Part shown: positions 1 through 64,000 of the stretch, one piece after another
Numbering within the stretch: position 1 is the stretch's first letter
Layout of the letters: each line of letters opens with the position of its first letter
Assembly (NCBI RefSeq): GCF_963676685.1
Contig: NC_092353.1
Location: 68,448,001-68,512,000 of the forward strand
Source of the DNA: Mytilus edulis
Lineage: Eukaryota
DNA: 64,000 nucleotides
Reading direction: 5' to 3'
Notes under the pieces: model-generated
Database searches by the model: none
Told to the model about the DNA's origin: nothing
The model's input: only the letters and a program-made list of their open reading frames with translations
Position numbers and translations under genes: made by a program

Positions 1-1106
1 TAAATGGGAAAACTTAAAAAAGGACATTTTGTATAAATGAATAAACCTAGTTTTACAGCTAGCTGCATATTTCATTTGTATGCAAGTTGCATTAAATTTC
101 CTTAAACTGAATAAAATTAAAAGAGACAATAGGTAAAAGTCAGTGACAATAAAAGGAAAAGAGCAGTCAACATAGTGTAACAATTCGACATAGTATATAA
201 AAATATAAATAACTACGTAGGACAACAGGGTAATTTAATAGTCTAACAACCCCTGATAACATACAAAGAGAGAAAAAAAAAACATACTAGGAAACATATT
301 CAAAAAATCATAACACAATAACTAACTGGTGGGATGTATAAATACCGAGCCGCGTCAAAGAGTATTCATCAAAATACACATAGAAAGAAACAGAGGTGAA
401 GGTAAACCGCAAACATATTATTAAACTCAAAACATTAAAGAGTATGGAAAAGCCTTGGTCTGACAAGCGAAAAACGTCGACAAGACGCACATCAGTAAAT
501 AAAAGTTCAAACCATAACCAGGATGGAGTACGTACTCGAACCACAAACCCCACATAAAACGTCTGTGGTGTAAGTATGATGCGTTAATAAAATCACATTT
601 GGTGGTGAATGAGTAGTATAAACGGCCGCGAAGGTTACAAATATGATGTTAATTGTCTTCTAATTGTTGAAATTATAATTCTTAAAATTTTAAATCAAAA
701 GTTACCCACATCTAAAAATAAAGTTACGGACAGTCTGCTTAGTTTCGATCAAAAAGTTACGGACATCTTATGCATTTTTTAAAGTTGACCTTGCGCTTTA
801 GTGAACTCTATATTAACAAATTTATGGTAATTGTTAGTCAATTCTTTATTCAATAATCCTATAAATATTTACATTCTGCATGAAAAACGTCGCAAAAGGT
901 ACATTTTGTATGACTTAAATATCAACGAGTTTAGAGTCCGCCATCTTGGGCTGTGGGTAACTTAAGTTACCCACAGCCGTTTAAGCACAGTGATCTTCTT
1001 TTCTGTTTCTATAGTTTTTTCAATTCCACATCAATTAGAATCAATTGGATAGTTGTCTCATTGGCCATTAATCATTTCACATCTATTTATGTTTATATCT
1101 TTCCCT

Positions 1107-1759
1107 TAACGTAACGGTACCCAAATTGCACCGAGTACCCAAATTGCACCGAGTACCCAAATTGCACCTATTTATCAAAAATAGCAGCGAAAATCTTACA
1201 AGATTTCCTAGAGACTAAAAAAATGGTATTTTTATGATTTGATACTATGCACGTCTTTCAACATAGGTAAAAATATTTAGATATACACAAAACGTTCACA
1301 ATATTTATCAACAGATGAAGTGTTTACTGAAAAAGCAAAATGTACTGAAACGTCGCCATGCGACGTCATCAAAACGTCATCTTTTTAAAATTAACAAATA
1401 CAATACGTTTCAAGTATCCATTTCTTAAAAAATGAAGAGTATGCATGAACAAATATCCAATTGTTCAAAATATTTGAAAAAAATAAACAAAAGCTCTGTT
1501 ATTTGACTTTTGACGATGCGAATTTAAGCATGGATGTAATTTGGGTACTCCTCATTACAGAATCTGGGATGGTTTGGAGGTAAGTTCAGACCAATTTTTC
1601 TATGATTCCTTATGGATTGAAAATCAAATTGATGTACCTTTATAATAAAGAAGGATACGGCTACAAAATAAACACAAAATGGAAATTTTTGTCTTGATCA
1701 TAAAAAAACTTAGTTGAAAAAACTGTCAAAATAGGTGCAATTTGGGTACCGTCACGTTA
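1107..1759. mobile_element. Non-autonomous TIR element (Tc1/mariner/pogo-type MITE, TA target)
   Basis: TA|ACGTAACGGTACCCAAATTGCACC ... GGTGCAATTTGGGTACCGTCACGT|TA. The left end contains an 18-bp triplication. Confidence 0.7.
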
Positions 1760-2577
1760 CAGTGTACAAACAGATCAATTTATAATCTATTTTTTTTTTA
1801 ATTTGATGAAACTATAAAGATTTGTAAAGTAATAAGCAATTATCTGAGAACCCCTAAAAATAGTCATATAGTAGTTTTTACCAATTTACCAATATGTTAT
1901 AATTTCCATTCTAAAAAGAAGAAAAAACATTGATGACATGGATTTAGGCAAATGAGTTTAATTTCTTGAAATTCTCAGAAACATAAATCCTATGGATTTC
2001 CTGTAAAATTCTGAGTCAATTGCAATTGCAAGCAACATGAGCAAAGAAACAAAAAAAAATATTGGTTAAAGATACAGTCATGACTTTTTAATTTTAGATT
2101 TGTAAGTCTCACTGGTTTTAAATGTACATGTAAATAATAGTGAAGGGAGGACTTGGATACATTTCTGTCAAGCTTGTCCAGCTTGTTTGCAAGTTGTATA
2201 CTGTCTTTTCTCTTTCCTATTAAACGTTGAATCCGGAACTATCCATTGAAAATATTTCAATGAATACATTTTAAAGCAGATACCTGCTCAGTGAGCAGCT
2301 ATATAAGCAATTAACGATTCAAGAAATTTTAATTCTAATGGGAATAACACTTCCCCATTTTAAATGAAGTAAATAGCACTGAGTTCTATTAAAAGAGAGG
2401 TAAATTAACTTGACTCTCAGACAGTGTAACTGTATGCTATTTTTAAGGGCAGGAACAAGGGCAATGGATTAGTTTTTTAAGGGCTGGAACATGGGCCATG
2501 GTTAAGTAACTTTAAGGGTAATTAGTTTTACGTGTAGGCATCGATGAGTTACATGTATAGCAGTGTGTCCCATTATC

Positions 2578-2687
2578 TAGTCCAAATAATAATGACTTCT
2601 TGAAAGGCTATTTCATTTATTTGCTTTGACGCCTTACTGCGAAGTCGAGGCATAAAATATAACATAGCCTTTCAAGACGTTGGAGAA
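2578..2687. mobile_element. Degenerate copy of the ~120-bp hairpin MITE (TAGTCCAAATAAT termini)
   Basis: Similar to 3852-3969 and flanked by ccattatc on both sides. Confidence 0.6.
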
Positions 2688-2919
2688 ACCATTATCTAGT
2701 AGAATTAAAACAGCACTTTATTAGCTATGCTAGCCACATACACCCTTATAAAAGCTCATTTGTAAGAAAGGAAGCTAACAATGCCAGGTATACCAGATTC
2801 AAATATCACTTTTGTTAACTGTCTGATATGTACAATGATCATGATTGATGTACAGTAATTAATTTTGAGATAAACATATTATGCTCTTGCCATACATGCC
2901 ATATGGGTTACAAAATTTG

Positions 2920-3049
2920 CAGTTCAAATAATTATGACGTCTTGGAAGGCTATTTTAAATTTTTGCTTTGACCCCTTCCTGCGTCTATGTAAGGCATCAA
3001 GAAAAAAAATATAATAGCCTTTCAAGATGTCATATTATTATTTGGACTA
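2920..3049. mobile_element. Hairpin MITE with 9-bp TSD (CAAAATTTG)
   Basis: Inverted termini cagttcaaataattatgac...gtcatattattatttggacta, with a direct 9-bp flank. Confidence 0.7.
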
Positions 3050-3851
3050 CAAAATTTGCACCCTACAAATTATCTGTTTAGAAGAAATACCTAGACAGGG
3101 GAAATGTTTTAAAAAGATATCAAGAGACAAAAGTCATACTCTGCTATTGCATATGACATGTATGGTTTGCACTGTTGCAGGAGTTAATTCTATAAAGGAT
3201 AGCCACTGGCATAATTTATGCAAAAGGGTTGGGTCTTTCAAAAAACAAGGCAAATAAGGCCGACAAGGCAAATGTTATACTAGTAATTTTGAGCATAAGT
3301 TATTCTTGTTAGTGAAGCTTTAGATAATAAATTACTGTCATGCCGTAATTTACTATTTAAAACATATTCTTCCCACGTGTTTACCTGCCATAGTTTTGTT
3401 TATGTTTTTATGACCAGTGAATGGAAAAATCCCGAGAAGATCCAAGTGCATCTTCCGTAACGTGTAGATTTCGCCACGTTAAAAGTCACTTCATATATTG
3501 ACTACAGATGACACTGGTATGAATTATATTGGCTTTATTATATTGGTGAAGGTAAATATACTTAAAAAATTAACATTTGTCTGCATTTTTTTGCTATTTT
3601 CTTCATAAAGAGAATAAGTGTGGACACACACAAATGTCCTTTTAATTTCCTATAAAAATAGTCTTAATTGGGCATCGTCGATACAGTTACAGGTGTCAGA
3701 CCACCAATTAAAAATCCCTATCTGTTCAACCAAATTTTGCAATTTTCACAGCTTTCTAAATATTTTACCTTAATTTTAACTTCATAGAAACCATGTATAT
3801 CCTTAATTGTACATGTATCAGCTTTCTACATGCCAATTTTCACCATACCTT

Positions 3852-3969
3852 TAGTCCAAATAATTATGACGTCTGGCAAGGCTATTTTATTTTTTTTCTG
3901 GGACGCCTAGGAAGGCGTCCCAGAAAAAATTTAAAATAGCCTTGCCAGACGTCATAATTATTTGGACTA
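3852..3969. mobile_element. Near-perfect 118-bp hairpin MITE with 9-bp TSD (CCATACCTT), possibly AcademH-related
   Basis: TAGTCCAAATAATTATGACGTCTGGCAAGGCTATTTTA ... TAAAATAGCCTTGCCAGACGTCATAATTATTTGGACTA, with an exact 9-bp direct flank. Confidence 0.85.
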
Positions 3970-5319
3970 CCATACCTTTAAAGCCTTCTGACAAAATAAC
4001 TGACCATCAAACAGAGGTACTCCAAAACAAAAACCTGGTTTTCTGGAAATTTAAAATTAGTATACTATGCATCGCATTAATCCTCAATTTTTAATGCAAA
4101 CTCATAGACAAGTAAATTTTGGCTCAAAATGATCTAGATATATTTCTCTTTCACCAAAAGTTTCATTTCTGCAAGTAAACAAGGACATCAAAAGCACTAT
4201 TTTGTGTCAGAGTAGGGCTACTTTTACATACGTTCTAAATTGGAGGGAGTAATTGGTGATCTGACACCTACAGGGGAGGTAATGACGTTGCTAAAGTAAA
4301 ATGTTATTTTCGCGACGTCAAACTGTGAAATATCGGGAAAAGATGCATTTTTCGACTGATTTTTATCATTCAAACTGATTTAATTTGAAAAACGAGTGCA
4401 TGGACCCCTATTTTTTAAAACGACATTTTGTTTCATTTTGCAGGGAGATTATGTGGACCGGACTAGGGGCTATAAGGGCCATTTTTGGCCCCACCCCCAA
4501 ATTTCATTTAATTTGTCATGTTGTAAGTCTATACCATAGACCTTCTGAAAATAATCGAATTTTGGGTCTAGTTCGTTTATTCTGTTGCCTAGCAACCACT
4601 AAAATGGCGGGGTTAAATTCATCAAATATGATTATTATACAGCTTTAATATATCTTTATTTGAAATTGAACCTGTTTGGCATGTAGTGAACTTTACACTT
4701 GTACACTATTTTTAAAATATAACATAATTAATTGCACATTTTTGCCAAATTCACTGTTGTTTCTCCCTAGCAACATATCTGTGCCCATGGCAACCGCGAT
4801 TTGTTTTCTATTTACAAGATTTAATTTTAAATATATTGAAACAGAAAGGCAATTTAAGATGTAAATTGTAAAAAGAAACGAACTCCAAGGTAAATATTAA
4901 GGGGGAAAGCAATATTGAAACAGGAACAAACAAAACAAAACGCCGGATATTGCTGATATATACAGATTGTGCATCTGATGCTGGGTTGGGTCTCACTTAT
5001 CAGCGACAAGAAGAATGATATAAAGGCAAGACACATTTAGCGCTAAGAAATCTTAATATTGATTATCTTAAATAAATAGATACAGACACATTCCAAAGTC
5101 AGTGTATTTCCATGGCAGTAGTTATGTTTCCGGAAGGGATTGGGGTTGAAGGGGGGCACTTCTATTTACACCTTTTTAAGCTTGAATAAGTGAAAAGTTA
5201 AGAAAACTATCAGATATATATGATATAACTTTTTTTCCTACGCAATTTAGGAAAAGGTATATATTTTTAAAATGTAAAACTGGGTAAGGTGACAAAACAG
5301 CTGTATTAAGTATTGAAGT

Positions 5320-5320
<1 letters not shown>

Positions 5321-5362
<42 letters not shown>
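5321..5362. repeat. Poly-C homopolymer (42 nt)
   Basis: Read directly from the sequence. Confidence 0.9.
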
Positions 5363-5538
5363 TTCTAGACTTAAGTAAAGGATCGTTAGGGTTGACTTTT
5401 CGAAATTCATCTTATTTCTATTATCTTTTTCAGTTGTCCAGACTTATAACCGTATCATTCTATATAATTACAAAACTGGAACATGCTACTATATCAAATA
5501 AATCTGTATTCTTAGATTTTTTCTATATTCATTATATA

Positions 5539-5576
<38 letters not shown>

Positions 5577-5992
5577 GATTATCGTTGGTCATCTCAACGA
5601 GATTGATTTTCTCGCTTGAGCTGGTACAGCGAAAGTGAGAAAAGCAATCGAGTTGAGATGACCAATGATAATCTGTTTATCGCTATTTTACCTATGAGGA
5701 CGTTGTCAATTTCATGTCAATTTCGTTAGCAACGCCACGTGGACTCCTTAGTTTCTAGCGATAATTTTCCCATCTCAAGCGAGAAGCATGATATGAAAAT
5801 TATCACAAAAAAAGATCAAAAGAAAAATGCACAAAATAGCGATAAATATATATATATATCATTTGTTATTTTGTAGTTTTTGTCAATGTGGCTAGTTTAC
5901 TTTTCGCCTTTACTAATCTTAGTGTCGTATGACTTGGTCTTTGATCATCATGACAATTCAATATTCATTATATATTCGTCAAAATTATTGAA

Positions 5993-6388
5993 AACAAGAA
6001 TGTGTCTTTAGTACATGGATGCCCAAATTGCAAGACTAACAATGGCCAGGAAATCCGAGGTTAGGACAGGCCCAAAAAATCGGCAGATTTAAACATGTTA
6101 TTTTTGCTATCTCAAACCCCCTCTCCGTTTACCTCTAGGCAAAGTAGAAAAAAATCAAACACACAATACACACATTAAAATTTACTTCAAAAAAAGTCTG
6201 AGTCTGATGTCAGATTCAACTACCTTGACCAAACACTTAAACCTGAAGCGAGACACAAGGACAATCGGATGAACAGACTGACATACGCACGGACGAACAG
6301 ACTGACATACGCACGGACGAACAGACTGACATACGCACGGACGAACAGACGCATAGACCAGAAAACATAATGCCCACAAATGGGGCTT
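5993..6388. mobile_element. Helentron/HINE-like non-autonomous element
   Basis: aacaag start, 24-bp GACA/GACG-rich microsatellite units, terminal short hairpin gcccacaaatggggc. Confidence 0.6.
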
Positions 6389-6550
6389 AACAACAAAGCC
6401 GGGTCACATTTTAAAATGTACACTTCATTTTTACGCATGATTATAAAACTATTCAAAACATAACCTTTAAAAAGGCAACAGACATGTAGTATGCTTACAG
6501 ACTTCAGGCTCTTGTTTCTATGCATGGAAAGGTCAATTATCCATATATAT

Positions 6551-6980
6551 AATCCCCAAGGGTGACTGGGGTATAGAAATATGGTCACTTGGTCTTCTCC
6601 CGACCGGCAGTAACACACTTGCCGAAGTGGGGCGTCCGCTTGGCTGTGCGGGATGTATCAAGTTCACAGTCACGTCCGGTCAGAAGGGGGACGTTAAATC
6701 CGATGCCTCGTGTAAAGAGAGGGCCACGCTCTTTGCGCGTTTAGAACCCTTGCAACAACTCTCTGAGGGTCCGTAGGTGGCCTGTTGCAAGGCAAAATTT
6801 CTGTCCCTATCCAATATGCCCTCTTTTTCCGGTGGCAGTCCAAATTTCTCCGACCTTCATCCCAGGTGACCTCTATTGTATCAACCTACCTATTGCATTT
6901 ATTGTGAACTTGTTCTCGTACTGAATATGCATGAAATATTTGCCACTGGACGTTAAGCAACCAACAATCAATCAATCAAT
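6551..6980 (+). mobile_element. SINE with Meta-domain-like core and (CAAT)n tail
   Basis: Core ggggacgttaaatccgatgcctcgtgt...gcgtttagaaccc, 3' tail ttgccactggacgttaagcaaccaacaatcaatcaatc, flanked by atccatatatat duplications. Confidence 0.6.
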
Positions 6981-9359
6981 CCATATATATTTTTATATAT
7001 ACATTTGTAAATTTACAGATCTTACATTGTTGGGTTGATGTTTAGACGAGTTGTAAATACATAATGTACATAGCCATGTATCACCATCACTGCTGGTGAT
7101 GCAATGGATAAATCTGTTGTAGAGTTGTCACAGGCTCGGGCGTACTTATATAATTATATATTTCTACATGTTTATACGGATATATGGATAGTCTACCTTA
7201 TGCTGTTTCCATTTTTTACCATCAAATTTTTAAGATCTCTATGCACATTCCCCACAAAGACACATCCAATTGGAATATAGGTAGGATCATCTTCGAAATA
7301 AATCTCGTGTTTCTCGCCAATTATGGAAATTTAAGTAAAATACACCCCCTCCCTTTTTTTCGTTACATAAATCATGGATCTGACCCTAATACCAGAGAGA
7401 GAAGATTGCCCCATTCAAACAACAAATTTGAATTTATAATTAGCAAAAACATCAGAAATGTACAGATTTTGTTATGTTGAAGGTCTATCTAAAATTTCAT
7501 AATATAAAAAAATGTCCTCAAAGTTGTTATTGACTGCCTTACACATGAAGGTCATTGCTGTCGGATTTTTTTTAAAGAAACTTAACTAGATATACTTAAG
7601 AAAATATATAATTAGGAATACACTTTACATTCATAAACAAAAAAAATAAGTTTCTATAGGCATAAGAATGTATAAACTAAACTTTGTCAGATGAACTGGT
7701 CCAATTTGGACGGCAAATTTCAGCTTTTTATTGCTCCGCTTGGCTATAAAAAATATAAAATAAACTATCGCACCAACCTTGCACCAAAAAGATTTTTTAT
7801 GCGAAGTTTGATATGTATGAACTTGCCAAAATGTTAAAATTTCTAATTGGTGCAAGCATGGTGCGGTGGTCAAAATTTAGAAAAACCATAAAATTTTCGG
7901 TATTTTTGCTTATTTTCCCAATAATGACGTCATTTACACCTACCATTGTGACGTCATTGAACCTTTTTTAGTTAAGTAAAAACATTTTTTTTAAATCCTT
8001 TACTCATATTCTAATAATTTATGGAGAAAAATCTGCTCTGTTAGAATTTTTATTATCTTGTAAATATGGGGCCATTTTAGGCCATTAAAGCCCCTACTCC
8101 TTTCATAAAACTGTAAATAGTGCAATTTTTTTTAATTTTGATAAATATACAGCAAAAAATGAAGTTTTTTCTCAATTCATGACCATTTGATAAATATGAG
8201 TTATTTCTGAATAAAAAATGCATATTTTTTTTAGGATACTTATAAAATACAGAAATTACAAATTATTTAACAAAAAACAATTTGTGTTTATCTTTTAAAA
8301 CAAAAAAGTTATGATTTTCTTTTGAAAGGAAAAATACGGCCACAAATCTGAATTTTAAACAAATTTACAAAATTTCGATCTCATTTTACTCAAAAAGTAG
8401 CACATGAAGGTATATTTTTTATTACATATTTGATTTAATCAGGCAAAAAATAGCCTATATGGAAATTTTTATCGAACTGTAAATACGGGATCACAACTGG
8501 ATCGTATGCCCTTAAGTAGCTTAAGGAAACAATAGGTACAGAGGATTTAGTAGCTTTAGGAAAACAAAGGTTCAGAGGATTGTAAAGTAATATCTAAGTT
8601 TTGAACCTGGATTTAGCCTTTTTCTTAGTTTATTGATTAACGTCCAGTGGCAAATAGTTCATGCATGTTCAGGATGATTTTCAGTCAATGAAACTTTCAA
8701 AGTTTCAATAACATGGAGATTACCAACATCTGAGCTATTCTTTTGAATAGATAAACCAAATTTTATATAAAATAATCAAAATGATTGCCAATGCAACACT
8801 AGTGTTATATGTGAGAGCTCAACCCTCCCCTAACCTTGGACAGGGGAGTATAAAAAGCACAAGTAAATAATTAGATTTATCTCAAAAGACCTGTACAAGG
8901 CACACAAACAACATAAAAACATAAGACATAAAGCACTGATAAAAAATTAATTGCAGAAAGCTAATTACAACATGTTCTCCCATTCTAAAGTCTCATTCAG
9001 TGCACATGCAACAGATTTAGTGTAACGATCTCATAAACAGTCATGGAGTAAAGCATGATCTTGTAATTTTCCAACATGACCAAATTATGCATAAATAGTA
9101 TAAACCAGTATGCAGAATCATGAGTTCTCAAAACAGTGAAAATTGCAATAATTTTACACTGCTTTCATTTGTTCTTCAACCTGACAGTTTCTTGGTTCAT
9201 GATCTTTAAGATGAGACCAAGAACTCAATCAAGACTTATAGATGAAGATTCTACCAAAATTCTACACTGTAAAATGTTACTCTTTGACGAATTGAAAATT
9301 CTCTAACACCACACTGCCCCAACAAATCCTTAAAAAGGCCTATACTCTTGACCTTCATT

Positions 9360-9857
9360 TATGGCAAGCCGTTTTACTATTTATTCTAACTACAAGATAT
9401 CTAATAAACTTCATAAGATATCTCATATAGTTTATAAGATATCTTATTGTTTATAAGATATCTTATATAGTTTATAAGATATCTTATAAAAAATATATAA
9501 GATATCTTATATTCTTTATAAGATATCTTATATACTTTATAAAATATCTTATAAAGTTTATAAGATATCTTATATAACATGTATAATTTATAAGATATCT
9601 CATATAATTTTCTTTATAAGATATCTTATATACTTTAGAAGATATCTTATATACTTTATAAGATATCTTCTAAAGTTTATAAGATATCTTATAAAGTATA
9701 TAAGATATCTTCTAAAGTTTATACGATATCTTATAAAAACTGGATTATATAAGATATCTTATATATTATATGAGATATCTTATATATTTTATGAGATATC
9801 TTATATATTATATGAGATATCTTGAAGTTAGAATAAATAGTAAAACGGCTTGCCATA
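9360..9857. mobile_element. MITE with TATGG termini and 6-bp TSD (IS3EU-like), filled with palindromic ATAAGATATCTTAT repeats
   Basis: 32-bp perfect TIR TATGGCAAGCCGTTTTACTATTTATTCTAACT, with TTCATT directly repeated at 9354-9359 and 9858-9863. Confidence 0.85.
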
Positions 9858-10021
9858 TTCATTATAAATGTTATAAATGATACACATATTTTTCCTGGTA
9901 TGACAGTCAAATATTAGCTATGGCAGAGAGTTTCATGATATATGTGTTCATAATTCATTCATGACTTTTATATTTCAGATTTCCCCTAACTGATTCTATT
10001 GTTTGTGCCTCAAGTGTTAAG

Positions 10022-11185
10022 ATGGACGATTCAGGAAAACTGCCTAATTTTGTGTTTCAGTATGTTTTGCCTCATTGTGTAGAAAATAAATTCATAAATA
10101 CTGCAATTGATAAAAAAAGTCAAGACCTGATAATAACAGAATTCATACCTCAATCAGACGGAACTAATAGAATTACCAGGAATGCAGTTCAAGTGCCAAA
10201 GGAAATAACTAGCAAGAGAATTATTGGTCAGCCCATTTGTATTGGGTGTAAAGGAAGTTTTTATGTTTTTCAATTTATTTGTACCACAGTTTCACACATA
10301 CAATTCTTCTCTGTGGACGTAGACAACAAATCGGTAAATGTATTTAAGGATTCTGTGTGTTATTTTAGTCGTGATATAATGACTGTGGCACCGGTAGAAT
10401 GTCACATTAGCACAGACAAGAAGCTTATATTACTAAGACTGCCACAAGCTGTGCTAAAACTAAATAGATATGCAAACATTCTCTTGACAGTGAATGGTGA
10501 AATGTGTAACATTGGCAAGTCAAAGCTGCATGACAAGAAATACACTTGTGTCAGATTTCTTCCACACTATCCAAGTCAACTATTGATGGTAGAATTTAAT
10601 AACATTTCATCAAAATGTCATCTACGAATATATGACATGACAACACAAGAAGTAAAAGCTGCCAAAGATCATTGTATAAATACATTCAGCATTGGTTATA
10701 TTGATGGAGATAACAGTGCAGACACCTGCTCGGAAGAAAATACAGTTATGTCCCTTTGTCAGACATCTCTATTGTATGATATAACTTGTGATTTAATAAT
10801 TCTAACTTGTTTTCCTACAGTTAACACATTTGTTGCAGTATTTGGTTTTAGAGCGGAGACCTTAGAGGCAACGTTTTCATTTAAAATCAATGTAAATCTA
10901 AAATGCAGCAAAACAAATGAACCGAAAACAAGTTTACTTGCTACAGAAATGTCGAACTGCAGTACTGTGGTGAATGTGTACAGGCTGTCAAAATCTCAAC
11001 AGAATAGTGGTTTGATTAAGCAGACAGTAACAACTGTTAAACTACCAGTTGTGCTCAATTTGAAATTCCAAGTAAGAGCTGTAATACTTCAACACTTTAC
11101 AGGAGACAAACTACAACTTGTGCTAGATGCATTACCAAAACCATTAAAGACTTATATTTTACTTGGTTATAATGAAACCGTATGA
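10022..11185 (+). CDS. SOCS-box-containing protein (387 aa, single coding exon), putative Elongin BC-Cul5 substrate adaptor with an uncharacterised beta-rich N-terminal region
   Basis: Long uninterrupted ORF in AT-rich DNA. C-terminus LPVVLNLKFQVRAVILQHFTGDKLQLVLDALPKPLKTYILLG fits the BC-box plus LPxP Cul5-box pattern. Splice acceptor tatttcag at about 9978, 43 nt before the ATG, implies a 5'UTR intron. Confidence 0.75.
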   Translation: MDDSGKLPNFVFQYVLPHCVENKFINTAIDKKSQDLIITEFIPQSDGTNRITRNAVQVPKEITSKRIIGQPICIGCKGSFYVFQFICTTVSHIQFFSVDVDNKSVNVFKDSVCYFSRDIMTVAPVECHISTDKKLILLRLPQAVLKLNRYANILLTVNGEMCNIGKSKLHDKKYTCVRFLPHYPSQLLMVEFNNISSKCHLRIYDMTTQEVKAAKDHCINTFSIGYIDGDNSADTCSEENTVMSLCQTSLLYDITCDLIILTCFPTVNTFVAVFGFRAETLEATFSFKINVNLKCSKTNEPKTSLLATEMSNCSTVVNVYRLSKSQQNSGLIKQTVTTVKLPVVLNLKFQVRAVILQHFTGDKLQLVLDALPKPLKTYILLGYNETV

Positions 11186-14100
11186 AAATTTAGTATGGAA
11201 CATACAATTTTGAATTCAATTAGCGTGATTAATATAAACATGATAAATTCAAAATTTAAAGTGTGGAGTTCTTTTTTTGGTATAATGCAGTTTAAACATG
11301 TTAAATAACACTATGATGATATATAATTTAAACATAATATTTTTACATTTCTTTTCTGCCATGTTTTAAGGTACAAAAGTGAGTAATCACAAAAGGTATC
11401 TTGCTCATTGTTGAAGGGTATATGGTAATCTGTACATATATACATGCCTGCACCCAAGTCAGGATGTCTGTACCATGTCATGTTCCCACATTTGTTCTCA
11501 GTGATCTGATGTTTTGTCCATTATTTTTGGTAATACTTGTTACTTACTACTTTTTAAATAGCTTTTGTTGTTGGGTAACTGTCTCATTAAGCTTAATTTC
11601 ATATCTCCTTCAGTCGTATTTCATTTTGTGGGGTCTAAGCAAAAGAGTAATTTTGATACCATATGCACATTTCGTAAAATTATTTCCCATCAGCGGAACT
11701 TGAATTCTTAAAGTATCGACCACTAAACACTCAATACAGAACACCAAACCAGTAAGACAACAAATGGAAGCTTTTAACGACCTTGACTGGCTATACAGCC
11801 CTTGCACAGTCAGTAAACCAGTAAGATATACCTGTGATAAAATATAAAGATCCTTTGTTGATAAAAAATTTCATAAGGCCAGGTCACCCAAATAATTCTA
11901 CTGCTCTACAATGTCCAAATTAATACCTGAAAGCCTGGTCAAGGAAAAAATATCAATTACTCATTCAGAAAAAGTTAGGGATTTACCTATTTTGATAACA
12001 TTAAGCAAACAGCTGATAAACTCTTCCATCCAGAGCACACAATAAAATCCTGCATGCTGGGCATGTTTTTTTGTATATATTGTATTTCAGTAGTTTTGTC
12101 ATATGTCATATCTCAATGTTTTTTGTTATTTTGACTATTCATTTGAATTGCAGATCTTTGAATGTTCTTTTTAAACAAACTCACAAAGTTATTGACTTAA
12201 GATACTTTAGAGTTTGACTCATTGCACTAATCTGGTTTTTTTAAATGTTGCCCACAAGATGTCTTTTGCTTATATTTATCGTTTTGGTTGCTGCTGTGTT
12301 CATGTGTAACCATGGTAACTGTTTGATTGATTTAGGAACATTCAAATTCGAAATAAAAAGATAAAATTGGTCTGTTTTGTAGGATTCTTACATCATCTCA
12401 ATTTTCAAATAGTAACAGACGTTATATATCCCAGCTCGTTCGTCATGCCCTTGTGTGTAGTGATTTATAGATTGTGACTTGGAAGGAGAGTTGTCACATT
12501 GGCACTCATACCACATCTTCTTATATCTATTTGCATAGATATTTTTCAGTCCGAAATAAGTAAACAGATGTTTTAATATACATTTGATTTTTAGCTCAGC
12601 CGCTCATACCTTCAAACAATGTGTATGGCTTCTGAAGAAGAGAGAAAAACTAGAAATGGTTTTATCTTTTTTTTTATTTCGTTTCATAGTTCAATGGAAT
12701 CAACCATTTGAAACAACTTCCATCGGCTCTTGACTTGAAATAATGTTTACATCTCTTTAATTTACATCAATATTCATCAAGCTATCAACTTGTGACTTGT
12801 TTTACAAATGTAAAAGGGTGGTAAAGGCAGTTCACAATTCAATACATAAATTCTAATAAAAACATTGAAACTTATCAAAGGGAGATAATTAAAAAAAAAA
12901 TATGCTAACATATTCCACAGGAACATTCTTAACTTTTGTCTTTGAAAATAAATATAATTTAGATATTTAAGAAACAAAGCATTGAAATAATTTCAACTTC
13001 AGCATTTCATTGCACTTTCTAGAATCTTGTTTTTCTTTTTGAAATAATTAAATTCTTTGAAAATTTATTTGTCAAAAATAACCAAATGAAAAAACATATT
13101 TCACCACAGTGCATTTAACAGGCATGAATTTGAGCTTGGCATATATTTGAGCAACAAATGTGTTCCATTCTTGGATAAAAAATATATATCTAAGTAACTT
13201 GACAACTGAAAAACTTCAACTTATTAAAACCATGATCACTGAAGATGAATATTAAATTTACCGATCAAAAATGTGAAATGAATTAATAACCATGCTTCAC
13301 TGAAATAGATATATATATACTGTGAAATAAACAATACAAAATTAATATATCTATCTGGGCATATCAACTATAACAGGTTATAAAACATACCTTGAATACT
13401 AAAACCAAAGAACATTCTTTAAACAAATGTGAGAATATACCAATCAACCATTGTTTATAAGATTAATCATAATGTTCAATGAAAGATGTCCCTTTCTCTT
13501 GTTACATTCAGTGCTTTTTTTTTCAAACTCAATCAATTTGATCTATGTTTATGAATTTCCAGTGTGAAGAGTTAAAACACTCTTTTTTTTAGAAAGGCTT
13601 CATTCCTTTACCACCCTTTTAGACTAACGTTAACAAATATGACATGTAGTTTGTATGAGGAAATATATGTCTGGGGCTGAAGATTTTTTTTTCATTTTCT
13701 TCCCCTAATATGCATGTATAAATATAAATATCACATTTTGTCATATACTGGCACACAGTAGACTCATAAAAAAAAGAATTTGTAAATTAGAGTCATCAGT
13801 TGGGTTTGGATTTTGATTTTACACAAGGGTTAATATTAGGACCCCTTTCACTTTTGTAAATGATTTTATTTAAATATTTTACCAAAATGCATCATTTCAA
13901 TTTTATTTTTAACTGTTCAGTGCTTGCTACAAACAAAGCCCTGGAATATTTTTTTTTATGGGTATTGGGGACATTTTGCATTGCTAATGCATACAAATGA
14001 TTTAACCTTGGTCCTGCTTTTGAAAATATTACCCAGAATGCATTAGATTCTGAAAAGGCAAATGGGGGTCAAATGAAACTGGATTTATTATTAAGCTTCT

Positions 14101-14309
14101 GATTCTATGTAAAATTCCCTTCACTTTCAGTTGCAAAATAAAAACAAGTGCACACTAACAAGTAACATTTCGTGATTAAAACCTCTTACTTTTTTACATA
14201 TTTTTTTTCACTATAAACAGTTAAAGCCAGTCAATTTGACAATATATATAAAATGCTGTATTGAAGCTGAAGAATGCTTGACAACTTGTTGTTATAGCCG
14301 AGAGAATGT

Positions 14310-17300
14310 TCAAGCTGGTGGAGTCCATGGAACACGGGTCTGTGTGAACCCTTTGGTGCCGTCTGGACCTTTAGGTTGACGAATGACAACAATGCGAACA
14401 CTTGACAGGTCTTCTGTTACGCTCTTTAACCTACTAACAAGTCTTTCTGGTCTTCTGCGATCCCTGTAAAGAATAACATTAAAAGTGTTAAAAATACATT
14501 GAAAAGGGCTATCAAATTATTGAAAATGGTGGTGAGGGTTCAGTAGTTATTTCAATTAAAATTTTATGGATAATTGTACTTTTTTGGAACAGTTTATGAT
14601 ATAAACTAGATATCATTGAGATGGGAGCCATCTCTGTGGGCCCCGCTGTGAATAATGTGCATTAAAAAATTGTATCTTTACCACAGGACATGGGTTTGTC
14701 AACTGAAATCAAAGTTTTTGACCTTGACCTTTGACCTATGAAGTTGTAAATAAATTATGACACACCCTTTGGTGTTGGTTTATAAACATGTCAAGTATAA
14801 ACTTTGAAATGATAAAGGTTCTCAAGATATAGAGCGGACACGATCTTTACCATAGGACATGGGGTTGTCAACTGAAACCAAAGTTTTTGACCTTGACCTT
14901 TGACCTAGGAAGTTGCACATAAATTATGACACACCCTTTGGTGTTGGTTTATATACATGTCAAGTATAAACTTTGAAATGATAACGGTTCTCAAGATATA
15001 GAGCGGACACAATCTTTACCATAGGACATGGGGTTGTCAACTGAAACCAAAGTTTTTGACCTTGAACTATGCCCTAGGCAGTCGTTCATAAATTATGACA
15101 CACCCTCTGGTGTTGGTTCATATACATGTCAAGTATAAACTTTGAAATCATAACGGTTCTCAAGATATAGAGCGGACACGATCTTCACCACAGGACACAG
15201 GGTTGTCAACTGAAACCAAAGTTTTTTTACCTTGACCTTTGACCTAGGAAGTTGTACATACATCATGACACGCCCTCTGGTGGTGGTTAATAAACATGTA
15301 AAGTATAAAGTATGAAATCATAATGGTTCTCTAGATATGGAGCGGACACAAAGTGTTACGGACGGACGGACAGACGGACGGACGGACAGACTGATCACTA
15401 TAGGGGACCGCCTTTGGCGGGACCCTAATGATAGAGATATAAAAATCATATTGCGGATATATGGGATTATTTTTTGTCAGTGTATCTAATAGTTTTGTAT
15501 CAGAAATTAAACACATCAGATCCCTCATTTTCCATACTGATAATTTACAACAAGAGATTTTCAATCCTTATATCTACACGAAAATTGTATGACACCAGGA
15601 AATATAAAACAACTTACGACAATTCAAGACCCTCATAGGGAGTCACGGTTGTTCACCCCCCCCCCCCCCCCCCCCTTTCCCTGGTCATCAACCATCAACA
15701 CCAGAAAACTTACGTAATCTTTCTAAGACTGCAGGCAGAGTATTTTCCGTTCCTCTGATTCTGTACGACGACAAATTCCACCTCATCCCCAGTCTGTATC
15801 TCCACTCCGTCATGTACCTCCGTCATGTGGAAAAACAACTTCTTTCCATCCTCTTTCTCATAATTCAGGAAACCAAACTGTGAAAATGATGTCATGATCA
15901 TAATTAACAAGTCAAGAAATTTATATAATTGAATATCTGCAATCATCAGTTAATTGTCACAAATAAAATTTTCTTGTGGTCCCATTGTTTTAGACTACTA
16001 CAGCAGCTAAACATATATCTTTTGCTGTTATTAAGAATAATTAAGATGGTTAACCATTTGTATGATCCTTAATAATGCAAACAATAAATGATTTTTAGAA
16101 GCTAATATATATCCTGATATGATTTTTCCTCTTCTGTTTTTTGTTTTCATGATCTTGAAAATGTTTAAAGATTTGGCTGCTCTAACTTTTCTTTATGTCA
16201 GTGTTCTGTCCAGATTTTGCATATGATGACAACACTCATTTTGATTGATTTTAACCAGTGAAAATTCTGCCACTGGGTGTATTTTTTTCTTCACTAAAAA
16301 CAATAGAATATGATGATGTAATTAACTCAAGAAGGTTGGCGCTTGTTAAAACGTTTAAACTTGCTGCATTTGTTTGCATCTGTCCAAAGTCAAGAACCTG
16401 TTGTTTTGTGGTTGTCATTTGTCGATATGGTTCATAAATGTTTCTCTTTTTTCTTATTTATAGAAAAGATCAAAATGATTTTACAAATTGTGACTTGGAT
16501 GGAGAGTTGTCTACCACATCTTCCTGTATCAATAGACTATACATGATCAACAAGAAAACAAATATTTCATTGTCATCATATAAATTGTATCATTAGAGAT
16601 CTTTCTGATTGCCTTTCTAAATTTTACATTTTCAGAAAAAAAACTTTTTTTCAAAAATTTCAGATTAATAATAATAATATAAAATTATGCAGTTTTTATC
16701 AACAATAATAAAAACTGTATGAAATTCATAGTTAAACTTACCTGTCCTTTTACAGAATCAACCTTAGATCTGATGAACTTTCTGATAGCACTAATATTAA
16801 CTGCTCTAGTTTGATTATTTGACTTGTTCAAAGCCAGGTTAAACTTTACAGAATCCCCTTTCTGTAGGAAATCCCTTTTATCTGCTAGACTTGTTATTCC
16901 ATAGGGATATACCTCAGGTTCTGTGTCTTCTACTAAAATAGACAAGTATTCATCAATTTAGTAGTAAGTAATGATCTGGAGTTTTTTCACAACAAATAAA
17001 ATGTGAAGAATAGCTGACAAGGTAGTCAAGGTACTTGGTACTATTAAACATTCTTACTGATGAAAATGGGGAAATGATTAATTTAATTTGTAAATTTTAT
17101 TGTAATATTGGTTTAAAAAACATGGAAATCCAGCATTTTATTTTCTCTTAAGATCCAAATTTTAAAAGGAAATATTTTGTTAACTAAAACAAAAAGATGA
17201 ATTCTTAAAGAAAAAAATGTGTAATGAAATTCTACCCTTGGCCTTTTAGCATCATGGTAATGTTATGCAACATTTCTTTAATGTGATGCTATCTGAATTG

Positions 17301-20300
17301 ATTTTCTTATAGGATATGTTATGAATGTGATGCTTTAATTTTTAGAAACAAGATGGTATTTCAAGGTTCCATGTTTTTCAAGGTTCCATGTTTACCAGAA
17401 TGTTAAATGAAATATCTTAATAGAACATTTACTACAGTTCATAATATATTCATATTAACCATGTGTTAAAAAAGATATTGAAAATAGTGATGTAATATAC
17501 CTTCAACATTAAAAGGTTGTACAAGTCCACAGTATTCTTCTTGATCAGGATTGACAATTCTCATTGGTCGCAATACTTTCCCCTGCTGCTGACCTTTATC
17601 ACGAAGAATTTCCTGTAATTCAAATCAATCATCATAACTATTGGCAGTCAAACTTATTTTGATGGATTGATTGGTGTTTAACACCACTGTCAGTACTATT
17701 GTGCTACTTAGTGGCAGTCAGTTTTTAATGGTGCAAGGAGCTGGATTGTCTGGAAAAAAAACCACCTTCCTTTGGAAAGAAAACTGACATTCCTAGTCGA
17801 TTACTATTGGAATCTAGTGCATTTACCACTAGTGGGATTTGAACTCACAACCTCAAAGTTTACAAGCTAGCGATACAGTAGTTTGACTACTTATACCACT
17901 GGCAAAAAATGCTTGTTAAACCAGTTGCTTATGACTTTTATCCTTGTAATATACATTGTAACAAGCATGCCCACTAGCTCTACTTGGCCAAATGGACTAT
18001 CTAGAAGTTTTGACAAATCCAAGCTCTGTCCAACATTCATAAGGTGTTCTAGAATAAATGCATTTACGTTGAATGAATTTTTTATTGGAACATTAAAACA
18101 GCCTGCTAAATTTTTAGACTTGAGGAAGCATGAATTCTCTATCAAAAACTTCAAAAGACTTTTAAGTGGAATGGTTACCATTGGCAGTTAGAATATATTT
18201 TGAACCTGCATATCTTTGATGGAATATTTACTGTTGACATTTTATGTATAGTTTGGACATGTGCATTTGAGATTGTTTATGTATATTTTCTGCATACATC
18301 TTGTGTAAAAAAAAATTATTTGCAGTATGTGTGAATATTTATTAAAGCATATTTACCTCAGTTGGAATGGTTCCTTTTGGCAGTTTGAATATATTTTCAG
18401 CACTGTGTTTGGCACTTTTTCTGCAGAGTGTATATTCAACTTCATCACCAAGATCAAGGTCGTTTGGATCCCCCTCATAGGAGCTGTAAAAGAAAGTTGT
18501 CTTTTTTTAATCAAACTCATTTTTAATTTGATAAAAAAAACAATTCTATTGAATCAAAATTTCTATGCATTTCGCGTTCAAAACAGTTATAAATTTCTAT
18601 CCAAGTCAGGACCCTCATCAATGGTGGTCTACAGGCATTGAATATTTTTGTTATTTGGAAAATTTGTTGTTGATGAAATACTTTGATAGTTTCAGTTGAT
18701 TTATGTTATTTTTGGATCAATTTAGAGCTTGATTAAAGGTATGAACACACATCCGTCATTGAAAACAGTTTGTTGACCTATAAATGTCTTTTGGTTGTGT
18801 TGACATGTTGCTGTCTCAATGTCTTATACCCCACATCTCCATGTATTTCTGTGACATGCTGACGTACTTTAAGTGAAAGAAGGTTTCTTTTTCATGATCA
18901 GAGTTTTCAATAAATTCATAATTATCTTTCAACACTGACTTACCTAAAGTGAAAGAAGACTTCTTTTTCATGATCAGAGTTTTCAATAAATCCATAATTA
19001 TCTTTCAACGTGGCAATGAATCCCTGGCACTTGTTGTTAAGGTTACGTAAAACCACTCTCACGTTTACACCTGTTCTTGTTTTAGTTGATTTAACTTCAC
19101 CGAGATTGAATTCCACCTGAAATTTTAAATATTTTTGATTGGTTAAGACATAAGATATAACATGGTTGAGATATAACATGATATATGAGATATAATGGTT
19201 TAGATATGAGAAATAACATGGCTTAGATATGAGAAATAACATGGTTGAGATACGAGAAGTAACATGAAAGAGATATGAAAAATAACAAGGTTGAAATACG
19301 AAAAAAATAACATGGTTTAGATATGAGAATTTGTATGGTAAAGATATGAGCCAGCAAGAATGACAAAGAAATAAAAGACTTATGAAGGTAAATTTTCAAG
19401 GCATGCCTCAAAGAATTGAAAATCTTACCAGAGAGTGTCTTAAATATTTTTTCATTGTTTGATTCTTTGTCTTACCATTTCAAAGTTCATGCTGGAGCAA
19501 AAATAGAATCATCATATTTTGAGGTTAATTCTGTTCACAGATGTTCTAATGACTTAATTATTTTGAGCTTGTCTGACTTAGTAGCTTGATTTTTTTTGGG
19601 CTGAATATCCACAATTTTACTTTACCTAAATTTATTAAATCCATCTTAAACTAACTTACTACAAATATCTAGTTAAATCATTGCTGTTTAAATCTTCAAA
19701 CTCAAAGATTTTACATAGGAAACTTCTCTTTAAACACATTTTTAATACTTATATCTTGTAACAAACAGATATGGTCTTGCTTGTGTGGATTATTATTACT
19801 TATTTGACAAATTCTTTTTTTAATTTTTCAAATCTTTTGTGACAATTGATTTAACCAATATTTGTCTACTCACAAATATCATGAAAAAATGAATCCCTCA
19901 AGAAAATCAGTTGGTTAACAGTATTTAGAATTTTCATTTCTTGAAACTTGTAAATCACATAATTCCTTACCTTATCTCCATATCTAGGAGCATTTTTCAT
20001 TTCTAAAACATCTTTGATTGTGTAAGAAATTTTCTGAATTTTTTCATCAAAATCAAATACTATAATTCCAGTTTCAGCTTCCTTTATTTTACCTGAAATA
20101 ATTCATAGGTATAGTAAACAAAATAACAGAAAAACATTATAGAAAAGTATTTCAATATAATCCATGTTAATGCATTTGTGGTGATGTGTTTGCTTATTGT
20201 GTCCATACTTGGTTGCTATTTAACTTTTTGATTATTTCCATATTACATATTCATGATATTTTTCTATCAACTAAAGTCGTTTAAAATTTAAATGCTTACA

Positions 20301-23300
20301 ATATAAGTTTGTTAAAAGTATCCCATTTGCTGAATTGGATTTTTTATGGTAGTTAATGTCAAAATAAAAATAGCTTCACCATGAGCGCATAATACGCTGG
20401 TCAGTTTTCCAATGAATAAAACCCCATATATGTATATATAATTGATCTAAATAACAGCACAACAATGTTAGATCCGTAAATTTGCAGCAACAAATTTTTG
20501 TTCATCCATGGTCAGGATTCAAACTCATGCTATTATGCATATATATGTTATCACATCTAATATTTTGTATCATGCTTTTAATTTCTCTGTAACCTATGAA
20601 CTTGCATGGTTTTAGGAGAATGAACTTAACTACTGTGGATTCATTTATTTTCGTGGGTACCAATTTTCGTGGATTGATGTAAACTTGCATATTCGTGGAT
20701 ATTTAATAAATTTTTTGTTTTGGCAAATTCTGCATACATTCCTTTAGAAAATATGTAATTCGTTGAACATTTAATTCCTGGTTCCCCTGTAACCACGTAA
20801 TCCAAGAAAATTGGTATCCAACAAATATTTATGAATCCACAGTTTCTAACAGTTAGCATGTTGAATTTGATGATAAGTATTTACCTGGACTTTTATGGGC
20901 ATTAGGTTCTTTATCAACAGTTCCAATGTATTTTTCTGGATGGATGACTAGAAATGATACACTTCCTTTAGATAAATATTTGATTCGGATAGCCATAAGT
21001 TTGTTACCATTTGATGCTGAAGGATCCTGAAACAAAAGATCAACTTTTAGTTTACAACATTAATCATTGATGTGTTCAATGATTTTTTTATTTCATTGTA
21101 ATGTAATTTTGGATGTAAAGAGTCTTTTGATTGGCTGACAGTGTTTTGTATATCAGCTCATAGACGTAATGTTGTCATGTGACTGAGACGTCAACAATTT
21201 TTCATGATTTACTCGGCTTTAAATGGAATTTTATAAATTGATTCAGATAATTTCCATAAGAATCACCAGCATTCTGCCAGAGAAACTTATGTTTACTAGA
21301 GTCTCTAGTCTAGAGATCTATTTTCTGTGAAGTCCTTCTAACAAATAAGTAACGAGAACAAAAAACAAGTAGTAAGTTAGCTTGGATCATTTTGGATATG
21401 CCTTTTACAAAAAAATTGTCATTTTGGCTTCAATAACTTTATGTCTTCAATATATACTGAGCCAAAAAAGTTTTATAGCAACAAAAAAATGAAATTTTAT
21501 TTTATTACCAAATCATAACAAAATATAATTTTGATAATATAAAAATGGAATTATGACATGTCAGTAACAACACGAATGTTTAACACTCATATTCATTAGG
21601 ATATTTTTTGTATGGAGCGCGGGAGGGTCAAAATGCGGAAATGAGCATAGTGTTATTAAAAATCAATTTCCCGGCCATGCTCTAAGTGCATCAATGAAGA
21701 ATTGGAAGGCACACCAGCAGCTGCCCTTAGTCAATGCACTTCTCTTGTGGCCAGAAAAAACGTGTTGACGTAAAGCGAAGGTAACCCTCCTCCCTCGTTG
21801 ATGCTTGTTTTAGTTTACGACATATCGACCTATCCTGTGCAGTTGCAATTTGTTGATATCTGTTTGTTAGTCTCTAAACTGTTGACTTATGCACATTAAA
21901 TTGAGCCACAACGTCAGCAACACTCATGCCAGCATCAACCATTTTGAGAGCCATCTGACGGTCATTTTCGGAGAGGCCTAGTTGACGCCCCATGCAATTT
22001 TTTCAAACTTTTATGTGTTTTTCTTACCAATGGTGTGTTTCTGAACGTTGGTGCCAAACAAAATTTAAATTTTGTTTTAAAAGTACAGGTACAGAAGGTA
22101 AAACTTCAATTACACGTGCAAAGCTGAAATGGCGCAAAATCAATCACCAGGACAAAAGTACGACTGTTTAAAATTACAGGTAAAACTAAGGATTATATCA
22201 ATGATGTTTAATAAAAAAAAAATCCAGAAACAACATCAATCAAATTTGAAAAAAAAGTGTTGCTAAACTTTTTTGGCTCAGTATAGTATGTACCTAGACT
22301 AACTATAGTGTGTGATAACATTGTGTGAGGGAATAGGACGTTTGATGTACCACTGTTCACTCCAGTGCAATTTATGACAATACCACTGCATCAATCAGAA
22401 TTATTTTTTTTGCAGTGTTTTAAGAAATGATTTTGCTTTGTTGTCGCGTATTATTTGTGAAACATACAATGTTTTAAAAAGGCGAATTTTCTTTATAAAG
22501 TCAATGATTATGTTGACTTTTGAAGGCCAAACTTTCTACAGCCTTAAATACGCTAATGAAAGATCCAAAAACTATACCAATACATAATGACATGATTATG
22601 AAATTATAACAAATCTATTGGTTAACAAATTTTTACTCGTTATTGCAAAATAGTGAACTTAATATATCTGACATTTTCTCCCTACCCAGTTTACCCCTAT
22701 ACATTTTTATGATGTGGACTGGTCATTGTTATTGAATCGTAGGCAATTTGATTGGATTAAGTTGTTATTAGTTTACCTTCAAACTTGTTTATGCTTTTCA
22801 TACATGACTATTGATTAATTAGAACGTGCATGAATGTGACCGGTAACTAAAATGACCTTCAAACTGGACACTGGACGAGTCAATATTATGTTTTATCAAT
22901 GAAAGTTAAGGTATGAAAGGTAAGAATTGCCACTTATTCGATTTTCACAAAATTTTCGGAATATACAGTTGGAAAGGTTATTTTTTAAAAGCCTATTGTG
23001 AAGAGTAAAGAGAAAGTTTACAAATAATACGTTTTGTTCCATTAAACAAGTCATTTTCGTAAGAGAAATACCGAAATATATTTTACGCACGACTACGGCA
23101 GGTAAAATTATTATTTATCATAACAAAAAAAAGCATTTTTCAGTCTCATTGGAATATGTTGATTACAATTAATCCCAAACTTAAGAAGTAAGTAACTAAA
23201 GTCAAAATATGTCCGATCTGCCTATTTCTGCACATCAAAAGTCAATACGATCGTTTTAAAGTCAATTTCGTCTACCTCACAAAATCTTGTTAGGCACTAT

Positions 23301-26300
23301 AGTAAATGACATCATAAGTGAAGAAATTTTATTGTGAAAGATTTCTACAAGTACGTCTTGAACAATGCAGTAGCTAGACTAACTGGTAAATGACATCATG
23401 AAGATATACCTATGTGAAGAAATTTCATGGTGAAAGACATATCCGAAGATTTATACAAGTTAGTTTAAAAACAATGCTATAACTTGTACCTGTGTTACTG
23501 TAAATTCTACTTCTTCGTTAGTTTTGACTTCTTTTTTTGGATCCAGTAATTCACTGAAGTGGAAAAACATCCTTGCTTCTCGCTCAGTACATTGTATAAA
23601 TCCATATCCATCTTTTAAATTTGTAATCACACCCTGAAAAAGCCATTCAATTGTTTTAATTATAATCTGTTTTTACATATCAAACAAATTTTACATTTTC
23701 TGCACTAACAAAAAGCAATAGTCAAAATCAGCACTTGCCACTGTGTCTTTATTAAAGGATCACACAGTATTTTTTTATAAACAGATGCCATCTGAACAAA
23801 GACGGATACGTCATTACTTTCTGAATCCTAAAGGTGCATGGATTGTATGATAGCATGCACTATTTCTAAATATAACTATATTACACATCATAAAATATAG
23901 ATCCTGCTCAATGCTTAAAGACTAAATAGGGAAAATTTACTTCTTTTATGGCATTGGTACAGCAAAGTGCGAAAAGCAAACGAGTTCAGATTAGCAATTA
24001 TAATCTGTTTTTCGCTATTTTACCTGTAATGACGTTGTTAATTTCTCTAACTACTGCACCTGTTCCCTTAGTTTCTAGCGATAATTTTTCATATCAATCA
24101 ACTCTGTTGAGAAAGCATATTATCTGTTCTAGCAAGATCAAAGGAAAATTTCGTAAAATAGCAATAAAATATTTTTATTTTTAAAAACAAATACAACAAG
24201 TGAAACTGCGAGCTACTGCTCACTGATGATACCCCCGCCGCAAGTGGATAATATAAATAGTGTAAAAATATGCAAGTGTTCGGTAAACAGGAAGTTGTCG
24301 AGTGATGAATCTGAAAACGCATCACACAGTAAAGCTGACTTATATAAATCCTGAAACCAAATTTCAGAAATCATTGTATTGTAGTTCCTGAGAAAAATGT
24401 GACGAAAATTTTCAACTTGGCTATCATGTGTAAAATGATACAAGTGTTCGGTAAACAGGAAGTTGTCGAGTGATGAATCTGAAAACGCATCACACGGTAA
24501 AGCTGACTTATATAAATCCTGAAACCAAATTTCAGAAATCCTTGTATTGTAGTTCCTGAGAAAAATGTGACGAAAATTTTCAATTTGGCTATCATGTGTA
24601 AAATCATACAAGTGTTCGGTAAACAGGAAGTTTTCAAGTGATGAATCTGAAAACGCATCACACGGTATGGCTGACATATATAAATGTTGATACCAAATTA
24701 CAGAAAGGGTGGATGTGTAGTTCCTGAGAAAAATGTGACGAAAGTTTTGTGGGACGGACTGACTGACTGACAGACGGACTGATGGACGGACGGACTGATG
24801 GACGGACGGACGGACTGACAGACAGAGGTAAAACAGTATACCCCCCCCTTTTTTAAAGCGGGGGTATAATCAAAGGTACAGAGAACGATACACAAAACAA
24901 ACAACGAATTAAAACTTACTGTTTCCCTGTTCTCTTTATTGGCAGTAAATGATTCCTCCATTAATTTGATGTTTGTTGCTCGCTGAAGTTTATCTCGACG
25001 GTCCGTTGCTATGTTACATTCTACTACGTCACCTGACAACAAGGTGTAATCCCCACCCTGATCCTTGTCACCAAATGGAATTTCTACAGGTCTGTTAAAA
25101 AATCAAATTCATATTTATATCTTATGTATTTAGTGTTTATATCTTATGTATTTAGTGTTTATATCTTATGTATTTCATGTTTGGTAATTTTTAAACTGTA
25201 CCAGTGTCTCTGATGATCGCTAAAACTTTTTTTTTTTTGTATAAATTTCAAGATTGTGATAGTTTTATAATTTCAATAAATTGACATGATTCATTTTACA
25301 TGGTGATCATACTAATGAAGGATCTCTGTTATCCGAAATATCTAACATTTGTTAATTGTATTGTTATTTTTTTGGTGATGTACCCTTTTAGACTTGTTAT
25401 ATATTATATTTTGTAGTGTACTGTATCATAATTATATGATCCATTGCCCCGAGAGATTTATTGTTGGCTATTATTCAGTCATAAATATTTTTGTGTATTT
25501 AGTGTATATATATGTTTTATTTCATAGAAATGAAAGTAAAAGACAAGATTTTTTAAAACTACATGCCTGCACATCTACACATCTGTTTTTTTTAAAAGAC
25601 CATAATTAATAGAATAAAAATCCTTAATGACTACTCACAGGTTTTTGTAACCAACTAATTTTTAATGATAGAGTATTAACCAAAAGAGAAGTATGAAATA
25701 TTTTACCCCTTGGCAGATTCATAAGAGATTCGTCCCCCTAGAGGATCACTTTGTCGGCGACTATTTTTAAGAGTTCTCTGGACTGAGCCTTGTATTTTGT
25801 TGACACTTATGTCCTCAAATATAACAGTTCCAATGGGTACACTTTGAATATTTACTGCGACTTCCTTTGTCTGAAAAATAAATAAACCGGTTTAAAAAGG
25901 TAAACTTTGAATATTTACCGTCACTTCCTGTGTCAATTAAGTCTATAGATGTATCAAAGATGCTTTAACTTCCAACAAGTTTTTTTAAACATTTTCAGGA
26001 CTAACAAAAGTCATCTTAATTTCTATGCTTGGCCTGAAGATAAACTGATGTTACATTTACTTCAAAAGGTCAACTGAAGTTTATTTTTTTACATCAACAA
26101 TTATGTTTTAATAGGACAGCTATAAAAAATCCTTTTGAATGTGCTCCTTATTAGCAGGAGGAAGTTACAGAACAGAAGAAGCTAATCATAATTCAAATTG
26201 AACTTACATTTCTATTTTGAACATCAAAGTCAACATCATCCCCTAGATTTAGTTTGTTGATATCACCTTTATATTCACTGTAGTGGAAAAAGATCTCCTT

Positions 26301-29300
26301 GACCACATCAGCTCGTTCGATAAAACCAAAAGAATCTTTCAAAGAGCAGACAACTCCTTGTACTTTACAACTGACTGGTTCAATCTGTCTTGCATGTAAG
26401 TTACCGTTCCTGGAAAAAGAAATCAGTTTAATTGTTAGCTTTACATGTGATATTCTTCTAAATGCTTGTTAATGACTTATGAATCATGTTTGACAAGAAA
26501 CTGTTACTATGGATATTTTTTCACATCAATCAAATTCTTTGCAATTTTTTTCAAATAAATTTTTGAATATAAAATTAGACTATTTCTTCTCATTATGAAA
26601 TAGTTACACCAAAATAATGCTAGATGATAAAACAAACATGATGTTCAGTGGTTGTCATTTGTTTATGTGGTTCATATATGTTTCTTGTTTCTCATGTTTT
26701 ATATAGATTGGACAGTTGATTTTCCTGTTTGAATTGTTTTACACTTGTCATTTTTGGAGCCCTTTATAGCTTGCTCTTTAATATGAGCCAAGGCTCCCTG
26801 TCAATGATAGTACATTGACCTATAACAATCCTACTTGATCATGTATTCTAATTGGCCGTTTCAGAATCTAAAGCATCATGGGTAATTTCATATGTTCGTA
26901 CCCCAAAGTGAAAATAACGTTACGTCATTGGTTGAATTTCCATTGTTTTTAACGTTTTAAACCAATCAAAACGCTTTGGTGTACGCTTTTGAAAATATTA
27001 CCCAGGATGCATTAGATTATGAAACGGCTAATTTGAACTCACCTATTTTTATTCTACTATACCTTTTATCAGTTGCTATATAAAACTGGACTTGATCTTG
27101 GGCTATTGGTTTAAAAGTCTTATCAATAACATCATCAGATCCATACGGTAAAAAGAAAACTTCTCCATTATGTTGGTAAGTTACCCTCCCAAGGCTGTCT
27201 TCTGACAGAGCATAACCCTGTAATTAGAAAAAAAATTAAAAAAAAAAAATTTTCATTATTATAAACTGTTGACACAGAGATATGTCTTATTTTTTTAAAT
27301 TTTGATAGCAAAATGCAAATGTTGTAATTAAAACACCAATATTTTAACATGTTAAACTATGCAGAACATTCAAAGTTACTTAACCAAGACTGAAGGTGCA
27401 GTTCCAAATATCCTCCATGGAAATGAGAATTGAAAATGATAATACATCTGCATACCAAGTATCATTGGTATCTCTTAAACTAATCCAACCAGGCCACAAT
27501 TAAAAAAATATTTTGGTTTGCCCAAACCCTACCCAAAGGTTGAGAGAGTGGGTAGGTAGGTAGGCATTTTCTTTTTCTTTCTTTTCAAGTATGGGGTGTT
27601 TATTAGTCTTCATGCCTTTCTGATAAAAAAAAAACTTCTTCAAATCAGGACAATAAAAGAATTTGAGTAGGCAGCTTTTTTCTGGGTAGGTAGGGTTTGG
27701 GCAAACAAATCTATTCTTTTTTATGGCCCCATGAAGTATATATGTAACCTATGCAAAACATTCAAAGTCGATCCATGACTGATGGGGTGGGCCAAATAGT
27801 CTTCATGGAAATCAGATGAGCCAATGCTAATACAACAGAATACCAAATACAAGAATCATTGACATACCACAAGTGGTACTGATAATCTGACCTAATCACA
27901 AATTAATACATGTAAACTAAGCATAAGTTGCAAAGTCAATATATAGACCATGACTTAAAGAATGGACCAAATAGTCTCCATGGAATTGAGATGCTAAGAA
28001 AACTGCATATCAAGTATAGTGGTCCTACCACTAGCAGTTCCCCACAAACTGAACTTATCACTAACTAATACATGGGGTGGTACTTCTCTACTTGTGGCTG
28101 AAAATACAAGTCTTACATTTTTGTTCTTTGTTGGCTTGGCTTCTTGTGCAATAGATCCTGTAAACTTCTCCTCACTCAAAACTTCATAAGATTGACTTCC
28201 AGAATTTAACAATACAATATGGCTTGCTACCGGTTTACCAGTCCTACGGTCATAGGTCATCTGGAACTCTACCGGGTCTGTTATATAGGAAAGTTATTAT
28301 ATCATTATATATATATATATATATATAATTTAAAAGTAAAAAACACAAAAAATCACATCATAAATCGAACATTGTTTCTGTTAGCGCTTTCACCGCATCT
28401 CCAGCGGTTCATCAGACAGAATTGTTATCGTTAATAGTAACGATTTTATTTATCAAAATATATATATATATATGTTTGTCCTATCAAATAATAGCTATGG
28501 TGACCATGTGATTTCAAAGACATTTTAGAATTAATGTTTCAATAGGAAAACAATTAAATATTCTGTACATGCCTGTTCAAATTCATTCAGAGGTTGTCAT
28601 TGGATACTGTTAACTATTCTTGTTTTTTGTGTATTGCTAATCATAAATCAAGTCGTCGTGAATATGGGCTAAGGCAGGTCTTATGTGTTCACATTTGAAT
28701 TGTTTCATATTTTGTTCATGTCATGTGGTTTGTAATAAAAGGTTGTCTCATTGGCAATCATACAGCATCGACTTAGGCTTTTAAATATTTTATTTACAGT
28801 AAATGTCTAGCATAAACTTCACAGAAGGAACACAGTACACTGTGTCTTTTTTTAAATCCGAAGTCAGATCAAGTTCTGTGCATTCAAAAAAACATTAGTA
28901 AGTGCTTTATTGTGATTTTTAAAGAATGGAAAAAACATTAAAATATAGGAAAATCTGCTTTAAGATAGATATGTGTATCAGATATCAGAATGCAAGTCCA
29001 TATCATTGCCATACTAACTAATTTGCATTAATAAAAACCTCACAGTATTTTCTAAGAAAAACAGAACTTAATAAAGCTGCATAATTACTGAAAGCGAGCA
29101 GTGTGATGAATTATAATAAAGTTTAAAACAAGTGCTAACCTCCAATTTTAACCAAGTTAATATCATCTCCATATTCACTAAAATGAAAGAAGAGTCGTGA
29201 ATCCCTTTCACAACACTGAATAAATCCATAGGAATGCTGAAAGTAAAACAGAACATGTTAGCGCTATAAAACCAGGTTCAATCCACCATTTTCTACATTT

Positions 29301-31077
29301 GAGAATGCCTGGACCAAGTAAGGAATATGACAGTTGTTGTCCATTCGTTTGATATGTTTTAACATTTGATTTTGCCATTTGATTAGGGACTTTCCGTTTT
29401 GAATTTTCCCCAGACATTTGTCAGAGTTCAGTATTTTTGTTATTTTACTTTTTACAAGCTGTTTATAAAACCTCATCTGAAAATTTCTTCCAAAATTAAT
29501 AGATATAGGAAGATGTGGTGTGAGTGCCAATGAGACAACTCTCCATTCAAATAACAATTAAGCAAAGATTTAAACATGTGAAAGCTCTCTCACGGGCAAA
29601 ACAACCAATAACTGAAAAATATAAGGGCATACACTAAACATTTTTTTTTATTATATTATGAATAAAAGCCTTTAAAGTTTTATTTAATTCACAATTATGA
29701 TTTAAATATTGATTGTTGGTTGCTTAACATCCACCTGTAAATATTTAATGCATGTTCAGGACAGCACAATTATGAAACTATATATACTGACAAATTGCTT
29801 GATCTCAAAGATTTTTTTTCTATTTCCATGCGAAACCATTTCACCATAAATGTATCAATCAATTATTGTTAAGGTGGTACCCAACACTTGCACTAAAATT
29901 AATTTGGGTCGTTTAATTTTCTTAAAATTTTGACAAAGTATTTACTTTGACCCTTTTACAAAAATATAAAAATTTCAAAAAATTTGAACCAACCGTTTTA
30001 TCAGAAAAATTACACTGGTTATATAGCAGTTTGACAAACACTTATTTTGATCATTGAGAAGCTTAATATTCTCTTAACAACACAACGTAATTAAAACGTT
30101 TAGCTGATTTTACAGAGTTATCTTCCTGTAGTGTTAGGTACCACCTTAAATGAATTCAAATATTTACCAAAAGCTTCTCAATAAATCCTGTTTCTCTCCC
30201 TACTCCATTGCTGTTGATGTGTGAATTGATCACTGGTGCTGTGGCTCTTTGAAATGACACGATTGCAGGATCTTGTGTGGACGGCTGGAAATTCTGATAT
30301 AACAAAAACATATTTTATCAAATTTCTTGTACAGGTTATAGATCATGTAGATTTGACATGTTTTAAAAATGTTGTGGGTTTTTTTTGTGTTTATTTTAAA
30401 GTGAAATTCTTTTAACAGTGTAGTGTACTACTTTTAAGACAATTTTTTCAAAACTATAAAATTTATATTTTCTACCACTCAGACTCAAAATATGGACAAT
30501 AATATGAATTAAAATTCAGTTTGATAGTTTCAGACATAATTTTTTTATCTTCTTCAACTCCACCAAATAATCACTTTAATTTACTTTAAAACTCCAAACC
30601 AAAATTTAAATGTAATTTCACCCAACCCTCTGCTATTCTACTTATTATTTTATATAAATGCATTATACATTTGGAATTTGTATGTAAAAAATGTACAAGT
30701 AACACATTTTCAATAATAGGAACTATATTTGTTTTCATCCAAAAAATCAAAAACTCTTCATAGATACCAGGATTGAAAGTTTTGCCAACTACTGCTAATC
30801 TATTCCCGAGGTTGAAAGTCCTATGTATTTGAAAAAATCAAAGTTTTGTAAGCAGTTAATTTATAATTATGACCACCAATGATATCAACAATAATTCATG
30901 TGAACACAGAAGTGCTGACTACTGGGCTTGTGATACCATCGGGAATAAAAACTCTACCTGCAGGCCAGTGACATTGACACAGTGGATGATAAATGTTTTC
31001 TTGGACCAAAATGAATCACTAATTTAAAATATACATGCCTTCCACTGAGGACTGTTCAACTTCTTTACAGCTGACAT
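14310..31077 (-). CDS. CSDE1: Cold shock domain-containing protein E1 (Unr), 17 coding exons, about 814 aa
   Basis: Exons in transcription order: 31039-31077, 30168-30293, 29140-29236, 28117-28277, 27063-27217, 26208-26409, 25707-25870, 24920-25091, 23490-23633, 20885-21026, 19971-20092, 18944-19116, 18357-18483, 17501-17612, 16742-16932, 15714-15877, 14310-14463. All phases are compatible and the total is 2445 nt. Five CSD RNP-like motifs ([90 protein letters not shown]) and a C-terminal SUZ-C motif [12 protein letters not shown]. The first coding exon is less certain because it uses a GC donor. Confidence 0.95.
14604..15429. mobile_element. Helentron/HINE-like element with 4 x 169-bp tandem repeats
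   Basis: Units start at 14681, 14850, 15019 and 15188, followed by (GACG)n and a terminal hairpin taggggaccgcctttggcgggacccta. Confidence 0.8.
17661..17903 (-). mobile_element. tRNA-derived SINE (V-domain-like), degenerate
   Basis: Reverse-complement homologue of 43343-43600, including the B-box gagttcaaatccc. Confidence 0.55.
19148..19335. repeat. ~22-bp minisatellite (agatatgagaaataacatggtt)
   Basis: About 8 degenerate tandem units just upstream of a CSDE1 acceptor. Confidence 0.7.
20631..20843. mobile_element. MITE with ACTGTGGATTCAT TIRs (Tc1/mariner-type)
   Basis: tactgtggattcatttattttcgtgggtaccaattt ... ttggtatccaacaaatatttatgaatccacagt. A split copy lies at about 39121-39154 plus 40659-40836. 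Confidence 0.75.
21455..22283 (-). mobile_element. Internally deleted Tc1-like DNA transposon with a pseudogenised transposase N-terminus
   Basis: TA-flanked TIRs TACTGAGCCAAAAAAG / CTTTTTTGGCTCAGTA. The minus frame from 21993 reads [47 protein letters not shown]...DR..., a Tc1 paired-like HTH with an internal stop and no DDE domain. Confidence 0.8.
24194..24870. mobile_element. Helentron/HINE-like element with 3 x 168-bp repeats
   Basis: Units at 24274, 24442 and 24610, a GACT/GACG microsatellite, and terminal hairpin tatacccccccctttttt...gcgggggtata. Confidence 0.8.
26853..27030. mobile_element. Short TIR element (MITE)
   Basis: tggccgtttcagaatctaaagcatcatgggtaat ... attacccaggatgcattagattatgaaacggcta. 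A fragment of the same end lies at about 14017-14060. Confidence 0.6.
29873..30145. mobile_element. 273-bp MITE with TTAA TSD (Kolobok-like)
   Basis: TTAA|GGTGGTACCCAACACT ... AGTGTTAGGTACCACC|TTAA. Confidence 0.85.
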
Positions 31078-31725
31078 AGTTGTTTTGTTTCCTTGGGAGT
31101 TTCCTAGTCCTCAGAAGTGCAGTCTGTGCAGTTAAGTTCTTTTATGGGCTTTTGTTGTTTATTTCTTCCTTTGTTTGTTTTGGTTTTTTTCTCAGTTTCT
31201 GATGCTGGGTGGTACTACATCTATGGGCTAAAATATGAAAAAAAAGAATGTGATTTTTTTTGGGTTGGTTATTTGATTAAGTTTTATTTGTTTGGTAATA
31301 AAAAAGTATAACCTAATTATTTTCAAGCTGAACTCACCAATTTACTAAAGAAGATTTACATGTTAAACAGCCGAGATTGATGTTTTGTGCAAAACATGGT
31401 ACAGTGTACATGTATATTAACCAAAATACATAAAAACTTGATTCCTGCCTCCTAACAGAAAAAATTGGGTACCAAGAAGGTAGGTGATTTTTTTTCTTTT
31501 ATTATATTACTTTGGAAATGCACTTGTCATCTTGTATAATATTAATATTTGTGTGTTGATTTTGACAGATCTGAACTTCCAGAAAATATACAAAACGTTC
31601 TGGAAATTCAAGTCTGTAAAATTTTAATGAGTTCTGAGTAAACAATTATTCTAAACTATTCTAAAGTGAAGGAATGTCAGAAATCCAGGAAACCATTCAT
31701 TGATATTCAATTCGCAACAGAAAAA

Positions 31726-32497
31726 ACAAGTGTAACTGTGAGCAACTGCTCACTGATGATACCCCCGCCGCAAGTGGATAATGTTAAGTGTTCGGTAAAC
31801 AGGAAGTTGCCGAGTGATGAATCTGAAAACGCATCACACAGTATAGCTGACTTATATAAACCCTGAAACCAAATTTCAGAAATCCTGGCATTGTAGTTCC
31901 TGAGAAAAATGCGACGAAAATTTTCAACTTGGCCATCATGTGTAAAATGATAGTAGTGTTCGGTAAACAGGAAGTTGTTGAGTGATGAATCTAAAAACGC
32001 ATCACACGGTATAGCTGACTTATATAAATCCTGAAACCAAATTTCAGAAATCCTAGAATTACAGTTCCTGAGAAAAATGCGACGAAATAAAATGGTAAGT
32101 GTTCGGTAAACAGGAAGTTGTCGAGTGATGAATCTGAAAACGCATCACACGGTATAGCTGACTTATATCAAGTCTGAAACCAAATATCAGAAATCCTGGT
32201 AGTGCAGTTCCTGAGAAAAATGTGACGAAAAATTTTCAACTTGGCTATCAGGTGTAAAACTGATACAAGTGTTCGGTAAACAGGAAGTTGTCGAGTGATG
32301 AATCTGAAAACGCATCACACAGTATAGCTGTCTTATATCAAGCCTGAAACCAAATTTCAGAAATCCTGGTAGTGTAGTTCCTGAGAAAAATGTGACAAAA
32401 AATATTCATGGGACGGACGGACTGACTGACAGACTGATGGAAGGACAGACAGAGGTAAAACAGTATACCCCCCTTTTTTTCAAAGCGGGGGTATAAT
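31726..32497. mobile_element. Helentron/HINE-like element, same family as 24194-24870, 4 repeat units
   Basis: Same left end (ctgctcactgatgatacccccgccgcaagtggataat), same repeat and same terminal hairpin. Confidence 0.8.
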
Positions 32498-33279
32498 AAC
32501 GACACCAAAGAAAGACATCACAGCAAATATTAAAATTGCCTTTTCACGTCAAAATTTTTAGGAACAAGTGTCTTCATGAAAGATGATGAGAATACACCTT
32601 ACAGCTATTTCTCCGCCATTCCTGGACATCTCAAAGGTTACTGTAAAATGTTGAACTCATAATAGAATATATATCTGAAGCCACAATGGAAAAGCAATTG
32701 GTGTATGATTCTCAGGTCTATAGGCAGATATTTCTAAATAGCGATAAGGTGTATGATCCATGCCATGGGAAGTAGCCTGAAGGAGAACCTGTCCCTTGTA
32801 TTAACTAAACTGGATGTAAATTATACTTTAATTAAATCGTAAAACACAGTTTATCAAACAAAACAATGTAAAGTCAGTCTATATATCATTGTAGAATGTT
32901 TTAAGTTCACAGTCTATTGATTTATTTAATTTGAAAAGAAGCCAAATAAAAGACCAATCCCCATTCCATGAGGATTTGGTTCTATAAAACACTGTTTAAT
33001 AAATTTTTCAAATAAAGTGAGATATATATACAATTTTCGCCTAATAATAAAAATATATTGCGTAATTTTAAGGTTATGAATTTGTTAAAACCAGGTGCAT
33101 GAATTTATTGCACTAAGTACGTATTGCGCAAATCCATCAGCTGACGTTGACGGTTTGAAAATACGGGTTTATGCACTACAAAGGACAACTAAAATACTAA
33201 AAATATAAACGTTGAATGTTTTTCTATTATTTCGTTTATGTTATTAATGAAACTTCCATCATAATTCACCATAATAAGT

Positions 33280-34100
33280 GAAATTTTACCCCAAATTTTG
33301 CACAGCACTGCAGCATAGCCGCCATCAAACTCTCGAACTCATTAATTTATTGAAATTTTAGAACTGAAAGATTATTTGTTCAGTTTTACAGAATTATTTA
33401 CAGAATATTTTTAATGACAGATTTTGCATTAAAGAGAAATAAATAAACAAAAATGCAAAACATAAACATAACTTTTATTTTGTTTTAGAGACTAACCACA
33501 TTCTCCGTGACGTCATTGTCAAAATACACATTGAAGCAATTTCCTGACTCAGAGTCACTCATTCCTTACAACTCACATTTAGAAGGTAAAATTAATGTTG
33601 AACAAATGGTTAAGAAGTAAAAGATAAACACACAAAATTTTGACTGCAAAATTGAGGTGTCATTCTGATTCCCATAGAAGTCAAACAAATTATAACTGAA
33701 CTGTCAAATTCTTGAGTTGTTACAGGCATTTTTCTGAAGATATATTTATGGGGGATTAAACTTATAACAGCCTTTTTTATTTCACCAAACTGATGAATAA
33801 TAATTTGAGGATAGGGTCAGAAACATAGAAACGACAAGAGTGACAATAATGTCAATAAACTTCATATTTATGGTCAGCAATGGACAGTTTGCGTACCTCA
33901 TATGATTTCGTAATTTTCGTACTATATATTTTTCAATGGAAATTGTGACATCACAATCATTCTTAATAGCACAAACAAACAAAAAAACATGTGTCGACAT
34001 GGATGAGGATAAGAGACCAAGATCAAAATCAAAATAATATTGCAGCATTTTAATTTAAGCTTTCAAGACGTGACCGCCATATTTCCATGGCATCCATAGA
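33280..34100. promoter_or_regulatory. Probable bidirectional promoter region between CSDE1 and CHMP2A
   Basis: The genes are head-to-head. Full CRE TGACGTCA at about 33508, AP-1-like TGACTCA at about 33545, and YY1-like CCGCCAT at about 33319 and 34074. TSS positions cannot be fixed from sequence alone. Confidence 0.45.
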
Positions 34101-34387
34101 TTGTATTGTCAATGAAACATATCGTTCATACCCTGTAAAGACTCATTGTCCACACTAAGTTTTAATTCCAGTGAGCATGTTATAACATAAAATATAATAA
34201 AACAACACTACCAATGACAATGTATCCGCTTGAACTCAGCTATGGTGCTGTGTTTTTATAGTGATCATGGTTCATATTTCCTTTACAATTTCTTGACAAA
34301 AGCCTAATTAATACTTTTTTGCATTTACTCTCATTTTGTAGCGTTTAATCTACAAGGCATAACTTTCACTTGTTTTCCAGTGTCAAC

Positions 34388-37300
34388 ATGCCTTTAGAAT
34401 GGCTCTTTGGAAAGAAAAAGACTCCGGAGGAAATGTTACGACAGAATCAAAGGGCATTAACCAAAGCAATGAGAGATCTGGATAGAGAAAAAGCCAAAAT
34501 GGAACAACAAGAGAAGAAAGTTATTGCTGATATTAAGAAAATGGCAAAGCAAGGACAGATGGTTTGTTCATCTTAATTTTACTTCCTGCTTTAATGTTGA
34601 TGTGCACATTCTCCAATGGTTTAACTGTTTTTCAAGCATAATTGTGAAATAATTGTAGGAAGAGAATTTTCAGACATTTTACATATGATCAAAATAGTGC
34701 TTGCTCAGGTGTAGGAGATGATGTTCCTTTACCATTGTTTACCTATAATTTAATTTATCATTGTATTTTTCTGCTTAGCATGCATTTGTGTCATCACAAT
34801 TTATAAATTTCCAATTCTGTGTGACAAGAATTCAATTGTTTATACTCATGAAAAAATAAATGCAAGAATAAATGGTAGAATTACCCAAAAGATTTGACTG
34901 AACATGAAAACCGACATTGTTAGTACATGTATAAAACAAGTGAATCCTGTGGTTCAATTTAATCACTAATCAAAAACACTTTTACAAAACTAAGTCATAT
35001 ATTTCTGGTTCAACAAGGCGAAGCAAAAATATCTTTATGGTAGTCCAATTCAGAAAGAATATTTGTAAGGTATTTTTGTTACTCATACATGTATGCCATG
35101 TTTTGGGTTTTTTTTAGAAAAAAGAATAACCATTTGTATTTTCATGGAATAAATGTTTATATGTTTCTTTATTTTAGGATGCTGTAAAGATTATGGCCAA
35201 AGATTTAGTTCGAACAAGACGTTATGTGAAGAAGTTTATTTTGATGAGAGCAAACATACAGGCTGTGTCACTAAAAATACAGACATTAAAATCAAATAAT
35301 GCTATGGCCAATGCAATGAAAGGGGTTACAAGAGCCATGCAAACAATGAACAAACAGGTAAACCAGGGACCATGTTGGTGGTTGTCTCATGTCATATATC
35401 TCAATAGTTTTTTGTGAAATGTAATTAAAGCCGATTGCATTGAGTGTGTAGGTAAAGGTAATATCTTTGGTTAGCTTGCTTGCTAGCTGAACCGTAAGTT
35501 AATATTAGGTAAGGTATACTACCCTCCTTTCGAAGTAGTCTAGTCCTACATACAGATAGATAGGTCCATGGTTATCTGTCGGACTAGTCTACTCTAAAAG
35601 GAGGGTTGTTTACCATACCTAATAATGACTTCACTCAATGCAATCGGCTGTAAATGTTGTCAGCATATCTTTGATTGTTGTTTTATATTTATTACAACTT
35701 TAATAGACTTTGTAAGTTTGGTGCTTAACATACTTTTTAGACAGACAGCTATTGCTGAAGACTCTTGTCCTCTAGATCATGAAGTCTTTTGGTTGTTTTA
35801 TGATTGGGTTGCTGTCTCATTGACAAATAACCACCGATCTCCTTAATTTTGTTCAAAATGTTTATTATATAAATACTGCTGGCCTACATTGAGTGAAATA
35901 GCAAAGTTTAAGAAAAACTTCCATTTAGGAATATATTCAAAAGTTTTTAGGTATTACAAACTACCTTAATTACAAGAGGAATTTCTTGTATCCTCACGCT
36001 TTCTGTTAATTTTCCACGTTCATGTATTTGTATTATTCTGCTTTTAAATAGTATTAAGAAAGGAAATATGTAAACTTACTTATTTTCTAAAAAATGTAAA
36101 TTAATGAGATACAAAGTCAAAATGAAAGTCGAAGGGTTTTACATGTATAACATATCCTTATTATTGCAAATAAATTATGAAATCATGGATGAACATAGGT
36201 GTTAGTGAGTTCAATTGCATCCAAAGTAATTAAGACGTTGTATTAATTCTGCAGTTGAAGCTTCCACAAATTCAGAAGATAATGATGGAGTTTGAAAAAC
36301 AATCAGAAATAATGGAAATGAAAGAAGAAATGATGAATGATGCTATAGACGATGCTATGGGTGATGAAGACGATGAAGATGAAAGGTATGGTGACATTAA
36401 AAAGATATAGGAAGATGTGGTATGAGTGCCAATGAGACAACTCTCCATACAAGTCACAATTTATAAAAGTAAACCATTATAGGTCAAGGTAAGGTCTTCA
36501 ACATGGAGCCTAGGCTCACACTGAACAGCAAGCTATAAAGGGCCCCAAAAATTACTAGTGTTAAACCATTCAAATGGGAATTAAAAGTTAAAAGTACATT
36601 ATTCATTGATGGCACATATTGATGAAAAAGCTGTTTATTTTTAAGTAATAAAAAAATTTAAACATTGATTTTATTGCCTGAAGCTATTTGAAATTTTCAG
36701 GCTTTTAATCTAAAAAATTATATTACACCAATGTTAGCCTTACCAATAATGAAAGGCAAGGTACAGCAGAATTATGTAAAAGCCTTTCTAGTTTATGCAT
36801 AAACATGTGAAGAAATGAAATGTAACCATGTTTGTTATGCTTTTCTTTCACGTCTTACAAGTTTTATGAAGTGTTGACATTTACACCCAAAACAGGAAAA
36901 AAAAGCTACTATTTTATGGGGCTGACTGTTTATTATTTTTCAACCCTTGATGAAATCATCTGAATTCCAACACCTTTGGTCAAATAAAACATGGAGCACA
37001 GGATTGAACAAACAAAATATTCAAGTTAGATTTTGGCCTGCTTGTAAAATAAAGTTATTTCCATTTTTTTCTCTTTTTATAAGACCGCAAAAATTGTAAA
37101 TATATGTCGTATATTGGTATGACGTTGTCTGCGTCGTCGTCGTCCGAATACTTTTAGTTTTCGCTCTCTAACTTTATGAAATTTAAACACAAGGTTTATG
37201 ACCATAAAAGGAAGGTTTGGATTGATTTTGGGAGTTTTGGTCCCAACATTTTAGGAATAAGGGGCCAAAAAGGGCCCAAATAAGCATTTTCTTGGTTTTC

Positions 37301-40300
37301 GCACTATAACTTTAGTTTAAGTTAATAGAAATCTATGAAATTTTGACACAAGGTTTATGACCACAAAAGGAAGGTTGGGATTGATTTTGGGAGTTGAGGT
37401 CCCAACAGTGTAGGAATTAGGGGCCAAAAAGGGGCCCAAATAAGCATTCTTGGTTTTTCGCACTATAACTTTAGTATAAGTAAATAGAAATCTATGAAAT
37501 TTAAACACAAGGTTTATGACCATAAAAGGAAGGTTGGGTTTGATTTTGGGAGTTTTGGTCCCAACAGTTTAGGAATAAGGGGCCCAAAGGGTCCAAAATT
37601 GAACTTTGTTTGATTTCATCAAAAATTGAATAATAGGGGTTCTTTGATATGCCGAATCTAACTGTGTATGTAGATTCTTAATTTTTGGTCCTGTTTTCAA
37701 ATTGGTCTACATTAAGGTCCAAAGGGTCCAAAATTAAACTTAGTTTGATTTTAACAAAAAAATGAATCCTTGGGGTTCTTTGATATGCTGAATCTAAAAA
37801 TGTACGTAGATTTTTGATTATTGGCCCAGTTTTTAAGTTGGTCCAAAATTAAACTTTGTTTGATTTCATCAAAAATTGAATAATTGGGGTTTTTTGGTAT
37901 GCCAAATCTAACTGTGTATGTAGATTCTTAATTTTTGTTCCTGTTTTCAAATTGGTCTACATTAAAGTCCAAAGGGTCCAAAATTAAACTAAGTTTGATT
38001 TTAACAAAAATTGAATTCTTGGGCTTTTTTGATATGCTGAATCTAAACATGTACTTTTTGATTATGGGCCCAGTTTTCAAGTTGGTTCAAATCAGGATCC
38101 AAAATTATTATATTAAGTATTGTGCAATAGCAAGAAATTTTCAATTGTACAGTATTGTGCAATAGCAAGAAATTTTCAATTGCACAGTATTGCGCAATAG
38201 CAAGAAATCTTCAATTGCACAGTATTGTGCAATAGCAAATATTTTCAATTGCACAGTATTGCGCAATACCAAGAAATATCTAATTGCACAATATTGTGCA
38301 ATAGCAAGAAATTTTCTATTGGAGTTATCTTTCTTTGTCCAGAATAGTAGTTGAATCAACTTAAATCATTGTTTTATACAATATACAATGTATATTCACT
38401 TTTACTACCAACTGATAAATTAAAACAATCTTTACCATTCAGTGATAACAAGCACTTTATTTTACATTTTAATATTTTATGATGTATTTAAATGAGTAGT
38501 TATTGTTGTAAACTTCATTAGAAATTTGAATTGAGATCAGTTTTGGAAAAAAGGGAAAGGGGGATTTGAAAAAAAATGGGGGGGGGGGGTTCAATTTTTC
38601 TCATTTCAGATTTCATAAATAAAAAGAAAATTTCTTCAAGCATTTTTTTGAGAGTGTTAATATTCAACAGCATAGTGAATTACTCAAAGGCAAAAAAAAT
38701 ATTTTAAGTTCATTAGACCACATTCATTCTGTGTCAGAAACCTATGCTGTGTCAACTATTTAATCACAATCCAAATTTAGAGCTGAATCCAGCTTGAATG
38801 TTGTGTCCATACTTGGCCCAATGGTTCAGGGTTCAACCTCTGCAGTCGTATAAAGCTGCGCCCTGGGGAGCATCTGGTTTAATTTATATATACATGCCTC
38901 ATACATTCTTTTGGTATTTTGTTCACCAAAAAATTATGCTGATCCTATTTGGACACACTACTTAAAATTGTTGTTCTAAACTATCAATTTCTTAATGTTT
39001 TCTCTTTCAGTGATGCTATAGTTTCTCAAGTTTTAGATGAATTAGGTTTACAACTGACAGATGAATTATCAGGTATGTCCTATTATTTGAAATTAGGTTT
39101 ACAACTGATATATCAATTGTCTACTGTTGATTCAAATTTTTCATTGGATACTGAGGGGGTCTCATTGGGGGGTTCCGATCCCGGATCCCGCTTACTGTTT
39201 TGTCAGATTCCCTTATCCCGCTTACACTATGTACATAAGCAATTCTCATTTTTAGCTCACCTGACCTGAAAGGTCAAGTGAGCTTTTCTCATCACTTGGC
39301 GTCCGTCGTCCTGCGTCCGTCGTCCGTCGTCTGTCGTCCGTCGTCCGTAAACTTTTACAAAAATCTTCTCCTCTGAAACTACTGGGCCAAATTCTACCAA
39401 ACTTGGCCACAATCATCCTTGGGGTATCTAGTTTAAAAAATGTGTGGCTTGACCCGTCAAACCAACCAAGATGGCCGCCATGGCTAAAAATAGAACATAG
39501 GGGTAAATTGCAGTTTTTGGCTTATAACTCAAAAACCAAAGCATTTAGAGCAAATCTGACAGGGGTAAAATGGTTGATCAGGTCAAGATCTATCTGCTTA
39601 GAAATTTTCAGACGAATAGGACAACCTGTTGTTGGGTTGCTGCCTGTGAAATGGTTATTTTAAGGAAATTTTGCAGTTTTTGGTTATTATCTGGAATACT
39701 ATTATAGATAGAGATAAACTGTAAACAGCAATAATGTTCAGCAAAGTAAGACCTACAAATAAATAAACATGACCAAAATTGTCAGTTGACCCCTTAAGGA
39801 GTTATTGCCCTTTATAGTCAATTTTTAACAATTTTTCGTCATTTTTTGTAACTTTTCTAAAAATCTTCTTCTCCAAAACTACTTTGCCAAATTTAACCAA
39901 ACTTAGCCACAATTATCATTGTGGTTTATAGTTTAGAAAATGTGTCCGATGACCCAGCCTACCAAACAAAATGGCCGACATGGCTAAAATTAGAACATAG
40001 TGGTAAAATGCAGTTTTTGCTTTATATCTTTGAAACTAAGACATTTAGGGCAAATCTTTCAAGATTTAAATGTCCATCAGAATAAGATATATCCCCTCAC
40101 AAATTTTGAGTTGAATCGGACAACCTGTTGTTGGGTTGCTGCCCTAAAATTGGTGATTTTAAGGAAATTTTGCAGTTTTTGGTTATTATCTTGAATACTA
40201 TTATAGATAGAGATAAACTGTAAACAGCAATAATGTTCAGCAAAGTAAGATCTACAAATAAGTCAGCATGATCAAAATTGTTAGAGGACCCCTTAAGGAG

Positions 40301-41514
40301 TTATTGCCCTTTATAGTCAATATTGAACAACTTTTCGTCATTTTTGTAACTTGTATAAAAATCTTTTCTAAAACGACTTGGCCAAATTTAACCAAACTTG
40401 GCCACAATCATAATACTAGGGTATCTATTTTTTTTTTTAAAGTGTCTAATGACCCCGCCTACCAATGAAGATGGTCGACATCAGTAAACACATTAACAGG
40501 TGAGCGACACAGGCTCTTGAGAGCCTCTAGTTTTGTCATTTCCCGGGTCCCGCTAGACCACATTTCCCGTTTTCACGACACAATAATTTGACTTTCCCGT
40601 GTCACGCTTACCAAATATCGGCAATCCGGCATCACGCTTAGACCCCAATGAGACCCACTACTGATTTTCGAATTTGTGGGTAAGGTGAACTGCGAATTTA
40701 AATGTTCAACTAATTACAAATTTTCCATAGTCTTGTATGCAGATTTAAGCAAAACCACAAAATTAAATATCCACAGAAGTGTAAGTTTTCCTCAATCCAC
40801 GAAAATTGGTACCCACGAAAATAAATGAATCTATTGTTAAGAATGTGGTCTTAACCTGATCAAGATGAAATGCAGGTAAGTAATACACAATAAGGTTTTA
40901 CAATTGACAGATTTTAAATTGTTGAGTAAATAATAAGAGGGTCGGAAACTATCTCCATGTCTTACTATGGGATCCACTCTACACCACAAAATGTAATTTT
41001 TAACAAAATAATCCTGAATGGATGTCCTTTATGAATCTTTCTTGTGTCCCTTTTAGTTTAGTTTGAGTTGTTTCTTTTAAACTTTATACTTTCAGGTATT
41101 TATCATCTTTTAATATTTAAAATATGCATTTTATAGAAATAATTATACTGTTTAGAAAACAACAAAATATATATTACATTGTAAGTAATAATATAATGTT
41201 GAATTTAAATATTTTACCATGTCATATTTCTACCTGAAATGACCAGTTTAATAAACAGCAGTAAATAGGAACATACATGTGATATAAAGATAGTTGAAGA
41301 TTAACAAACCTAAGATTATGATTTAAAAACCTGTTATGGTTCAAACATTCTTTATTTTTAAAAAAATATCTTTTTTATAGGTTTACCATCAACAGGGGGG
41401 ACATTAGCAGCTGGAGCAACAAAACAACCACAAGCACAGGCTGCAGGAGGAGGAGGACCTAGTGATGCTGATGCTGATTTAGAGGCACGATTAGAAAACT
41501 TACGACGACAGTGA
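34388..41514 (+). CDS. CHMP2A: Charged multivesicular body protein 2a (Vps2, ESCRT-III), 5 coding exons, 226 aa
   Basis: Exons 34388-34561, 35178-35357, 36255-36385, 39011-39072, 41381-41514, all GT-AG, 681 nt in total. Translation MPLEWLFGKKKTPEEMLRQNQRAL...LKLPQIQKIMMEFEKQSE...DADLEARLENLRRQ ends in a MIM1-type motif. Confidence 0.97.
37076..38880. mobile_element. Helentron/HINE-like element (opposite orientation) with several internal tandem arrays
   Basis: (GTC)n microsatellite near the left end, ~160-bp and ~240-bp duplicated blocks, and a ~30-33-bp array agtattgtgcaatagcaagaaattttcaattgcac at about 38115-38320. Confidence 0.65.
39155..40658. mobile_element. MITE with GGGGGTCTCATTGGGG TIR and 6-bp TSD (TACTGA), interrupted by a Helentron-like element at about 39250-40531
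   Basis: The two halves join to match the intact copy at 63783-63983. The insert has a (CGTC)n microsatellite and duplicated ~490-bp units. Confidence 0.8.
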
Positions 41515-43342
41515 AACTGTGATAATATATACATGAAATAGGCTGTGGTGTACTTGGGCATGACATTTGTGTAGAATGAGAGAGTTGTTCGTGTGCAATA
41601 GGGGACCTTCTTTCATGCATTAATCTTCACATATGTATTCTTGGCAAAAAAGGAAGGAGCTCTGGGAATGAATTATCTGTACTTGTCAGTTATTTCTGTA
41701 GAATTTTTACAGTTTTCTTTCAGTATTTTCAATTAGCGCCAAATGATTTGAAATACCATTGGCCTTATCTGTAAACTATCGCACCAGACTTTTAGTTTAA
41801 AAAAATCTATTATAAAATCTGTTTTAGATAGCCCATGGTGTTAAAAGATCCTGAGGAACCCACTGGTATAAATCAAAATATTTTTTTTTTGGGGGGGGGG
41901 GGGGGGGCTTGAATATTCTTCTATTATTTTTAAACTGCATTTTCCCCTGTAATTTGGTGATGCAAAAAGTTTAAGCCATAATATATATAAATTGCATACA
42001 TTGCAATTTCCACTAGGGGTGTTCTGACAAACCAAGACGTTGCGCTTTGACTTACATATCAATTAATTCAGTTTCTGGTTGTAGTCATATGCCTATGGCT
42101 TTAGTCTGTATAAATATTAATATCCAGAAAGAAAATTACATTGTTCCCAAGCATTTCTAACATTAGACATGATGGCATGATGAATTTGATACATTTACAG
42201 TAAGGTAGCAACAACCTTCAAAATGTAACTGTGCCAAATTTTTATACATATAGAAACCTAGATGTTTTTTAAGGCTGCATTTCTGTTATATAAGTTCAAA
42301 CTTTTATCCTTAATGTCAGATTACTGCAAATCACATTCAAAATGACATTTTCTCTTCCAGTTATTTATTTTTTATCTATACAATCTCTGAATTTTTTTAT
42401 ACTGTGTACTTGATCAACTATATTTCTCTAATTCTTCGTCAATTTAGCCCTTTCTGCACCCATTGTATAAAAAAAATTTAATCAACGTGTGGTTCGTTTG
42501 ATCTCAGTCCTTCATTGGTTAAAATCCGATTATGACGTCGAATTTTCTTGCTTTCCTCTGAATTTCCTATTGTGACGGCATGAAAAAAGGCGACCATGCC
42601 TGATGACGTCACATAGAAAAAACACATCTTTTTGCAGATCATTCCGAAAAGAAGGAATAAGTTTGCCTGCATAACGTTAGAAAATCATTAGAGAAACAGA
42701 TTCCACCACCAAATCTCGTGTAATACGATATTTATCCACTCTCGACAGTTGAATTTTAAATATTTAAAACACTCGGGCAAGCCTCGCATTTTAAATTTGA
42801 AAATTTAACTGTCTCGAGTGGATAAATATTGTATTACACTCGATGCAGTGGTAGAATCTATATGTATCAGTACAAACAAGGTTATTTAGTTCAAAAGTAC
42901 TCTTGGTGGTAAATCACTGTGAAAATAGGGGGCAGTTATTCATTTACAACCTCTTTGTGTATATGTGTATGGAATATGCAGAAACTAACCTCTTATTTAT
43001 TAACAATATCTGTTAAAAATTCACTAGTAGGGAGGATTATTAACTTATAATCTTGAGTGTATTTTTGTTTTGCTGAGTGACAAGATGATCCTCAGATTTA
43101 ATTTAGAAAATATTAAAAAGAATATTTGAATTGAATATTTTAAAAAGTGAGAACAAAAATTGTTTTATGTGCGACATAAAAGAAAAATCTACAAATATAA
43201 GAGCTTTTTCATTAAACTGGATGTGGAATGGTTCTGGAGGGACTTGAAAACCCTCTAAGAACCAACATGCTTTCTTCTATAAATTATGCATACTTTGAAT
43301 CAACATAACTATGTCCAAGAAATAGTTTCTCTTCCTTCTCTC

Positions 43343-43600
43343 TCGGGCCTTGGTAGCCAAGTGGTCTAAGTAGTTTATCTGCTGTATCACTTGCATGCCA
43401 ACCAGGAGGTAGGGAGTTTGAACCCCACGCAAGGTAGGTGCAGTGTGTTTGACTCCAATCATACTTGTTTAGGATTGACAGTATCCTATACTGAGATGAG
43501 TGTTCTCTCCAGACACTCCAACTTCCTCCACCATTAAAAACTGACCACCATTATAAAGCCAATATTGTTGAAAGAGACATTAAACCCAAATAATCAATCT
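43343..43600 (+). mobile_element. tRNA-derived SINE with V-domain-like core
   Basis: A-box tggtagccaagtgg, B-box gagtttgaacccc, core ttctctccagacactccaacttcctcc, tail aataatcaatc. Confidence 0.6.
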
Positions 43601-45654
43601 TTTAAAATACACTCATATTTTCTTCAATTTGAAAATAGTACTATGAGGATTTCTTCCTATCCAAAGTAATAACTCTTGTTATATGTTGTTATTGAAATCC
43701 TATCTGGTATTAATTCTCAAATACAATTTTGCAAGATGTGAATATATATAATCCTAGTTATCAACTTACAAAAAAAGTATACTGATACAATTCTGAAATT
43801 AATACAGAGAAATGTAAAACATTAATTCCTGACTTCATTTATTTTAAAATAAATTATTGTATTTGTTTTGATAGTTATATTGTATCATAGTGTAAAGTTA
43901 TGTAAATAATTTTATATTGTGATTATTAAAGAGTCATTTGATAGATAACAGTTTTTTTGTTATATTTAAACTATTGACTGGTTGGTTGCCAATCTTTGTC
44001 TTTTTGAAATCAAACAGATGTCTTGACCATTTTTCTTGTTTTGTAAGTAGCCATAAAGCTGGTATCTAAGTTTTTACAACCACTGGATCATTGCCACAGC
44101 TGGATCATTGCCACACTGGATCATTGCCACAGCTGGATGCCAGAAAGTCCAAGATTGATGACATATCATTGATCTATTATATAGTCATTTTTATAAATTT
44201 ACTGTTTGCAAAAGTATGAATTATTCTAAATACTAAGGATGTTCTTATCCCAGACAGAAAACCTTAGCCGTATTAGGCATAAGTTTTGGAACTTTTGGTC
44301 CTCAATGCTCTTCAACTTTGTATTTGTTTTGGCTTACAATTTTTTTTTATCTGAGCGTCACTGGTTAGTCTTGTGAAGACGAAATCTGCATCGGGCGTAT
44401 TAAAATATAAACCTGGTACCTTTTGAAATCTATTATTTGTGTGTTTCTCTGTCCTATATGTTCTCCCATTTATTTGTATTGTAGTCCGGTCATGTAATGT
44501 TGTCATTTTAATGATATATTTAACATTGCCATAAAAGCGGGAGGTTTGGCTATCCACAAAACCATGTTCAACCCATCGCTTTTTCTCAAAATGTTATATA
44601 CCAAGTCAAGAAAATGGCCATTGCTATATTATAGTTCGTTTCTGAGTGTCTTACATTTAAGTGTTGTGTTTCTGTTGTGTCGTAGTTCTCTCATATTTGA
44701 TGTGTTTCCCTCAGTTTTAGTTTGTAACCATGATTTGTTTTTTTCTCAATTGATTTATGAATTTCGAACAGCGGTATACTACTGTTGCCTAAATTTATTG
44801 AAATAGATATAAGAAGATATGGTATGAGTGCCAATGAGACAACTCACAATTTGTAAAAAGTAAACCATTATACGTCAAAATACAGCCTTCAACACACAGC
44901 CTTTTGTCATTTTGTCATTTTCTGTAAATTCTGTATTTAAATTGAATTAACCCGGTATTCTAAACACTGAGGTTTTTCTAACCCCAGTCAAAAGATGGCC
45001 TTAGTCGTATTTGGTGGATTTTTTTCGAAATTTTAGGCCAACAAGGGCTCAGGGGCATTATGCTTTTTTGTTCTGTGGTTCCGTCCATCCATCTGTCGCT
45101 CTTCAGGTTAAAGTTTTAGGTCAGGGTTATTTTTGATGAAGTTGAAGTCCAATCAACTTGAAACGTAATACACTTGTTCCTTATGATATGATCTTCAAAA
45201 TATTTAGGTCAAATTAGAGTTTTTACCCCAAGTTCACGGTCCACTGAACATCGAAAATGATAATGCGAATAGAGTATCCGTGTACTACTAGTAATACTAC
45301 TATGAGCACATTCTTGATTCTTCATGCTTGAAGATATTGATTTTATAATTTGTATATAGTTGGTCATGACAAGTTACAGGCCAATTGCGAATTTTGATCT
45401 GGTATGATTATTTTATGCAGTTATGGTCCTTGGTCACTCAAGTAATCTTTTTCCACACTTATTTTCGTCATGCTTGAAGACTTTAATTTGATATAAAGTT
45501 TACACCATGATGAGTTATAGATCAATTTCGCATTTTGTTTCAGTGCAACGAATTCTTAACCGGCGGTTGTCTGTATTGCCAGTCAATACTCACAGAATGC
45601 TTGTTCACTTAGAGAAAAGTCAACAGTTAAGATTAAAATCTGCCCTTTTCCCCC

Positions 45655-46740
45655 TTTTTGTCGAGCCTGCGACTTTAGTCGCAGAAAGCTCGACATAGTT
45701 TTCCGGCGGCGGCAGCGACGTTAGCTTACTTCCTAAAAGCTTTATGTTTTAGAAGGAGGAAGACTTGGATGCTTCATACTTTGTATATGGATGCCTCATG
45801 TTACGAAGTTTCCGTCAGTCACATGTCTAATGTCCTTGACCTCATTTTCATGGTTCGGTAACTACTTACAAAAAAGTTAAGATTTTTTGTAATGTTAAAT
45901 TCTCTCTTATTATAAGTAATAGGATAATTGCACATGTTATGTGCATACCTTGCAAGGTCCTCATGCCTGTCAAACAGTTTTTACTTGACCTCGACCTCAT
46001 TTCATAGATCAGTGAACAAGGTTTTAAGTTTTGGTGGTCAAGTCCATATCTCAGATACTATAAGCAATAGTTCTAGTACATTGGGTGTATGGAAGGACTG
46101 TAAGGTGTACATGTCCAACTGGCAGATGTCTTCTGACCTTGACCTCATCTTCATGGTTCAGTGGTTATAGTTGAATATTTGTGTTTTGGTCTGTTTTTCT
46201 TATACTGTATGCAATAAGTCTACTCTATTTGGTGTATGGAATGATTGTAAGGTGTACATGTCTAGCTGGCAGGTGTCATCTGACCTTGACCTCATTTTCA
46301 TGGTTCAGTGGTCAAAGTTAAGTTTTTGAGTTTTCGTCTTTTTTTTCTTATACTATATATGCAATAGGTCAACTATATTTGGTGTATGGAAATATTTTAT
46401 GACCTATATGTCAGTCGCGCAGGTTTTATTTGACATTGACCTCATTTTCACAGTTCTTTGCTCAGCCTCAGTGTTAAGTTTTTTTGTGTTTTGGTCTGTT
46501 TTTCTTACTTATAAGTAATAGGTCAACTATATTTGTTGTAAGGAAGAATTGTTAGCTAAACATGCCTGTCTGGCATGGTGCAACTGACCTTGACCACATT
46601 TTCATGGTTCATTGGTTAATGTTTAGTTTTCTTGGTTAATGTTAAGTTTATGTGACAGTTGTATTAAAGCTTTATATTAAGGACTATCAACATAATTTCA
46701 ATGATTAGTAAAGACGGCGTGACATTTCAGCGTGTGCAGA
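45655..46740. mobile_element. Helentron/HINE-like element with tandem ~150-bp gacctcattttcatggttcag repeats
   Basis: Terminal hairpin tgtcgagc...gctcgaca, a (GGC)n stretch and about 6 degenerate units. Confidence 0.65.
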
Positions 46741-48869
46741 TATGTGTTTAGATACTAAATTACACAATTTCCTTACAAATGTGGTTAAATTGCTGAACAT
46801 AGATGCTTTTCCACGAGTTTTTTTTTTATTATTAAAGCTATTATATCATTAAACACAATCTTCGTGAATCGTCCTGATCATGCATTTTAATGTGCGTATT
46901 GTTATGCGTTTACTTTTCTACATTGGCTAGAGGTATAGGGGGAGGGTTGAGATCTCACAAACATGTTTAACCCCACCGCATTTTTGCGCCTGTCCCAAGT
47001 CAGGATCCTCTGGCCTTTGTTAGTCTTGTATTATTTTTAATTTTAGTTTCTTGTGTACAATTTGGAAATTAGTATGGCGTTCATTATCACTGAACTAGCA
47101 TATATTTGTTTAGGGGCCAGCTGAAGGACGACTCCGGGTGCGGAAATTTCTCGCTACATTAAAGACCTGTTGGTGACCTTCTGCTGTTTTTTTTTTTTTT
47201 ATTTCTATGGTCGGGTTGTTGTCTCTTTGGCATATTCCCCATTTCCATTCTCAATTTTATGAAAGATTTGCCTCTGGACGTTTAACAACAACCAATCAAT
47301 CTGTGTGTATATGATATGAATATATATTTTTGTCATTTTGAAATTTCTGTGATATGTTTGAATACAAAAAATACCTACTCTACGTGTAATAGTATAAACT
47401 ATTTGGCGTCTTTTCTCTTCTCTTAACAAAAAATATCCTCGTTTTAAGCTAACAATACAGGTTGAAAGAACTAGTTCAACTTTGTTTCATAAAATGAGCA
47501 AACGTAGATTTATATATCCTGCTTTTGGAGAGGATAATGTATACTTCATCAAGAACACATAAATCTTACGTTTGATGGACATGTTTTTTTCACCTGAAAG
47601 TCAGCATGTCTATGTAATTCAATTTCATTTCTCTTTTCTGATTGTATACGGTGCACTTCGATCATACAAAAGCTTCTCAATAAAAATGAATTGAATAAGT
47701 CAGTCTTTTCGTTTAGCGATACGTTTCCGCTATACAAATGTAATTTTTAACAGCATAAATGAAAAATTAACGAATAAAAAGTTCTGATTCATTCATTGCA
47801 ATGAACATCGAAGTTCGGTCGATAACTTACGTTTGCAAAAAAAGGCGTGATTTAAATCTTCCTATGGTTAATGTTTCATTCCTATATTCCGTCATACCAG
47901 TATTTGCACATGAAGGATATATATCTATATATAAACTGATACTATATTCTAGGGCAATGCACTATTCCAGGACTTGGGAGATCTGTCAACAACCATTATT
48001 TCTAGTTTATCCTGCACAATGACGATCACCAAGACGCTTGATGAACGTAAATAGTGCAGGGATACAGGCGACCCCCTCTTTCTGGTAAATGACGCCATAA
48101 AGGCGCGTATAATTGACGAGTTTTTTTTCCGGTGACGGATGAACTCGAAAGTGGTCTATTGATAGGGGTTGCTGCTATGATATGTTAATTTACAACATTT
48201 AGTTTGATGCCACTGCTGTTGTGTGATTTATCACCAGTCCAGTAGTCAGCACTTCTATGTTGACATGAATTAATTGTTTACAAAACATGAACTTTTTCGA
48301 AACTCTAAGGAGTGTTTATTACCACAGGGAATAGATTACCTCAGCAGTATTTGACAAACTTTCCAAATTTTGGGTCTTCAATTCTTGTCAACATCTTACT
48401 GTATTTGACGTTTTGATTTTTTTTAACGATCGGCAGTAAAACTTGTGCCGTTAATTTGATCAAGTATTACGTTTTTTGTAGATGAAACCTGATACTAAAG
48501 TACTACTATAACATAATATGTTATTTATAGTAGTCTCAGGTGAAACGCGCTTCTGGCGTATACAATGTTGAGCCTAGTATCCATAATGAGTTTATTTACA
48601 AGAACAAATTGACAAAAGTATTCTTTGTGTAAGGCTATACAAAAGGGACATTAATTCAAACTCATAGATAAAGACAACAGTAGTATACCGGTGTTCAATA
48701 GACATGAATCGATTAAGTGAAAACAATTCCGGGCTACTAAGTAAAACATAAGTCGGAAATAAACTAACAACGCCATGGCTAAAAAAGACAAACAACAGTA
48801 CACAACATAGAAAACTAAAGACAGCGTCACGAACCCCACCAAAAACTTTGGGTGATCTCAGGTGCATGT

Positions 48870-49375
48870 TTTAGAAGGAAGGGTTAATACAAGCAGATCC
48901 TGCTCCACATATGATACCCGTCGTGTTGCTTATGTTAGTATAGACCCGGAAAATACTAATTCGGTAGGTCACAATCGGGGAAAGGGAATTGTATGATACG
49001 ACATATGGAACACACCCGTTGTCATCTGTGAAACAGATACCGGTATTCAATAACTTTCGGTCAACCAATTCGTAATGGAGCAAAGGAACAATTTCAACTA
49101 CATCACTTGGATCTCTAGGTTTAATACCTTTCTTGTGAGCAGCAACCCTCTACTAAGGAAATCATGATGGGCAATACAAGCCTGAAAGATACATGCTCCC
49201 TATGCAGGTGCTGCTTGGATGTTGCTAAATAAAAAAGTGGAAGTTTATAATTGGCGAGGTTAAATCATTTCTGTCGTCAATTTTTTTTTTCAACCGACTA
49301 TCATTGTCAATGTCTACACGAAAACCAAGATATAGATAATGTAGATTTAACTGTCTCTGTTGTATCCTGTGAGTC
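48870..49375 (-). mobile_element. Degenerate Penelope-like retroelement fragment
   Basis: The minus strand retains remnants of the region downstream of the RT (LLTRK.L, H.ELVDR), disrupted by frameshifts. Confidence 0.45.
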
Positions 49376-49544
49376 TTCTTTGGACAACATCATTTAATTG
49401 GATATGTGGAATACATTGTATATACTATATGTGTTACCAAATGCCAATTGCTATATAATGGACTTCTGATGTTACATAAGAGGCGATATAAGATTACCCG
49501 TCCGATGTTCGGATATCATAAAACCATTAATTAAACTATTATAA

Positions 49545-49930
49545 ATTATAATCCTGGTACCTTTGATAACTATTTAAACCGCTGGGTCGATGCCACTGCC
49601 GGTGGGCGTTTCGTCCCCGAGGGTATAACCAGCCCAGTAGTCAGCTCTTCGGTGTTGACATGAATATCAATTATGTGGTCATTTTTATAAATTTCCTGTT
49701 AACAAAACTTTTAATTTTTCGAAAAAACTAGGATTTTCTTACCCCAGGCATAGATTACCTTGGCCGTATTTGGCACAATGTTTTGGTATTTTGGATCCTC
49801 AATGCTCTTCAACTTTGTATTTGTTTTGCTTTTATAACTATTTTGATATGAGCGTCAGTGATAAGTCTATTGTAGACGAAACGCGCGTCTGATGTACTTA
49901 ATTGTAATCCTGGTACCTTTGATAACTATT
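49545..49930 (+). repeat. ~356-bp retrozyme-like monomer with a degenerate hammerhead ribozyme motif
   Basis: Direct terminal repeat atcctggtacctttgataactatt at 49551 and 49907. Motif gagcgtca-GTGATAA-gtct-attgt-agac-GAAA-cgcgc resembles the hammerhead core CTGATGA/stem II/GAAA. Related copies at about 44160-44435, 48200-48580 and (reverse) 30760-31010. Confidence 0.6.
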
Positions 49931-50206
49931 ATCTAAGAAATAAAACATCATGATTATTAAACCATATATAATTAAGAGTGTATGCCTGCCTGACATCATA
50001 CATTTAATATGACACTTAACTCATTCTTATTTTCAGTGGACAGGATAGTCGTTGATTTAACCCTGATATCAGTTTTAGAGTACAATGCATTATGCTTAAC
50101 AAAAGTGTTGCCGATACTTTTTTTGTCTTCATTTTTTAGCATTATTATTAGAAATCGTTAGTTAAAAAAAGATTAAGAAAACATATTAACGAACGAAATT
50201 TCGTCA

Positions 50207-51595
50207 TCACTCCACCTCTCCGATTGTCTTCTCTAATTCGTGTAAATGTTTTTCATCTACTACCTCAAGAAGATCTTCCGTCAAAAACTCTTCCGGATTC
50301 CTTATTATGTTGTCAATTTTCTTGAGTAAAGTTGATTGGATTGACTTGTGCTCTTTGATCCATTTTTTGTCATTTTCTGTAAGCTGTTTCTTGTATTGGC
50401 CTATTCCTTCCATGACATTTAAGGTCGGAATGAAATAGTGTGGACATACAAAATTTTCAATGCATTTCCGTAAGCTGCTCAGAAATGCTAGAAAGGCCAT
50501 ACCAGGGTACTCGGCAAATTGTTGAGGGTCCCGGGTTTCACACGCCCAAAGATAAATCGTCTTCAAGTGATATGATGTAAGACCGACACGCGCATCTCCG
50601 TTTTCCATCACCCCCATATCCAGATATTTTTTCTTTACTAGTTTGAGCAAAATGAAGAGAAACTTCTGATGAAAAGAAAACCTTGTTGTCAGTTGTTGTT
50701 CTGCTAGAGCAAATGTTATTTTCCACTGCAAAGGATAAACCAACATTGACGTTTTGTGTGTCAACAAGCAGCCATCTTGAACAATAGTGTCGACTACCTT
50801 TGTTTCCGGCCATTTTCTCTCGCGGTTCTGGAAGTCTGATAGTTTATGGGGCCATGGACCTTTGAGGGCAGAAACTTTATCAACTAGAATTTTGAATTTG
50901 AGTTCTCTTCCACCAACAATCATAGTCTCCGTGTTAGTTCGACATGTTCTATACAATGGCAACATTCGGATTGTTTCTAACGGTTCAATTTCAATCTCGC
51001 CTAAAATACTTGGATCTTCCTGTCGTGGAATTAAGCATGTATATCCTAACGATTTCAAATAAGTTTTGCCATTCCAAAGTTTTTTGAAAAATTTCCACCT
51101 TTGACCTGCATCTACTTCATCAATATCACTGGTTACCTGTACTAAACATGCACCCATTGGCAGTTCAATTTGTCTATTTTTGTCATCCATAAAATCCATC
51201 TGAACTGTTATAAAAGGCTGTTTTTCAGTTGGTACAACAAAATTAGGTTCTTCTCTATTATACAGAACACTCGCCTCGTCACTCTCAGAATAAATTGGAA
51301 GGGCAGCATTTGGCATTTCTCGGTTATACAAAACATCAACTTCAACTAGGTAAGACCCGTCCGGCATGACCTCAGGGAAGTACAGCTCGTTACCTACACT
51401 ACCAACAACTGTTACTGTATCATAAGGTCTTTGTTTTCTGTAATCTACAACTTTCTGGTGAACATAATCAAGGACAGGCTTTATTTCTTTTACCTTATTC
51501 GCTGCTCTTTCCATCAAGAAAAGTAATCTTTTATCTAGATTTTCGGTACTTCTTATATCTAACCCAATTGAAAACTCCTCTGGTAAGCTCGTCAT
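50207..51595 (-). CDS. Mab-21 / cGAS-like receptor (cGLR) nucleotidyltransferase, paralog A (462 aa)
   Basis: NTase motif VVGS(65-66)...EVD(85,87), third acidic residue in ILVDKVSAL (D239). Mab-21 signatures WP...RERKWP...IVQDGCLLTHK, WKITFALAE, SYHLKTIYLWACE, CPHYFIPTLN. Acceptor ttttcag 60 nt upstream of the ATG with an in-frame stop in between. Confidence 0.92.
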   Translation of the reverse strand: MTSLPEEFSIGLDIRSTENLDKRLLFLMERAANKVKEIKPVLDYVHQKVVDYRKQRPYDTVTVVGSVGNELYFPEVMPDGSYLVEVDVLYNREMPNAALPIYSESDEASVLYNREEPNFVVPTEKQPFITVQMDFMDDKNRQIELPMGACLVQVTSDIDEVDAGQRWKFFKKLWNGKTYLKSLGYTCLIPRQEDPSILGEIEIEPLETIRMLPLYRTCRTNTETMIVGGRELKFKILVDKVSALKGPWPHKLSDFQNRERKWPETKVVDTIVQDGCLLTHKTSMLVYPLQWKITFALAEQQLTTRFSFHQKFLFILLKLVKKKYLDMGVMENGDARVGLTSYHLKTIYLWACETRDPQQFAEYPGMAFLAFLSSLRKCIENFVCPHYFIPTLNVMEGIGQYKKQLTENDKKWIKEHKSIQSTLLKKIDNIIRNPEEFLTEDLLEVVDEKHLHELEKTIGEVE

Positions 51596-52608
51596 GTTGA
51601 CTCTTTCTTGGCGCCCTTCTTCGTATACTCTGAATCAGTGCAACTTTTGATGGTACTGAAAATATAAATAATTTTACTACTCAGCAGGCTTATATATGTA
51701 TATGTGTATAGATATTTTTTCTAATATAAATATTCATCAAGTTTTCGTAAATATGAAATCGTACTTAAACGCAGGTGGGTGTAACCAAGTTGACATTCAA
51801 ACTCATAATTCGAAGAAAAACTACATGCCAACTAAAGAAAAACTACGAAACGAGTCTAACAAACTCTACATGAAACGACGTTAAACTGTGACATATCGGG
51901 AAAAATGATTTTTTCGACTGAATTTAATCATTCAAAATGATTTAACTTGACAACGAGTCCATGGGCCCCTCTTTTTTAAAATAACATTAGGTTTGATTAC
52001 GTGTGAAGATTATATGTACCAATTTTTAATGAAAAGGTCACTGATAAATTGTTTTTTATATAACCTTAAGCTCGAGTGACTATACTAGTATACTGCATTC
52101 AATTTTAAAACAAGGATCTTGAAACTATATGAAATCAGTTCTTTCCAGAAGTATATTGCCGTTAACAAACTTTTTTCAAATATACAGCAAAAACTGCCGT
52201 TTTCTTTCTAAAATTATGAAACTTTGATGAAAAATAATTATTTCCAAAAAATTGTTATACAAATTTAAAAATGTTTACAAATATACGCTTGTGCTTATCT
52301 AAGAAACAAAAAGTAAGGTCTATCTGTTCAAGGATTTGTATAGTATATATATACAAATCCTTTGGGTTTTTTCAAGGGATAGAAATGTAAATAAAACCCC
52401 AGAAATTTTGAGTAAACGTGCTAACATTTTGACCCCATTCATATCTTAAAATATTACAAAAAAGTATTGTTCTATTGCATATTAATTTTGAACTAACAAG
52501 GTAATTATATATATAATATGCACATTTTTCATTAAAAAATAACCGTGGGACAAAAACTGTACTGTATGCCCATAATTTGCATTATCGTTTTCCAAAAAAT
52601 GTACTTAC

Positions 52609-52675
52609 TGTTGAAGATAACAGACATCAGCATCAGCTTTTTTATTATTTGTTTACTTTCGTTTTGTTTATATAT
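52609..52675 (-). promoter_or_regulatory. Putative promoter and non-coding first exon of cGLR paralog A
   Basis: Minus strand reads TATATAAA-c-aAAACGAAAGTA...CTGATGctGAT...tgttatcttcAACA|GTAAGT. This is a strong donor and is homologous to the element at 58751-58820. Confidence 0.6.
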
Positions 52676-53239
52676 CCTTGAACTTAGGCTACAATACATA
52701 TACTACACTAAGCATATAATAAGTTTAAAATCATTCGGTTGAGATAACACAAATCGATGACTTTATGGTGCGTCATAAATCATAAAAATGAATGTTTTTT
52801 GCTTGAGATATTATGTCTAAGCATTAATAACACAAACGTCGTAAACACATTAATTTGAGAATATTTTGTTTCTAAAATGCATCATCTTAATAAATCTAGT
52901 ATCCAGTGGAAAGTAAAATAAAAAAAAAATACTGAACTCCGAGCAAAATCCAAACGGAAAGTCAACACGTAACTAGTTTTTTGCCGTCTTCTTTATCTTA
53001 AGTTTTAAACCTTTACCTCGAGTTACTATACTAGTTTCCTGCATTCAAGTTTGAAGCCAGGATCTCAAAACTATATTAAAACAGTTCTTTCCAGAAGTAT
53101 AAAGCCGTCAACACTTTTTCAAACCCCAACACGTTCAGTCTGAATATACTATGAAAACCTGATAGGCACAATTACGAGCCTCAACTGAAATACAAGTTGT
53201 AAATAACATATCATCTTTAGTATGAGTATTCACTTATTA

Positions 53240-53565
53240 ACCTTACTTTCCGCTATATAGATGATGTTCTCTCACTAAATAATTCAAAATTTGGTGACTA
53301 TGTTGAACGCATCTATCCAATCGAACAAGAGATAAATGATACAATTAAGTCTGCCTCATATGTTGACTTACACCTAGAAATTGACAATGAAGGTAGGTTG
53401 AAAATAAAATTTTACGGCAAACGATATGAGTTTAGCTTCCCAATTGCGAACTTTCCATTACTGCATACGGAGTATAATAATATCTCCCAATTGATACGAT
53501 ATTCTTGTATTTCCTATCATGATTTCCTTGATAGAGGGTTCAAATAGTGAAGTTGAAGTTATCCC
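53240..53565 (+). mobile_element. Penelope-like element reverse transcriptase fragment
   Basis: TFRYIDDVLSLNNSKFGDYVERIYPIEQEINDTIKSASYVDLHLEIDNEGRLKIKFYGKRYEFSFPIANFP, containing the YIDD RT motif, then truncated. Confidence 0.8.
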
Positions 53566-54690
53566 GTCTATATATTTACTGATTCCGTTCTTATCCCTAT
53601 TAAGCTATTGTAACAGTATTGCGTTAACTTTATATTTGCATGTCGGACAATGCTTGTCAACGCAACCTATCTCATTCTATTTGGAGTTCATGTGATTCTC
53701 GTTATTTTTTGTAGCTTAATTTGTATATTTTTGCTGGATTTACGAGATTTAAAGATCGACAAGGGACGTAGTCTCTTCCTCATAAACAGAGCACGGACCT
53801 GACTCGAAAAATGCCCGAGGAGTGTAATGAAGAATGAACAACTGCAATTCTCTTAACATGATTTACCGTAATAAAACGTATACTGGTTAACCGAAACAAT
53901 GTGTCTTTGACTCTATTTTTATTTATTTATGCATATCATTTTAGCTTTGTCAATAGACTATGGTTTCCTTGATTAAAAAAAAGAATCAAAACCCCTCCAC
54001 CAATTTAGTATAAACATGATATATATATATAAATACGTCTTAAACAGTGTGGGAAAAGTATGAGCTAATTCAATGACAAATAAAAAATAACAGAAGATTA
54101 GTTATTCGATATTCAAACCTCTGACACATACTGTGAAGGTACAAATCAATGTAAGAAATTTGGAATCACAAGATCCTCAAAGGAACGAGACTGTGCGCGT
54201 CTACTGCAATGAGTGAGTGTCATACTTTAACAAACAAAAAAAGACGTTTGCAAAACCCAAAATGATAATCCACTCAGTAAAAATATTCCAATTAAAAATA
54301 GGACTCGATCGACAAATTGACAAGTAAGAAAAATATTCATGTATTTAGAACAGACAGCGAAAACATGCAACTAGTCAATTGACGAATTCGTGATCACTGT
54401 AAAACGTTTGCAGCGACTATTTCATTGGTCTAGAACTCTGTTGGAGCAGTATGAATAGCATCCGTACCAATGAAGTCCGTATAGTGTGAACGAGCACATT
54501 TATTATTCGTTTTTCTCACTTTTACTGTCATCACAATATGTAAAAAGAAAAACAAAGAAAAAAGAAAAAAGAACGATCAATTGTGATATTTGAAAATAAA
54601 AAAAATCATTTAGAATAAATAAATTCACGATTCGAAGTAAATGATTTTGTTCATATTTAGCACCTTTCAATTTCACACATAGTGAAAACC

Positions 54691-56076
54691 CTATTGTTCA
54701 TCTCCAATTGTCCTTTGTAGCAGATGTATATGAGTTTCATCTATTTCATCAAGAATATCGTCGGTCAAGAAATTTTCAGGCTTCTGCATTAAAATACTAA
54801 TTTGTCGGAGTGTAATGTTTTGGAGCATTTTCCGCTTATGCGTCCATCCTTCAATTTCTTCTTCTGTAGGCGGTCTCTTATATTGTTTAAGTCCTTCCAT
54901 GACATTTAATGTTGAAATGAAAAAGTGCGGACAGTCGTAAAATTCAATGCATTTCTTCAACTTCTTCAGAAAAACTAAATAGCATATACCTGGATGATGA
55001 ATAAACTGTTGAGGATCCGTGGCTTCACACATCCATAGATAAATTGTCTTCAAGTGGTATGATGTTAAACCCACAATCGGTACTCCATTTTCCATTAAAC
55101 CCATGTCCAGATACTTCTTCTTCACTTGTTTGATCAATATGAACAAATATTTCTGATGAAATGAAAACGTTTTTGTCAGTTGTTGTTCTGCTAGCGAAAA
55201 TGTAATTTTCCACTGCAAAGGATAAACCTGCAGTGATGGCTTGTGTGTCAACAAGCAACCATCCTTGACAATACTTTCTACTATCTTTGTTTCTGGCCAT
55301 TTTCTCGCGCGGCTCTGGAAATCTGACAGCATATTAGGCCAAGGACCTTTTAGAGCAGAAACTTTGTCAACCAAAATTCTAAATGTAAGCTCTCTTCCAT
55401 CAACAAGCATAGTATCCATCTCAGTTCTACATGTCCTATACAACTGCAAAATTTTTGCCTTTTCCAATGGTTCAATTTCAATCTCCCCTAAAATACTCGG
55501 ATCTTCCTGTCGTGGAATTAGGCATGTATATCCCAAAGATTTCAAGTAAGTTTTACCATTCCAAAGTTCTTTGAAAAACTTCCACCTCTGACCTTTTTCC
55601 ACTTCATCAATGTTACCGGTAACCTCTACTAAGCATGCCCCTATTGGCAAAGTCACTATTTTGTTTTCGTCATTCATGAAATCCATCTTAACGGTTATAA
55701 CAGGCGGCTTTTCAGTAGGCATGACAACACGCGTTTTTTCTCTGGTATACAGAACATCATCAGGAGGCATATACATGGGAAGGATAGCATTTGGCATTTC
55801 TCTGTTATACAACACATCTACCTCTATCAAATAAGAACCGTCCGGCATGACCTCGGGAATGTAAAGCTCGTTTCCTACACTACCAACCACTGTTACTGTA
55901 TCGTAAGGTCTTTGCTTTCTATAATCTGCAACTTTCTGATGAACATAATCTGTGATAGGCGCTACTTCTTTGACTTTCTTTGCTGCTTTGTCCATTAAGA
56001 AAAGTAATCGTTTATCGAGACTTTCAGTGCTTCTTACATCAAGGTTAGTTGTAAAATCCTCTGTTAAATTTGCCAT
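54691..56076 (-). CDS. Mab-21 / cGAS-like receptor (cGLR) nucleotidyltransferase, paralog B (461 aa)
   Basis: Colinear paralog of 50207-51595 with the same GS / E85-D87 / D237 residues and the motifs SYHLKTIYLWMCE and CPHFFISTLN. Homologous acceptor (tttcag|tacc) 51 nt upstream of the ATG with an in-frame stop. Confidence 0.92.
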   Translation of the reverse strand: MANLTEDFTTNLDVRSTESLDKRLLFLMDKAAKKVKEVAPITDYVHQKVADYRKQRPYDTVTVVGSVGNELYIPEVMPDGSYLIEVDVLYNREMPNAILPMYMPPDDVLYTREKTRVVMPTEKPPVITVKMDFMNDENKIVTLPIGACLVEVTGNIDEVEKGQRWKFFKELWNGKTYLKSLGYTCLIPRQEDPSILGEIEIEPLEKAKILQLYRTCRTEMDTMLVDGRELTFRILVDKVSALKGPWPNMLSDFQSRARKWPETKIVESIVKDGCLLTHKPSLQVYPLQWKITFSLAEQQLTKTFSFHQKYLFILIKQVKKKYLDMGLMENGVPIVGLTSYHLKTIYLWMCEATDPQQFIHHPGICYLVFLKKLKKCIEFYDCPHFFISTLNVMEGLKQYKRPPTEEEIEGWTHKRKMLQNITLRQISILMQKPENFLTDDILDEIDETHIHLLQRTIGDEQ

Positions 56077-58750
56077 GCTATTGAACTCTTTCTTAGAAAA
56101 CTTGAATCGATGAAACTACTGAAGGTACTGAAAGTATAAACAAATTACAGAATGTACTGATATTCCTTTCTAACATTAAAGATTCTTTGGCAAAAATACA
56201 ATCTATATAAACTGTGAAATTCTATTGATGTTAAACCTAAAACTGCAAAACTCGGATCCAGCCATTTTTAAAAGGGGGTTCCAATCATATGTCCTCTTTC
56301 AAACGCATTGATCGTCAATCCTGAATGTTGTAACACACATACTCTAAAAATGTGTGCTTGTTGTAATAGCATCACAAATGAAATGCAAATAGTGCCCTGT
56401 TAAAGATAAGTTAAGTCCTATATGAAATTGTGTTAATTTTCAATATGATATTTTAAAATGAAATCCGTCCATCTATTTGAAAAGAAAATATCAATAAATA
56501 TTTAATATACTTAGTAGAACATTTTCAACTGTCCTTCCAATTATAGTGGACATATTTCTCTTTTTGGTTGCTTATGTACTCTATAAGATAGTTTTTTTTT
56601 AAATATTATTTTACAGATTCTTGAAATAACGATATGCTACAAAAGGAACAGACAGAACTTATTTTTTTACATTCCGTACCTGTAACTGACAAGAAAGCTA
56701 AATAAAGCGCAAGAAACAATCATTGACAAAAGAAATGTTGCTTTTCAAAACATACTAGTATATATTTCTATCATGTATTTTTTTTATTATATTAATTTCA
56801 CCAAATTGATTACATATATAATTGATATATGTAACATTTGCCACTGGATCACATACCCTTACCCAATCAATTTCTTATACCTAACATATGTGTATTTCTT
56901 CTCTTATGACAGCAATCAACCTAGTGTTCCGTTTTATATTTGATTTTAAAAACTTGATATAATTGGTTTTATTTTATACAGTAATTACAGAAAAAAACTA
57001 TAATAAACACTGTCAGTAACTTTCTTTCAAACAAGGTAGTGATAAGAGCTTATTTTGTCTTCTTTCTGTGGCTCATTAACAACATATTCCAAAATTTCAT
57101 CATATTTTCACCGGTTCCATCTGTTGCACTTTAATTTTCCCTCAATTATTTGAAATAACTTTTTGTGTGTATGTTTGCTCTTGATTTATAGACATCTGTG
57201 CTTTAGTCATTGTTCTTTGTACAGTATATAAACTGTATAGTGCGTGAAAACTGCTCACTAAGTATTAAACTAAAGGCTAGCTTAACCTCAAACCTAATGA
57301 GTGTTACTGTTGTAGGCTCTTTTCACAGAAATTCTTAATGAAAATGAATGAATTTATTTTACAATTTATCTGAATGTAATCAGTGAATCTGTAAAAAAGA
57401 TCTTAATTATTTCAGGGATTTTGTAAAATCACCAGTCAAAATCAGGGATTTTATGAAATCCCTAATCAGTTCAGTGATTTTACAAATTCCCATAAATTTC
57501 AGTGATTTTACAAAATCCCCGATTTCACAAATTCCCTGTAACATATATACATATTTGTTTAGGGGCCAGCTGAAGGACGCCTCCCGGTGCGAGAGTTTCT
57601 CGCTGCATTGAAGACCCATTGCTGGCCTTCGGTTGTTGTCTGCTCTATGGTCGGGTTGTTGTCTCTTTGACACATTCCCCATTTCCATTCTCAATTTATA
57701 AGTCTTTTTGTAAAAGAGGGTCAAAAGCAAACATTCTCCTCATTAAGCCTGCAAAATGCTTAGATAAAGTAAATATGTTTTGTGCTAAATAGAAATATAT
57801 CTATGAATCTTAGTTAAACTGAAATAACAATATTATATTAGAATACGAAGATATCCCTTAAAATAAACTACTATTTGTGATTTTGTTTTATAAAGTGGGT
57901 AAGGTAAAGTTTAATTTATTAAAACTCACTAACCCCATGTTAGGAACTTATTCATTAAGGTTATCTGCAAAATTTTGGTAAGTTGATTATCACTTGTGTA
58001 TAGATATAGGTAGATGTGGTACGATTGCTAATGATCGAGACAACTCTCCATCCAAGTAACAATTTATAAAAGTAAACCATTATAGGTCAAGGTACGGCCT
58101 TCAACACGAAGCTATGGCTCACACCGAACAGCAAGCTATAAAGGGCCCCAAAAATTACTAGTGCAAAATTATTCAAACGGGAAAACCAACGGTCTAATCT
58201 ATATAAAAACGAAAAACGAGAAACACTTATGGACCACATAAACAGACGACAACCACTGAACATCAGATTCCTGAGTTAGGACAGGTGCAAACAATTGCAG
58301 CGGGATTCAACGTAATGGTACCAAATCTTCTCCCTTTTTCTGAATCAATAGTAGAACATCACAACATAGAAAGACACACTATAAAATATCAATTGGAATG
58401 ACTTAACTCAATCAAAAAACGTAATTACACAAATTGACACACAATGAACGAATAAATTTGATCTGTGATACAATGTAAATACATAGTTAATAAAAATAAA
58501 GGATGATTAAAGTAAAAGTATAAAAACTGTACCCAGAAGACAAGTCCTTTCGACCCTTTTGCCTTGCAATTGTTATCTTTTGTTACAGGAACCGTTGGAA
58601 AACTCATTCAAATAAATAGTGTGCTCATTGTTTAAACTACTCATTCGGAATGCAGAAAAAAATTGTCTCCTATTTCATTTGTCGTTAAAGTATTCAAACT
58701 TTTTTTTTTTAATTTCTTTTACAATCCTTGATTGTAAAATGAAAACTTAC

Positions 58751-58822
58751 TGTTATGAATAGCAAATGATCTCCATCAGTATCTATATTGTTTCCGGTTT
58801 AGTTTAAGTACTTTCGTTTATG
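58751..58822 (-). promoter_or_regulatory. Putative promoter and non-coding first exon of cGLR paralog B
   Basis: Minus strand reads AAACGAAAGTA...aaCCGGAAac...CTGATGgaGAT...tgctattcatAACA|GTAAGT, homologous to 52609-52675. Confidence 0.6.
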
Positions 58823-59769
58823 ATGTAAACATGCAGGTCCTTGAACTCATCAAATGTTAAAAAACAACATAATTATATACTTATATACATAATTCGTTAC
58901 ACTTTATTCGGTTCACAACACATATATCAGATGGAATGCATGGAAAATTAGATCATGCATTGTGAATTAATTGTACCTTTATTACATTATGTATTGTTCT
59001 CTGCTATATCTGTTGTTTTGTCATGTCGTATATATATTGTTTATGTATTGCCATAGCATGTTTATGCTTTTGCAAATAAAATATGCATTCATACATTCAT
59101 TAATAGATTATTCATTATGTAAAAATTATTTTGGGACGATTTTTTAAAATTAATTACTATCATCAACTATGGGCATATTTTCTTTTATAATGATTCGTGT
59201 TTTTGCTTAAATTTAAATAAAATCTATTCCCACAGGCGACAGTTGTTCTATTTTGACTGTATATCTGAACCCTGTCTGTCTCATTGACATTAACAATTTG
59301 AATTTTAAGCTCAAGTGTTAGTGCGGCATAATGTCGAAATGATAAAATTAATAGTATATGGTATATGAACCACTAGCCGGTGTTTCTTATTTCACAAAAT
59401 ATAACCTTTGAAATCGGTAGACAACAGATTTTAAATCCAAGGTTTTTTTTAAGTCAGAATATAGAAAGAAATCTGGTAGGATGAATTAATCCTCACAACT
59501 TAAAGTAAAACTATTGACAAAATGTATTCTTTTCGTCCGAGTTTTGATTGAGAATTGTGTACTTTTAAAAAAAATAAAATTATCCTCTTAACATGCTTAA
59601 ATTTTGGTCTTTTGTGGATAGTTGTCTCATTGGCAATCATACCACATCTTCTTTTTTATATTAACAATAGTAGACTACAAAAGTTACTAGCTATATGTAG
59701 TTTATTGAAACTCATCAACTTATGTAATGAACGTATTGAAAAAAAGTTTCTCTGCATAATAACCTAAAT

Positions 59770-60535
59770 CTTGTACTGTTATGATCAAACTCAGTTACCA
59801 TGGTTACTGTAAAGACTCGTCTAAATTGCATTTAATTGATAAATTCAACAACACTCAACGAACTTATCTTGGTGGTATTGTTTCGTTAAATAACCAAGAA
59901 TTTTCTAAATATACTGCCGAAATTTACCCAAATGAACTTACTTTAGATAAATCAAATGTATGCGGTAATAATTTCCTTTCCTACATTTAAATATTTCGGG
60001 TTTACACGGGAAACTCCACACTAAAATTTACGACAACAGGGACGATTTTTCGTTCTCTATTGTTATTTTCCCCTTTTTGGATGGTGATGTTTCTTTGTTA
60101 CCATCTAACGAATACGGGGTTTATATTTCGCAACTCGTTCGCTATTTGCTCATGTCTGTTGTCACAGTGACGTTTTTGATTTTAACGAAGGTAATCTATA
60201 TATATTATTGGTTAATTAGCCAGGGGTGTTTAGTTACCACAAATTCCTTAAACCTTTACTAGATTCTTCCATAGATATAAAGATTTGGTTTTGAAGTTTG
60301 GTTGTACCTGTAGAAAACTTATTTCACACGGGATAACACATCCTCATTTTTTGCGGAAATGTTGTTACCGTGCCCGGCCTTTGAAATTTAGAAACGACCC
60401 TGGGAAACTGATCCTTTAAATAAACTCATTCTAAAAGGTTATCAATTCAACACTGTATTTAGATAATTGAATATTGTTTTTATTGGACTTGATATTGATT
60501 TTAATTTGTTATCGGTAAATTAAAAGCAAACTAAA
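59770..60535 (+). pseudogene. Degenerate Penelope-like RT relic
   Basis: FNNTQRTYLGGIVSLNN (eroded YxDD)...KIYDNRDDFSF...FPFLDGDV...YGVYISQLVRY, with stops and frameshifts. Confidence 0.7.
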
Positions 60536-62592
60536 TATTATTGTTATATACATTATATACATTCACGGATATACAATCTGTCTATACATGTATCTTGGCA
60601 TTGCACAAGGTCAATTAAGTTTTTCTCTGACTGTTTATGATGTCTTTACACTAAATCCATTGAATGTTGGATGTGTACTGATCGATAACTTAGTGTTAGA
60701 TGCATGATTTTTTATTACTTGTTAGTGGCTTTGAATTAGCTGTCAGTAAATGTGAGTAATCTCAGATCTGTACTAAGTGGCTTTTTTGTTGTTGGGATAT
60801 ACAAGTACCCGGCCACGTCCACTCTGTATCAGTATTTGCATTTGTATCCATCTGATTGGTCAAGCCTTTTTCAACTGATTTTTATAGTTCGTTCTTATGT
60901 TGTACTGTTACACCTCTGTCCCAGGTTAGAGGGAGGGTTGGGATCCCGCTAACATGTTTAATCCCGCCCCATTCTGTACGTATGTGCCAGGCTAAGTCAG
61001 GAGTGGTTGTCATTTTTTTTTTGGTGTGTTACATATTTGTTTTTCGTTCATATTTTGTCTTCAAAATAGGCCGTTAGTTTTCTCGTTTGAATTGTTTTAC
61101 ATTGTCATTTCGGAGCCTTTTATAGCTGACTATGTGGTATGGGCTTTGTGCATTGTTGAAGGCCGTATGTAACCTATAGTTGTTAATTTCTGTGTCAGTT
61201 GGTCTCTTGTTGAGTCAGAATGAGTTGTCTCATTGGCAATCATACCACATGGCAGGCTTCTATTTTATATTTATACTTGAATTAACACACACAGTTCTTG
61301 ATGATATATGTAGACCATTCTTGTTTGCTTATTTATCAGATACATCACATTTTTAATGATTTCCTTTCTTTTCAGTCTCCTTAAAATTTCAAAATTTAAT
61401 AAAGGGATCATAAATATCTTTGAAATTCTGAATTTTGAATCCTCATTGCTTTTCAACTTCATACATCATTTGGCCATTGTCACATGTTTGATTCAAGCGT
61501 TACTGGTCATAAACTGTGATTTATAACAATACAAAAACAAGTCTGCTATTAAAGGGGTGCATTTAGTGCCCATTGGAAAAGCCCTTTTTTCATATGAGAA
61601 AAGATTCGCCTACACTTAATTTTTATGTTCGACTGCTGCATGTATCTATCGAGCTAAATCCTTGATGAAACGTATGATACTTCAAATAATATGCATTCTA
61701 TGTTTCTGTTTTTATGTGTAAATCATGGTTAATATAAATTATAATTATATGTTACTTAATTATTAATTAACCGTGCCAGAAATTATGCTGGAAATTGCAA
61801 TACGTGTTTTATATATATAAATTTGCTGTTTTACGGGATAAAGTAAAGTGTTTCTTAGGTTTTCTGGTTTTGTATCGGATACGGATACTATCCTTTCACA
61901 GGTAACACCTGTCTCAGATATTATTTATTTACGTCATTTGTTAGATCACAGGTTGCACATACCGTGATTTAATTCACAACTTTACCGTTCAAGGTATCAC
62001 GTGACTAGCAACCTTCCATCGTTTACAATATGGAGGACGATATTAGCCAACTTTAATATTTTGTTTACATGTTAGAATTAATAAACCATGGATAGAGGTA
62101 ATTCTCATGAACATAAAACCAGTTGATATTCTCTGTCTCTCTCGCACAACTAAGATTGCACTAAGTATAAGTGTGACATACCATCAAATTTAACAGCCTG
62201 TTAAACAGGTGCCCGTTCGGAGTTCATAAAACTATTAGATTTTATTGATGCATTTTTTTTAATGTGAAAATTTAGAAATTGTAGTTGCAAGTTTAATACG
62301 ACACCACAACCTACTAGCTGAAAAAAACCCACAATGAAGAGAGGGGGGGGGGCTACCTAATGAAGCTCATTCACAGTATACACTTATAGGGTACAACAGG
62401 GGTCTGATCAAGGATCCTGCTTATTGTTCGTCAGATTCCTGTAATTCTCTCATATATATATGTAATAATATCGCTTGTCATGCAGTTAATCACAAGTTAG
62501 ACCACAATGAGATCAATTAACCAGTTGAATGGCTCATTGATCTTTTTTATTTACATTACCTGGGTCATAAACATTAATATAGCTCAGTTTGT

Positions 62593-63556
62593 GAGGGGGG
62601 ATAGGACATTTATCGGGACTCCGTGATCGGGTATTTTTAAGCTTAGGACTTCGGGATTGACCAGGGGTTTATCTGGGTATTTTGGGGAAAAGGACCCTGG
62701 CCAGTTTAGGGAATTTTTTAACGCGGTTTTCAATGAAATTGGGAAAAACAACCAATATACCAGATGTTAGTTTTAGTGGGATTAGTTCATAAAATTATTT
62801 TTTGTTGGTGAAAATAAAGTAAGGACTACACCTTCTTTGTTTTTTAAATATAAAAACATGGCATTTCAGTTTATTTGAGTATCAAAATAATGAGTTCCAG
62901 CTTCTTAAAGGATTGTTACATTTTTTTGATTTTGACATGAAAATTTGTGAAATAAAATATTTTAAGTTCTGTATAAAATATATCCTGTTTCTATTTTCTT
63001 TTTTATATATCTTTTAGTTTTCAATTTTAGTGTTGCTATGATAGCTGTCACATGTTTGGTTCTTTTCATTTTTTATTTACTGTATTTGATTGACAAACCC
63101 GGAATTATATACTTGTCCGTTTCCGGATTTGAACTGGTTTTAGTTTATTCCCACACTTTCTGTTTATTTATTAATGGCAGCCATTGTTTGTCAATGTTGT
63201 TTTCATTCAAACTTGGATTTACACATAACTTGTTGGCGATTTTTTTACATAAAGCTAGCGGTTGAATAAAATAAACATCTCTGTCATGAATAATAAAGAT
63301 TAAAATGAATTTTGTGATCATTTGGGAATTTTGCTGCCAAAATTGGGAAAAATGAAGGGTTTTTGCCGTTGGGAATGGGTCCGAATACCGGACCCTGTGG
63401 AATGCTAGAAAAATCCATGTTGACCCTTCCGGCATCCGGGAATTCTTTTTTTCAAATTTCGGGACCTCGGGATTTCGTGTCTTTAAGCCCGGGATTTCGG
63501 GATCTGGTGTTTTTAAGCCCTGGGTTTCAGGATCAGGACCCCTCCTACCCTCCCTC
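62593..63556. mobile_element. MITE with 6-bp TSD (GTTTGT) containing a nested ~760-bp CAGGG-terminated element (62662-63419, 5-bp TSD TTGAC)
   Basis: Outer TIR gaggggggatagga / tcctaccctccctc, inner imperfect TIR caggggtttatct / agaaaaatccatg. Confidence 0.7.
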
Positions 63557-63782
63557 GTTTGTGGAGTTCTAGGTTTGATTCCTGATGGTTCACAAGTAAA
63601 TTCAAATCTTCTAATGTTATATTGTAGATCACAAACTTAAACCAACATCATTAATAAAGTAATGCATGAATTGCTTGCAAGGCATATTGTTTGAACAACA
63701 TTCATTGAACAATTGTGAAAAAATTAAACACTTATAAATAATCAAGACTGAAATCTAATTTCAAAAAGTACTTATCATATGG

Positions 63783-63983
63783 GGGGGTCTCATTGGGGGG
63801 TTCTGATCCCGGATCCCGCAAACTGTTTTGTTAGATTCCTGTATCCCGCTTACACTATGTAGGTAAGCAATTTTCATTTTTTTGTAATTTCCCGTTTTCC
63901 CGGCACAAAAATTTGATTTTCACGTGTCACGCTTACAAAAAATCGGCAATCCCGCATCACGCTTAGACCCCAATGAGACCCAC
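63783..63983. mobile_element. Intact 201-bp MITE with 6-bp TSD (ATATGG)
   Basis: GGGGGTCTCATTGGGG ... CCCCAATGAGACCCAC, with ATATGG on both sides. Confidence 0.85.
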
Positions 63984-64000
63984 ATATGGATACCTGATTT

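What the first reader, a model, noticed from the sequence alone, without database searches (positions are those of the whole stretch)
52600..58825. Both cGLR paralogs keep a homologous non-coding leader exon with an identical IRF-element-like 11-mer (AAACGAAAGTA)
Seen: about 1.0 kb (A) and 2.6 kb (B) upstream of the homologous acceptors (ttcag|tacc at 51655 and 56127) are two short segments that align on the minus strand: AAACGAAAGTA (52654-52664; 58809-58819) ... CTGATGnnGAT ... AACA|GTAAGT (donors at 52608 and 58750). I see no similarity between the surrounding introns, so this looks like a phylogenetic footprint. A has an adjacent TATATAAA and B has an ETS-like CCGGAA. Established: IRF factors bind AANNGAAA(GT), and vertebrate cGAS is itself an interferon-stimulated gene. 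Inference: the whole transcription unit was duplicated and both receptors are IRF-inducible, giving a possible cGLR-STING-IRF feed-forward loop in a mollusc.
Basis: partly seen in the sequence, partly recalled or inferred. Interest (0 to 1): 0.8.

Follow-up and report, generated by a model that had tools for sequence, protein, structure and literature searches.

The report
Shared non-coding first exon of two cGLR genes
Two neighbouring mussel cGAS-like receptor genes each kept a short non-coding first exon from their common ancestor, and RNA confirms the predicted splice for one of them. The shared 11-letter "IRF-like" word lies inside that transcribed exon and there is no evidence yet that it is an IRF switch.

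Summary
AAACGAAAGTA occurs only twice in the window, at the stated places. It belongs to a colinear chain shared by both genes: AGTTCAAGGA, the 11-mer, CTGATGnnGAT, AACA|GTAAGT. The first two blocks together occur nowhere else in the 1.37-Gb genome. Neither leader is a dispersed repeat. The introns, upstream flanks and 3' flanks show no homology.

RNA contigs from two runs join 52609 to 51655, exactly the predicted intron of gene A. For gene B, a contig piece stops exactly at the predicted acceptor 56127 with 72 unplaced letters. Those letters do not lie in 56128-57399.

New here:
- The RNA contigs reach 52663/52666, so the 11-mer is transcribed and sits about 2-3 nt from the contig 5' ends. 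A's TATATAAA is therefore too close to be a -30 TATA box for these transcripts.
- Both leaders carry a conserved upstream ATG.

The IRF reading is untested and weak. There is one half-site of a type common here (AANNGAAA, 2.6 per kb) and no tandem ISRE. Simple drift gives such exact runs in 2-16% of trials.

Verdict: the conserved leader exon and duplicated transcription unit are supported. IRF inducibility is speculative.

The parts
52675..52684 (-). Gene A: conserved block AGTTCAAGGA, -18 to -9 from the RNA-contig 5' end. It is either core promoter or the very start of the transcript.
52667..52674 (-). Gene A: TATATAAA, not shared with B. It abuts the contig 5' end, so it is not a -30 TATA box for the observed transcripts.
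52609..52666 (-). Gene A non-coding exon 1, minimum extent. The X1 contig has 58 letters 5' of the acceptor, 34 of them aligned. The X2 contig aligns over 52617-52663.
52654..52664 (-). Gene A: 11-mer AAACGAAAGTA (IRF half-site-like), inside the transcribed leader
52626..52636 (-). Gene A: CTGATGCTGAT block with upstream ATGs at 52633 and 52627. The uORF from 52633 crosses the splice and overlaps the main ATG out of frame.
51656..52608 (-). Gene A intron 1 (953 nt, GT..AG on the minus strand), confirmed by RNA contigs
   Evidence: joint 51655->52609 (CT..AC on the + strand); X2 shows the same splice with a SNP and a 2-nt insertion
50207..51655 (-). Gene A exon 2: 60-nt 5' UTR (51596-51655) plus the 462-aa Mab-21/cGLR ORF (50207-51595)
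58838..58847 (-). Gene B: conserved block AGTTCAAGGA
58751..58822 (-). Gene B non-coding exon 1, predicted. Its 72 nt equal the 72 unplaced letters 5' of 56127 in an X1 contig.
   Evidence: inference
58809..58819 (-). Gene B: 11-mer AAACGAAAGTA
58753..58779 (-). Gene B: CTGATGGAGAT block (58769-58779) and a 7-codon uORF, MEIICYS* (58776-58753), wholly inside the leader
56128..58750 (-). Gene B intron 1, predicted (2623 nt). It holds a high-copy repeat of about 730 nt at 56823-57554.
54691..56127 (-). Gene B exon 2: 51-nt 5' UTR (56077-56127) plus the 461-aa Mab-21/cGLR ORF (54691-56076). An RNA contig piece ends exactly at 56127.

Best explanation
Each of the two tandem cGLR (Mab-21 family) genes is a two-exon unit: a short non-coding exon 1 (at least 58 nt in A, about 72 nt in B) spliced to one exon that holds the rest of the 5' UTR and the whole ORF. 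The homology island of about 100 nt upstream of each gene is the start-site region plus exon 1, inherited when the whole unit was duplicated (dS about 0.76). It has been kept while introns and flanks decayed. Transcription most likely starts at or a few nt upstream of the CA that precedes the 11-mer, so AAACGAAAGTA forms the first bases of the mRNA. AGTTCAAGGA lies at about -10 to -25. I infer that the blocks are kept for three reasons. AGTTCAAGGA and the 11-mer would serve initiation or start-proximal control, with the factor unknown and IRF one candidate. The CTGATG block would keep an upstream ATG that damps translation of the receptor. AACA|GTAAGT is the splice donor. Shown: the splice in A, the exon 2 start in B, transcription of the 11-mer in A, the uniqueness of the island and the uATGs. 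Inferred: the exact TSS, the identity of the B leader and the function of any block.
For: The A junction 52609>51655 is present in contigs of X1 (exact) and X2 (a polymorphic allele). Depth is zero in the intron bin 52400-52599, and no contig covers sequence upstream of 52663/52666. The B contig piece ends exactly at 56127 with 72 more letters and no joint into 56128-57399. 72 nt from the predicted donor reaches 58822, 3 nt before the 11-mer. A's 58 nt reach 52666, 2 nt before it. The leaders are reciprocal best matches and the only extra-exonic homology. The two-block promoter pattern (AGTTCAAGGA then the 11-mer) is unique genome-wide. The leader segments are single-copy, and protein A finds only the two gene loci as close matches, so there is no sign of a retrocopy. 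A conserved uATG sits in both leaders. dS is 0.76 and dN/dS 0.24.
Against: Contig ends are not mapped TSSs. 24 of X1's 58 leader letters were not aligned. The raw RNA runs X21 and X24 gave no reads on either leader. Overall leader identity (0.57 of all columns) is no higher than that of the exon-2 UTR (0.59). Indel-free drift at 61-70% identity gives one run of 11 or more together with one run of 10 or more in 2-16% of trials. Constraint on the individual blocks is therefore likely but not proven.
Confidence: 0.7

Rival explanations
1. One reading: the 11-mer is an IRF-binding element (IRF-E/ISRE type) that makes both receptors inducible by IRFs, closing a cGLR-STING-IRF feed-forward loop.
For: AAACGAAAGT fits the IRF monomer core AANNGAAA followed by GT. 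It is identical in both paralogs and start-proximal. The genome encodes IRF DNA-binding domains at three loci (two neighbouring groups of matches at one of them) and has a STING ligand-binding-domain match. Oyster IRF2 and IRF8 activate mammalian ISRE and IFN-beta reporters (PMC5557890). An oyster cGAS/STING-TBK1-IRF axis has been reported (PMC8218723).
Against: Only one GAAA half-site is present. No GAAANNGAAA, STAT or NF-kB consensus lies within about -400 to +150 of either start. AANNGAAA occurs 2.6 times per kb here, and the 11-mer is not enriched genome-wide (2038 against 3187 for the reversed control). The site is inside the transcript. There are no induction data. Contigs of 14 probable RNA runs (the tool's guess, none on record as RNA) from 11 studies hold a quarter to a third of the sampled words, about what the two mRNAs would give. 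That hints at basal expression but was checked in only two runs.
Confidence: 0.2
2. The blocks act at the RNA level. The leader is a translational control module (uORF and 5'-terminal sequence) that keeps receptor protein low, and DNA-binding factors are irrelevant to its conservation.
For: All blocks from the 11-mer onward are transcribed in A. A conserved uATG lies in the CTGATG block. B has a 7-codon uORF. A has a uORF that overlaps the main ATG out of frame.
Against: uORF length, stop position and peptide are not conserved. The uATG context is weak (C at -3). AGTTCAAGGA may lie upstream of the TSS. No ribosome or reporter data exist.
Confidence: 0.25
3. Apart from the splice donor, the identical blocks are chance survivors of neutral decay in a homologous leader and have no specific function.
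For: The two exact runs arise in 2% (61% identity) to 16% (70% identity) of indel-free drift simulations. Leader identity is about the same as exon-2 UTR identity. Only one pairwise comparison is available, because no other close paralog exists.
Against: The adjacent intron, the upstream sequence and the 3' UTR have lost all detectable homology. The 11-mer contains a CpG, the kind of site expected to decay fast where DNA is methylated (general knowledge). The blocks lie at functionally meaningful places: the start site, the uATG and the donor.
Confidence: 0.12

Closest known systems
Vertebrate cGAS as an interferon-stimulated gene with promoter ISREs (recalled from memory, not checked here)
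   Same: A nucleotidyltransferase sensor of the same superfamily, with a GAAA-type element near its start site. A positive feedback loop is conceivable.
   Different: Vertebrate ISREs are tandem GAAANNGAAA elements upstream of the TSS and have been shown to respond to IFN. Here there is a single half-site inside the 5' leader, with no induction or binding data.
Oyster cGAS/STING-TBK1-IRF axis and oyster IRF2/IRF8 acting on ISRE reporters (PMC8218723, PMC5557890)
   Same: Bivalves have IRFs that can drive GAAA-repeat elements and a cGAS-STING pathway upstream of them. The same components are encoded in this genome.
   Different: In the passages read here (term searches only), those papers neither map IRF sites in bivalve cGLR promoters nor show that a cGLR gene is an IRF target.
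Ordinary conserved 5' UTR exon with uORF in tandemly duplicated genes
   Same: A short non-coding exon 1, GT-AG intron 1, the ORF in a single downstream exon, an upstream ATG, and an island of similarity at the start site while introns diverge.
   Different: Nothing unusual found. This is the class into which the verified part of the finding falls.

Membership tests
Non-coding 5' leader exon (5' UTR exon) | Spliced by a GT-AG intron to the exon carrying the start codon | tested here: met
   Gene A: joint 51655->52609 with CT..AC on the + strand in X1, and the same splice in X2. Gene B: only the acceptor end is confirmed, by a piece ending at 56127 with 72 unplaced letters.
Non-coding 5' leader exon (5' UTR exon) | Contains no part of the main ORF | tested here: met
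   The main ATGs at 51595 and 56076 lie in exon 2. The leaders hold only short or out-of-frame uORFs.
ISRE / IRF-E (IRF-binding element) | IRF core AANNGAAA | tested here: met
   AAACGAAA is present in both leaders, but this core occurs 168 times in 64 kb.
ISRE / IRF-E (IRF-binding element) | Tandem GAAA repeats (GAAANNGAAA), as in functional ISREs | tested here: not met
   No GAAANNGAAA or RAAANNGAAA within 52500-53100 or 58650-59250.
ISRE / IRF-E (IRF-binding element) | Bound by an IRF protein, and confers induction by virus, dsRNA or cyclic dinucleotides | not testable with these tools
   No binding or induction data. The raw RNA runs gave no reads on the leaders.
TATA-box promoter (gene A) | TATA element about 25-31 nt upstream of the TSS | tested here: not met
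   TATATAAA at 52667-52674 lies 1-8 nt from the contig 5' ends at 52666 and 52663. A minor downstream TSS is not excluded.
cGLR / Mab-21 nucleotidyltransferase family (the two ORFs) | Mab-21 NTase and Mab-21_C domains above the Pfam cut-offs | tested here: met
   PF03281 scores 26.6 and 25.6 bits and PF20266 scores 48 and 39.6 bits, against a cut-off of 24.1. The best PDB match is 8gjy, cGAS-like receptor 1, E 2.6e-12.
cGLR / Mab-21 nucleotidyltransferase family (the two ORFs) | Intact catalytic acidic triad and signal synthesis | not tested
   Outside this finding. The N-terminal NTase core was not aligned to solved cGLRs here.
Dispersed repeat / transposable element | Many copies in the genome | tested here: not met
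   Each leader has only its self-hit in 1.37 Gb.

The most novel reading that the evidence does not exclude
The 11-mer at the transcript start is a genuine IRF (or other immune transcription factor) site shared by both receptors. These bivalve cGLRs would then be induced by their own downstream pathway, a cGLR-STING-IRF positive feedback that arose independently of, or before, the vertebrate cGAS interferon-stimulated-gene loop.
Probability: 0.15. Interest if true: 0.6.

Novelty: new member of a known kind. Interest (0 to 1): 0.3.

Why it matters
The verified part gives correct two-exon gene models, approximate start sites and 5' UTRs with upstream ATGs for two uncharacterised mussel cGLRs. 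That helps anyone cloning them or building promoter reporters. It also defines a short (about 100 nt), genome-unique candidate regulatory island that can be tested directly. If the 11-mer proved to be an IRF site, it would be a first mapped cis-element linking IRFs to cGLR expression in a lophotrochozoan. As it stands, this is an ordinary conserved leader exon with an unproven motif.

Tried and rejected
- The single read-laying run is limited to 6,000 letters. The loose-end letters at 56127 were not among the rows printed.
- The raw RNA runs X21 and X24 gave almost only repeat-derived reads, with none on the leaders.
- The dispersed-repeat explanation is rejected.
- A chance match is rejected.
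- An alternative B first exon inside 56800-57399, where RNA contigs pile up, is rejected. That stretch is a high-copy repeat, and no joint links it to 56127.
- The bacterial-type promoter scan is irrelevant to a eukaryotic gene and is ignored.
- Footprinting with more paralogs was not possible, because the next Mab-21 genes share only about 36% identity over half the protein.
- Motif enrichment upstream of the roughly 90 other Mab-21 genes was not attempted. Their start sites are unknown and the copies are not independent.
The uORFs were read exon by exon.
- Pfam scans of three other window ORFs gave nothing.
Full report
**What is in the sequence**

Two single-ORF genes lie on the minus strand: A (50207-51595, 462 aa) and B (54691-56076, 461 aa). 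Both carry Mab-21 and Mab-21_C domains above the Pfam cut-offs. The best solved relative of A is 8gjy, 'cGAS-like receptor 1' (E 2.6e-12).

Their DNA aligns at 76.5% from 50217-51674 to 54701-56146. That span covers the ORF, 51-60 nt of 5' UTR and about 20 nt of polypyrimidine tract upstream of identical TTCAG|TACC acceptors. dS is about 0.76 and dN/dS about 0.24. The window is C10:68448001-68512000 of a 1.37-Gb genome. A and B are each other's only close paralogs. The next of about 90 Mab-21 hits share about 36% identity over the C-terminal half.

**The observation**

The 11-mer AAACGAAAGTA is present exactly twice in the window, at the stated coordinates. Genome-wide it occurs 2038 times against 3187 for the reversed control, about 0.1 expected per 64 kb. 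Two copies in homologous positions therefore cannot be chance.

It is one block of a colinear chain:
- the 11-mer
- CTGATGnnGAT
- AACA|GTAAGT

Each leader is the other's best local match in the whole window on both strands (z about 6 and 5.3). Sliding 110-nt tiles of the A locus over the window shows colinear matches to B only for exon 2 and for the tile 52600-52709. Intron 1, the upstream flank and the 3' flank show none. Both leaders are single-copy in the genome. The two-block pattern AGTTCAAGGA-N5-30-AAACGAAAGTA occurs only at these two loci.

**RNA evidence**

The look-up of sequencing runs listed 14 probable RNA runs, kept as contigs, from 11 studies. The tool guesses they are RNA; none is on record as such.

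Gene A:
- X1 has a contig with a joint 51655->52609 that skips 953 nt with CT..AC ends on the + strand, which is GT..AG on the minus strand. This is exactly the predicted intron.
- X2, which carries another organism label, shows the same splice in a polymorphic allele. The 13 'between' letters equal the window's junction sequence with one SNP in exon 2 and a 2-nt AT insertion in the leader.
- Depth is zero in the intron bin 52400-52599. The leader bin's depth equals just these two contigs. The runs therefore behave as RNA.

Gene B:
- An X1 contig piece ends exactly at 56127 and has 72 more letters at its 5' side.
- No joint links 56127 to anything in 56128-57399, so the B leader lies further upstream.
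- The contig depth seen at 56800-57399 is explained by a high-copy repeat of about 730 nt at 56823-57554.

The raw RNA runs X21 and X24 gave no reads on either leader.

**Where the motif sits**

X2's contig aligns over 52617-52663. X1's contig has 58 letters 5' of the acceptor, of which 34 aligned, so it would start at 52666. The 11-mer (52654-52664) is therefore transcribed, 2 nt from the contig's 5' end. For B, 72 letters from the predicted donor reach 58822, 3 nt before its 11-mer. Both would begin with CA.

The agreement of the two contig ends at homologous positions supports both the identity of the B leader and a start site at or just upstream of the 11-mer. This is inference, because contig ends are not mapped TSSs.

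Two consequences follow. A's TATATAAA (52667-52674) lies at -8 to -1 and cannot be the -30 TATA box of these transcripts. B's CCGGAA lies inside the predicted leader.

**Is the 11-mer an IRF site?**

It fits the minimal monomer core AANNGAAA followed by GT. That core occurs 168 times in the window (2.6 per kb), and AANNGAAAGT occurs 12 times. Neither promoter region has a tandem GAAANNGAAA ISRE, a STAT site or an NF-kB consensus within about -400 to +150.

The pathway components exist. IRF DNA-binding-domain matches lie at three loci, with two neighbouring groups at one of them, and there is a STING ligand-binding-domain match. Oyster IRF2 and IRF8 activate mammalian ISRE and IFN-beta reporters (PMC5557890). 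An oyster cGAS/STING-TBK1-IRF axis has been described (PMC8218723). None of this bears on these two genes directly, and I found no induction data for them. A mussel haemocyte poly(I:C) study does not mention cGAS, Mab-21 or STING.

**How strong is the footprint?**

Only one pairwise comparison is available. Over all alignment columns the leader is 57% identical and the exon-2 UTR 59%. Intron ends score 49-53% and the first 100 nt after the stop codon 37% under the same gap-tolerant scoring. In indel-free drift simulations over 100 columns, a run of 11 or more together with a second run of 10 or more appears in:
- 0.1% of trials at 52% identity
- 2% at 61% identity, the identity at fourfold sites
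- 16% at 70% identity

Constraint on the island is likely, since everything around it has decayed. A discrete, selected 11-nt site is not demonstrated.

**Additional feature**

The CTGATG block is a conserved upstream ATG. In B it opens a 7-codon uORF (MEIICYS*, 58776-58753) that ends 2 nt before the donor. In A the uORF from 52633 runs across the splice and overlaps the main ATG out of frame, stopping about 60 nt beyond it (read exon by exon). The leader may therefore also damp translation.

**Conclusion**

The verified result is an ordinary but well-supported one. The whole two-exon transcription unit was duplicated. The start-site region plus non-coding exon 1 was retained in both copies. 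Intron 1 of B later grew, in part through a repeat insertion.

The most likely working model has three parts:
- AGTTCAAGGA and the 11-mer form the initiation or start-proximal control region, with the factor unknown and IRF one candidate at about 0.2.
- The uATG block modulates translation.
- AACA|GTAAGT is the donor.

The feed-forward loop remains a hypothesis.

Other first-reader notes in this genome also propose ISRE-like sites beside cGLRs (s1-839004, s1-832414, s1-839173, s1-834864). They are unchecked and I did not use them as support.

Noticed in passing
window 56823-57554: A dispersed repeat of about 730 nt sits inside intron 1 of gene B. It shares 85-88% identity with copies on many chromosomes, with 9880 first-look candidates. 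Its first 140 nt or so also match in inverse orientation about 0.6-0.8 kb from many of those copies, which suggests inverted terminal repeats of a longer element. It accounts for part of the intron's extra length and for the RNA-contig depth there.
   Followed up: partly
window 52062-52167 and 53008-53113: A 106-nt direct repeat (85% identity, spacing 946 nt) brackets the gene A leader and promoter. One copy is in intron 1 and the other about 340 nt upstream of the start. Its origin is unknown.
   Followed up: no
window 52800-52999, 53200-53599, 56200-56399: Very high summed contig depth (hundreds to about 1200) and many loose ends appear in all four runs. These are probably expressed high-copy repeats between and inside the two genes.
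   Followed up: no
window 54542-54573: Raw RNA reads of X21 pile up on a 30-nt A/T-rich core, with poly-A loose ends on both sides and 'goes back' joints. This is a low-complexity artefact in the gene B 3' UTR region. The X2 contig of gene B ends at 54535, about 155 nt after the stop codon.
   Followed up: no
window 49600-49909 against 30601-31200 and 44001-44600: The 3' flank of gene A matches other places in the window strongly (scores above 100). This is another repeat family just downstream of the gene.
   Followed up: no
window 10022-11185 (+): A 387-aa ORF with no Pfam match. It was not examined further.
   Followed up: partly
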